Below, in pieces: positions 1 to 64,000 of a stretch of 64,000 bases of DNA (the stretch's first letter is position 1; every line of letters begins with the position of its first letter). The stretch spans positions 40,658 to 104,657 of the forward strand of contig JALMLS010000042.1 in NCBI GenBank assembly GCA_038496445.1, given 5' to 3'. Both the position numbers and the translations under genes were made by a program. The notes under the pieces are model-generated. The model had not been told where the DNA came from. It did not search any database and saw only the letters and a program-made list of their open reading frames with translations. The stretch comes from Trichosphaerium sp. ATCC 40318. Lineage: Eukaryota; Protista; Tubulinea.

Positions 1-891
1 TTCAACTCCTGTCCAATTATGTTAAGTCTATCTCGTTGATGCTCAACATAATCCCAATACCAGCTTGGCTTTCTTCTGTTTTGAGTCAAAAAAACTAAGA
101 GACACAACAACTATACGTACGCTTTGAAACGCCATGATTCCCAGTTATATTCTGGATATATTGTACGCAATGCCTCGACCATTGAAGCGCCATATCTGCG
201 GTTAAGTGAAAACGATAAATAAGGCAATAAAATTATTAGTTGTAAAAGACGAACTTGAATCGGATTGCAATGCCTCCATGTCGCTCTATATCCTTCCACG
301 TCAACGTATACCAATCTGATAGATCCTTTACATCAAGTTTCTGAGCAATAGTATTGAATTGAAGACGCTGATGACTTAACACATTCCAATATCTTTGTGG
401 CGCATTCCTAGAGTATTTAAATTAAATAAGGCCAACGTAAAACAGTAGACACTAATCGTACGCAAACTTTGTAGGCTCCCAACGATAATTAGGAAATACT
501 TTAAGTACAGCAGACGCCAATGAATGATTAAACCTTCAAGAAAAAAAGTCAACCGAAAGATTATGTTTTGTATCATTTGACACGATGACACGTACTTTTC
601 TAACGCTGCGCTGCCAAAGTATCGTCTTATTTGAGGTACTGTAATACGATACCACCCAGATAAATCAGTTACACGGAATTTTTTTGCTATTTTGTTGAAA
701 AACGCCTTGTCATCCTTGTAGTGAAGTAACTGGCGTAAGAATACGCGTTGCTGATATTTAGAGCGTGTTCTATGAGATGATTGTACAGCGTGTTGCTTTG
801 TAGATTTATTTGTTGTAAATCGCCGTTTGCGCTGTAATTGGAGCCTATGGGTGCTTGAAAATAAAATACTAACGAATTTATTAGACAACAT
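1..891 (-). CDS. Repeat protein with putative mitochondrial presequence (W...DWY...GG...YPEYxW repeat family); spliced, 3' end runs off the window
   Basis: Basic, Ser-rich N-terminus MLSNKFVSILFSSTHRLQLQRKRRF. Repeated units DLSGWYRIT../DLSDWYTLT..GG..ALRTIYPEYNWESWRF are separated by short GT-AG introns. Confidence 0.7.
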
Positions 892-1114
892 TATTTAAAC
901 AAGCAACAAACCATTTAGAACATCCACCAAGCGACTGGGAACCGCTTTTTAGCGGTAACATACAGAAACTGTCGTTTGGTATTAACAATGGATAGAAAAT
1001 CTATATGACGCGTGTAATACACTTTGCGCGTCTATTGGTACTCGCATAACCACTCCTCATTAATAGTACAAGTCGTTAGCAGTCAAAATGTCAATTTATC
1101 GTCCAACTGTTCCT

Positions 1115-1840
1115 ATGACCTTTCACGCCTATCTTTTTGTTCTATTGATGGCCATCACAGTGGTTATCTGTCAGGTTGACATCACTGTGTATGGAGAAGA
1201 CGATTGTATGGGATCTAACACTCAAAAAAAGACGTTTAATCTTGACACGTGCTACAAAGGAGGTATCGATTTCTTTGGGCCGTACTTCAAAATTATTGGT
1301 TGTAATGAGGTTCGTTGTCAACAACGAAACGCTAAATAGCTTACCTTTGGCGTATGTAGGAGTCTCTTCAAGTATTAGCTTACAGCGACTCGAATTGCGA
1401 AACGGCACCACTTGCCTCACGTGTTTCGTCTTCGAACACATGTGTAACTGTGTATCCATACTCGTACAGTGCTGTATGCCCAACGGCGCCAAAACTTGAA
1501 GTTCAAGTACAAGGATGGTTTAATGGTGATGGATGTACTGGCAGTCCAACAGAAACTCAAACCTTCGCCAATGGTATGCTCGCAGAAGGAAGAATCGTAC
1601 TTATCTTAATTTTTTTAAAGGAAACTGTTACACTGAGCATAATAAAACAGATGTATCTTATTACTGCCAGGGAGGTGTACGTTGTATACCTTGTATATAA
1701 GTGTGTTGACGCCATATTAAAGGAAGTGGTAAGACAGACGTGGTTGACTTACAACGGCGGTTGCAAATATGCTCAAAAAAAGACAACGTATGTACTATGT
1801 TTTAGCCTTTGTGCTGCATTTGCCATTACAAGATTATAAT
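1115..1840 (+). CDS. Small secreted Cys-rich protein with internal repeats (end approximate)
   Basis: Signal peptide MTFHAYLFVLLMAITVVICQ. Repeated (Y/F)xxxxCxG...TFxxxxCY units across 3-4 exons. Confidence 0.6.
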
Positions 1841-2579
1841 TGCTGTTTCAAGGTACTCACTAGAGACATGCTATCATGGATTTGGATTGTTCTCTGCGCA
1901 ATGGAAGTGCAAAGTGTCTCAGAATTAAATAAATCAGGAAGGCAACTGTTTCGAAATTTGAAAATCTCAATGGCTTTACACCCAGCTCATTTATCATACA
2001 TTTTCACAAATAATATTAATAACTCCAACAGCGCATAGCGTGATGAAATATTGAACGTTTGTATCCGATATACTCATAACTGCTACTCTACCTTGTTGAG
2101 TTTCCATTGTTTTCCACTGTAACTGGTATTCCCGATAAAAACGACGATATTAGGGAACGTATCTGTTCTATTCACGTGTTGGAAGGATACGTTATCTTAA
2201 AGCTGTTAAGCAACAATAACGACAATGAGTTTCGAGTTTGTTGAAAATTAGGCTTTGCTGCCTCATAAGGGCAGCCTTAAGGCCTCTAGACAAAAATAAA
2301 GGAAGTTTGTAAACTAGCTGGGGTGTTTAACTGACATGTGCTTGTGCACGTTATCAGAAATCGCTTTTTGCTAAAAATATAGAGGCAACAATTTTGGTCT
2401 TAAAAATTGAATGAAAGTTGATTTGATCGCTGCCAGTCTCACACTTCGGATACTATCTCAAACCTTATACTAACCTAACCTACTGTCCTATCTACGCTGG
2501 GTAGCGAGACTTGAAGTTTTGTATTCTCAAAGACACGTTGATGCAAACGGAGAACTGTACTCAGTAGGATAGCGCATCC

Positions 2580-5500
2580 AGCGCTTCAAGCCTCAATGTA
2601 AATTGTGAACTTTGTACAAACAACTGCTGGCCGCTGTGGAAGGAGGTTGCGCAAATGAACGTCTATAGATGTTGTCTAACTGCTTTTTATTACTTTGACA
2701 ACGATCGTATGTACAATAGTCTTTTGTTCTCACAAGTTTCCGAAAAACCAGCAACGTGTCCCACTATACACAAAAACACGCAGGGACAGTGTTACCACTA
2801 TTGAGTTCTCCTCAATCCGTTTGTTTATTGAGAAATAACAAACTGCATAATCGGGTTTCAAGACCAAATTGTACAATTTGGGTCAATTTCAATAAACTAA
2901 ACCTTTTTTTTTGTTGCATTTCGCCAAGCCTCAAGCACCATGTGGGGTTCTGTGGGTGAACCGAAGTATAGAAAGAAACGTAGTTGTAAGTATTGTTGCT
3001 GTAATCCAAGTTGGATTATTTGCGTTGGTACGTTTGTTGTTGCGCATTGGTTAAGCGGTTTAGATGTTTTCATAACGTTTCAGACGCGTTTCTGACTAAA
3101 TATGTACTACAATAGATCTGACGGGCGATGCTACACGTAGTCGCGCTGCCACAGTAATTGTTAGCGCGTACATGTTCACGCTAGTGTTTTTTAGCCTTTT
3201 GGAAAGTGGACTCAATTCTATTGGCGGTAACAGCGCCCCAAGCAGCCCAACACAAGCTCCAGTTGCTCATGGAAACGCATACAGCCGGTTTATGGAAGGT
3301 TTGCTTCATGTACAGTGTTAACACCTAACAACGCCGTAGCGTTTATTCTACATATTTTTTCTCCTACAACGATGCGTTTGGCGATATACGCACTATTTTG
3401 TACGTTTGTCGGTTTAAACTTTTTATTACTTACATCAACAGCTATTCCATTCTACCTTGCAAATTCTCTTTACCAACACTGGTTTCTTGTACGTACACGA
3501 GTTTATAGGCAAAAGCACCTTTCGTAGTATCTGAAATTATGTTGAACAAAAACATTTTTAGGAGATTGGCTGTGGCGTAGTTTTGCCAGTGATAGTGTTA
3601 ATTGTAGATATTCTTCTCAAACATTCACTGTTAAAGGTGCATTTTCGCCTTCTGTTTTCACCGGCTGCAGAGGTTGAAATATTGCCAATCATGTATACGA
3701 TGACACCTATAGTATGCATGGTTGCTCTTGCAATTGTAAATAGTTATAACCTGCACGTGCAACGCTTCATTTTTTCCATCTGTTTTTTATTAATTTTATG
3801 CTAACACTTTACTGCTGTAGTACCATGAGATACTTTGGATACAGACATACTTATTATGAAGAAAGATTAAGGAAATATAGAGACCTTGTTCGACGACTTC
3901 TTGATCCTGATACACCTGATATCTACATGCACGAATAATTCTTGTTAGTGGAGTTTTGATTGTTTTATGCATAGGAGGTTGAAGCATGGGTCCAATGGTA
4001 ACGCTTCATACAAGAGAATAACACAAGTTTACATTGATGACAGTGATGATGTTGATACTAGTATAAACAGACTTGATAACGGCGATAAAAAGATTACATG
4101 GCGTGTTGCATTCCACGCTCTGACGAAGCCATTTTTAAGAGTTTATAAAAAAGGTATTTAAGTTTGTTCAAATTCGATTATTTAAGTTTTCTACATAGTA
4201 CGTAAGTCTATGAGGACTATAGAACCTGTACACGCTCCATACGAAACTACAGACGACTTTTACTATCCTCAACGCCTCGTTATGACATTTTGGGTAAGTC
4301 TACAACATTGGCTTAAATGGGGTAACAATTTAAGGTTAATATGATATTTCTTGCTGTAACTGTAGTAATAAGCCTGATACTGTTCAATTTACTGTGGGAT
4401 TTAGTACCTCCAATAGGTATGTCATAGGTTTGTACAAGTTCTAAACAAGACACTAGTCAAACAACTGACACACAATGCCAAAACTGCTGACATAGTTAAA
4501 AAGATAATCCAAGGTGCTGGTTGTGGTGCTACCATTGTATGTAGGTTCATCACTTTTTAATTTATAACAAATACATATTTAGATGGCTTACTTGTTTGTA
4601 ATTTTCAACTGGATACAAACGTTGTTAGGCTACAGAAAAGCTGTACGTCATTCAAAAAAAAAGCACAAAGTTATTTTTTGAACATGACGTTCTGACTCCA
4701 CTATTGTCTTAGATAATGTTAATGAGGCAGGGTCGGTACCCTTTTGATAAATCTAAATTTGTAATATCTAAAGCTCAATACTATTTTGGGTATCAATTGA
4801 GGTACAATCAAGAATAAGTTTAAACTCTTATTGTACATCTAGCCATATGATTTTTGGATTTATTCTCATGATAATTTTCTGGATTTTCATTGCTGCTATA
4901 TGCCTAATACTTTACTTCTGGAAAGCTCTAAGGTGCTTAAAACTATGTGGACGTTAGGCGCTAATTTTTTTTAGGTTGAGGTTCTACGTATTCTTGCAAA
5001 CAACAGTTCTGATTGGCGTTATTTTTTTTGTCATAAACACACTGTATCCGCAAGTTTATCTTTTTTTTCACTTATTTATATTATCTACACCTTAATTCTA
5101 TTGAGCATGACTAAGCTATTACTGACATCACATAATGGAAAGGTTATTCGGTTTAGAGGGTTCTTTAGTTTGATGGATTTCATAAACTTATTCATCAATA
5201 CGTACAACAAAATTTTGCTTCAATGATTTTTTTTTCTTTTGTTTATTGCGTTTATCTAGAGTAACAGGTTTTATCATATGCATAAAAAGGGCTGTAATGT
5301 CTATATGTGTTGTTCTTATAACATTTGGACGTTTGGATATGAGCATATACCCACAGGGCTGGCACGTTAAGCCCTGGTATTTTTCGCTAATAATTTTCTA
5401 ACAAGGGAAACAATGGATTCAGCTTACGCATCCTACGGTACCTAATTTTTTCAACTACCAGTATTTTAACCTCTATTAGTTGGGATGCTGCTTCTGGACC

Positions 5501-5912
5501 ATTCTTTGAACAACCCGATTGTTATTGTAGCTGGTGACATATTTACAAAAAGTATGACTTAAAATCGCTTATGCTAAAAAAGCGAAAACTCTCTAACTCT
5601 TTGATCTTCTAGAGCTACATGAACTGCAACAAAAAGAAGAAGACAACTACCAACGGAGAACTGATGAAGTATATACACAGAAACCTAAAAAGAGGAACAC
5701 TCCAGAGCAGAGTAAACGAGCACTGTGCGTTGTGATACAAAGTCGAGCAAAAGTGAGTTTTGTTATTTACTATTTTCTTTAGCGCTAGGTGGCACCTATT
5801 CAGCTTACTTGCTAGAAACCCATCTCTTATAAAATATCGTAGACATAGACTTATAACGTCAACAAGAAATCAAAGCGACAATCTTATCATTCCTCTAACA
5901 ACTATTTCATAG
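2580..5912 (+). CDS. STRA6/RBP-receptor-like multipass membrane protein (start uncertain)
   Basis: Spliced translation contains FYYPQRL, RQGRYPF...YFGYQL, FGRLDMSIYPQGWETMDSAYASY.GMLLLDHSLNNP and RWHLFSLLARNPSLIKYRR, which parallel STRA6 motifs. Stop TAG at 5910-5912. Confidence 0.75.
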
Positions 5913-6524
5913 CCAAAAATAAAAATGTTTATGTATTTTGATCATATCATTTGACAATCCAGGATTCCGGCGAGCCATATAATGCATGTATTTCACATGT
6001 GTTTATTGGCTTTTCAATACTGCCAACTATGAGCAATTCAACGGATTTTTTGAGTTGATGCCAAAAAAGTTGATTAATCTCATAGTGTCCAATGATGATC
6101 AGCTTGCTCGCCATACATAACATCTTCGCTCATATAGATAATCGGAAGGTGTGTTTTAAGGTTACATTTCTTGTAGGGCTTTAGTAATCACGTGATAGTA
6201 CCTTCAATTTTGTTGCTACTTTCAACAAAACGACTATCAAAAAGCAATTATTTGAAAAGTTAGCGAAATTTCTAGTTAAGTTCGGCTTATCGTATCTTTT
6301 GAAGACTTTGTGTGCCACCAAAGGTATGTACACGTTTCAACAAAAATTCTACCACTATTCCTACGTTCATTAAACCCTGTTTTGATCAAATAATATTTAA
6401 CTATTCCTGTAATCACTCTATTACGCTTTTAAACTTTGCTTACGTGCGAAAGAAGGAAATAAAAGTGAATAACGTCACTTATTCGTGACTTGTTTACCGA
6501 AAAAGAAACTTTTAATTTGACGTC

Positions 6525-9500
6525 ATGACAGACGACGCAACACCTCTTCTTTCGTTTGTACAAGATAAACCACGTACTCTAAAGAACGCCAAAATAGTTG
6601 AGAGGGTCGTTAAGCAGACATGTAATTCAAAAGACAGCCCAGAACTCAAAGTCATCAAGAGTGTCTCAATAACAGCTTGGTATGGTTTTTTCCATTGTCA
6701 CGTTTTTGAAACCAAAATGTTGACTACTTTTCTAGGTTGGGATCAGATTCGAGATTACTTGCTTGTTGTATTTTTTTTAGTTTAACATACTCTCTTCTTT
6801 GTCTTGCTATGCCTTCATTATTGACAAATATCATTGACCTAATTTTAAAAGACCCAACATCTCCAAAGCTGAAGGTACGCACGTGGCAGAGTTCTCTTTT
6901 TTTTTGAAATTAAAATATCTTTATTTACGCTTCTTGCCACTTACTCGAACTTCATTTTATACTTTTTAAGTGAAGCTACTTGTGATTGCGGTATATTTAT
7001 TAATACTGATTTTAGTGGATCATTGGGTATTGGTTTGGTGTTATAATGCTAAGAAGGTTAAACAGAATGTTATGCGATAGCATAAAAATGTACTTGGCAA
7101 CTCAAGTTGAAGATTCCTGGCGTTATTGTGGATTACAGCGTTTTTACAAACTCCCAATTGATTGGCATGATAACACCAATGCAGGTACTAAGAGCCTCCG
7201 TTGTTAAATCAAAGAAAAAACACAGAACGCTCCCAAACTTAAATGCTTTTTAGGTGAAATAGGTGCTAAAATGGAGAAAGGCGCAGCAAATATCTGGGTG
7301 CTAATACACGAAATGTTTGGACAATATTTATTATTAGAACTATTACCTTTCCTTATGGCATTATCCTCAGCGATTATGATAGCTCCTTGGTGGCTTTTTG
7401 TACCAACAATAGGCATCAACTTTTTTTTTGGATACTTTTGGTATGGTGCCCGAAAGAAGCTTCATACTCTGCAACACCATTACTACAAAGGAGCAAATCA
7501 AACACTATATGATGGTGTATCTAATATTCGATCTGTTAAATCATTCGGAAGAGGTACAAAACAGCATCAAAACAAGCAATTTTTATCTTGATTTTTTCTT
7601 ACTTTTTTAATCTCAGGTACTGCTGAAGTTTTTCGCTATGTTCAACGGTGGCATGGTTATCATTTAACAGAATACAAAGAAGACTCTTTAATGTACAATA
7701 GAAACGGATACCAAAAACTTGTAGAGGCAGCAACTAAAGCTGTCGTAATTCTTTACGGTGTATCACAGATAAACAATGGAAACATGACTGTTGGTACTTT
7801 GTTGCTATTGATAAGATACCAAGACATGACTCTTAACCCTTTAAGTACGTACTAATAGAGGAACCCCTTTTGATTCAGCGCTTTTAACAAGCACTTTTGT
7901 AATATTTTAAGTCATTTATTTGTCTGCACGTGTTTGCAATAGCTTCGTAGTTTTGAGAACATTCAAGCTCACTTTTCTGATTATTTTTAAACCAACCTTT
8001 GTTTTAGATAAGTTCGCTGGTGGTTACAGTCGAATGATAAGAAGTATTAATAAGATAACACATTTATACGATATTATTGCTACAGAAGACACTCTCAAGG
8101 ATGCCAAAAACGCAAAAGATCTTCCAGAGTTAAACGAAGAAGTAGAACTTAGAGATGTTTCTTTCACTTACAATAAAATGAAAGGCTCAACACCAGCGAT
8201 TCAACGTGTACGTATACTCACGCATATAAAGGTAAATAATAAATTTAATATATTTATAGATTTCATTTACTATCAAAGCGGGAACAACAACAGCTCTTGT
8301 TGGTACGTACTTTTTGTAACACTTTCTGCAACCGAAAAACATAAAACACAAAATCCCGAAAAAACAAGACGCACTTTTTTCCATAAAAGGCAAAATCTGA
8401 AAAGCATGATGGAAGTGCTTTTTCTCGCCACATCACCTATAAATATTCCACATAATCTTCCTTCGTGGAGGACCAGGGTGCTATAGCCCACGCCCGGCGA
8501 CTGACTCAATTTGTTGATGGTGGTGAAAAAGCACTTCCATTTTACTCCCAGATTTTCCCCATACTTGACCAACCAATCAACTTCACGTGTCTTCTTTAGC
8601 ATGAAACACCCTTTTAGAGGATTATGTACTAACAATAACTATTTAGGTCATTCTGGTTCTGGAAAGACTACTCTAGCTAATCTCTTGCTCCGATTTTATG
8701 ATCCTCAAGAAGGATCTATACTATGGGACGGAATTAATCTAAAAGGAGCCAAAAGGAATTCTCTGAGACGAAAGGTTGCTATTGTGATGCAAGATAGTAG
8801 TCTATTTGATAGATCTATCGCGGACAACATCGCATACGGCAAACCAGAAGCAACAATGGAAGAAATCATTACAGCTGCAAAACGGTATTAATTTCTTTAC
8901 AGTTCTTGGTTTCTCAGTTACTAAACTCCTTTCATCTCAGTGCTAATGCTCATGATTTTATTATAAAAGCGCCTAAGGGATACCAATCGTTAATTGGAGA
9001 ACGTGGCATCAAGTTGTCAGGTACAGATAGTTTTTGTTGTTTTTGTGGTTTTGATACTCTTTTCTTCTTCACTCATTGTCTTGATAAGGTGGACAAAGAC
9101 AGCGTGTTGCTATCGCTAGAGCGTTAGTTCTGAAACCTTCCTTACTAATACTTGATGAAAGCACAAGTTCTCTTGATAGTATCTCTGAAAAGGCTATTCA
9201 AGACTCAATACAACAACTCCATCATAATGTAACACAAGTAATAATTGCACACCGGTACATCTCACGTGTTTCTAGTAAGATGACATATCACCTGATCCTA
9301 AAAATCTTATAGGCTTTCAACAGTGCTCCATGCAGATCAAATAGTTGTTCTAGAGGAGGGACAAGTAATAGGAAAAGGAACACATAAAGTAAGTCGCTCA
9401 AAGATATTAAAAAAAAAATTGAACCAAATACTAAAATTATTACTAGGAGTTACTCAGAACAACACCTGCCTATTCGAATCTTGTAGAAACGCAATTTGCT

Positions 9501-9530
9501 GTAAGAGATGAAGAAGCTGTAAATAAATAA
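6525..9530 (+). CDS. ABC transporter, subfamily B half-transporter (TMD-NBD)
   Basis: Walker [11 protein letters not shown]-loop IVMQD, signature LSGGQRQR, Walker B LILDE, H-loop IAHR. N-terminal TM exons. Stop TAA at 9528-9530. Confidence 0.92.
8392..8556. mobile_element. Inverted-repeat (MITE-like) insertion inside an unusually long ABC-transporter intron
   Basis: ATGGAAGTGCTTTTTC (8409-8424) is perfectly inverted at 8525-8540, and imperfect pairing extends to AAAATCTG/CAGATTTT. The host intron is about 345 nt, far longer than neighbouring introns. Confidence 0.5.
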
Positions 9531-9632
9531 ACAATCATCCTTATCCTTGAAGGACAGTGACATCCAACAGGTTTCAAAAGAAATCTAAAACAACAAAAAT
9601 ACTCATCTGCAGGAATAACAGTTAAAAGTGAT

Positions 9633-9764
9633 AAAAAGTGGTGATCGCATCACGTTGTTATCAGTAATGCCTTATTATTGCTTTGATTTCAAAGCGCTAA
9701 CAGGTATGTAACGAAGAATTTAAACGAGTGAGAGTCGGGAATCTTACCACTAGACCACCGGGGA
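9633..9764 (-). repeat. tRNA-headed 132-nt unit (tRNA 5' half + structured tail + T5), copy 1
   Basis: 126/132 identical to 29459-29590. Homology begins at tRNA nucleotide 1 and ends at TTTTT. Confidence 0.85.
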
Positions 9765-9807
9765 TTTTTTATAATTCTCCCCAGGCAGGAATCGAACCTA
9801 CGTCTCC
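9725..9807 (-). tRNA. Circularly permuted tRNA-Glu(CTC) gene or pseudogene: 3' half (9807-9777), 12-nt spacer, 5' half (9764-9725)
   Basis: Joining the halves gives TCCCCGG TG GTCT AGTGGTA AGAT T CCCGA CT CTC AC TCG|GG AGAC GTAGG TTCGATT CCTGC CTGGGGA G. This is a 71-nt cloverleaf with all four stems paired and no gap or overlap. Confidence 0.8.
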
Positions 9808-10050
9808 AACAAATTTTTTAGTTGTGATAACATGTTGACTATTTACTGCACCACATGATAGTTGATAGCGTAGACAAGAAATCACACAAAAAGTGTCTAT
9901 CTCAATAAGTTTTTCGTTACAGTAATTGATACTAGATAGTAAATTACGAAAAAATTAAGAAAATCAAAGAATCGTGCAATGAAATTGCTTGAAGAAAACT
10001 GGTGGCACAACAAGTAATTCTTGTTTATTGATAATTGCTACCCCTCTACA

Positions 10051-10330
10051 TTATTGTCGTGGCCAAATCACTGCAAAACCTCCAGTTGGCTCGCTAACAG
10101 AAGCTCCTGACTTCAATTCAATGCGACTTTTGCTACACTTATCGCCAAATCCAGATGAAACTCGAACCAGCTCGTTGTATAGCTTGTCTTTGTGTTGTAC
10201 TACACGTGTTAATTCTCTTTGCTTACTTTTTAAGGAGCTTTCAGTTGTAGTTATCTTATTTTTAGAGCAGGTATGTGAATTAACAACGAGCGCAATTAAT
10301 TTCTCATGAGTAGCAGCTGTACGTTTCGAT
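10051..10330 (-). pseudogene. 3' remnant of a paralog of the BTB gene at 28793-29440
   Basis: TAATHEKLIALVVNSHT matches TATTHEKLIALVVNSLT of the BTB gene. No BTB domain was found upstream. Confidence 0.55.
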
Positions 10331-11759
10331 TCATGCCTTGCCAACTGATTTTTTAAATAATAAAGTGTCTTAAGTGATCAAAGTCGATGACTTAATTTGT
10401 GGTTAATAAAGGTACATACTATGTTTATCAAGTCCTACCATAGAAGCAACACAGGCTGATACCCCAGATCAATATAGCCTATCAGGATAAACGACCAGAA
10501 ACTCCAAATCAACAATTCACTTTAAAGCAGTTCATCCACTTCGGGATTATCTACAATTCCTTTCCTCCAGAATATGTTGTAATTCATTTGCTTCTAGGTG
10601 ATTGTACTATTTTCATTGGCTGCCAGGGCTGCTAGACTTATATGCGCTGACATGAAGACAGCAATAAGAACCACGAAAACGATACGAAAAATGGATTAAA
10701 GCCAACTGTTACAATATGCATTGGAGGCTGTGGAGGTTGTAAAATCTTAAACATAAGGCTATTAAAACACGCCTAAATTCACATTAACATCAATGCGTAT
10801 ATATTGGACTATGTCAAATCTCACAGCCATATAAGAACAAACTTTCAAATGGATTTCGACAAGTTGCAAAATGAAAACAAAAACAACTGTTTCTACCAGG
10901 CTATAATATTCTTTGTGTGTACCACATGTGCTCTTTTGAACATTCAGTTTTAATCGCAAAACCCTAGCTTGGTTTTGGTGCTGTTTTATTGTATGACACA
11001 ACGATGCGCTACCAATGATTCTTCTTTGTTTTTTTTCCATTGTCGTACTTTTTGACTTTTTGACAAACAGTCTTAGGGATAACATTATTAAACACTACTA
11101 AAGCTACATCAGTTTCTACTCCACAAAATTGCTAGTGAGAAGTAGGTGATAGAGTTGTTGGCTCTATGAGAATAAAATGAGAACACTACTTTTCCAAGAA
11201 ATGCAACAAAGAGCAACATCTTCTGGGCTTTGATATTTATGAGTAGTAGTGTGAGCTATTAGCTACAGTATAATCCAAACTATGCAAATGGCACGTTTCT
11301 TTGTCACCAAAGATACAGCCTGTTGTTAAAATAATATTATTATGTGTAAGCTTTGTTGTTTTTTTTATCTTAATAGCCGCTATGATAGGCTTTTCGCATT
11401 ACTACGCACCCAACTAACATAGGCTACAATACATTTTGGGACTCTTCATGGCGATTTCTAACGTTTTGCTAAAGTCAACGTGCACAATTTCGCGAAACGA
11501 ATTGAGTTCAGAGAATGCCGTTAACGCCCTCAACGATTAACCGCGGAAGCAACAATTATAGAACGTGCAAATATCTTTGTGCATTGCTAGAATGTCAAAA
11601 TGACTACGTCTGTAGGTTAAACTTTAGATGTAGCTTTCTTTGCTACCATTTGCCCAAACTTTTGTAAAAACATTCGCCTTCACTATCTAACACCGGCTGC
11701 ACAAATACAACATTGTTACAGGAATGCTTAATTTAGTATTTTTTTCATATTTTCAGAAT

Positions 11760-12984
11760 CTACATTTTTTTCACGCACACCTCCTTTATACGTTCTGCCA
11801 GTATTATAGAAACACGATCATAGAATTCAGTAGTTGCATGAATACCATCTACAGTATTTTCATACTGCGATAACTTATAAAAATCGAAAAAGATGTCTAC
11901 CATTTTCTGGAAATTTTTCGTAATAATATCGTTGTATTGTTTTGTCTCTTTCAATGTAATATATCTTTCCTTTAACTCATTTCCACTCTTTGATGATTCT
12001 GTATGAATAATTGTTGATACTACAATACAAGATGACCTATTATTATTAATAAGAATCTTCTATTAATAGAAAGCGAAGCAAAAACGCAGTTTTTTGGTCA
12101 GTGCAACAGAAAATAGCTTACTCGCAGTTTCTAGTTTTTATAACATTGGATAACCTCTCTACATCATGCCCGTATTTGAGACTATGATGAACATGAAGCA
12201 TATCCCTATATAGACATGAGAAAATGTGAAACAGAAGCGAAAATAAAGACAAATGTTATTAAAATTTTAAAGTCTAAAAATAAGGTACCAAAGGCCTCCT
12301 GGCATTACAAAAATAACTTGAGGTGTATCATCACAATTTGAATGCCTTTAAAACTTAAGTTAAACTCATGGCCTCGTGTTGCAGGGAAGGGTTTTTTTTT
12401 ATGTCTTTACCAAACTGACGCTGCCGATATGTTCTCTACTTAACGCGTTAATAAAATGTTAAGCGTAAAAACAACCTTTCAAGTCCATCACGTGGTTTAA
12501 AAAAATCCAAAAATACATACGCGCTAAGAGCTTGTATTAGCAACATACCTGCAAAGGGAAGCCATAAAAAACGAATATCTTTATCTTCTACAGTGTATTG
12601 ATTGTCTTCGTGGTGTCCCATGTCGTAGATACGCTTTCCTAAGTTCAAATTACACAAAATTAAGAAACAAGGCAAAGCGCCACCGCTCACCAGTGAGGTC
12701 CTCGATAATCGCTCTAAATATATTCCGCGCCTATTCACGCAACGTTAAGAGTAAAAGATAGCAACGTAGAGTAATTGAGTTAATTTATTCCGCCCTTCAC
12801 GTGCCTGAGAGTCACCTATAAATGCGATAGATTTAAACCCTTCAAGTGTTTCTTTCAAATAAGAACGGTGTTTTGATACTAATACACGGACTGTACTGCC
12901 ACTAGGGATTGAAATAAAGATTAAAAACGCCAAGAGAGATAACCCCACTATCAAATATAAAATGCGACGGTGTTCAGGTGTCAT
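11760..12984 (-). CDS. Type II membrane SGNH-hydrolase (PC-esterase/acyl-esterase-like)
   Basis: N-terminal TM helix, IAFIGDSQARE (GDS) motif and C-terminal VDGIH (DxxH) motif. Spliced. Confidence 0.75.
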
Positions 12985-14018
12985 AGAAACCAAAGAATAA
13001 CAAAATTACAATGTCTTTTTGGGTTTTTTTGTGTACAAATTACGTTGTACTGCTTTTGAGTAAAGTCTTTATCTCTTCGCTGTTGCATTCTATACCTCAT
13101 AGACAGTTTTTTTGTAGCACAAGGGGTGTAGCACTTTGTACGACTGACCCAATTCGAAAAACACGTACTTCCTAGCCTGATAGTTCATGAGAAACAAAAG
13201 TCTGCGGACATGGTGGCTTTGGTAGGTACAAAACAGACCTTAGGCTTTCCGAACACCCCTGACAACATGCGCACAGGACAACAAGCACTTGCAGAAACAA
13301 AGGATCCGCTCCTGCTGCATCACATTTCCCGATTCACTTTTAGACTTTCCAAATCACGAAAACAAGACCCGTAAAGTTGGTAGCGTGATACACCATTTCT
13401 AGCTGTTGACGTTAGTGATGTTGCTATGATAGGATATGTTACGGTACGACTCCAAGTCAAGAAATACGAATACATTGCGAAGTTGAACCATTTGACTGAT
13501 TCTACAAAACCTTCCCGGTGCTCGTCTATGTTGTCTTAGCGCTTCAGTAACATGTGCAACCACTTTCAGCCAAGAACAAGCCTGAAAACAGCTTCTATAT
13601 TGCCTATTTTGTATCACCACAAAACTGGCCACACATACGTTCATCAATTTCGTTGTAAACAACTGTCCGCGTGTAGAGAATAATTCCGTTGTTCGAATTC
13701 TGAAAACCAAAATAGCAATCGATCAGGTCCAATTGCAAGGTTTATGTGGTGTAGACGCCTACGCAGCAAGTATAGTCTTGAAAGCGTATTTAAGTTAGTC
13801 CGCCCTTTGTATTTAGAAAACAGTTCAACGCGTTCTATTCCTTTAAATTAACGTTAAAAACAGCAGACGTATAAAGAGAGAATACAACGAGTTGGTTTCT
13901 GGTTTTCAGAACTAGCTTGTTGTGGTTTATTTACAAAAATCTACAATCGTTCGTCTAAAACGAACATATACAGTCTGTGGTATCAAAATAGAATACAAAA
14001 TGTCAGAATACTAAAGTG

Positions 14019-14891
14019 CTAAAGCTGCGTAAAAGCGGTAGGTCCAGTTCTCAATAGGACCTTTGGAGAAAACGCCTTACCAGGCGAGTGAACTATCGTA
14101 TTTGCTCGATGAGCACATTGTTGTTGAGACAAAAGATTGTTGGTTGAGGTTGGTCTAGGTTGTACATGTCGTTGAGAGAGAGACACCAGCTTAGTTCTCG
14201 TTGTTGCGCTGCGTGCTAGAGCTTGATTGTTTTTAAAAGCACGTCGTTCCTTAGCGCGTCTGTTTTGAAACCATACTTGTACACGCCTCACTTCCATGCC
14301 TAGCTCGATCGCCAATTTTAGTTTTAGTTGTTTGCCTGGCAGTTTTTGAGAATTGTAAACTGCTTCAAGTCTTTGTAGTTGATGTTTATCTACGCGTAAA
14401 CGGCTTTTCTTCTTGCTAATACGACAATCTTCAAATGTGATCGTTGCATACTTTTGAGGCTTTCTTACACCTCGAAAAACAGAAGATTGCTCAGACTGAC
14501 CTACAAACCTCATTCGTGATCTAGGTGCTTGTATTTTGAAGGGTTGCGAAGTCTCCACTGTTGGCGGTTGATTGTAAATTTGTTTTAGCTTATTTGGGTA
14601 CCTAGTAATAATAACGTTAGCGTCTATATAAGGTGCATATTGGTAGTTCTAATAGCGTATAAAAGAGAAAGCTTGCACAACTAGCGTAAAAAGTGCTAAA
14701 TTGCACAGTTGTTCATCTAGTGTCCAGCGTGTAATTCCTTACGCCTAGAAGTATCGAACGTACGTTGTTCCGGACCCCGGATATGTTTTACAACCGTTCA
14801 TCGTATCATTAGCGCTTGTTGTAGCATGACGTTGTGTAGTTGCTGCGTTGAAAGATCTATTGTCTGAGCAAAGGATGTGTTTAATGTCCAT
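14019..14891 (-). CDS. Homeodomain transcription factor
   Basis: KKSRLRVDKHQLQRLEAVY...LAIELGMEVRRVQVWFQNRRAKERR. Likely first exon MDIKHILC at 14891. Confidence 0.9.
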
Positions 14892-15646
14892 TTGTTGTTT
14901 GTATTGAAAAAACGAAAAGGAATAAAAAAAATCAATAACTTCCTTATTCGTTTCCTATTCCTTATCATAGTTTAAAGTACTACTATCATAGTTTGTATAC
15001 TCCTAGTAGTATCAATAATGTATTTATAGAGTCAATACAAATGCAATTCATGTATAATTACAGAACGGGTCATCTAGAAAAACCCGTAATGATAATTTTA
15101 AACTCTTTTGGATATAATAAAACAAAAATATCTAGGACACTTATTTATAAGACAACATTGTTGTATTACTAAAAAAGTAGATCACACTATCTTTACGCTA
15201 TATCTCACGTCCTAATCAGGCAATAGTCATACACACAAAGTCTGAAACGCTCGTACAAGGGTCGCTAATGTCCAGAGAACGTATACTGATACTATAACTT
15301 AATCTACGTGTTTATTTAAATTAAAACCCGCAACTTTCGGCCGCGGTGATACCAGAATATTAAGTTACAACTTTTTCATGCGTTTCATGCGTCATTGAAT
15401 ATAATACGTATAGCTAGATCATGTTTATAACAGGTTCGGAAAATACTCCATTTAAATAGGGCGTAGTGGCCGCTTTTTGTGAGTTGTTTTCACGACTTAT
15501 TACTACCAACAAACTGACGCTGTTTTCTTTATCCGTAGGCCAAAATGATGAAAATTACACCAAGGGATATGACAATAGGTACTATTTATCATCTCTTTAT
15601 TTTTGTAAAGTATTTTCAGTCAGTTGAAAACCGACGTGTTTTTCGT

Positions 15647-18600
15647 CTAAACAGAAGGCGCAGACGGCCTTGTAATCGTCTCTTTTTTGTTTGGTACGCT
15701 AGGTACAACATTGCAAGCACATTTTTGTGTCTTAGCAACATTACTGGACAACAAGAATCCGCGTTGTACTAATGGTGATTTTGTCAACCCTCTGGGCGTT
15801 GTAGCTTCATCATCACAACTTTCTGTGTACCACTTGTTCTTCATCAATAATCTTGGACTTGTTGAATACCTATCAGCCACATCACTGGCTCCCGTTAGAC
15901 CAGTAACAAATGCTTTGGGAATGAATCCTAAACGATTTTTCAGCAACTCATTTTCACGACCAAGCAATCCAAAATTAGAAAAAAGGTATGGCGTCATTTG
16001 TTTCACTAACCTATTCGCCCATTTAGTGATACTTGGAGCCACTCAGTGTCAACCTCTGCTACAAGTGTCATCTTGTCTCCTTGGCTAAAACTAACCTCCT
16101 GAAGTGCCTTGTAAGAACCGAAAAAAAGTCTTTTTTGCTAGCGTCGGGTTTCTAAAATCCCGAATTTCTTCTAAAAAACTTGAAAATTGTACTTCAAGTT
16201 GCAGAAAACGAAGAGCCCGTTCTCACGTACTGCGTCATCCTTTTCTTTGTAATTATACAATGCAGTTAATATACATGCTGTACCGCTCTTTGTACGGTGG
16301 CTATTAGCAAATATTGTGGGTCCACCTTAAAAAAGAAGTTAGAAGAGAATAATTTCCCTTTTGAGAACAAAAGTTCTGAACAACTTTCTAGCTACTAAAT
16401 CGTTTTTAAGGATACATTGTTTATGTGTTGTTTGAAAAGGAAAGGTAGGGTTTTGGGTAGCAGTCTTTTTTTTCTCAACAAAAAAATGCAAGAATTTCCG
16501 CGTTACTACTTCAAACTGCTTTTAATGTTCTTTATCAATTTGTACCTCTAGGCTGAGAGCCTTGGCTTTCGCTACGTTTGTGCGCTCTTTTTTTCTTGCC
16601 TTTCGCCAGTTTTCTGCTTGCTGAGTGCAAAGATACCTCAGTAGACGAGGATTTCTTTGTTTTGTGATTCTTCTTTAATGAAAGTGAACTTTGATACTTC
16701 TTTTGATTAACACAATCATCTGGTACTTTCTCATAGCAAAACTTATGTGCTGCAAAGTTACACTCTTACTACGGGTAAGAGATATAGTGTAAAGAAGAAA
16801 GAAAATCGACAAACGTTTTTGGTTAAAATGTCATTTTTTTTTTTTTTCGAAATTGCCTTTTAGGGCACGTACGTTTGCATTTATAACCTACAAATAAGCG
16901 TTACTACCACTGAATTTTTTTTCTTAACGATTTGGGTAATTTATGACAAAAAAGAAAAAAATCGATTATTATCACACTGCGTGCCTTGTTTATTTGTAAC
17001 TCCCCATATAAATGATGTACATAAGTTACACCATCTAGGTTGCTTGAAATACACGAGTCTAATTGAGTTTAAGCTTCCAAAAACAAAAAAAAAGGAAAAA
17101 CTGATACTCCGAATTTTGTTATGACGCGTACGCAAAATTATGTGCACTACGAGGTTGTATTGTATCTGCAGCATATATAATACACTTCTCTAATGACTGT
17201 ACCCATAGCTCAGCTTCGGATAAATTATCTGCAGGAATGTTATTACGAATAAAAAGTTAACATGAATAAACCAAAAAGAAAGTTCGAAAGAGATTTGACT
17301 GTGGTTTCCCTCGCACGTTTTTTTTGTTTAGCTAACACATAAATTATTTTCATAAAACTAAAAGGGAGAAGGAAGGATCGTACAAGAATTTTCTTAAAGC
17401 CTTTAATTACTTAATAATTCCAAAAGAAGAAATATGAAATACGTTTTAAGCAAACATCAAAATACAAGCTGCATGGTACTCCTGAGGTTGTTCAATGTTG
17501 TAAACACGATATAAACAACCACATTGTTAGTTTGACGCAACTTGTACCCAGACCAAAGACGCTGAGTGCGTTTAAAAGATTTCGTATGTTTTTTTGCTGT
17601 ATGCCGTTTTTGAGGTTAAAAAGCGAATAAACAAGCGCACGTACGACCATAGAGTGATATTGAAGAGAATTTACCACTTGGATGACGCATAAACACTATA
17701 AAGTTGTTTATTTGCTTTCCTGGCTTTATATAGCGGAAATATTGCGTCTGGAACGTTGCTACAAGTTTCTTTGTTGTGTCAATTGTTGTTTTCTCTTTCG
17801 CCTTGTCTTTTTCTTTCTAGTACTTTGCGTCAGTATTAACTGTCAAGGCTGTTGTTTGTGTCAAATAAAATCGTTACGGCACCAAAACCGACGCCTGTTA
17901 GCACTTCTATTTAAACCAAACCAACACTGTACGGTGTTTACGAGAGTACTAGCTACGAATAGTGTATAAAGCACAAATTTGCGTACCTTCTCGCTGTAGA
18001 AAGCGAACGTTGACTGCGTCAACGTAAAGTAGTAAGGGCGTATAGTGACGTGAGTTCTAGATTTACTAATCTTAGTCTCTTCTAACTCTAGTACTCCCTC
18101 TTTGATTACTTGTTCAAGGGACGTCATTATACCAGCACGAAGACTATTATCTTCGAATACATTCACAATTTGCCTGTTGAGGCGTACGTTAGTTCGCTAT
18201 GATCATAGAGCGTGCTGTGTACTATCTGTACAAATTTTTTTTTTTGGATTAATTTGTGCGGTCTTGTAACGTCATGATATTTACATCTATCTTCACTCCA
18301 CGCGTTCTGCAGCGTCGCTAGTTGTGGATTTAAATAATTGAGAGCGTTTAATACAAAAAGCAATACTAAGTGTTCTATTCTAACGTATTAGATGCGTTAG
18401 GTCTTCACTACACTGAGTTTCCAACGCGAGTAGGTTTGGCTGGCGTTTTCACTAAATTATTGACGTTTTGGCGTTGCATTTCCGTTTTTAGAGCGGTTTT
18501 TCACACAGCTAAACTAGCAATGAAGCCTCAATTACGCTAAAAAGTGCTTTTCATGTGTAATTGTATCATTGTCACGTTCTGAAAACGTTCTCATGAGAAA

Positions 18601-18900
18601 ACTGTTTGGTACGCAAAACCTTTACAGTACTCAATTACGTTTAGGGTTGAATTCAATTTGTTTCAGGGCTTTGGACGCGCTTCTATACTTTATGCGCTTT
18701 TATTGGCACAAATTTTGAAATGAGGCTTGTTTTTAGTATGTTCCACGCGTAGGCAGATCGTTTTGGTCACTTTTGAAACTACATGCTGAGAAAAGTCATC
18801 TCAACATGCTGAAAATGCTCAAGGGAGCTTTTATACTCGAATTCAGTACGTTTTGAGCCTTTGGTTGCGATTAAGGAGGTAGAATTCTTGTTTAGTTGTG
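15647..18900 (-). CDS. PH- and C1-domain signalling protein (start uncertain)
   Basis: PH: VIKEGVLE...RPYYFTLTQSTFAFY. C1: FKQPRWCNLCTSFIWG...C..CNFAAHKFCYEKVPDDC across introns. Basic, Ser-rich tail. Confidence 0.7.
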
Positions 18901-19139
18901 CACATTAGCTGTTAAACGCCGTAACCCTTTCAAGACGTTACTGCACTGCTATCTATAACGGCACACAAAAATACTATTCTTAGTTGTGCGTAGGTTATCT
19001 TCTTTCACAAGGCTATCTGTCTAGATAACAATCAAGCAGCGTGAACAAATCCAAAACCCGAAAATAGCTATTATTTTCTCCTGAACTCGTGTTTCGTTTG
19101 AAAACCATTTACCACTAGAAACCAACTCCTAAGAATCAA

Positions 19140-20449
19140 ATGGCACAAACAAACACAAATATACTTTATTGCGGCGGTGATGACGACTATCGTGGCATCT
19201 TTTCTGCTTTTGAGTTAAGTTGAGATAAATACGAGTTGTAGTTGATAGAAGTACCTCTAATAGGTAGTAAAAGAAGGTCAAGACGTCAAAATAACAGAAA
19301 AAGCAAGATTTGATGACTATAAGCACCAAGGCGCACCAAGGTTTTGCGTTCAAGAAACAAGTGACGGAAAAAAATATCTCGTTCATGGCAACCAAGATCT
19401 TCATATTGGTGATCTCTCCAATCCACTCGTATCCCCTTTTTCGGTAGTAGGAGAACCTGTAACAGGTCATGCAAAGGAACTTAAATCAATGTAAGCCAAA
19501 AGAAGAACGTTACATTTGCAACTTGCACTTTTTTTTTTGTTTTTTTGAGAAATACATGTCGCTCACTTTTGTTTATCAGGTGTCGCTTGACGAATACTTC
19601 GTTTACTACAGCATGTAAATCTAACGAATTAAAAGTATGGCAGTTCATACAAGGGAAAGAGGGTGAATTACCTACGATTAAGTGCGTGCAAACTATGTCA
19701 CTACAAGATGAACTAGAAGACGAAGAACCAGAAGTATTATCAGATATGATGAAATTGTTACTAAGCAGGAACTGTACAGTATCGATTATGGCATTGAATG
19801 ATAACTGCTTTGCAACAATTAAGAAAACGGGTGAGTACGCATTGGCATGGAGCAAGAATAAAGAAGGAAAGTATGTAAATACAGATAGAATCCTGAAGCA
19901 TAAAGACGAACCAAAAAGTATGTGTACCTTCGAGATTAAGGACAAGACATACTTGATCACGTGTGCCAACCGTATTTACGTTACAGAATACGTTAAGGGC
20001 GCAGGTGGTACTACAACCTTTAATGTACAAGAAGAGGTAAAAATCGCACGTGGAATACTATGTATTGAAGCTTTTGTTACAACCGATGGAAAAGAAACAA
20101 ATGTACATGCGGTTGCTGGTGATTCTCTTGGAAATATTATTGTATTGAGAGCGCTTGTTAAGGAGTCTGAACGTGCGTATACTGACCATTGCTTTCAATA
20201 AGTTAACTTCGTATAGCTCTTTGCTTTGAGATTGTTTCTAAGACCGAAAAAGCACACAAATACAAAATAACAACATTGAAGATTATTCGTGACAGTGAGA
20301 ATCCATTAAATTCAGTTGTTATAACTGGCGGATATGATGAGAAGATCAGGGCTTGGAAATCTGTTTTCACTGGTGAACCAAGTCTCATTCAAATGATAGG
20401 TATTAATGACGACTTTCAGATTGAACAGCTTGATGTTCTACGTCCTTGA
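19140..20449 (+). CDS. WD40-like beta-propeller protein
   Basis: GHAKELKSMCRLTNTSFTTACKSNELKVWQF, AVAGDSLGNIIV and ITGGYDEKIRAW. Three introns. Confidence 0.7.
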
Positions 20450-20750
20450 TTTCAAAATTTTGTTGACTGTTAAATAAACATCAACAATATTGCCATAATA
20501 CAATCGCAGTGAGAACCATGTACAGTGAGCTTTGCATAATAAGCAACCCTGTTAATACCTGTAGCGGTGTTTTTCTATTGGGTGATAGAGCCAAAAAATC
20601 TAATGACAATTTGTGATTACAATTTTGTTTGAAGATCTGTCCTCGTACAGAAGATACTTAATTGGCATTGATTATCGCCTGAAGGCGCAACGTCTTCGTT
20701 CAGTGACTTTCACTAAGGCAACATTAGTGTTAAACCAGTGTTTTGTAACA

Positions 20751-22042
20751 ATGTCTTCTGGAATTATCACGTGTCTTTTAATCGCCTCCATGGTGTTTGT
20801 AATGTCTCAAAAATGTCAAAAGATAATAGCACCAGGTTATTGGTACCCAGGGAGTCAATGGAACAAAACAGTAGCTGGTACAATAAACAATCATTCATCA
20901 ACTGCTTCTCAACGCTTTTTAGAGTCAGGAGTAGCTAATACGCTCGTTATGAACCCTAACAGCGGTCCTGGCACTACAAAGGTACAAACGACATCAAAAC
21001 CGTTGTTATTTATCTAGAAATTACTCTTCAGGACAGCGTATACGCTGCGTATGTTAAATACGCGCAAAGTAATGGTGTAGCGGTTATTGGTTATGTACAC
21101 ACGAGGTACAAGTGTTACTCAGAATTTTCCGTTCTTTTTTTTGCTAAAGACATATCAAAGCTACGGACAAAGAGCTTCTGCAACTGTTCTAAACGAGGTT
21201 GACATTTATTATGAATGGTCAGTTTTTTTGGTTGGTTTAGTTTGTAAGTTTTAATCACTTGACTTTCCCAAGGTATGATGTCGATGGTATATTCTTTGAT
21301 GAAGTATCTAATTTGGCTTCAGAGCTCACTTACTATAAAACAATTTACGACCACGTGAAATCGAAGACAGGCAAAAAGATTTTTAAATAAACTGTGCTAA
21401 CAGTTTTAATCATTTAGGTCAGCGAACTGTTGTTATTAATCCAGGAACAATCCCTGATGCTGGTACTGTTCCTTTTTCGTTCAAGGTTAATTTCACGACT
21501 ACCAACAACAGTATTCCCATCGACTCTGCCACGTTTGGATACTTGTTGTTTTTTGATTGTCTCAGCTTTTCTTTTTGTGCTAGGTTGATTTTTTTTGATT
21601 GTTAACAAACTTTTAAGGATACGCTAATGTTAGTGATGTTGCATGTATTTTCGAAAGTTCATGTGCACAATATCAAAACTATGTACCACAAACATGGACT
21701 TTAAATGAAGATAGCAAAAAAGTAAGCACAACAACAGTTTTTGTTGCCAACTTCTTTTTTGTTGTTTGAAACTACAAAATTCGACGACACTTTGTACAAC
21801 ACGTCACAAGTCTATTGATTTGTTTTGAATCTCTGTAGTAATCACACTTTTTTCTTATACTATAGTAGCTCTATCATATAGTGTATGATTGTACACAAGA
21901 AGAACTAACAAACGTACTTACACTTTCAAAAAAGTATAATATTGGCAATGTCTACATAACTCAACTGACACTACCTAATCCTTACTCTTCCCTACCTTCA
22001 TACTGGACGACTGAAGCGAACTTAATAAAATCAGAGTGCTAG
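20751..22042 (+). CDS. Spherulation-specific family 4 (spherulin-4 / GH135-like) secreted glycoside hydrolase
   Basis: Signal peptide. Motifs PGYWYP, MNPNSGPG, VIGYVHT.YG.R, YDVDGIFFDEV, VINPGT, CIFES. Confidence 0.88.
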
Positions 22043-22136
22043 TAACAAACATTTAACAAGCAAAAGAAGGAAATACATCAACGAAGTTGTCTAATCTTTG
22101 TTCTTTATTGTACTTTTTTTCACTGAAGAAAACCGT

Positions 22137-23087
22137 TTACTTTTGTTCATCTTCTATTTTCGTTCTTTTCCCACCTGCATCAGCGTCAGATGACTTACGT
22201 TTTCCACTGTTACCTTTTATTTCATCTCCTGGAGTGTCTTTAGCACATTTCTTATCTCCAATCTGAAAGGACAAATCCTTTATGTAAGCAGTAACTGGCT
22301 TAACAATAAGAGACTCATTAAGTTTCTTTAACGTTTCAGGTGTAATCCCAGATCCATCAATAAGCATCCATTCTTCTTTCAACTCGGGGTAAACAGTGGA
22401 AGTACCTTTAACAAGGTTCTTTGCCTTATCATTATTGCCTGACCCGTCGTCCTTTGGAACAAAATTTGGCTTGATTGTTACAGAATTTACTGATGATCCG
22501 TTCACACATCCTTGAAAATAATCGTGTCCTCTTGTTTTCTTAGCATCTCCAAAGTCAATACCAAGTATTTTTCCTACTTCTTTAGATACTTGATTCAGGG
22601 TTGAAGAAGTTTCAATCACGTGTAGATCTTCAGGTTGAAGTACTAGCATGCCCAAGTACTCTGCAAATGTCGGTGCAATTTGTTGATTGAGTTCGAGTTC
22701 AAGGTCAATGAAGCAAACGCTTGGGCACGTGGGTGTTGTTCTGTAGTCGAAACAAAAGTAGTAATGGCATCCATCACCATCGAAGGGTATAACATTGTCA
22801 AGAGAGAACTCCACCTCGGCATCTTCAAAACAATTGTCACTAAAAAGTGCGTTGCCTTGCTCAGCGATTCCATAGATTTGTTCAACTAAACCGCCTCCCG
22901 GTGCATCTTCTGGTAGGTTGAAGCGTATATAACCTCCGTTTTGTTGTTTTAGCAGTTGTTTGTACTCCTCAGGCAGTTTGTAACCAATTTTCTTTTCAGC
23001 TTTGTCTATCGCTTCTTGAGTTATCGGAGAAAGAACCCCTTGCATATATATAGGCGCAGACCATATTCTTGATTTAATTGTTGCCAT
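22137..23087 (-). CDS. SMI1/KNR4 (SUKH) family protein, intronless
   Basis: ITQEAIDKAEKKIGYKLPEEYKQLLKQQNGG...IPFDGDG.HYYFCFDYR...IAPTFAEYL. Basic NLS-like C-terminus. Confidence 0.88.
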   Translation of the reverse strand: MATIKSRIWSAPIYMQGVLSPITQEAIDKAEKKIGYKLPEEYKQLLKQQNGGYIRFNLPEDAPGGGLVEQIYGIAEQGNALFSDNCFEDAEVEFSLDNVIPFDGDGCHYYFCFDYRTTPTCPSVCFIDLELELNQQIAPTFAEYLGMLVLQPEDLHVIETSSTLNQVSKEVGKILGIDFGDAKKTRGHDYFQGCVNGSSVNSVTIKPNFVPKDDGSGNNDKAKNLVKGTSTVYPELKEEWMLIDGSGITPETLKKLNESLIVKPVTAYIKDLSFQIGDKKCAKDTPGDEIKGNSGKRKSSDADAGGKRTKIEDEQK

Positions 23088-23719
23088 ACTTATCTTTTTG
23101 CTGTTTTATTGATGTATTGTCACTCTAGTATATCCAGCGACAGTATGGAACTGTTTACGCTGTGTACAAGTATAGTCGTTTTGCTATTAAGCTCCGCAAT
23201 TGACTTAAGTACATGTCTTTTTTTCTTTGATTCTAATTGCCACTTACTGGACTCACACCTATTGAATGGCGGTGTTTAAGCTTTGACTACGCTAAATAAA
23301 GTTAGACAACCGAGAACCACGTGATCCCGTTTATTTTGTTCAGCGAACTGATTAAACAAGCTTAATTCTTAGAATTTGACTTGTGTTTTATCCATTACCG
23401 GATTAGTAATACAACAATGTTGGCTTATAAATAACAATTACAATAGCTTGTAGGTGAAGTTTTATATACAGTAGATTGTAGTTAATAAAGCGCAATAGCA
23501 CAGTATCTATGTCAATAAAAGTAGCCATTTCACGAAGCTTAGGCGCCTCATCTAGACATTTAGTGTGTTGGCGAATTTACATGTACAGTTGTTATGTAAT
23601 TTTTTGGTTGTCACGTGACAAAAACACTTTTTAGTCAATCGTGGCTCTAGTCAATTTTGCGAAATACTCTTCTGTTAAACGTTCAATTTACAAGAAGATA
23701 AGAGAGATACTAGACTACC

Positions 23720-25018
23720 ATGGCGTTAAAACAACAACGAACAACATATGTACTTCAAGAGCTCCCGCCTGAGACGCTAACACATATTCTACGATTTTTA
23801 AAGAGAAACCAAAGCATCACAGCTTCCACGGTCTCTCGCCTTTTCAATGACGTCATTCGTAATAATATTGGCTTTGATGCTGTTCATATGAGAGCACCAT
23901 CAGATATCGCTGTTCTCAAAGACAGTCCGTTACTAAAAAACACTAAAATAGTCTGTACAAACTTAAGAATCAAATTTTCAGAGGCTGACATTGAGTGTCT
24001 TTCTGGTGTTCATACAATAGATTTGGCTAATTCTTCAATTACTGATAATCATATCATCTCCTTAGTAAAAGGAGGACAACACAATATCCACAACATTGAC
24101 TTGAGTGGGACTGACATAACAGACGTATCACTGAAAGCTCTTAGATCTGTTCACACAATTGACATTTGTGGTTGTGGCAGTGTTACTGAAGATGGAATAA
24201 GATCACTGAGTGGTGTACACAAAATTAGTCTTCTTGCCGTGGAGGATTCATGGCTCAAACACCTTGGTGGTGTACACACACTCAACATTGGAAACTCGCA
24301 TGTATTGGATGAAGATGAGCTCAAAGCACTTACAAATGTCAAAGAGATGAGATTAGGTTATAGTGACATTACAGTGAAGCACTTTGTAAATCTACAGTCT
24401 CTCACACTTGATCAATGCCCCAAGGTTACAGACACTGGTTTGAAAAAATTGGTCAATCTTGAGTATCTCACTTTTGAAAAATGCAATATTACTGACGAAG
24501 GTTTAAAGCACTTGGTTAACCTAAAATACCTTAACATTGCAGAAAGTAAGAAGATTACAGGATCTTGCTTTAAGTATTTGTTTCAGAATCTTAAGAGCGT
24601 GCGCCTTGGAAACTGTAATGTTACAGACTTTGGTTTGCAGCATTTAGTTAATCTTGAACAACTTGAGCTTGTATATTGTACTGAGATTACAGGATCATGT
24701 TTCAAAGATTTGGGAAATCTCAAACGCCTTTGTATCTCTCGTTGTTCCAGCATCACGGATTCTTGTTTCAGCTATTTATCTGGTCTTAAAGAGTTGATTC
24801 TATCAAGTGAGAGTGTAGAAGACTCGGATTTGAAGAACTTGGTTAACCTTGTTTACTTTGAACCTCAAAATTGTCCAAAGATCACCATGAAGTGCTTGAC
24901 ACAAATGTCTTCTCTTGTATTTGTTGTGGTTCATAAATCTGTTCCATTTGATGAATATCAACGACAAGCTTTTGAACAGTTGGGCATTGTTTTACTCTTT
25001 CAAAGTCAGTTGGAATAA
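23720..25018 (+). CDS. F-box/leucine-rich-repeat protein, intronless
   Basis: F-box LQELPPETLTHILRFL...VSRLF. LRRs of type GVHTIDL..ITD and LVNLEYL. Confidence 0.9.
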   Translation: MALKQQRTTYVLQELPPETLTHILRFLKRNQSITASTVSRLFNDVIRNNIGFDAVHMRAPSDIAVLKDSPLLKNTKIVCTNLRIKFSEADIECLSGVHTIDLANSSITDNHIISLVKGGQHNIHNIDLSGTDITDVSLKALRSVHTIDICGCGSVTEDGIRSLSGVHKISLLAVEDSWLKHLGGVHTLNIGNSHVLDEDELKALTNVKEMRLGYSDITVKHFVNLQSLTLDQCPKVTDTGLKKLVNLEYLTFEKCNITDEGLKHLVNLKYLNIAESKKITGSCFKYLFQNLKSVRLGNCNVTDFGLQHLVNLEQLELVYCTEITGSCFKDLGNLKRLCISRCSSITDSCFSYLSGLKELILSSESVEDSDLKNLVNLVYFEPQNCPKITMKCLTQMSSLVFVVVHKSVPFDEYQRQAFEQLGIVLLFQSQLE

Positions 25019-25358
25019 TTGTAGAAATAAACAGATGCTCTTTTATTACTTACTTTGTTCTTTCATACAACACCCGCCTTTAACACTCAAGTCTTTCTAG
25101 CTGGTATTCATACAATGAACTAAACCATTATAAGAATAACTGACAAGGCATTAAGGCGTTGGTGGTGTACACAAGGTAGATCTTTGTCAAATTGTGGTAT
25201 CAATGAAGGGATTGAAGTACTCTAGCTTCCATCCTCCACTAACTCTCCTCCATCTCCAAACTTGCAGCAAAGAGGTCTTCCTCTTGGAGGCTAAAGGCTG
25301 CGTTAATCTAAAAGTCCAGTCCTGGGTTTTCTGAAAGTGCAAACATAAAACGATTTAA

Positions 25359-26082
25359 GGGTGGAGTCCTATAATGTCTCAATATCGATTAACCCCTCAC
25401 AGATTTGGCTATAATTTACTGTGAGTACTCAGCACGCCCAGTTATACCCTTTAGGTAGCGCTAAAAATTTTTTCCAATAAATGGAATTGCGTTTTTTACC
25501 TAAATTAAGCGACTTTTCACGCTCAGCTAACCCCTCTTCAATTCCGCTATAAACTTCCACAAAACACGTATTTACAGTCTTAAATGATATAGTGTGGTTT
25601 AAAAAGTTATTGCACAACACACAACATAGAATTTTGAAAAAAACATCTAAAAATAACAAATAATGTTTACGGTAAACACACAAAAAAAAAAATACAAGTT
25701 TTTGATACACAAAAAAACCAAAAAATAACACTTAAAAATTAGTTTTTTTCTCCAAAAACTGCACAGCTCATAAAATTCATAGATGGGTGCCACGTGCTGT
25801 GATGAAATGAACATGAATAATTTTTCATACAAGTAATGAAAAAAATGGTTACTGCTTAATTTGGAAGCTATGTGAAAAAAGCACGTGTCTGTTAAATCGC
25901 GTAGGCGTTAAGGTCATACGGTTTAATGTGGTAACAAAAAATCAGGTTAAAAAAACAGTTTTTGTCAATATAGGACTCTCAATATAGGACTCTCAATATA
26001 GGACTCTCAATATAGGACTCTCAATATAGGTCTCTCAATATAGGACTCTCAATGTTAAAAATGTCAATATAAGACTCCACCC
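25359..26082. mobile_element. Non-autonomous TIR DNA transposon with TTAA TSD (Kolobok-like termini)
   Basis: TTAA|GGGTGGAGTCCTATAATGTC ... GTCAATATAAGACTCCACCC|TTAA, 17/20 inverted match. Confidence 0.85.
25965..26053 (+). repeat. Tandem 14-bp repeat TCAATATAGGACTC x6 plus a partial copy
   Basis: Six adjacent copies with one mismatch. The unit matches the inner part of the element's TIR. Confidence 0.95.
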
Positions 26083-26217
26083 TTAATAAGAGGATGTTGT
26101 GGATTCACCATTATAATTCATTGAGCTAGCGAATAATTAGTAGACTGTGCTTACGTGGTAACAAGTGCGCTCAGTGCTAAAGGTACAGAACTTCAATCCC
26201 CATTTGAATTTTCAAAA

Positions 26218-26300
26218 TATTCAATGAATACTCCGAAAAACTAAAGTGTCACCCTCAAACGAGAAGTCTCGCCATTTCTTAGTCAATTTGGCAGTCTACA
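26218..26300 (+). pseudogene. Decayed duplicate fragment of the adjacent glycosyltransferase exon
   Basis: TTCAATGAATAC...AAACTAAAGTGTCACC...CTCGCCATTTCTTAGTCA matches about 26899-26980. Confidence 0.7.
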
Positions 26301-26473
26301 AAGTTTTAATATTGTTCAATGAAACGTTTCAATTCCTATCACGTGATATGCCTGGAAGAATAATTCAGTAAATACGAATTACGAACTCCTTTAGTGCTTA
26401 AGTGGTTTTAAAAAGCCAGTTGCTTGAGTACAACGCACAAACAACACCTCCTACAACATTTCTAACATCAACA

Positions 26474-28047
26474 ATGGCTGAACAACCAAAAACAATCCAC
26501 CAACAACTATGCGAACTACTACCAAACTTTCCTACGTTGAAACCGTCAGTTAAAGGGAAAACACCAAATGTAAGCTTTCGCCACAAAAAAAGAAGAAACC
26601 GGTACCAAAGCAGACAGGCTTTTGCCAAAAGCCTCCGCCTGTACATTTTGAAAGTATATGGGATCCAAACTCAAAGATGAAGCCTGGTACTGCCGCCCTT
26701 AGCTTTTCAGGAAGTTCAGAAGAATGCGTGTTGACGATAGAGCACAGCGGCACGTTCAAAGACATGATACAAACGGCCGTTTCTGATTCGGGATTACCTA
26801 TTGTACTCATGCCCTCACTCTCACGGTATGACAAAGGAGATTTTTGGACAGGAGAGGAAGAAAAGTGTTGCGTTGTTGTTTTTGTTGAGTCTCAAGAATT
26901 CAATGAATACTACAACAAACTAAAGTGTCACCTTTCGAAAGAGAACGCTCGCCATTTCTTAGTCAGTTGGCCTTCTACTTGGAAACATAGAGGCATAGGA
27001 TGCGCTCGACAAGGTGCCAAGTTCTTTGTACATGCTCTAAGACACGAATATGGAGAACTCTTTAATTTCTTTGCCATGGCAGATGACGACTTGAAGACTG
27101 CAGAGAAATTAAATGGGAAAAAAGATGAAGCAAAGTGGAAGAAATATAAGACTCTTTCTGACAACGCTAACTCTACCGGACAAGATGCAATTAAAGCCCT
27201 AATTATATCCTGCGAAAACCTTTCTATTTCTGAACCAAAAGAAGAAGCACAGGCCTTGGAAAAAGCTAATGCTGCTTGGAAGAAAATAGTAACTTTAAAA
27301 GGAGGCAGAGACGTACAGTTTTTACTTTTGTTTATTTCTTTGACTGACGCGTATAACTAGATAAAAACACCTCTAAACCGAGATGCTTTACTCAAAAAAA
27401 AAGACAGCAAACAACAGTTCTATGTCATGACTGATTACTCTCCGTACCAAGCGTTTGTAACACAATGGGTTGGAATTACTAAGTCAGAGTACATCAAGAT
27501 CCAGTGGTTGTACTTGCAATATGCAAGAGACCAATTTCCAAAAGTTAGTAGTCGTAAAATGCCACCACTTGTAGCGCAACTAGATCACGAATCTCAGTTT
27601 TGTTGCTCCCCTCCAAAACTCCAAGAAATGAAACAGTTTGTCACTTGTAACCAAGGCGGAGGAGTAATGGTTGCACACTTTGAATCAGTAAAAGATTGCT
27701 GGTATGTGGCTAGAAATGTATTTTTTCATTGATTGTATTCACTTGCTGTTAGGTATATTCCTCCAAAGCTTTTTTTCGATTGTAATGCACCTACTAAAGC
27801 TCCAGGAACTCCAAACAAGAAGCATAAATTGGATAACCCAGAAGGAAAGACATTCACGTTTTTTCAATGTGAGGATATGGTATTCTTTGAACAACTCATA
27901 GAAGATAACATTGCAACTTGTATTGGGTTAAAATTCATTCGAATGGATACCTTAAATCTTAAAAGTGTTGCTGGTACATCAAGTAGAACTTCAGCAGATG
28001 ATGAAACTCGCCGCAAAACATGGAATGATTCAATCAAAGTTGACTAG
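26474..28047 (+). CDS. GREB1-like / TET-associated (base-J type) GT-A glycosyltransferase
   Basis: Motif order LMPSLSR - VVVFVESQEFNEY - LVSWPS...GIGCAR - FAMADDDL - FQCEDMVF. Introns at about 26570-26613, 27313-27360 and 27702-27752. Confidence 0.72.
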
Positions 28048-28792
28048 AAACAATTTTTCTTTTCTGGCATGGTGATAGTTAGCAGTCCTCAACTTAGCAA
28101 TTGAGTGTACACTTGCAATAAATGACATTATCTTTTTTTTGGTTCAAGTCGTGTGAGCAACAGCTCAGTAATCAATTGTTATCGCCATTTTTTCATAAGT
28201 ATTATACTGCTTGGGTATGGAATAACACTAAACCAATAACGTTGCACTGCATTAAAATGTTGTAACGTTTGAAATGCGTTGATACAATATAAAACGCTTA
28301 CAGTAGAAAGTGTAAAAGTCAGCACTACCGATAATCTGAGTCAATTCCACTGTAGAACAACTTACAGTGTATTTGTAATGATTTACACGCCAGTTGACTA
28401 TGACGTAAAAGTGTGACTAGAAGTGGTCGATAAAAGGGTATAGCCGGTTTGCCCGTTAAGTTTTTGGGACCGGTTATAGCCGGCTACAACCTGCTAAGAA
28501 AAATAAGCAAAAACTCACCTTTTTTTGCATGATACTAGGCTCTGGACCTTTGTATCGACTGCACGAATTTCAGTGCCAATGAGACATGTATAACTTAAAA
28601 CAAGAATGTGGTGGCATGGTACAACACCATCAAAATCTCATATTTTTAAACGGATAGCTGATTACAGATTGTGTTGCTTCTTTTCTTAGCCGCCGGACCA
28701 CGACCACCTACCTAAGTGTGACTCACAGGATTCCACCTAAGGTACAAACCCTATTGCTTAAGACATTTTAAAGAATCAACTACCTACAAAGC

Positions 28793-29440
28793 ATGAATTG
28801 TAACGTGCCAATAACAAGTGAAACAGAGTATTTTGGCTATGAGGAAGACAAAGTAACGATTATCGTTGGTGATAAGACACTGTACGCTCATAAGATGTTA
28901 TTGGAAATGCACTCTCCTGTATTCGAGGCAATGCTAAAGCCCCATATGAAGGAAGGCAAATCAAAGGTGATTGAAATGAAAGTACGTATTCTTTACTTCA
29001 AAAAACAAACAAAATAAATAACGTGAATTCTAGGATAAGACATACGAAGATGTCTTCTTGCTTCTTTCGTTGATTTATAACCCCGGTGAACGTATTCCTG
29101 AAGATGCTTCGCGTTCTCTAGAACTAGTCAGGGAGTATCAAATCAAGTGGTTGCTTAATAAATGTGTTGATACAGTTTCAAAACGCGCCCAAACACCAAG
29201 TATGGAGCATTAAATAAACCTTGTACTAAGCGTGATATAGATCATTTCCTTCAAGTAGATCTTTGTGGTGACGCTTATGAAGATGTAATTTCGACCTACT
29301 TTCTTCCTTGGGCAAGTGGTAACTTAGCCAAAGTCCAACCTGTTATGCAATTCTTGACAGCTACTACGCATGAAAAATTAATTGCGCTCGTTGTTAATTC
29401 ACTTACAAAATCACAATTGGATAGCGATGACGACTGGTAA
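28793..29440 (+). CDS. BTB/POZ domain protein
   Basis: VTIIVGDKTLYAHKMLLEMHSPVFEAML..HMKEG...I.MKDKTYEDVFLLLSLIY. Two short introns. Confidence 0.88.
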
Positions 29441-29458
29441 ATAAATAATGCGTTCACA

Positions 29459-29590
29459 TCCCCGGTGGTCTAGTGGTAAGAGTTCCGAATGTCACGCGTT
29501 TAAATTCTTCGTTACATACCTGTTAGCGCTTTGAAATCAAAGCAATAATAAGGCATTACTGATAACAATGTGATGCGATCACCACTTTTT
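29459..29590 (+). repeat. tRNA-headed 132-nt unit, copy 2 (anticodon position reads GTC, no adjacent 3' half)
   Basis: TCCCCGGTGGTCTAGTGGTAAGA...GTCACGCG followed by the same 92-nt tail as 9633-9724. Confidence 0.85.
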
Positions 29591-30120
29591 CTTTGTTACT
29601 CAAACCAATAGCGTAGTAACAAGTGTCTATGAAATTCCTTGTCATGCGTGGTGCTATTGAAGAATTTTATTTGCATGCTAAGATTCTTTGAATTAATTCA
29701 AACGCCCTTAAGCCACGTATTGTCCGTATCATTCAAGTTTGCGACAGGTTTGGTAGAAGTATCAAAGTGCAAGTTATGTCAGATTTTGTCAGTTTGATAG
29801 TTCTTGCAAGAACTGGCAGCTTTGATTACAACTAGTTGGAACCAGTGCAATGTGAACACATCACATTCTACAACTCCAGTCAAGGTACTCGCTACAACTA
29901 CCGTGCTTGCCGTCCTTATACATTGGCAAGATGAAAAAGTACTGTGTCAACGTCACATCATCTAACAAGACGATCGCAGTATTTTACTTAGGTGCGCTCT
30001 CATTACTACTCACCCCAAGGAGCCATAAAAATGGCTACGAATTAGTAATGATTTGCACTTTAACTTACTAACACCAAGCGCGAATGCTGGCACATAATCA
30101 GGCGTAAAGAGGAGTATTAA

Positions 30121-30636
30121 GGGTGCGCTCTGAGCAAAAAAACAAAAAATTTAAATTTGATCGTTTGCACCTCAGAGTGCCGGAATAATTTTTCTTATAT
30201 TTTTGAAGCATACACATTGCACTTATTGGTTTACTTGCGGATGGGTGTTAGTTCAAATCCGCATGTAAACCAGAAAAGTGTTGCTGAAATTTTAACAATT
30301 TTACTACGGCATCCTACGGTGCCCATACTTTTGTCACATGGCCGTCACATTATATAAATGCGTCAGCAGCAGTGATAAGGTGGAGAAAGATGGAGATTCT
30401 GAGAAATCACCAAAAAACTGCCTTTTTTGCCAATTTTTATCATAAAATCACTTTTGTTTTTGCAACTATACAAACTCTACACCACTTGAATGTGGAGAAT
30501 ATATATACAATAAAACGTTTTCACTTCCAAAATGTTTTTTGGCAGGCTTAGCTGGCCACTAGAGCTAAATTACAAAAAAAAAAAAAAAATTGTGGCGAAT
30601 TTTAGTGAATTTTCTGATCGAGCACAGAGCGCACCC
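30121..30636. mobile_element. Non-autonomous TIR element with TTAA TSD (Kolobok-like), nested
   Basis: TTAA|GGGTGCGCTCTGAGC ... GCACAGAGCGCACCC|TTAA, 14/15 inverted match. Confidence 0.85.
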
Positions 30637-30856
30637 TTAAACGTGAGATAACGTTAAAACCTAAAAGAAAATTACAAGCGCTTCCAAAGTACCTTGCGCT
30701 GAGTGTACGGTACTAAGATAGCGTAATAGTACGTTTTAGAGTATATGAGACAACCGCTGGACCTTAGAGGACGTTAACAGAACTGCTACCAATGTACAAA
30801 ATAAAATAATGGTTAAAAACACGTGGTGTCGCAATAATATGTTGTAGACGTGGATG

Positions 30857-31623
30857 TATTGTCTGTTTCATTCAAGTTTTGAGACAGACTGACTTTTAGC
30901 AAAAAAAATCCAGTTTCTGCCCGATCTGTCAGATCTGACGGATTTGACACTTCTGACAGATCTTGCAAATTGTCATTTTTTTAAATGTGATCTACCCTCA
31001 CGCCTGTCCAGTGAATCCAACCGTTTCAAACCCACGTGATTTAACAAACCCAAGCAAACTTTTTTATTACATATTTGACGCCTAGCGGCGTTTACAAAGC
31101 CTACAGCAACGCTGGTGGTGTTTTGGGGCGGTTTGACGTTGTTACACCTTCATTACTGCGGATGCTACCATAGCGCTTCTGTTAGCGTGGGGTAGGCGCT
31201 AGCGTAGCGCTAGTAAGTTATACACGTACGTTGATTTTTGAAGCAAAACATACAGCAAACAGTGTTTGAGGCATTCATACCGTGTTTGGCGGTAATGCGA
31301 TAGCTTTGTAGGACATCATACCTTTTTAATTCGTTTTTAACGCATTGAACACCTCTGTGGTTTGATCGTACCGTGTACAGTTGGCGTAGGTAAAATACTG
31401 CGATCATCTTCCATGGTTTGTTGAAACTTACATTGAAAATTTTGCTATCACTTACCGTAAGGTACCTAAGTCATAATGAAGGACAACAGTGTAACACAAA
31501 TAGTTCACATTGTGATAGATCTACACCATTTGACAGAAGTGTCAGATCTTGCTAGATCTGCTAAAAGTGCTAAAAACTCACTTTCTAGAAAATATTAGTA
31601 AAACTTGAATGAAACATACAATA
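30857..31623 (-). mobile_element. Inner TIR element related to the outer one, in opposite orientation
   Basis: Termini TATTGTCTGTTTCATTCAAGTTTT / AAAACTTGAATGAAACATACAATA, the same subterminal repeats, and a shared internal motif AAGA(C/T)GATCGCAGTATTTTAC on opposite strands. Confidence 0.8.
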
Positions 31624-31883
31624 GTTTTTTTTCCAGAACTGACAAGATCCGTCAGATCTTGTAGTTTTAACAGATCTTGCACGAACTAACAAGATCTTGT
31701 AGAACTAACAGAAGTTGCAAGATCTGTCAGATCTGACTAAACACGAAAACCAAAAGTCACAAACAGCAAAAAGTTGCAAAGATTAGCAAACTTGAATGAT
31801 ACGGACAATAACAAATTGAAACTTGCGAATTCTTTTGACACGCTTATGGCTGAAAACTTACGCAACTCAACGTACTACTAGTT

Positions 31884-33172
31884 GTGCACTTCCAAGCGCC
31901 TAATTACGGCTGTAGCGGCAGTACAGATAATTTTGATTCAAACAACAATGTAGAATCTACTCTGGGACTACTAGATATGCCTGTAGAGATACTGACGCTT
32001 ATACTACACCAAACAACAAATATAATTTGTCCATCAGCCCAAACATGCCGTAGACTTGCTTCAGTAGTCTACACAGTAACAGGATACAATAGCCTTAGAT
32101 TATTCGATGTACAAGCCGCTAAGTTCTTTGGCACCTGTTCTGGTATCCTAGCACACACGTACATTAAAGTAAGCGTATTCTTAACAAAGGCAGAAGTAAA
32201 TGAATGCATGAGAGCGCTTTCAGGTATAAAGACGATAGATCTTAGTAGAACGAAGGTAACAGATGAAGGAATAAAGTATCTTAAAGGTGTACATACGATA
32301 TACCTTGAATACACATCAATAACAGATAAGGGCGGACCCACGTTTTTTCCGAATTTTTCGAAAGAAAAAATTCGAAAAAATAGAATTCGATACAAAAACC
32401 GAATGCCTACACCCACCAATGGATCACTATATGTGAGCGAAGGTTGGGTTCTAGTTCCGAGCACAGCGAGGACCCGACCGTAAGTGAACCAGGCGCTTTC
32501 TAGTTGAGTGGACTGCCCTAGCTATGCATCTTTCTATGAATTCTATTTTTTCGAATTTTTGTTTTCGGAAAATTCGGAAAAAACTATGGCCCCGATAAGG
32601 GTGTATCAGAGTTATCTGGTGTTCATTATATTAATCTATCAAACACAGGTGTAACTAATAGATGCCTTAATGCACTCAGAGGTGTTCACACGATAAATCT
32701 TAGTCATACTTCTGTAGATGATGCTGGACTTGTTCCTCTTGCTGGCGTTCGCACAATATACCTATACAATACAAATGTAACAGACAAAGGTGTTAAGGTT
32801 CTTAAAGGGGTGCATACAATTGACTTGAGCAAAACACATGTCAAAGGACATTGTTTCAAGTCACTTCAAGGTGTTCATACTATTTACCTTGAGCGTACCG
32901 CTTTAGATGAAGACTGTATTCAGGACCTTTCTGGTGTACATACCATTAATCTAAGGCATACAAGAGTAACCAACAGAGGTCTCAAGTTATTGGGAAAAGG
33001 TGTTCATTCAATTGATTTAGGGTTTTGTTATAGTTTTGATGATGAAGGTGTTAGATATCTCGTTGAGGATGTTGGCATTAAGTTTTTAGGTTTGATAGGA
33101 AGTGGTATTTCAAAGAGATATTATGCAGAGCTTTTACAAAAGAGTGGACCAAATACTCTTACGCTCCAATAA
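31884..33172 (+). pseudogene. F-box/LRR gene interrupted by a MITE
   Basis: F-box LLDMPVEILTLIL and GVHTI.L LRRs on both sides of the insertion. Removing 32333-32601 restores ...SITDKGVSELSGVHYINL. Confidence 0.85.
32333..32593. mobile_element. 261-bp MITE with about 56-bp TIRs and 8-bp TSD GATAAGGG
   Basis: TSD at 32325-32332 and 32594-32601. TIR core GTTTTTTCCGAATTTT.CGAAA..AAAAATTCGAAAAAATAGAATTC. Confidence 0.92.
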
Positions 33173-33524
33173 ACAACAATAAAAAATATCTCAGTTTTTG
33201 TTTGGTTGATGTTTGTTTTATACATACAATCCAATAGGACTTGCTCTGCAACAAAACTTTGTATACTGTCTTTATTAAAATTCTTTTAGGATTTGCCCTC
33301 TACACTTTAATTTCCTAAGTTAAAATACATCAAGTCATCCTCTGGTTTTAGAAACTCTTTTCGATTCATTGCAAAATCTTACTCATTTAAGTTTTTTTAC
33401 ATGTAAAACATTTTCTTTTGAAACTTGGGTGCCACTGTGTCACTGCCTTCAAAGGTGATTGTTTATTATTTACATGTTCTTCATATCTTACAGCATGTTT
33501 ATGTACAATGGTATGTGTTGTTTG

Positions 33525-34214
33525 TCAGGTAATAATGTTTGTGTTTTGACGCTTGCCATTTTTATACTTTCTTTTGCAGGTTAGTTGACCTTGTTCGTTC
33601 CACTCACTATATTCTCCTTCCAGTTTACCATTTATATAATAAGAAAACCGTTTTAATTGACCGTTATCAAACCATGTCTTATACTCTCCTTCTAATTTCT
33701 TATTGGAATAAAAAATCTTTGCACTTTTTTCTCCATTAACATGCCATCTATTTACCTCTCCTTCAGCTTTATTATCCTTCATATAACAATGAGTTGATAA
33801 TACACCATTACTATACCATAGTTTATAATCTCCTTCAAGTTTACCATCAACATAATGACATAATCTGTTTAATACACCACTATTAAGCCACGTTTTGAGT
33901 TCACCATCAAGCTTGCCATTCTTAAAATTACGATGTATCTTAAGCACAAAGTCACCAGCTCTGACTTTTGTAACTTTCTTGTTTGGATCAAATTTGTACC
34001 AACACTTGTATGAACCATGACGTATACCATGACTATAATACTGTTGATGTATGATGCATATCACAATACCTGTAGACTTTTTATGTTTGATCCATTTTCC
34101 ATTTTTTTCAAAGTTATCATCAAACCTTGTTGACAAGGCTGTTTTCTTTGATAGTAATGCCCACTTTTGATAAACTTCAAAGTCTTTATCTATAATATCA
34201 AGTTGTAACTCCAT
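33525..34214 (-). CDS. MORN-variant (YwqK-like) repeat protein with F-box-like N-terminus, intronless
   Basis: Repeats GKLEGEYKxWYxNGxL. SLLQLPMELQLDI lies in frame around the first ATG. Confidence 0.85.
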   Translation of the reverse strand: MELQLDIIDKDFEVYQKWALLSKKTALSTRFDDNFEKNGKWIKHKKSTGIVICIIHQQYYSHGIRHGSYKCWYKFDPNKKVTKVRAGDFVLKIHRNFKNGKLDGELKTWLNSGVLNRLCHYVDGKLEGDYKLWYSNGVLSTHCYMKDNKAEGEVNRWHVNGEKSAKIFYSNKKLEGEYKTWFDNGQLKRFSYYINGKLEGEYSEWNEQGQLTCKRKYKNGKRQNTNIIT

Positions 34215-34610
34215 AGGTAGCTGTAATAGACTGCAACAACGTTGTGACTGTGAAGTAAATATCTAGTTTGCATTCGCTTGTTAGGTTAATCGATAGTTGT
34301 TTTTTAAGACTCCGTACCCGTTGTACAATGTATGCAAGCGCACTGATCATAAAGAAGAAGCTAAAAACTAGTAAATATTGAAATACCATTCAATGGGTTT
34401 GGTTACGCGGAACAGGCGCAATGGTATTATTAGTAGCACTATCAATGCGTTGCAGTGTTCAAATCGTTAAAATTTCCCTGTGGTCTACAGTAGTGACAGC
34501 ACTGAGGTGCTAAACGATATTAAAAGGACGTGAAGTGACCACCAACTATCGTAAAGAGTTTTTTTGACTATAACTGACTTGAAAACTTCGTTTTTCTCAA
34601 GACAGACAGA

Positions 34611-37443
34611 ATGGAGCCATCACGTGTTTTATTTATCTTCACGGTTTTAGTTTGTGTTTCAAACGCTCTAAGAGCGCCTTTGGACAAACCTAACATTGGT
34701 ACACTTCTGAAAATACCCAGCTTGTAGTACTAACGTATCCGGTAGTGGTTCTTTTTGCTGATGACCTCGGTGCGTTAAAAAAAGTTGTCATATTTTTTGT
34801 TGAGACTTTTTTAGGCTATGGGGACCTTAGTTGTAACGGACACCCAACGATAAAGGTGACTAGGGATCGAATATAATTTAAACGGATACTTACACTTAGA
34901 AAGACACCAAACCTCGATTTCTTAGCTGAGAACGGTATTAAGCTCACCACGTGGTATGTTTAGTTCCATTTTGATTGGTTTTTCAAGAAATTTGAGAGAA
35001 GCTCTTATGTTAACTGCTAAAGGTATTCTGGAGCGTCAGTATGTACTCCATCACGGTATGAGGGTTTAATAATGCTACTCTGATAATGTGATAGCGCTGC
35101 ATTGCTTACAGGTCGATTACCTATTCGTAGTGGCCTTGCAGATAATAGTCATCGCGTGTTGAGGTATTTTTTGAGCTCTGTCTTTGTAGAAAAACCACTA
35201 GAATCATTTTTTTAGGTGTGACTCTGAAGGTGGTTTACCAGCCAACGAAACTACAATAGCTGCTCATTTAAAGACGGTCGGTTATAAGACTGGTATGATT
35301 GGGAAGTGGGTAGGGACATGAAAATTTTTCGGAAAGACTTTTTTTGTAACAAACACGTGCAGCATTTAGGGCAACGTAAAGAGTACTTACCACCTAACAG
35401 AGGATTTGACTTTTACTAGTACGTTACGCCTCACCCAGCTCAATATTAACCCTCTTCAAGTGGTATTCCTTTCAGGTACAGCCTTAGAGTCATTAGTATC
35501 GTTAAAAGGATTGTAGCGTTGATATGGGTTCTTTAACACCTTACGAAAAGTATGTCAACTTTTTGTTATTTTGGAACAAAATTATTTCTAAGTTAATTTG
35601 TAGTCACCAGGGTTGTACACCTCTACCTTTAATTCAAAATTTGGATGTAATAGAAGCACCAAGTACTAGTCATGTGCCTCTGCTCTGATTCACTAACGTT
35701 CCAATAGCTGATTTGACGAAAGTTGCTCCGCGATATTCTGAGCAAGCAGTTAATTTTATTAAAGAAAACAAAGACGATCCGTTCTTTCTGTGAGTTACAC
35801 CATAAAGCTTATGCGTATATGATCTTATTTTTTACTTAGATATATGGCATTCAGTCACGTGCGCAGGTGATTGTCGTTTCAAAGTAACAATATTAATAGG
35901 TACATACATCTATTGAAGGTCATTGGCAGTGGGTATCAGAGAAATGGGCAAATACATCTGACAGGTATAATATCCTTTTGTGTTTTGTGCCCTGGCGTAA
36001 TCTCTTACTGTTTTTTTTCTAAAAAGAGGATTGTTTGGCGATGCTACTCAAGAACTTGATTGGGTTGCTGGTGCGTAATTGTTTAAATAGAGAAAAAGAA
36101 AACCTACAAGTTGAAACTGCCTTTTTTGCTCTATCTCGAACACTTAATCACTCGCTCTTGTTTTATGTTTTCAAAGCGTATTTATGTAGTAATATGTGCT
36201 ATAATAATTGGAGCAGTGGTGTGATATAAATCTAACTGGCTTTATTTTAAAGGGAACATCATCCAAACTTTGATAAATGAAAAGTTGCAAGAAAATACTC
36301 TTGTATTCTTCACTTCTGATAACGGTCCATGGTACCAGACTAACAGTTATTAACGCCGTTTACTCTTTTATAAGGATGATAAGATATAAAGACGGAGGAT
36401 CAGAAGGTCTATTCACAGGGATATCAGCAGGATACTCTGATACAGTACATCCTTAATTAACACAGATTTTCGACTCACCATGTTTAGGGAAAAGGATCAA
36501 CCTGGGAAGGTGGTGTCAGGTAAGTTCTGATTTGGGTGTTTAAATGACAATAATATTATACAGAGAGCCAGGTATTGCTTGGTGGCCTGGTCAGATAAAA
36601 CCAAACACAGTGTCAGATGAAATTGTAACATCAGTACGTCTTGTTTTTCTAGTCTTTTTGTTCTCCAATTTTTTGCTTTCTGTTGTACATCAAATACAAT
36701 CGCGCACCTAAAGCGGAGTATATTGATAATGTATTACGCCGTCATTGCTTTATCATCTAAAATGACTAAAATGGTGTTCATGAATTTCTCTTTTTATTTG
36801 TAGTAATTTCTTGCTTATTTATTTGGTAGTATGATATTTTCACAACAGGTACCCATAAGATTGTTTGAGTACCTTTCCCTAATAAAACAAAGTCTTAAAT
36901 GTTGCGGGCGTTCCTATACCTACGGATAGAATCTTTGATGGTAAAGATATGATGCCAGTATTAAAAGGAGGAAAATCAGAACATGAAGATCTGTTTTTGT
37001 ATCGTGGAGCAACCCTTTACGCTGTAAGACATGGTGCTTACAAAGGTACCAATAAGTGCATGTGTAACTATTCACTAAATATAACTAGCGCATTTTATAA
37101 CCAAATCAGGTTACGGCAAGGACCCAGCTGTGCGGCGTTATTATTTGTTCGCGCTTTTTTCTTATTATTTTTTAAGATCACCCACAACCCACCGTTGCTC
37201 TTTAACATCAATGTTGATCCTTCTGAGGCGTATCCACTTAACGCAAGTCAATATAAAGACGTTATAGCCGCGATAAATACTGCCGTGGAAGCACATAAAA
37301 AGAGTCTCATCAAAGGCAAAGATCAAATGACTTTGGCTAATATCGAATACGCTGTATGCTGTTCAAAAGTACGTTAAAGAAACAGTGATTAAGACTAATT
37401 CTATCTAAAGGCAAACAAGTGTACGTGTCTAAGCGACAGCTGA
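34611..37443 (+). CDS. Arylsulfatase (ARSA/ARSG/GALNS-like), very intron-rich
   Basis: [29 protein letters not shown] (formylglycine motif), [26 protein letters not shown]. Confidence 0.93.
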
Positions 37444-37511
37444 GAAAAATAAAACAAATAGCAGTTTGATTAAAATACAGTGAGGTTTATTTTGTTTACA
37501 GTTTTTTTTGT

Positions 37512-38084
37512 TTAAAGAATACGACACTTCTTCCTACTCTTTTTATCTTTTTTTGATTTCTTTCCCTTTTTCTCTGGGACAGTCCTTCTGCGTATGACTC
37601 TCACAAGTTCAAAAAATGATTCTTCAACGTTCATCCGCGTCATCGCTGACGCTTCAAAAAAAGGACATCCAAATTCTTTTGCTCTTGTTTCGCCATCAGT
37701 TGTTGTGACTTGTCGCTCATCTTCAAGATCAGCTTTATTACCAACAAGTATCATAGGAACATTGTCGTCTTCTTTAACTCTCACAATTTGATTTTTGAAT
37801 TGGTAGAGCTCGTCAAAGCTGTTTGTACTCGTGATGGAATAAGTGAGTATAAACCCAGTGCCTGTTCTCATATATTGATCTCTCATTGCGGAGTATTCTT
37901 CTTGTCCGGCTGTATCAAGAATATCCAAAAAAGCTACTTCATCGTCTATTACGACTTGTTTGCGATAAGAATCTTCAATTGTAGGGTCATATTCATCGAT
38001 GAAGTGGTTTTGAATGAGTTGTATTGTAAGAGCCGATTTACCGACGCCACCGCCTCCAACGATTACTAGTTTGTATTCAGTCAT
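37512..38084 (-). CDS. ras: Ras GTPase (RasG-like), intronless
   Basis: [28 protein letters not shown] and CAAX motif CRIL. Confidence 0.97.
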
Positions 38085-38704
38085 TTTGGGATTAATTTAG
38101 GAGCTGTTGTTACTTGTATTGTTACTTTTTAATAATTGTGTTTTGATGAACAAGCAAGTTCAAGAAACGTGACTCCGACGATAAAAATAGAACTTTCATT
38201 GAAAACTTATTTTAAAACAGCGGCTTTCTGTACTCCTCCTTTTCTTTCCATATCCGTTGATTCTAGGTTGGTCCTATTGAAAACAGAATCATGTATCGCG
38301 TTATGTTAGCGTAAAAAAATTACAACACAAAAATGGTTCACCTTTCAGTACTTATTTAAAGTGTCGCTGTGTCGCGTACTAACCACTGCGCTATTCAAAA
38401 CGTATTAACACACTCATTCTGGAGTATGGTGGAACCTTATACGACAGCTGACGAAGCGCCCGGCTGTGTAACATGGAACACAGGAATGACGATATAATTA
38501 CGCAAACATGCTTGTACAAAAATTCCATTGTGTAGTGAGTATTATAGCAACGAACCGCCTTCATATTCTACGCACCAATGAACAAAACGTTTTGTCCGTA
38601 CAAACGAAACCGCCCTTGTACTAGAGTCAACCTCAGTCACAACTTAATATGAATAAAACGTGGATTCTAGTCCTGCTTTGTGTACTTCGCGCCCACGTTT
38701 TATA

Positions 38705-39811
38705 ATGACAACGAAGCATAGTACAAACAATGAGAAGAGATTTAGCAATAAATCTCTCAGTTGCCATCTATTAAGCCTTCCCGTTGAGATTCAACTCGAT
38801 ATCGTTGATTTAGAGGTATCATTGTATTGTATTTGGCCTCTTCTGTCGAAAACAAGCGCAATGATGACAAGGTACGATGGAGAGATGCAAAAACATGGAA
38901 AATGGTTAAGAAGAACATCTAACAACCAACTTGTAAGTAGGCTAACTAATCAAGTTCTTCATTTTGAACCTAGATACTCAATAGTTTGATATTAGGCTCT
39001 TCAACAACATTGGTCACATGGTAAGAGACACGGGGAACACAAGAAGTGGTATGGTAATGGAAAATTGCATGAGAAGTGTAGCTACATCGACAGTAAACTT
39101 AATGGAGAATATAAGCGGTGGTTTGCAAATGGCCAATTGTGGTTACAGTTTGTTTATGTCAATGGTAAACTTGATGGAGAGTATAAGGAGTGGCTTGAAA
39201 ATGGTCAATTGATACAGCACTGCATTTGCGTCAATGGTAAACGAGAAGGAGAGTACAGGAGTTGGTACAAAAATGGCCAGTTAAGAGAGTATTGCACGTA
39301 TGTCTTGGGCAATATTGAAGGAGAATACAAGCAATGGAATGATAACGGACATTTGAAAGAGGAATGTACTTATGTAGCAGGTAATCTAGTAGGAGAATAC
39401 AAGCAATGGTATGATGATACTCAATTGTGTAAGTGGGTTAAATATGTTAATGGCAATTATGCTCAGTGTAAGCTTGAAGCAGAGTATAAGATTTGGCATG
39501 TCAATGGCCAACTTAGAGAACACTTTTATTATGTGAATGGTAAACGACATGGAGAGTATAAGAAGTGGTACGCCAATGGCCAATTGTGGTCACAGTTCAA
39601 TTATATCAATGGTAAACGACATGGAGAGTACAAGCAATGGTACAACAATGGCCAATTGATACAGAAAAGCAATTATGTCAATGGTAGCCTAGAAGGAGAG
39701 TTCAAGCAGTGGTACAACAGTGGTCAATTGATACGACAGTGTATGTATGTCAATGGTAAACTTTTAACGCCTGATATAGACTACAATAATTATTGGTGTG
39801 AGTTGTTATAG
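38705..39811 (+). CDS. F-box-like + MORN-variant repeat protein A (intron 38933-38995)
   Basis: Exon 1 LLSLPVEIQLDIV, phase-0 GT-AG intron, exon 2 with about 12 NGKxxGEYKxWYxNGQL repeats. Confidence 0.88.
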
Positions 39812-40328
39812 ATAGAGCTTGAACGTACCTTCAGGGAAGGAAGAATTACTAAATGAACAATGGGATTTAACCGTATTTACCACAAGCGACGCAAACCACT
39901 TACAAAAATCATTCTAAAAAAGACATTTACTGTAGCTTGTAATTCTCTAAGGCTTTTATTCTCATTCAATGATTGGTTTAACCTCCTTGTTATACCCAAG
40001 GTCTTTAATCATTGTTAAGTGCTCTGAATGTACATAAATAACAAACGGTTGCTCTTTATAGTCGATTTTTGCTACACAGTTTGCCCTTGCTCAACGCTTT
40101 TCAATATTTCACTGAATCGTAGTCATTAGGAAGTCGCAGTTAACCGGCTTTCAATACCTAAACGGTTAACCAGTTTGTAACCGGAAAAGTAAGACCTCAT
40201 CTCGACTTCTTGTTAAGTTGCATATGCTCCGAGTCAACTCCGCTTAAATCAGTCAATTGACCAACCTTCCAGTTCTTACCGAGCGAACCCGCACTCTTCT
40301 TAAGTACCTACAACGTATTAATTTTACA

Positions 40329-41463
40329 ATGCAGCACAGTACAAACAATGAGAAGAGATTTAGCAATAAATCTCTCAGTTGCCATCTATTAAGCCTTCCC
40401 GTTGAGATTCAACTCGATATCGTTGATTTAGAGGTATCATTGTATTGTATTTGGCCTCTTCTGTCGAAAACAAGCGCAATGATGACAAGGTACGATGGAG
40501 AGATGCAAAAACATGGAAAATGGCAAAGATGGAAACACTCATGGCAAGAAAACCGCATTGTACTTGTAAGTGATATTTTCTTACAACTAGTCTTCAAATT
40601 TCTTCAGTGAGACGCTAACTTACACATTAAAACCATTTTTAATCGCATTCTAGACTCATGAACAACATTGGTCTCATGGTAAGCAACATGGGGAACAGAA
40701 AGAGTGGTATGAAAATGGAACCTTGCTTGAGGAGTGTAACTATAATGTCGGTGTACTTGAAGGCGAGTATAAAAAGTGGTTTGAAAATGGGCAATTATGG
40801 GTGCAGTCTGTTTATGCCAATGGTAAACTCGAAGGAGTGTCCAAGGTGTGGTATGAAAATGGCCAATTGAACAGCCACAACAGTTTTGTCAATGGTACCA
40901 TTGAAGGGGAGTCCAAAGAGTGGAAACCTAATGGAAAAATACATTGGCATTGTAATTATGTCAACGGTATACTTGAAGGAGAGTATAAGATGTGGTTTAA
41001 TGGTCAACACGAGATCTTTAATTATGTCAACAATAAACGACATGGAGAGAACAAGAGGTGGTATGCCAATGGTAATATGCTCTGGCATTTAAATTACACC
41101 AATGGTAGACGACATGGAGAGTACAAGTGGTGGCATGAAAATGGTCAATTGAGGGAGCAAAGTAAGTATGTCAATGGTATACGGGCAGGAGAGTACAAGC
41201 TCTGGGATACCAATGGACAACTTATAGAGCATAGCAATTATATCACTGGTAACCTTGATCCAGATTCAGGCTATTCTATTGGTATACTAGATGGAGAGTT
41301 CAAGAAGTGGCATACTAATGGCCAATTGGCACAGCATTGCACGTATGTCAATGGTAAACGAGAAGAGGAGTACAAACAGTGGGATGCCAATGGCCAATTG
41401 GAGGAGTATTACACTTACGTCAATGGTAAACGTGAAGGAGAGAACAGGTGTTTGCTGATGTAA
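40329..41463 (+). CDS. F-box-like + MORN-variant repeat protein B (intron 40566-40653)
   Basis: Exon 1 nearly identical to gene A. Phase-0 intron at the homologous site, followed by the repeat exon. Confidence 0.88.
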
Positions 41464-41864
41464 TTAAACTAATAGAACAAGCTAAAAACAACTCTGCTTT
41501 TTTGCCTGTCTTTATTATCATCAAATCATCACAAGCAGACTTCAAACCAGCTAATTTCAACAATACTTGAAGATCATATTACGCAGTGTAGCTAAGTGTA
41601 ACCTGCTTGCTGAAAGAGACTCTTCGCCTTCAAATAAAAAGAAATTTAATGCTGATATACTTGCTTCCACACTAAATTCCACATTGTTATCACAAAAACA
41701 ATGAGGTAGATATCGAAGAGACAACGAAGCCGCAGTTTTTTAAAATAAGTTTTCAATGAAAGTTCTATTTTTATCGTCGGAGTCACGTTTCTTGAACTCG
41801 CCTGTTCATCAAAACACAAATATTAAAAGTAACAATACCTGTAACAACAGCTCCTACAACTAAA

Positions 41865-42434
41865 ATGACTGAATACAAACTAGCAGTCGTTGGAGGCGGT
41901 GGTGTCGGTAAATCCGCTCTTACAATACAACTCATTCAAAACCACTTTGTTGATGACTATGACCCTACAATTGAAGATTCTTATCGCAAACAAGTCGTAA
42001 TAGACGATGAAGTAGCTCTTTTGGATATTCTTGATACAGCCGGACAAGAAGAATATGCCGCAATGAGAGATGGATACATGAGATCAAGCACTGGGTTTAT
42101 ACTCACTTATTCCATCACAAGTAAAACCAGCTTTGACGAGCTCTACCAATTCAAAAATCAAATTGTGAGAGTTAAAGAAGACGACAATGTTCCTATGATA
42201 CTTGTTGGTAATAAAGCTGATCTTGAAGATGAGCGACAAGTCACAACAACTGATGGAGAAAACAGAGCAAAAGAATTTGGATGTCCTTTTTTTGAAGCGT
42301 CAGCGATGACGCGGATGAACGTTGAAGAATCATTTTTTGAACTTGTGAGAGTCATACGCAGAACAGTCTCAGAGAAGAAGGGAAAGAAATCAAAAAACGA
42401 TAAAAAGAGTAGGAAGAAGTGTCGTATTCTTTAA
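41865..42434 (+). CDS. ras: Ras GTPase, inverted duplicate of 37512-38084
   Basis: Same G1-G5 motifs and CRIL. Flanks are also homologous. Confidence 0.97.
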
Positions 42435-42702
42435 AGAAAAAAACTGTAAAAAAAATAAACCTCACTGTATTTTAATCAAACTGCTATTTGTTTCAATTTT
42501 TCTCAGCTTTTATATACTGCTTTGGCAAATTCTACATCTTGTCGCTTAGATACCTACTTTTGTTTGCCTTTGATAGTTAGTCTTGATTACTGTTCACAAA
42601 GGTAAGTCGCGAAATATTTTATGATTAGAACATAAGTATCGCATGTTTGTAATGGTCAAGATATCTTGGTGATACATTATAGTTGCATTTATTTTTCTGC
42701 TT

Positions 42703-43691
42703 TCAAGGATCTATATTTTTGATAATCATAGCCGATAGCAGAATAAACGCTTGCTCAACTATAAACTTACAAGTTAAAGAAGTGAAGGAATATTGATGCA
42801 GTACCATTACTTGAGTCTTTGGCTGATGTTTCTATAAACTGCATCTTGTTCACATCAGCAAATTTCTATTGGCGTAAGTGTTAAACATCAGTAGGTTATA
42901 TCAATCGTACCTGAGCACTCTCAGGATCAACTATATGTCGTTCAATAAGGTCACTTTTGTTGCCAACTAGAAGTAGTTGTAGATTGCCTTTTGAATTCTC
43001 TTCAACTTCATTCAGGTAGAAACCTCTTATATTGTGGAAACTCATTGGTTTAGTACTGTCATATACAATTATAACACCTTGAGACTGTTTTATAATGCTA
43101 TAGCGATTTGCTCCAAATCTACGTTGCTCACCTTTAAATATCTAATTAATTTAAACAAGCCATTTTCAAAAATCACTTATCACGTGCCACCAATTTCGCA
43201 AAGATGTAACTTGACTCTTTTTTCATACACTGTTATAATTTTCTCCACCTACAAATCAACATTAGTAATTAAAATACATCAGTTGGAAGGTGTGGTTGAA
43301 TTGTCACCAAACACCAAAAAAATGAATAAAACATACAAAGTGGAGGCCAATGGTTCCCGGATATGATTCTAAAAAAGTATTATCTGCGAATTTATGCATC
43401 AAACAGCTTTTTCCAACACCAGTATCACCAATTAGAATTATTTTGAAGTAATAGTCGCTTCCAACTGCATCAGAGAGATGATTTGGGTTTTTTGAATTTG
43501 TACCTTTCTTTAGGGGTTGAACTGACCTCTGGGTTTCCACCAGTAACTCCACGTGAGAGTCTATGTTTATTACAATTAAACCAAACTGCCGTTAACAGCA
43601 ACAAAATAACCAGTAAAGGAAACGTAAGGTTAAATGACAGTAAGCATTATAAATACCTTTGTTTTTCCTCTGCTATATGTTTACCACCCAT
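42703..43691 (-). CDS. Divergent Rab1-like GTPase, possibly a pseudogene
   Basis: [22 protein letters not shown] and FIETSAK are present. G3 is degenerate (LCEIGG). Starts MGGKH, with a phase conflict between exons 1 and 2. Ends ..IIKNIDP* with no Cys. Confidence 0.65.
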
Positions 43692-43812
43692 TTTACTTAT
43701 TGTTGGTATGTCAGATAATAATGGTAGACTTAAAAGACAAGAATTGACTAAGTAGCCTCAAGCTTATCTATAGATTTCAATATTTAAACTACAGAATAAT
43801 TAATACAGTGAC

Positions 43813-44786
43813 ATGGGCAGTAATAGCAGCAAAGATGGAAAAAATTATAGGTAAGTTCAGTACACCAACCTTGCGGTTATCAAGCGATGAGTAGATTGAC
43901 TTACGCACTTGTAGCGCCTTCAAACCCTCCAGCGAATACTAAAACGTCAAATGTAGAATAGTACATTCGTTTTTAGGCTTGTTACCGTAGCTTACATTGT
44001 TGTAGTGATGGTTCGTTCAAAGTCATTACTGTTGGTGATATGGGTGTTGGAAAGACAAAATTTGTACTGAGATTCGTTGATGACACATTTCCAGTTCATT
44101 ACACCACAATAGATGTCTTTGTACGTAATACGCAACATGCAAACAATGTCAAAACGTTGTTCTCCCACCAATACGCTGCTCACATTTTAGTTTGACATAT
44201 CACGTGTTAGAAATACTAGCTCATGTTTTCGTAGAGGGAAAAAACAATTCAAGTCGATGGCCACCGAATAAAACTACAAGTTTGGGATTTTTGCGGTATG
44301 CTTTCTCATTTTGTTGCTATGAGGGTTTTTTTAAAGATGTTTCTATAGGTCAGGAACGATTCCACACCCAAGGTATTAGTCAATGGAGACGTACTAAAGG
44401 TGTTTTGATTTTATATGATATTACACGCCAGGGGTCTTTTGATAATGTAAAACGGTGGCTAAAAGTGGTTGAAAGATATGCAATGGATACTGTACAAATA
44501 ATACTTGTTGGAACAAAAAGTGATCTAACAGATGACCGTGTTGTTGACACTGCTGTCGCCAAGGTAAAGTCAATAAGTTGTATTGTAACGAAAGTACTGT
44601 CTTTTGATATTTATCTTAGGCATTAGCTGATCAACTCGAGATAAAGTTCATTGAAACATCAGCCAAAGATGGTATAAACGGTATGGTACATTTTAATGTA
44701 GTTTCTTACTTGCGTTTTTAGTAAACGAAGCTTTTGATGCACTAGCATCTGCCATAATAGAACTAGAAACAATTGAAGAATCTTAA
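43813..44786 (+). CDS. Divergent Rab1-like GTPase with MGSNSS N-terminus (1-nt frameshift in an A6 run of exon 1)
   Basis: GDMGVGKT, WDFCGQERF, GTKSDL, FIETSAK. Ends ..IELETIEES*. Confidence 0.7.
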
Positions 44787-46601
44787 AGCAATACCAGGAT
44801 GCCACTATCCCTGTAATCAAAGCAACATCAAAAGGTTCATACGACGTCTCATAACAATTTATAACGACATCCTTGAGACTCAACAGTTGTTCTTTTAGTT
44901 CAATAAAAGATCTTGTGCTTGTTCGTGGCCCTAACTGTATACATAATAACCTCCTGGCACCCACCTGTTATGGCATATCCAGTATTACTTCTACAATGAT
45001 TGAAGCTATGAGCAAGTGAAGAATAAGTATCTACAAACAATTCTTGTGTACTTACAATAGTATACTAACGGACTGATACCTGCATTATATAAAAATGATT
45101 GAATACGTGGAGTAGAGCCCTCAATCTTGAGAAATGAATTCCATTATCTGACAACAGCATCACCACAACTACACCAATACAACTATCAACAACTGCTACA
45201 ACTGCACCTCCTACTATTGTCTATATCCCCTATATGGTAGCAGCAATGAATGTAACTATAAGTTCATTGTATCGTGTTCTTACACAAGCTGCTGGTTTCA
45301 ACAGTTCTTCACCTCCAACTATTGTACTATGCATTACAAGCACAAAACAACTCATATACGATGCTACTTACAACTCACAAGACTAGTTTAAAGACAATAA
45401 ATCTGAGAAGATATGTTTAGTATTACAACTTGACAAGAATTGTTGATAGGTGTTCACAACACTTCTGAGTAGCACTACAGGTTATTGATAACATACATTT
45501 GATTCACATTACGGAATAACGAAATTGTTGATAACAATAACATCCTTCCTTCTCAAACCGCAAGTAAATGGACTACTGTTAAACAATTTTATGCGATCAC
45601 TTGTTGCACTTATAACTACCTGACAATGTATCCTGATATATTCTTTTCAGTGTGCACATCCAGAGATAAGCCGAGCAGAGTGATATAATAAATATCAATC
45701 CAAAAAAATAGATGATACAATTGACAGTTAAGCACATTAACCAACGCGAGAAATGTACAACGCACGCTAACCTTGATAGCGCTTTATAAAGGTAAACACC
45801 GCGTCAAACAAAATCTAATTTAACTTATCCTTGGCAAAATAAGCAATCACGGCGATAAAATATTGTAATGCTTGCTATGGAAGTAATGTAGCCCCTGCTT
45901 GGTACCATTACGCTCTCTATAACGTTATACCGCGAGCTTGTCGCAAAAATCGGGCGAAAAACTTTATCTCGCTAGTTGTCTGCTACTAACACGTGTTTGG
46001 CGCTTATTCCTTTTTGTTATTTTATACTTTATATATAAAACCGTTTTATTAACCGCCTATCGCTAGTGGTGTTGGGAAGTACACAATTGGATTCGCATAA
46101 GACAGGATACACTATCACGTAGTGTGTAAAGCTACATCAGTGACAGTCAACAGCTTATAGAACTAGATTGTAGAGTTCACAGGTTCGCTTAGGCTAACCA
46201 TTTTTAACATGCTATGAGGAGTTTTTGGCTGATAAACACAGTACACGTTTTCAATAGTGTGACTTATTTACGTTCGTTAATATCAACACAATGGGAACTG
46301 TTCTCGTAGTGATAGTGTAAGATACCAAATATTTAAGAAAGTCGTTTCATACAAAAAAATCAAGCGACTCTGAATCACGTGTTGAACTAGCCTTTGGGCG
46401 AAAAAAGACAAATAAAAATCAAATTCTTTGACAATTGATCTTAGTAAATCATAAAACTGTCCTGTATGTACAGGAAGCGCCTTCTTGCCATCCAATAGTG
46501 AGGTAAATGAGACTATCGGACTCTTTGGAGGCCTGCCTTAAACAAGACAACAATTAACTTAAACTGGAAACGTAAACTACAGATTTACTAAAATCAAGTA
46601 A

Positions 46602-47576
46602 ATGGGAAGTAAAAGCAGTAAAGCGACAATTAGAGGTATGTCAGTACACCAACCTTGTGGTTATCAAGCGTAACAGTAGATTGACTTACGCACTTGTAGC
46701 GCCTTCAAACCCTCCAGCAAATACTAAAACGTCAAATGTAGAATAGTACATTCGTTTTTAGGCTTGTTACCGTAGCTTACATTGTTGTAGTAATAGTTCG
46801 TTCAAAGTCATTACTGTTGGTGATATGGGTGTTGGAAAGACAAGCTTTGTACTGAGATTCGTTGATGACACATTTTCAGTTCATTACACCACATCCTCAT
46901 TAATGGGTGCTGACTTTGTACGTAATACGCAACATGCAAACAATGCCAAAACGTTGTTCTCCCACCAATACGCTGCTTACATTTTAGTTTGACATATCAC
47001 GTGTTAGAAATACTAGCTCATGTTTTCATAGAAGGAAAAAACAATTCAAGTTGATGACCACCAAATAAAACTACAAGTTTGGGATATTTGCGGTATGCTT
47101 TCTCGTTTTGTTGCTATGAGGATTTTTTTAAATATGTTTCTATAGGTCAGGAACGATTCCGCACCCAAGGTATTAGTCAATGGACCCATACTAAAGGTGT
47201 TTTGATGTTATATGATATTACTTGCGAAAAGTCTTTTGATAATGTAAAACTGTGGCTACAAGAGGTTGAACGATATGCAATGGATAATGTACAAATAATA
47301 CTTGTTGGAACAAAAAGTGATCTAACAGATGACCGTGTTGTTGACACTGCTGTCGCCAAGGTAAAGTCAATAAGTTGTATTGTAACGAAAGTACTGTCTT
47401 TTGATATTCATCTTAGGCATTAGCTGATCAACTCAAGATAAAGTTCATTGAAACATCAGCCAAAGATGGTATAAACGGTATGTTAGTACTCGCATACTCT
47501 GTTAAAGTACTTGTTTATAGTAAACGAAGCTTTTGATGTACTAGCATCTGCCATAATAGATACCGAATACGATTGA
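46602..47576 (+). CDS. Divergent Rab1-like GTPase with MGSKSS N-terminus, tandem duplicate
   Basis: In-frame spliced model with GDMGVGKTS, WDICGQERF, GTKSDL, FIETSAK. Ends ..IIDTEYD*. Confidence 0.8.
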
Positions 47577-48716
47577 AGAACCTTAAAGGAAGCAATAATA
47601 GGACGACGATATCCCTCCCATTAAAGCAACAACCAAGCAGCTTAGACAACAAACAATAAAATCTTTGACGACATTCACCGTGGACTCAACAGTTATAATT
47701 TAGTAACAATTTTTGCTCGTTTATTTCTATGCTACGCTTGCAATGTGCATCTAACTTGTATACTATAGCCCCATTGTACCCACCTGTTACAGTATATCCG
47801 GTTAGTAATTCTACAGTGATGGAAGATATGAGCAAGTGAACAATGAGCACGTTCATACCTTGTGTACCAGGTATATTCGTTTTTATAAAAAATAATAGAA
47901 TCCGACCTCTACAAATCTAGTACTTACCATTCAGTTAATGACACCTTGATTTGTACTGGTTAGTACAACACTAGCTGATTGGAGGAGAGAATCCGTCTGT
48001 TCGGCTACTACGCTACCTGGATCAATGTAGGCTGAGTTTAATTTCCTGCACAATAGAAAGGTATTTTCCAAAAGTGGTACTATTGTCCGTATCATACAGA
48101 TTATTACGCTATGTTAGTACTGTACGCTCATCGCAAGATACATTGGAAGCGCTTGTAATTTTGGTGACCATAAAAACGTGTTCGAAAAACAAATTTCAAT
48201 TGCCTTGTATAGAGTCGGAAGAGATTCTTCACACGTAATTGACATATTTGGAAGAATCTTTCACATTATCAAATTTCATAGCGTAAACTATACCTGCCAT
48301 TGTGCTCATACAAGCGCTTGTGATGTTTTTACACTAAATCTTGGAGTTTTAGTTAACGTTGTGGCTTATTTTTCCATATCACGTGGTTTTACAAATTGAA
48401 ATGTACCAACAGCTAGAAAACCTAGTAAATGATAGCAATCTACTGGATAAGCATTTTTTTCGGATTTTACCCCTTTGCCCGAAAGAGACAGTCGTTGGGT
48501 AATGATGTATACTTACATGACGTACCTACTAGTGTTACTGTTGAGAATAAATGGCATAGCCCTCCACAGAAGGAAATAGTAGACGAAAATAATTCAACAG
48601 TAAGCCACCCTGTCTAGCACAAAACAGGCATCGAATTTGATGCTAGTTTTCGCTAAAATATCAACTAATGAAACCCGTTGAGATTGTTAACGTGCATTCA
48701 CATAAACATACAATCC

Positions 48717-50254
48717 ATGGAGAAGGAGGAAGCCGATGTATTACCTTTTGAATCGTTTCCGCGTGAAATACTTGTGTTAATCATCTACAACCTCGATGTG
48801 GAATATTTGGTAGCTCTTGGCGCTACTTCTAAGTCTTTTAGATCATTTACATCTGATAACTTTTTGTGGCAATGGTTTTACGCCCAACACTTCGTATCAG
48901 AACCTAAAGGTACCGATTCAAGCGTTTAAACACAATTTACAAACTTCAACAGGTGATAACATCAAGAGCGCTTTTATCTACGAATGGACACACAAGGTAC
49001 TAACCTAACTTTGGCCAAAGCAAAATATCAAAAACAAATTGCTTGAGAGCCTCACGAAGGGCTTTTTCATTGCTCCGAATATGCGTTAACATTTTTTTAT
49101 AAGGTGACCATACTCCAAGTTTTCTATTTCTCAATGTACTATTACAATTTTGTGTTAGTGCCTAACATTGTCCAGTAATCTCCCTACCGAAGCCAAAGAT
49201 TATATAACAAAGATGGAAGTGTCACAGCCATGCGTACAAAAAGCCATATCGTCTGGCATAACAGTATTACCTCTCGTTTTCTATTTATAGACCTATCTAA
49301 CAATATGTTTTTTACTAGATCAAGAGTTGTTTTTGTGGAGGTGGAGGCGTAGGAGGCGTATGTCAAGTTTTTTTTTTTGGTCACGTGATAAAACACGTGT
49401 TTGATTTTACTTAATAAACTCGAGGAACAAACAGACTGCTATAATTACAAGGTATATAACTAATTGGTTTGTGGATGAATATGATCCAACAATAGGTATG
49501 TCGTTGAGGGGAAATGACCTCCTGTTCCAAACAAAGGTTGATTAGTTGTTTAAGTTCGTAAAGATTACTGCATGCATACTCACACCTTTGTGTTTAGAAG
49601 ATGAATCTAATATGTACATTAAAAAGGGAAACTTTTATGCTACTTTGATTGTAGTAGATACCGCTGGCCAAGAGGCGTGCGTACCCTAGGTTTACTTTGC
49701 TAATAAATTGACTTTTTTGGCAGGTACAGTGCAATGAGAGAATACCATATGCCCGACCAAGACATATTTGTTCTTGTTTACGCTATTAACAGTAGAAAAA
49801 GCTTTGATGAACTTAATAGTTTCAGAAAACAGATCATGCGTGTTCAGCATGTCAAGGCATTCCCAATGATATTGGTATGCGGTTTGTTAGACTGTCCAGT
49901 CACTCGTTATGTAGGTTGCGAATAAGTGTGATCTAGAAGATGAAAGACAAGTATCTGAATCTGAAGGTATAGAACGTGCAAAGTTATGGGGAGCACGTTT
50001 CATTTCTGTGAGTTGCAAAACAGGCAAAAATATTGACAAGCTTTTTGAACTTATTGTTGAACACTATCAACAAATGGTGCTAACTGCAAGGTATCGCCTC
50101 TAGCTATTTTATTTGTTTATCTATTCACCTCTTTATGACATTATTTAATGGTTCCTCACAACACGTGTTACTCATGTCTAACCTTAAAAATAGTACTACA
50201 AAAAATAAATCCAAGATATCCAAATTTTTCTCTAAGATGCTTGGCAAGAAATGA
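48717..50254 (+). CDS. F-box + Ras-like GTPase fusion protein
   Basis: F-box FESFPREILVLII...SDNFLW. Spliced Ras domain [29 protein letters not shown]. Basic tail without CAAX. Confidence 0.8.
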
Positions 50255-50908
50255 TGTAACTTGTATAAACTAAGCACTCAATTAGTAAAATACTAAACTG
50301 ACTTGTAAAAGAAAGCAACAAATAATACTATGCTATAAACTCAAACTTAAAAATCTGGTTTTATTCTTTTTTTTCTTCAGCAAAATACATTGGAAATTTT
50401 TGGGTGATGTGGGTGATTGCTGCACGCCATGTTGTTGATAAGTTTGTAGGTTGTTGTTAATTTATACAAAGTTAACTTAAGTTTACCCAAACGTCTGTAA
50501 TAGAGTAAAACACTTGTGCAGCCACGCGAAAGCACTGTAAGCTGGTACGAATGTAGAAGGAGTTGGAATAGCAGGCTCACAAGTACGCAAGCGTACACAA
50601 GTTGGATGTATAATAACTAAACTATTTATAACGTAACTTGTAATTACATAGGGTTACAGAGTAGACTTACACTTTTCCAAGGAGATGTCTACTTTTCGCA
50701 AATAGTTGAAACCATCTCTTCATCTCGATATGCCGGAGAAATGGTTCTTATATTCGCAATACTTTCTCTTGTAATTTTGGGTAACAAGATGTTAATATAG
50801 CAGTCCTTTGAACTACACTAAACGTGTTTTCTCCCGGCCAAGTATTCCTATATTTTTCAGAGTATTTTCAAGGGTGAACTATGTCAACTTTTTTCTTAAC
50901 AACAAAGA

Positions 50909-52066
50909 ATGCAACTTGTCCTGATTGTTCTATCCTATGTCATAGTATTATCACGTGCTCAACTTTATCCAATACCGCCTGTCATCAAAAGCGCTCATTT
51001 TCAGTTTGTCGGTACATCTAGTAGTAATGGAGGGAGTAAAAATAATGGAACAATGGCATATTTAGCTTCATCTCCAGATAACTTCAAATTCGTAAGAACG
51101 TAAAAAAAAAAAAAAGGTGTCATAGTCGTTTTGATTTATCTTCCTTTGTATCTTTTACATGATTCTAATTTCTTCTTTAAGCTCTCTACTACTATAAATC
51201 CTGTCTCTAATATAGTAAGAAAAGGTATTGTTATTGAAACACCTTCAACAGTACGTCAAAAAAGTCCATCAAATGTAAATGGCTTTCCCATTTAGTAATT
51301 TAAACACTATTTTTATAAGTCAAGTTTTGAGCTTCTGTAGTTTGTTATGCTTTGAACCTCCGGACTTTTTTAGCAAAATTTTAGGAAGTAAACGCTGTAG
51401 AGTGCAATAAATTGTCAAATTTTTTTTTGCTTTTTTTTTCCACTTTTTGTCGCATTTGCACACGTGTACAAATACTCACAACTTTGAAAACATCTCTACG
51501 CTCTGCGCCATAGCACAAAATTCGAAAATAGTTGATGTTATCATGAATGTAAGTGGTTCTAACTTTTGTTACACAGAGAACTTCATACAACTTCGACTTA
51601 CCTCTAGGCAAATGCCAAACATCTACTGATTCCATACCGAATCCAACTGACCCAGTTTGTAACTGGTCTCAAGTACGCTATTTTCAATAATGTCTTAGCG
51701 TTATACACTTACTAATGACAGTATTAGACTGGAAGCGAGTGGCAGCGAACTTGCTCAGGCAACGGTGTTACAATCATTTCGAGTGTACTCCTTGACAACA
51801 AAGGAGATATCAGTTCTATTAACATGACAATAAACATACCTGGTAACACTGTAAATGTACTTTTCAGAGCAATAAAGACTCTTGCTCCGCCCACTGATGT
51901 AACCTTTGACGTACGTTTAAATAGCTAAGTATAGGGTGGCACTTTAATCGCAGTAGCCGGCTACTGGACTAAACCACCCCTTTAGTTGTAAATTTTAATC
52001 AGCCAAAGCAATCACGTGTTTTCTTATTACTTTCTGTAGTTACCATCTCGTTGCAAGCAGGTTTAA
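50909..52066 (+). CDS. Secreted protein, possibly ependymin-related fold
   Basis: Signal peptide, beta-rich exons, and C-terminal PPTDVTFDLPSRC. The fold call is weak. Confidence 0.5.
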
Positions 52067-52281
52067 CTATCGAGCGTTTTCAAACCTCTAACGAGCGCTT
52101 AAAATCCTGTATCGGTAGAGGCTTGTAATAAAGATTTTAACTAGCTACAACTTTGTATTTACCAGTTGTCTTTCTTAAGCTTAGCCTGTAGGCCTGTTTT
52201 GTTGGCAATTATACGAGCCGACAAGTTTTATTGGTTTTCTTTTATTTATGAATAGTTTTTGTTAACCATTACCCAGTTTGA

Positions 52282-54854
52282 CTAACTAAGTAATTTGAGC
52301 CCATTAAAGTACAGACTGAATAAAATCAAAAATAATCGTATCACACAAAAGCCTCCATCAACAAATGCTGATGACCTTGTAGTGCCTGGTGCATCTTCCT
52401 TTGGATTATCTGGTCTTGCTGGTATTAATCCAGTTGGAGTTGCTACTGGTTCCTCTAATGTTACTGGTTCCGCTGGAGCCACTGGGTCCACTGGAGTTAC
52501 TGGCGCTGTTGGTGGCATTGATTCCATTGGAGCTTGTGTTGTTGGTGCTGCTGGTGGTATTGATGCCGTTGGGGCTAGTGTTGTTGGTACTGTTGGTGGT
52601 ATTGATTCCATCGGAGCTGGTGTTGTTGGTGCTGGTGTTGTTGGCGCTGTTGTTATTGGTGCTGCTGTTGTTGGTGCTGGTGTTGTTGCTATTGGTTCCA
52701 TTGGCGGTACTGGTAGGGGACCATTGAACTTAAAGACAGTCATACCAATACCGAGCAAATAATCAACAAGAAACAAGTTTGTGGTATTAGTATTTAAATC
52801 AATAGAAATGAAGCCTCCTTGTAACACTCTAGATGCAATTAAAGTAGTTGCTGATATTGATGTTAAAGAACCTAAAACATGAAAGACCAAAATAAGTATG
52901 AGGTATTTTATGACAAAAAATCTTACCAATGGTTCCAGGTACTACAATAGTGTGTCCTAGTTCACAATTTCTAGATATAAAATCAGGATAAACCAACAAC
53001 TTGTTAGTGGAACCAAGGTAAAGAACACCATTGATAATATCCCCTGTTATATAAAGTAAATCAGCTTGACACTACATCTGTAAAAACACGTGCCTCCCAA
53101 ACCAAGATTGTCTCCTTCTATCCCACAAAATGGGGTTAACTTACAGGTTTCCAAATCAAACTCATGAATAGCTACAGCTCCCTTTAAAAATATTCTTCCA
53201 CTGTCTTTATCTATCATCAAACCATCAGTATTAACACCTGCAATACATTCTTTTTCCTGACAATGAAGGTGTAAGTGTTAACGCGATTAGAGGTTTCTGT
53301 ACAAGTTCACAGGTATTGAGATCAATGGAGAATATTTGGTGGTTGTCAACACGCATGTACAAGAGTCTATCATGTACAGCACTGTACTCCAATAATTCAA
53401 AAAAACTTGTACTAGGATTTGCAAATGGAACCTCACATACTATACTAGCATTAGTATAAATGGATAAATCGAAATGACATTTGTACATCCTACAACAACG
53501 GATATGTTTGAAATTAACCGATATTGAAATATATTACCGCTTTGCACAATTAGAGTATCAATCACACCTCCTTGTGGAGCTATTGTAGGTGGGAGTGTTG
53601 GTATTATCGGAGCAACAGGAGGTAATGTAGTATTATTTGGAGGTGGCAAAGTTCCTTCAAAAACCAGGGAAGAAAAGCCTCCCGGACGTCGCACAGGAAG
53701 CGTTGTTATTAAATCAGTTATTGTTGATGTTCCAATATCCAAAGAGATATATGTATTAAACTCCATACCAATGATTGTGTTATTTGATACTGCAGTAATA
53801 TCTAGACAACTATGTAAACAACACTATCTTGAATATAAAAACTATGTACCTCTTGGGTCTATATCTTCGTCTATAATTGTTTGATTAGTAACACAAGCCA
53901 TAGGACCTGTTAAAGGCGCTATGTCAATTGACCCAACGTTAGCAACGTATAATGTATCACCTATTATCTCCACTGTTAAAGTACAACTGGATTAGTCAAA
54001 CAACAAAATCAAAGTGGAATAGATTGTAAAAAAAAAAACGATAATCCAAATTTTTAGTTCGTCATTAATACTCTTCTCCGAAAAGTTTTTCCTTCCCTCA
54101 TAGTTTGTATAATGGGTTATAGCATGTAACTTAAGCATTCGCTGGTTGTTAACATGAACTATATAATCACAGTGGTGAAAAAAAAAGCAAGCTCAAAAAA
54201 AATGGATTATCGTCAATCTTCTTTATCGACCATCTAGGTCAACTCGAGAAAAAAAAATTAAAAAAAATAACGCACATCCACTAGTAGTAAGCGTGTAATC
54301 TAATTCACAATAGTATTCGAAAGAGCAATCCGTAGGATCAATCTGAGCAACTGCTTTTATTGTTGTCGACACTCCCCTCACTCCATATAATATTTGTGTC
54401 TCCTTATCAACGACAATGTGACCAAAGCCCGCCGAAATACAAGAATGCTAAAGAGGTAATAAACGTATAAACACAATATAAGGCTATCAATTGACTCAGG
54501 GTTTGTACCTTTACTTCACATGTGCGTGGATCTACTTGTAACAGGAATCCATTTGTTTTTACAAAAAGCGTATTCGTTGCTGGTAAATAAGACATTGAAA
54601 CGGCTGTATCAATGAGTTCTGGGCTGTCGCATGCTAAAGGCGTTTAGTCCGCATTGATACAGACAGAATTAAGCATTTTGGTGTTTTTGTACACTCAAGT
54701 GGTCCGTACTTTGCAGTATGATTGATGCGTCGTCTATTGATCGTATTTCAAACCCTATGGTACTGCTTGCAATTACATACGCATTATCTTCTTGTGAGAG
54801 CGTAACAGAGAGAAAAGTAGAGAGAGCTATCAAAAAGAACACTGTAGCTTTCAT
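52282..54854 (-). CDS. Cell-surface glycoprotein with P/T/A-rich mucin-like stalk and hydrophobic C-terminus (GPI/TM anchor)
   Basis: Signal peptide MKATVFFLIALSTFLSVTLS, repeated extracellular domains, TTPAP repeats at about 52430-52710, C-terminal hydrophobic segment. Confidence 0.75.
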
Positions 54855-55493
54855 TAATGCGTTTACTACAAAGGTGATAAAACTTTCCAGAAAAGGAAGG
54901 TGTTGACGATAATTTGTAGTTTATTTTAATGGTTTTCGCTTATTTACTAGTAAATACAAGGAGCTCTATATTTTCTGCTATAATATCACGGTGCATGTCC
55001 AAATGAAGGCGAAATTTTAAATACGTGAAATATGTCGGAAAATGTTTTTGGTTTTACCACTTTTCTACCCTCGCAAAATGTTGTTTGAGTGGTTTGGACC
55101 TGTTAACTTCCCTAGTACCTTCAATAAAGGCGTTGACAGCAGATTTCCAAAATGGTAAAAGAAGGTTCTTAATGCTGCCAGAATGATGAGACTTGACTGA
55201 ATTCTGTTCAAGCAACTCTGTAACACGAAATAAAAGTAAATGATAGAACAAAAAATATTTATACAAACAGCCTCACGGGTACTATCGATGTGCGCAAGAA
55301 AATAAGGGTGTTGAGTAAAAATGGGGCTAGGGTAAGTATTTTATTTTACTCTTTTGTACAATACCATAAAGCGGGGGAGCAAGAGAGAAATAAATGTCAA
55401 GTAGTTAAGAATTTTTCAATATTTTGGCTTTTTTCTTTTGTTGTTTTTTTGTTGTTGTTCACGTTTTGTTTCACGTGCGATTATTGTGTGGAC

Positions 55494-58259
55494 TTACAAG
55501 CCATGTTTGGATAAAACAGACTTGGTATTAGCTGGTGTACCAAATCCCCTAGAAGAAAGTTTAGTTAGGGACTTTTTGCAATGAGGTAAAAAACAAGATA
55601 AAAAAAACTTGGGTGGTTTAAGTTTATGCTTACTTAAATAACTTCGCATCTAAACTACCAAGCTTTGAAATTACTTCAGCCTTTAATGACGCATTCTTTG
55701 TAGCTGTTGCTTCAGCCTAAGAGGGAAAAATAAGTCAGAATAAAAGTACCAACCGAGGAAAACGAAATAAAAAATTTCGTTGAATTGTACCGCTGAACCA
55801 TCGAGTATAGCATCAAGTAACGCATTACGGTCTGCTGTAGATATTTCTGTTCCCTTTTTGTCCCTTCATAACGTTAGAGCGACACGGACGAGCTTTTTTT
55901 CGGGAAAGAGAAAAGAGCTATTTGATAACGTACTTAACAACGTTTACAACGTAGACTTGTGGTTTGTAGCTTGTAAGTAAGCTCTTGAATCGACTTTCAG
56001 CAACATCACCATAAGCAGTGGAAGAAGGATAGTAGTAAGGGGTATTGGAAGCAGGGTCTTTGTTTCCAGTGAATCCAACCTAGCAAGTTTGTTAAGTTAA
56101 CGGTCTACGCGCGAAAGCCAAACCTTAAACATCTTTTCGGCTTGAGCTTGGTCGATCCTAGATACAAGAGGAAATGCGCCAGTAGTATCACGCAACATTA
56201 TAACAACTGATTTAGGGTGCTCTACAAAACTTGCTTCGCCTGAAACAACAAGTAAGTACAATTTTTCAACGCAAAAGAGCAGTACCATCTGGTAGAGGAG
56301 TTGTGATAAAAGTGCCTTGAGGATTGTTCTCTACAAAATCTCTATATCAAACGTTAGAAGCGTAATGCCACTAAAAACGGTAATCATACCCTCGTTTGCG
56401 TGGAGCCTCAGCATCTGAATGTGTAACACTGGCGTATGAACGGTAAACGCCTTCGTGTTTCCAAATTGCACCGCTTGCGCCGTACATATCACCTCTTGGT
56501 GCCTATTGATGAGTTACAACCACAAACGCGTAACAAAAAATCGTCGTACTTGTTGAAGCATCACTTGAGATGGATCAATAACAAGTGATGATACACCGTT
56601 TTTCACAAAAGTATGTGCGTGTAGAGGAAGAGCATCCTTTTCAAAGTACAAATAGTGGAAAGTTTGTAGAGTATCCAAACAGTGTTTAATTGAAGCTGTA
56701 GATTGAGAAGCACCAAGAAGAACGATTCCTAAGTGATATTAGACCCTGCTAAATAGAAACTACAAAAATTGTTTATACGCACTCTTATCAGGGTTGATAA
56801 CATGGAAAGGACCATTCTTAATACCAATGGACTCTAAAAAAGAAATTTAAGATACAGGCAAGTTGGAACAAATTCAAAGTAAAGGGCATGTACCTGGTGT
56901 TTGGTCACGCTCAACCAATGGGTTTTCTGATTTGTAGTTATGAGATATGTAAACGATCCAATCAGATGACCAAAGTTGAACACCACCATAACTAACCAAA
57001 CGTTAGTCACAAACAATGTTGTCGAAAATGTTTTTTGGAGAATCTATACGCTACTCGCTTTGTACGCGTAAATACCAATGTAGACGCGTGGACGAATTTT
57101 TTCGAGTAGATACAAGTAATTACACTACTTTCAAATCGATAGCGTTGAAAAATCAAAAGTCGCTACAGCAACCACAATGAATCTCTAATACGTACCCTGA
57201 TAATCTTGATGAACATAATAAATGCCTACGGTTGATTTAGCGCTTATCAAACAAAATAACTTTATACCTCAAGTACAAAGCGTGATTTCCGCTTTCCATT
57301 AGTGTACGAGTCCTCATTTCAGCAGCGCGATTTGAACCTACAGCTGCATCATGCATGAATTTATGAGGGATATCTTGATCTGACATCCAGTCTGTTTGCT
57401 ACAGACAACAATTAGACCAACAAACGAGATGGAGTTAAATAAACAAATTATTGACATATTTTCGTTAGAATTTGCTTTAAGGGTTCCACAAATACGTACA
57501 GCCTTAGCCAAGAAGCGAAATTGTTTCTTATCAATAGATTCAACGCCATCAGGTACAGAGTATTGATCTGTGTCAACAAAATACCTTGATTTTTCATCAG
57601 TCTCTTTTTTTTCGAAGATCAAACGCTAAAAACTTACACTTTATGATCAATAGGTGAATCAGCAGCGTCAGTGTGAATAGCTTTATATTTATCTAGATTT
57701 GAGCGTTACCAAACAAAGCCTACACGTGAGTTCTCCATTTTCTTACCAGCTACACCCTCTGCAAGCATCAATAAATGGCGAAAATGTGGATTTCTGTACG
57801 TTGTACCATCTATTTTGCGACAAAGTAAGTAAAATGAGTTGTATAGGTTTGTTTCACTCTATTTTTGTGTGTTTCGGTACTCTAGATTACGTACAGGCGG
57901 AAGGTGCGACTTGGTATCGTGCCATTGTGAAATTAACTGCTGGATATCTTCCGAATGAATTTTGAGGAAAGACAACAACATGTTGCTCTCCTTCAAAGTC
58001 TATCTGCTTCTATACGAACTGGTTAACTTTTATTGTTTGTTTGCCGCCCAGCGTACAAAATCTCTTTTATTTCTGCTAATTCTGGCTTCTTGGAGCTGGG
58101 TTAACGCTCTGGTGGGTGTTTGCACTCGAATAGTCTATCTTTTGTTAATTAAGTGTTTTCGTTACCTACACTCACTTGTTTCGAAGCTACAATGGCATTT
58201 TTACCCTTTGTTTTTTGCACGATTTTTGCCTGTCCGTGCCAAATTGACCTTGAAAGCAT
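55494..58259 (-). CDS. Mitochondrion-targeted PEP carboxykinase (ATP)-like protein lacking catalytic motifs
   Basis: Presequence MLSRSIWHG. Segments FMHDAAVGS..RTRTLMESGNHALY, HPKSVVIMLRDTTGAFPLVSRI, YVVNV and RNALLDAILDGS follow PEPCK order. No GxSGxGKT motif. Confidence 0.7.
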
Positions 58260-58413
58260 AGTAGAGAGGACAGGTGCGGTGTAAGAAGCGTTTTAAGACC
58301 TACTGCCAGATGAGACTCGTTTTGACCAAGTCAAAGCGTAGAAGTTGTGAAAAAAACTTGTAAAGTACACCAACACTCGTTAAGTAACCAGAGACGAAGT
58401 GAATACAGCCCAA
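58260..58413. promoter_or_regulatory. Probable bidirectional promoter
   Basis: Only 154 bp separate the divergent ATGs at 58259 (-) and 58414 (+). Confidence 0.5.
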
Positions 58414-61400
58414 ATGTCTCACAGAAGAGGTACGCAGAAAAAAACGCGCAATGTCAAAGCAAACAGTTGTATATGCTTGTATAATTCGCGAAACGCTGTG
58501 CAAATGTTGAGAAATTTTTATTACCTTTTTGTTTTTTGGCAAATTCGCTGTGGCTCAGCTTGCGTTACAGGAAAGCGCCCATCAAAGCGCAAGCGCCCTG
58601 TGGCGGCAGAAACTTCCTCCAGTGCCGCAAGCGAATCAACAAAAGGCCCAAGTATGATGGGAGGCGTAGATTTATTCGATGGTATGCTCCAATATATGCT
58701 AAACGAGCCTAATACACATTTCAGTCGATGCTGCTGACAGCTCCATTCAAAAGGAAGCAAACGCCACCACTGGTATTGAAGATGATCTAGAAAACATTAG
58801 GAAGCGCAAATTAGGCAAATTAAACAAAATTGACATTGAAGCTATGGGCTTTAAGGATATTTCAGAGCTAGAAGATCTACTATACGATTCTGAGGACTCT
58901 GAAAATGAGGTACACGAAATGAATATACTTTGACAAGTCAATTAGCCAGAAAGAGTTTTTCTTTGTTTTTTGCGTTTGTTTTATTTTAATGCCTTTAGCG
59001 TACTCTCACTACAATCGGTAATGTACCACTTGAGTGGTATGATGATTACGAGCATCTTGGTTATGATCTTGATGGTAATCCAGTCAAAAAACCTAAACAG
59101 TATGATGAAATTGATAAATGGGTTACAAGACACGAAACACCGACATCTTGGTACGTGACATATCCTCGCATTTTCTATTTCTTTCTTTTTTTTTTCTGAA
59201 AATAGATGTCTAACAGCTTGTTTCAGGCGTGTTGTTTTCGATGAGAAAACTGGTAAGAAGATTGTCCTATCCGCAAGAGATCTTAAAATTATACAACAAA
59301 TACGTAAGGGAGAGGAACCTGCACGATATGCGTCAGAGAATGTGCGTAGAACTTTTTTTTTTGTTTAGTTCTGTTTTTGACTGTATTATTAGTGGTTTGT
59401 TGAGTTTACAGAACATAAAGATGATACACATGCTGTAACTAACCGACCACCTACAAAATCAAGCTTCTTGCCTTCGAAATGGGAGAAACAGAAGGTACTA
59501 CTTCTTCAGTAAACCGATGAGATATTAATACTTTTGTTTAGATACAAGAACTGATGGTCAAGATGCGCAAAGGGTTTATTAAATTTGATCCTGAAAAGTT
59601 GAAACCAAAGACAGATGATGGCATGCTTGAAGATCCTCTTATTTCTCAACAGTTTTATGATATGTGGGGAGATGAGGAGGATACTAAAGATCCTCTTAAC
59701 AGATTACTGGCGCCAAAAGAGCGTCCACCACGTGCGTTTAATTTTAATCGTTTTGTTTTCTTTTGTTTCACCAAATCTTCATTTGTCGCTGTTCTTTTTC
59801 CCTACGAAAGCGTAAATACCCTTTGCATTCTGTTTCAGTACAAAAGGGATTTACTTGGAGTGGGTTCGACGTTGACCAACCTTGTGTTCTTTGAACTTCA
59901 GAATTTTTTTGGTTTTTTTTCTAAATTCCTTTATTAGAGAATGAAGAGTCATACAATCCACCTAAAGAATATCTATGGGATGAAAGAGAAGAGAATAATT
60001 ATGATAAAACACCAAAAGAACTACGTAAACAATACTGGAAGCCTAAATCATACGGCAAACTCCTTGATGTTCCGGCATACCAGCACTTTTTCAAAGAGCG
60101 TATGGATAGATGCCTTGATCTATACATGTGTAGACGTCTACCTAAACCAAAGGTAATTATTTCTCACATTCTTCATTGTGAAGCCATTCTTTGAAAAAAC
60201 CAAGAAGTTTCTAGACCGTAATTAACACGTGTTTTGTTTAGAAAACAAAACGAAAAAACAGGGATGATATTCCTCCTATGCCAAAACCAGAAGAACTCAG
60301 ACCTTTCCCAGAAAAAGAACGTATACGTTATATTGGTCATGAAGGTGGTGTTCGATCTATTAGCGTTTATCCAAGTGGACAATGGATGCTCTCAGGTTAG
60401 TTTCTAAAACAAAAACAAATCACATTTTTTTTTTTTTTTTTGACATATTTGTTTTATAGGTTCTGACGATAAAACTGTTCGTCTTTGGGAAGTACAAACA
60501 GGTCGTTGTCAAAACAAATGGCAATTTGACTCTATTATACATCAAGTATCTTGGAATCCAAATCCTGACTACTGTTGTTTCTGTGTTGTTACGTAAGTGA
60601 TTGTTTTTGTTGACGTCTTTTGGTTTCTTTTCTTGCTTTTTTTTTCTGAACAATTTTTTTACTGCCTCGCTTGGTTTTTGACGATACGTTGGTAGTGATA
60701 AATGTGTGTACTTTGTTGTACCAGATATTGGTTCAGAAGAACAAACAGCCTACACAAAAGCTCTATTTGGTGAAGATAGAGAAACTATTATACAAGATAA
60801 GATGCTATCAAAGGTACAATGGCATTACCCTACAGAAGAGGAGAGGGAACATAAAATCGCTTCTAAGATCACCTTTGCCTACGTTGTACGTACAGCCATA
60901 CTCTATTGCTGTTTTAGGCTCTAACTAATGCAATGTATAGAAAGCAAGCGTAAAACATATGACTTGGCACTCCCGCGGTGACTACATGGCGACTGTAGCT
61001 CCTCAAGGTATGTTTATCTTTAGCTTACGTATTCGCTATCTTACGCGTCCGATTAGCTACTGCTACAGCCGTATTGTTTCATCGTATAACAAAGAGACAA
61101 ACACAAGCACCATTTAAAAAGAATAAGGGTACGTTTGTTATTCAGGAACGCTTACAGGCGATACACAGTGTGGCCTGTTGTTAAGGCAATCTATTGACAT
61201 TTTCTTCTTTTTGTAGGTTACATTACTGCTGTAAAATTTCATCCATTCAAGCCTTGGTTGTATCTATGCTCTAAGCAATATTGTCGTGTTTATGACTTAA
61301 AAACACGTAATCTGAAATACAAAATTACTGGTAATTTTGAATTCATTTCGTCAATTGATGTTCATCCAAAGGGTACGTGCTAGTGGTTTGAAGCTTTCTT

Positions 61401-61940
61401 TTATAACTCGTGGTTCGCTAACTGAACAAAACAGGAGATAATTGTATCATTGGTACCTACGAGAAGCGTTTACACTGGTATGATCACGATCTATCGTCCG
61501 AAGCTCCTTGGAAGAGAATAAAGTACGTTTTTTTTTCCAATTTCTCACAACTCGATGCGACACATTTCACTTTCTTTTTTTCTCCGTTTTTGTTGATGGA
61601 ATGGCTGATTGCTTTTGTTTCTAGGTATCATAAAGACTCATTGCGTAAAGTTGTATTTCACCCAATGTATCCTCTTTTCGCTTCCTGTGCAGACGATGGA
61701 CAGATTCACGTATACCATGGAATGGTGTACGATGATTTAACGAAGAATGCTTTGATTGTTCCATTGAAAATATTACGCGGTCACCAACGCGTAGACGGAT
61801 ATGGTACGTATTTACTTACGGGTACGGTGACATGGCTAACGTGGTTTTTTCTCGTAGGAATTTTAGACATCGCTTTTTACCCTGGACAACCATGGCTATT
61901 TAGTGCTGGCGCTGATTCAACAATACGATTGTGGGTATAA
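58414..61940 (+). CDS. BOP1: Ribosome biogenesis protein BOP1/ERB1
   Basis: TIGNVPLEWYDDYEHLGYDLDG, FLPSKWEK, ESYNPPKEY, ERMDRCLDLY, PKPEELRPFP, WD40 repeats, ALIVPLKIL, QPWLFSAGAD. Confidence 0.95.
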
Positions 61941-63036
61941 GAACGAATAAAAAATAAAAAAAAGCGGCGAGAGCAGTTTTGTAAAGTGATCAGTGTTTTT
62001 GTTGTTTTTTTGTTTGTGTATGGTATTTTTAATGTTTCTATTGCATTACGTACATTTATTGTATCTTTAACACGTGATTAAAATAAAAATGGTTTTAAAC
62101 CAAATCTAGTACCTAAACTCCGTCAAATAAAATACTTCCAGCTACGTCCTACTCGAAAACAGTCTTACTATCTTCTTTTTCCCGGATTTACGAGATCTGT
62201 TTTCGATAGTCTCAATAAGCGGTATATTGGCGTCCGACTCAAAAATACACACCAATACTACTCAAAACAGAGTGCTACACTAATAAACGACAGATTTGCC
62301 CGACAAATCCGAGTTCCCCAATTTTTTTTTTCAAATCCGTTAACAGTCGTTTTTTTTATCTGTGAAATATCGACCGTGCGTATTTATACAATACGAATTG
62401 TCTTTCGTGGCTTTTTGTGAGTTTCTCCATTGGGAGGTTTTTCTTCCAAATCGTTTTATGCCCGTACCACCCACTCCACAATAAACACGCACGCGTATAA
62501 AAACGAATAAACGACTTTCTAGCATAAGTTATTACAGCTGACATTACAACAGGTTGTGCGCTTTTGCCAATGCCAAAACAGTCTTAAAAACGGTTGGTGT
62601 AAGCAGCAGCAAGGTAGTTTATTCTTCGGCGTACACAAGTTTTTGATGTTCCTGTAACAAAAAAAGCTTCCTTTCGCAGTTTTACTACAAAGTACACCCT
62701 ATGTATACGCTAGTTGGCTTGTATATATCCTCTCATGCTATAGCAATTGTTGTATATGATCAAAGAGCCATTCTGGGCCCAAGAATGCTTTGACAGCGAC
62801 CGTTTTTCCCGAGACAGAAGTAGTTTATAATCAAAAGAGTTTTAAACAGGATAGTAACCCATCTCCACGCGTCACAAGTGTACCAGTGGTAGTGAAATAA
62901 AAAACACCCATACAACACAAATAAAAAAGCCTATTGTTGGCGTATCACGTGTCACGTGAACCAAGCGGTACTAACGAACAGTGGAAAAAATCATTAAAGC
63001 AAAGTTGTTTTATTATTAATGAAACAAAGTATTGTA

Positions 63037-63483
63037 CTAACAACGGTTGTTTTCAACGTCCCCTGTGCTATGATATACAAAGACAAACCTTCTCCAATGT
63101 ACGAAAACGTCCATAGCTGGCGCTGGATTGTGAAATAGCTTTGTTCTGACTTCCTTTTGTGGTTCGCACTCGAATGTTGTTAATGTTTCCAAACCTATGG
63201 CTCTACCGTTGTAATGGCTGTTCTTGTATCTCATTACTTGCGGGTTCCTCACGTTGTACCTTTTTTTGCTCACTAACAATTTTGGATTAGTAAAATAAAG
63301 AGCAAAATGGGGCTGTGTACCTGCTGATCGGTGGTAAGTGAGCTGATAGCGCTCTGTCTCATGGACAAACTCGACGGCTGGCTTGAATATCCACGGGCGC
63401 TTTACTCTCGAGGTTCTAGTGTTTTTTATGGCGAATTGATTTGCACGTGCAGATGCAGAAGAGAGGTTATGGGATGTAAACAT
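63037..63483 (-). CDS. Hypothetical 148-aa protein
   Basis: ATG-initiated uninterrupted ORF preceded by an A-rich leader. No recognised motif. Confidence 0.4.
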   Translation of the reverse strand: MFTSHNLSSASARANQFAIKNTRTSRVKRPWIFKPAVEFVHETERYQLTYHRSAGTQPHFALYFTNPKLLVSKKRYNVRNPQVMRYKNSHYNGRAIGLETLTTFECEPQKEVRTKLFHNPAPAMDVFVHWRRFVFVYHSTGDVENNRC

Positions 63484-64000
63484 TTTCTTTCTTGTTGTTG
63501 CTGTAGTTTGTGCTTGAATTTTATGGATAGAAAGGCCAATAATTTTGATAAAATAATCTTTTTAATGCACATACATGACATTTTGATTTATTTTCTTTGG
63601 CGTCTTTTTTATTCTATAAGGGGCATAGTTGCAGTTGTAGGGACAAGAAACTTACGAGGATATGTTCACTGTTATAAACCGTATCCGTTAAAGCAAAATA
63701 ATAGGCTTACTTTGTAGGTGAGCGTCCTGTTCATCGTTGTGTTTGAAACTTTTTTTTTCTGCAAAAAATTAAACATTCATCTCCTAGAAAGTGACGCCCG
63801 GAAAAAAAAGTTTACCCACTCCAATCTCCGTATAAAAGCTTAGATAGTACAATGTTAACTGTATTTTACCTTTTGGAAATAAACCGAAATAGTCGTTTCA
63901 GTGTGAACACAAAAAAGATGAAATTTCAATATTTTTGTTCAAAAAAAAAATTCTATTAGTTTTCATGTACGTCATGATGTGCTAACAAATTCCTTACAGA

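Follow-up and report, generated by a model that had tools for sequence, protein, structure and literature searches.

In kinetoplastids, the base-J glucosyltransferase (JGT) acts in the nucleus, where it adds glucose to 5hmU in DNA. To our knowledge, base J, which occurs in kinetoplastids and their relatives, is the only glycosylated DNA base known from eukaryotes, and the only other eukaryotic domain of the TAGT type to have been studied is that of GREB1, which is reported to modify a protein. Among the phage TAGT enzymes (PF20691), the members that are characterised, or whose role is inferred from gene context, act on hydroxymethylpyrimidines in DNA. An example is gp27 of the Persicivirga/Nonlabens phage P12024L, a clear TAGT (Pfam 4e-21) whose gene is flanked by the Tet_JBP dioxygenase gene gp26 (Pfam 6e-27) and by a methyltransferase gene. 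JGT belongs to the same superfamily (PMC7968844). GREB1 is a much larger protein of ~1,950 aa that also carries a Zn-binding domain at its N-terminus and an inactive, circularly permuted SF2 helicase; O-GlcNAcylation of ERalpha has been reported for it, but its activity in vitro is weak and not donor-specific by its authors' own account (PMC7968844).

Here, we describe a gene from Trichosphaerium sp. ATCC 40318 (Amoebozoa) located on the + strand at 26474-28047 of the 64-kb stretch of DNA that was analysed as a whole (the window). We consider it highly probable that this is an expressed three-exon gene for a soluble 491-aa protein, the core of which, at residues ~105-470, forms a GT-A glycosyltransferase of the TAGT type that has diverged strongly. 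The family call is not new, because the precomputed automatic annotation of the corresponding database protein already lists PF20691. What is new here is the gene model, the indel in the window, the near-orphan status of the protein and a map of its motifs.

The ORF listing and the sequence display four in-frame stretches with GT..AG borders on the + strand between 26474 and 28047. Splicing was read from transcript-derived contigs of three public runs from two studies (X1, X2 and X3), placed on positions 26300-28300, and these contigs establish a real, transcribed gene of three exons. The contigs start at 26409, 26418 or 26431 and end at 28116 or 28132. Position 26418 is the probable mRNA 5' end, because the SMART template-switch oligo tail of the X3 contig ends there, and the transcribed span extends from this base to 28132, the last base covered by a transcript; a likely polyadenylation signal, AATAAA, lies close to the contig ends at 28117-28122. 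The coding part of exon 1 runs from the start ATG at 26474 to 27312 (residues 1-280) and is continuous in all transcripts, with the X1 contig covering 26431-27312 without any joint. Intron 1 (27313-27360; 48 nt, GT..AG) is defined by the joint 27312>27361 in X1, X2 and X3, and is followed by exon 2 (27361-27701), which encodes residues 281-393 plus two bases of the codon for W394. Intron 2 (27702-27752; 51 nt, GT..AG) is skipped by a 51-nt joint in X1 and X2, and the coding part of exon 3 (27753-28047) provides residues 394-491 and the TAG stop codon at 28045-28047. A first gene model that placed a 107-nt intron at 26570-26676 was dropped, as the transcripts retain this stretch and carry one extra G.

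Besides the introns, of 48 nt and 51 nt, the gene as originally predicted has to be corrected for this extra G. The window is frameshifted at a GGG run (26555-26557), which is one G shorter than in all transcripts, where the additional base stands behind 26554 in X1, X2 and X3. As written, the ORF that contains ATG 26474 (26402-26680) ends at 26680; with the extra G of the transcripts, this ATG is in frame with the long ORF that begins at 26677. The missing G is probably an indel of the assembly, the simplest cause, with an allele as the alternative. An assembly indel is likeliest because the published genome (37.7% GC) is a Pilon-polished Canu assembly of Nanopore and PacBio reads, which came from amplified DNA (PMC10521059). 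Compared with all three transcript sets, which hold an intact 491-codon frame, the window differs at only three positions, including a TT at 27829-27830 where the transcripts have AA (L420K).

In all whole-protein work, the spliced product was represented by P0001, a 491-aa database protein from MMETSP0405 of the same strain. Nucleotides 26474-26554 encode residues 1-27 of P0001 and 26557-27312 encode residues 29-280, both exactly, whereas 27361-27699 and 27754-28044 encode residues 281-393 and 395-491, exactly save for L420K.

The sole Pfam match of this protein is to PF20691 (TAGT), with E-values of 1.9e-5 for the exon piece, 3e-5 for a longer piece and 7.7e-5 for P0001, at scores of 23.2-25.1 bits that fall under the curated cut-off of 27.5 and cover only positions 3-110 of the 205 in the profile. 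A full-library phmmer search with residues 69-280 against 1.84 billion cluster representatives (E <= 1e-3) returned only P0001 itself and P0002, a 341-aa protein that is encoded on a metagenome contig from JGI and shares 31% identity with P0001 over 89 residues. P0002 bears the motifs IPSFAR, VLIFVE, LPEGWERRGIPCAR, QIDDD and FQGEDFRF, and it independently matches Pfam TAGT with an E-value of 0.004. When P0002 was compared by tblastn with 50,697 phage records, three weak matches emerged, two of which lie on P12024L (its GenBank and RefSeq records) in the same gene at E 8, and that gene is gp27. The same type of search with residues 95-215 of P0001 found no match among the phages.

Profile-to-profile comparison, one of the checks that the original prediction had proposed, links both proteins to the phage enzymes. 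With phage TAGT alignments drawn from GenBank plus 80 IMG/VR loci, hhalign gave E-values of 0.0084 for P0001, 0.00095 for P0002 and 0.002 for the P0001/P0002 pair, and each time it paired the same four motifs, PSxxR, VVE, LP..G..AR and DD[DN]. A further alignment (A6), for which the viral TAGTs had been divided into an N-terminal and a C-terminal half, was poorly aligned and was set aside. In an embedding search with residues 95-275, TAGT accounts for each of the 30 nearest named ESM-Atlas clusters, and the top score is 0.93. The embedding search is independent of the alignments built in the analysis.

HMMs made from phage TAGTs only are weak on these proteins (1.2 bits for P0001, 14.6 for P0002), and in a six-frame scan of the window, such an HMM leaves the P0001 gene at noise level. 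P0001 is therefore not close to the sampled phage branch, as the phage-only HMMs are far weaker than the Pfam model. Word-index protein searches with the 227-aa ORF, P0001 and P0002 returned nothing beyond the queries themselves, and the P0001/P0002 alignment found no related locus in metagenome and viral contigs. Neither P0001 nor the phage TAGT alignment retrieved a meaningful sequence match from the PDB, and neither PHROGs nor NCBIfam contained a match. Taken as a whole, P0001 is almost an orphan and most probably a very divergent eukaryotic member of the TAGT branch of GT-A enzymes.

The motifs on which the original prediction was built are all where it had placed them, the + strand translations holding MPSLSR, VVVFVESQEFNEY, WPS..RGIGCAR, FAMADDD and CEDMVF in that order. 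To map them onto the family, invariant columns were judged in a 64-row alignment of P0001, P0002 and 62 viral TAGT domains. PSLSR (residues 114-118; 26812-26826, + strand) follows the first beta strand and ends in R118, an invariant column. The second strand carries VVVFVE (134-139; 26872-26889, + strand), in which E139 occupies the nearly invariant column of the viral 'VVE', and is followed by WPSTWKHRGIGCAR (166-179; 26968-27009, + strand), in which R179 is the invariant arginine of the viral 'G..ARN'. DDD (204-206; 27082-27090, + strand) is the DxD motif for metal and nucleotide-sugar and stands at the end of a strand, with D204 and D205 in invariant columns. The N-terminal motif set of the TAGT family, P-[ST]-x-x-R, VVE, LP..G..AR and DD[DN], is thus complete and in order in P0001, and the DDD and the two arginines that are invariant in phage TAGTs are intact.

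The C-terminal half is harder to align. Its viral signature consists of an NEDTD acidic motif followed by GGN, and P0001 offers two candidate counterparts, both in poorly modelled stretches. One is W329..Y334-R336-D337 (27505-27531, + strand), a candidate equivalent of the viral 'RW.GRYNEDTD' that is common to P0002, was the choice of MAFFT and has a pLDDT below 50; in one candidate alignment, the viral 'ED' corresponds to 'RD' in both P0001 and P0002. The other candidate acidic or catalytic motif is FQCED (431-435; 27862-27876, + strand), the 'CEDMVF' of the original prediction, which reads FQGED in P0002. Within the C-terminal part, the FQCED region gives the best local match to 'nEDtDlsLqvL' of the viral TAGT profile, but with an E of 0.1 this match is not significant. 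If FQCED is the acidic motif, P0001 has ~110 extra residues between DDD and the C-terminal half. Compared with phage TAGTs, P0001 also carries lysine-rich insertions after DDD and ~100 extra residues at the N-terminus.

A single-sequence AlphaFold model of P0001 was useless (pLDDT 33). Guided by alignment A5 (P0001, P0002 and 62 viral TAGT domains), AlphaFold yielded a model with a pTM of 0.61 and a pLDDT of 78-92 for residues 90-215, 74-81 for ~240-260 and 40-66 beyond residue 320. The modelled order of strands and helices is that of the nucleotide-binding half of a GT-A enzyme, with DDD at the end of strand 199-203 (pLDDT 85-90). Structural comparison, another of the proposed checks, aligns this TAGT-guided model with solved GT-A enzymes at Z-scores of 10-12: in an exhaustive search of 48,161 PDB representatives, the top matches are MGAT2 (Z 12.1), POMGnT1 (12.0), hyaluronan synthase (11.9), GnT-I (11.8) and SpsA (10.9). 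Foldseek retrieves COLGALT1, POMGnT1, LH3 and GnT-I with E-values of 6e-5 to 1e-3, a shape search of the ESM Atlas ranks a TAGT cluster first (TM 0.45/0.62), and TAGT proteins lead the list in BFVD (E 3e-7). We are confident that the N-terminal half, as modelled, has a GT-A fold; the fold evidence indicates compatibility and not independent proof, because the guiding alignment consisted of TAGT sequences.

P0001 is a basic protein (pI 8.8) and, as anticipated, displays neither a signal peptide nor a TM segment, its highest 19-residue Kyte-Doolittle mean being 1.09. The basic clusters that had been noticed are borne out as runs of lysine, KKKK at residues 39-42, KKK at 292-294 and KKHK at 416-419. 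The first of these (26587-26598, + strand), within SPQKKKKPVPK, looks like a classical NLS and might act as one.

The surroundings of the gene required more revision. It had been described as sitting among transposons, yet it is surrounded by ordinary genes (SUKH-1, F-box/LRR, BTB, F-box, MORN-repeat, Ras-type GTPase, homeodomain, ABC and sulfatase). A MITE of 732 bp at 25355-26086, with 22-nt inverted ends and TTAA flanks, is the one mobile element observed. The decayed partial duplicate reported upstream is real but tiny, 83 nt at 26218-26300 on the + strand, with about 85% identity to coding positions 26896-26975 and a location 120-200 nt upstream of the mRNA start. It was also correctly noted that the 64-kb window holds no TET/JBP gene: a narrow phage TET profile run against all six frames detected no such ORF (best E 0.38), and neither did Pfam scans of the larger ORFs. 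The missing neighbour says little and adjacency is not obligatory, since an ORF like the Tet_JBP gene gp26 of P12024L lies within 3 kb in only 12 of the ~80 viral TAGT loci fetched. An origin of the locus from a giant-virus or phage contaminant was rejected in view of a GC content of 39%, as in the genome, the two spliced GT..AG introns and the eukaryotic neighbour genes.

What the protein may do is best approached through its family. The intact DxD motif and invariant arginines point to a UDP-sugar transferase that depends on a metal. By analogy with the family, DDD (204-206) would hold a divalent metal and the diphosphate of the UDP-sugar, the nucleotide pocket would be lined by R118, E139 and R179, and a C-terminal acidic residue, either E434/D435 or D337, would activate the hydroxyl of the acceptor, which would then take the sugar. 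The acceptor would be expected in the nucleocytoplasmic space, because P0001 lacks a signal peptide and membrane anchor and has lysine clusters resembling an NLS. The enzyme activity, sugar donor, localisation and acceptor of P0001 are all features that we infer. Family precedent suggests two kinds of acceptor, the hydroxymethyl group of 5hmU or 5hmC in DNA and Ser/Thr in protein, each of which we regard as possible but hold tentatively; what remains is shared by some other acceptor and a lack of activity.

If DNA is the acceptor, P0001 would enter the nucleus and glycosylate 5hmU or 5hmC to leave a base-J-like mark. This reading, which the original prediction favoured and which we entertain with some doubt, draws on TAGT being the nearest family, with members such as P12024L gp27 that act on hydroxymethylpyrimidines, and on a soluble, basic protein that has lysine-rich insertions and, in KKKK and KKHKK, clusters resembling an NLS. 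It is weakened by the window, in which neither TET/JBP nor another hydroxymethylase is seen within 64 kb, by the full-library search, which brought up no kinetoplastid JGT at E <= 1e-3, and by GREB1, a case in which the same domain has a protein acceptor (PMC7968844). That precedent is the starting point for the other reading, also a tentative one, of a GREB1-like nucleocytoplasmic O-glycosyltransferase that would attach a hexose or HexNAc to Ser/Thr residues in proteins of the cytosol or nucleus. Here, the reported O-GlcNAcylation of ERalpha by a TAGT-type domain (PMC7968844) is joined by the solubility of P0001 and its lack of a secretory signal, and a DNA-oxidising partner is not required. 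The neighbouring genes are of protein-interaction and ubiquitin-adaptor types (F-box/LRR, BTB, SUKH), although adjacency carries little weight in a eukaryote. Against a protein acceptor stand the weak and donor-indifferent activity that the authors of the GREB1 work themselves report in vitro (PMC7968844), the absence from P0001 of the Zn and helicase modules specific to GREB1, and the fact that no acceptor candidates are known.

Both of these readings presume a working enzyme. The locus could instead be a decaying or inactive copy, either because the frameshift at 26555-26557 is genuine or because catalysis has been lost through a degenerate acidic motif and long insertions. The frameshift of the window relative to all transcripts, the gene fragment just upstream, an extreme divergence with one distant relative and the replacement of the viral 'ED' by 'RD' in one candidate alignment of P0001 and P0002 would all fit such decay, and the assembly that lacks the G is built on long reads, a point that counts against decay. 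So do the three transcript sets from two studies with their intact 491-codon frame, the preserved DxD and invariant arginines, and the retention of FQCED in P0002, and we therefore judge decay to be very improbable.

The strongest form of the DNA proposal is that Trichosphaerium nuclear DNA bears a glycosylated hydroxymethylpyrimidine, base-J-like or glucosyl-5hmC-like, with P0001 as its writer and an unrecognised dioxygenase supplying the hydroxymethyl group. We consider this unlikely, and we know of no report of glycosylated DNA bases in Amoebozoa; if true, a eukaryote that does not belong to Euglenozoa would glycosylate its DNA. That an amoebozoan expresses a soluble, stand-alone enzyme of the TAGT type would in itself offer a handle on DNA versus protein marking in a third eukaryotic lineage.

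How P0001 relates to the known systems can now be stated for each of them. Solved GT-A enzymes, namely MGAT2 (5vcm), POMGnT1 (5ggf), GnT-I (1fo9) and SpsA (1h7l), superpose on the model at Z 10.9-12.1 over 190-230 residues and have a DxD at the equivalent strand end, as in P0001; they differ in being Golgi or bacterial enzymes that act on glycans, and at 6-11% identity there is no family link at the level of sequence. The C-terminal domain of animal GREB1/GREB1L is likewise a GT-A domain of the TAGT type; it belongs to a eukaryotic protein that is nucleocytoplasmic, as P0001 is predicted to be, and its motifs, as given in the original prediction, parallel those of P0001. The 491-aa P0001 contains neither the Zn-binding nor the SF2 helicase module (Pfam detects TAGT only), and for this reason it is not a GREB1 orthologue. 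The proposed placement in a GREB1/TAGT family thus holds for a stand-alone, soluble GT-A enzyme of the TAGT/GREB1-C type, as supported by profile, embedding and fold, and fails where it would imply orthology with GREB1. Kinetoplastid JGT, like P0001, is a stand-alone eukaryotic member of the superfamily; it works with a JBP1/2-type hydroxylase partner, whereas none is known for P0001, and no close kinship between the two is detectable, as the full-library search with residues 69-280 yielded no kinetoplastid protein at E <= 1e-3.

Phage TAGTs, such as P12024L gp27, are set apart from P0001 by an identity of only ~15% and a Pfam score under the cut-off, by a C-terminal acidic motif that does not align securely, and by genomic context, the P0001 gene being eukaryotic and intron-bearing with no adjacent TET, methyltransferase or hydroxymethylase gene. 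They are nonetheless the system that P0001 resembles most: the order of the N-terminal motifs is common to both, the GT-A fold is shared as far as the model of P0001 indicates, and the embedding and shape searches both place P0001 nearest to TAGT clusters.

All transcript sets for the glycosyltransferase gene carry one G that is absent from the assembly at window 26555-26557, so the reading frame of the assembly is shifted at this site, and all of them read AA where the assembly has TT (27829-27830). Long-read indel errors may affect other gene models of the Trichosphaerium assembly.

The gene is flanked by a SUKH-1 (SMI1/KNR4) protein gene (22137-23087, minus strand), an F-box/LRR protein gene (23720-25018, plus), a BTB-domain exon (28793-29017, plus) and a second F-box-like ORF (31884-32483, plus), which form a series of protein-interaction and ubiquitin-adaptor type genes. 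Upstream lies a 732-bp MITE-like element (25355-26086), present once within the 64-kb window and recognized by 22-nt terminal inverted repeats (91% complementary), both bordered by TTAA, a target duplication of piggyBac type. The element contains six tandem copies of the 14-nt unit TCAATATAGGACTC (25965-26062). Farther along, MORN_2-repeat ORFs (33525-34214, minus; 39065-39811 and 40723-41463, plus) are interspersed with three Ras-family GTPase ORFs (37512-38084, minus; 41865-42434 and 44192-44626, plus), and together they look like a locally duplicated gene pair.

The sole homologue, P0002, comes from a metagenome contig (JGI 3300030741; L001, 1-1267) with a GC content of 32%. Its called start lacks an ATG and lies 5 nt downstream of the end of another ORF, which is read in a different frame. 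The contig probably represents a eukaryotic transcript or gene whose model is incomplete.

Nonlabens/Persicivirga phage P12024L has a textbook TET/JBP-TAGT-methyltransferase gene trio (L002, 3116-5381), its TAGT being labelled 'beta-glucosyl-HMC-alpha-glucosyltransferase' in RefSeq. The same label, a transferred name, is borne by many T4-like Aeromonas phage homologues. Many viral contigs (IMG/VR loci including L026, L038, L043 and L049) carry a tandem pair of TAGT domains, either within a single ORF or split over adjacent ORFs.
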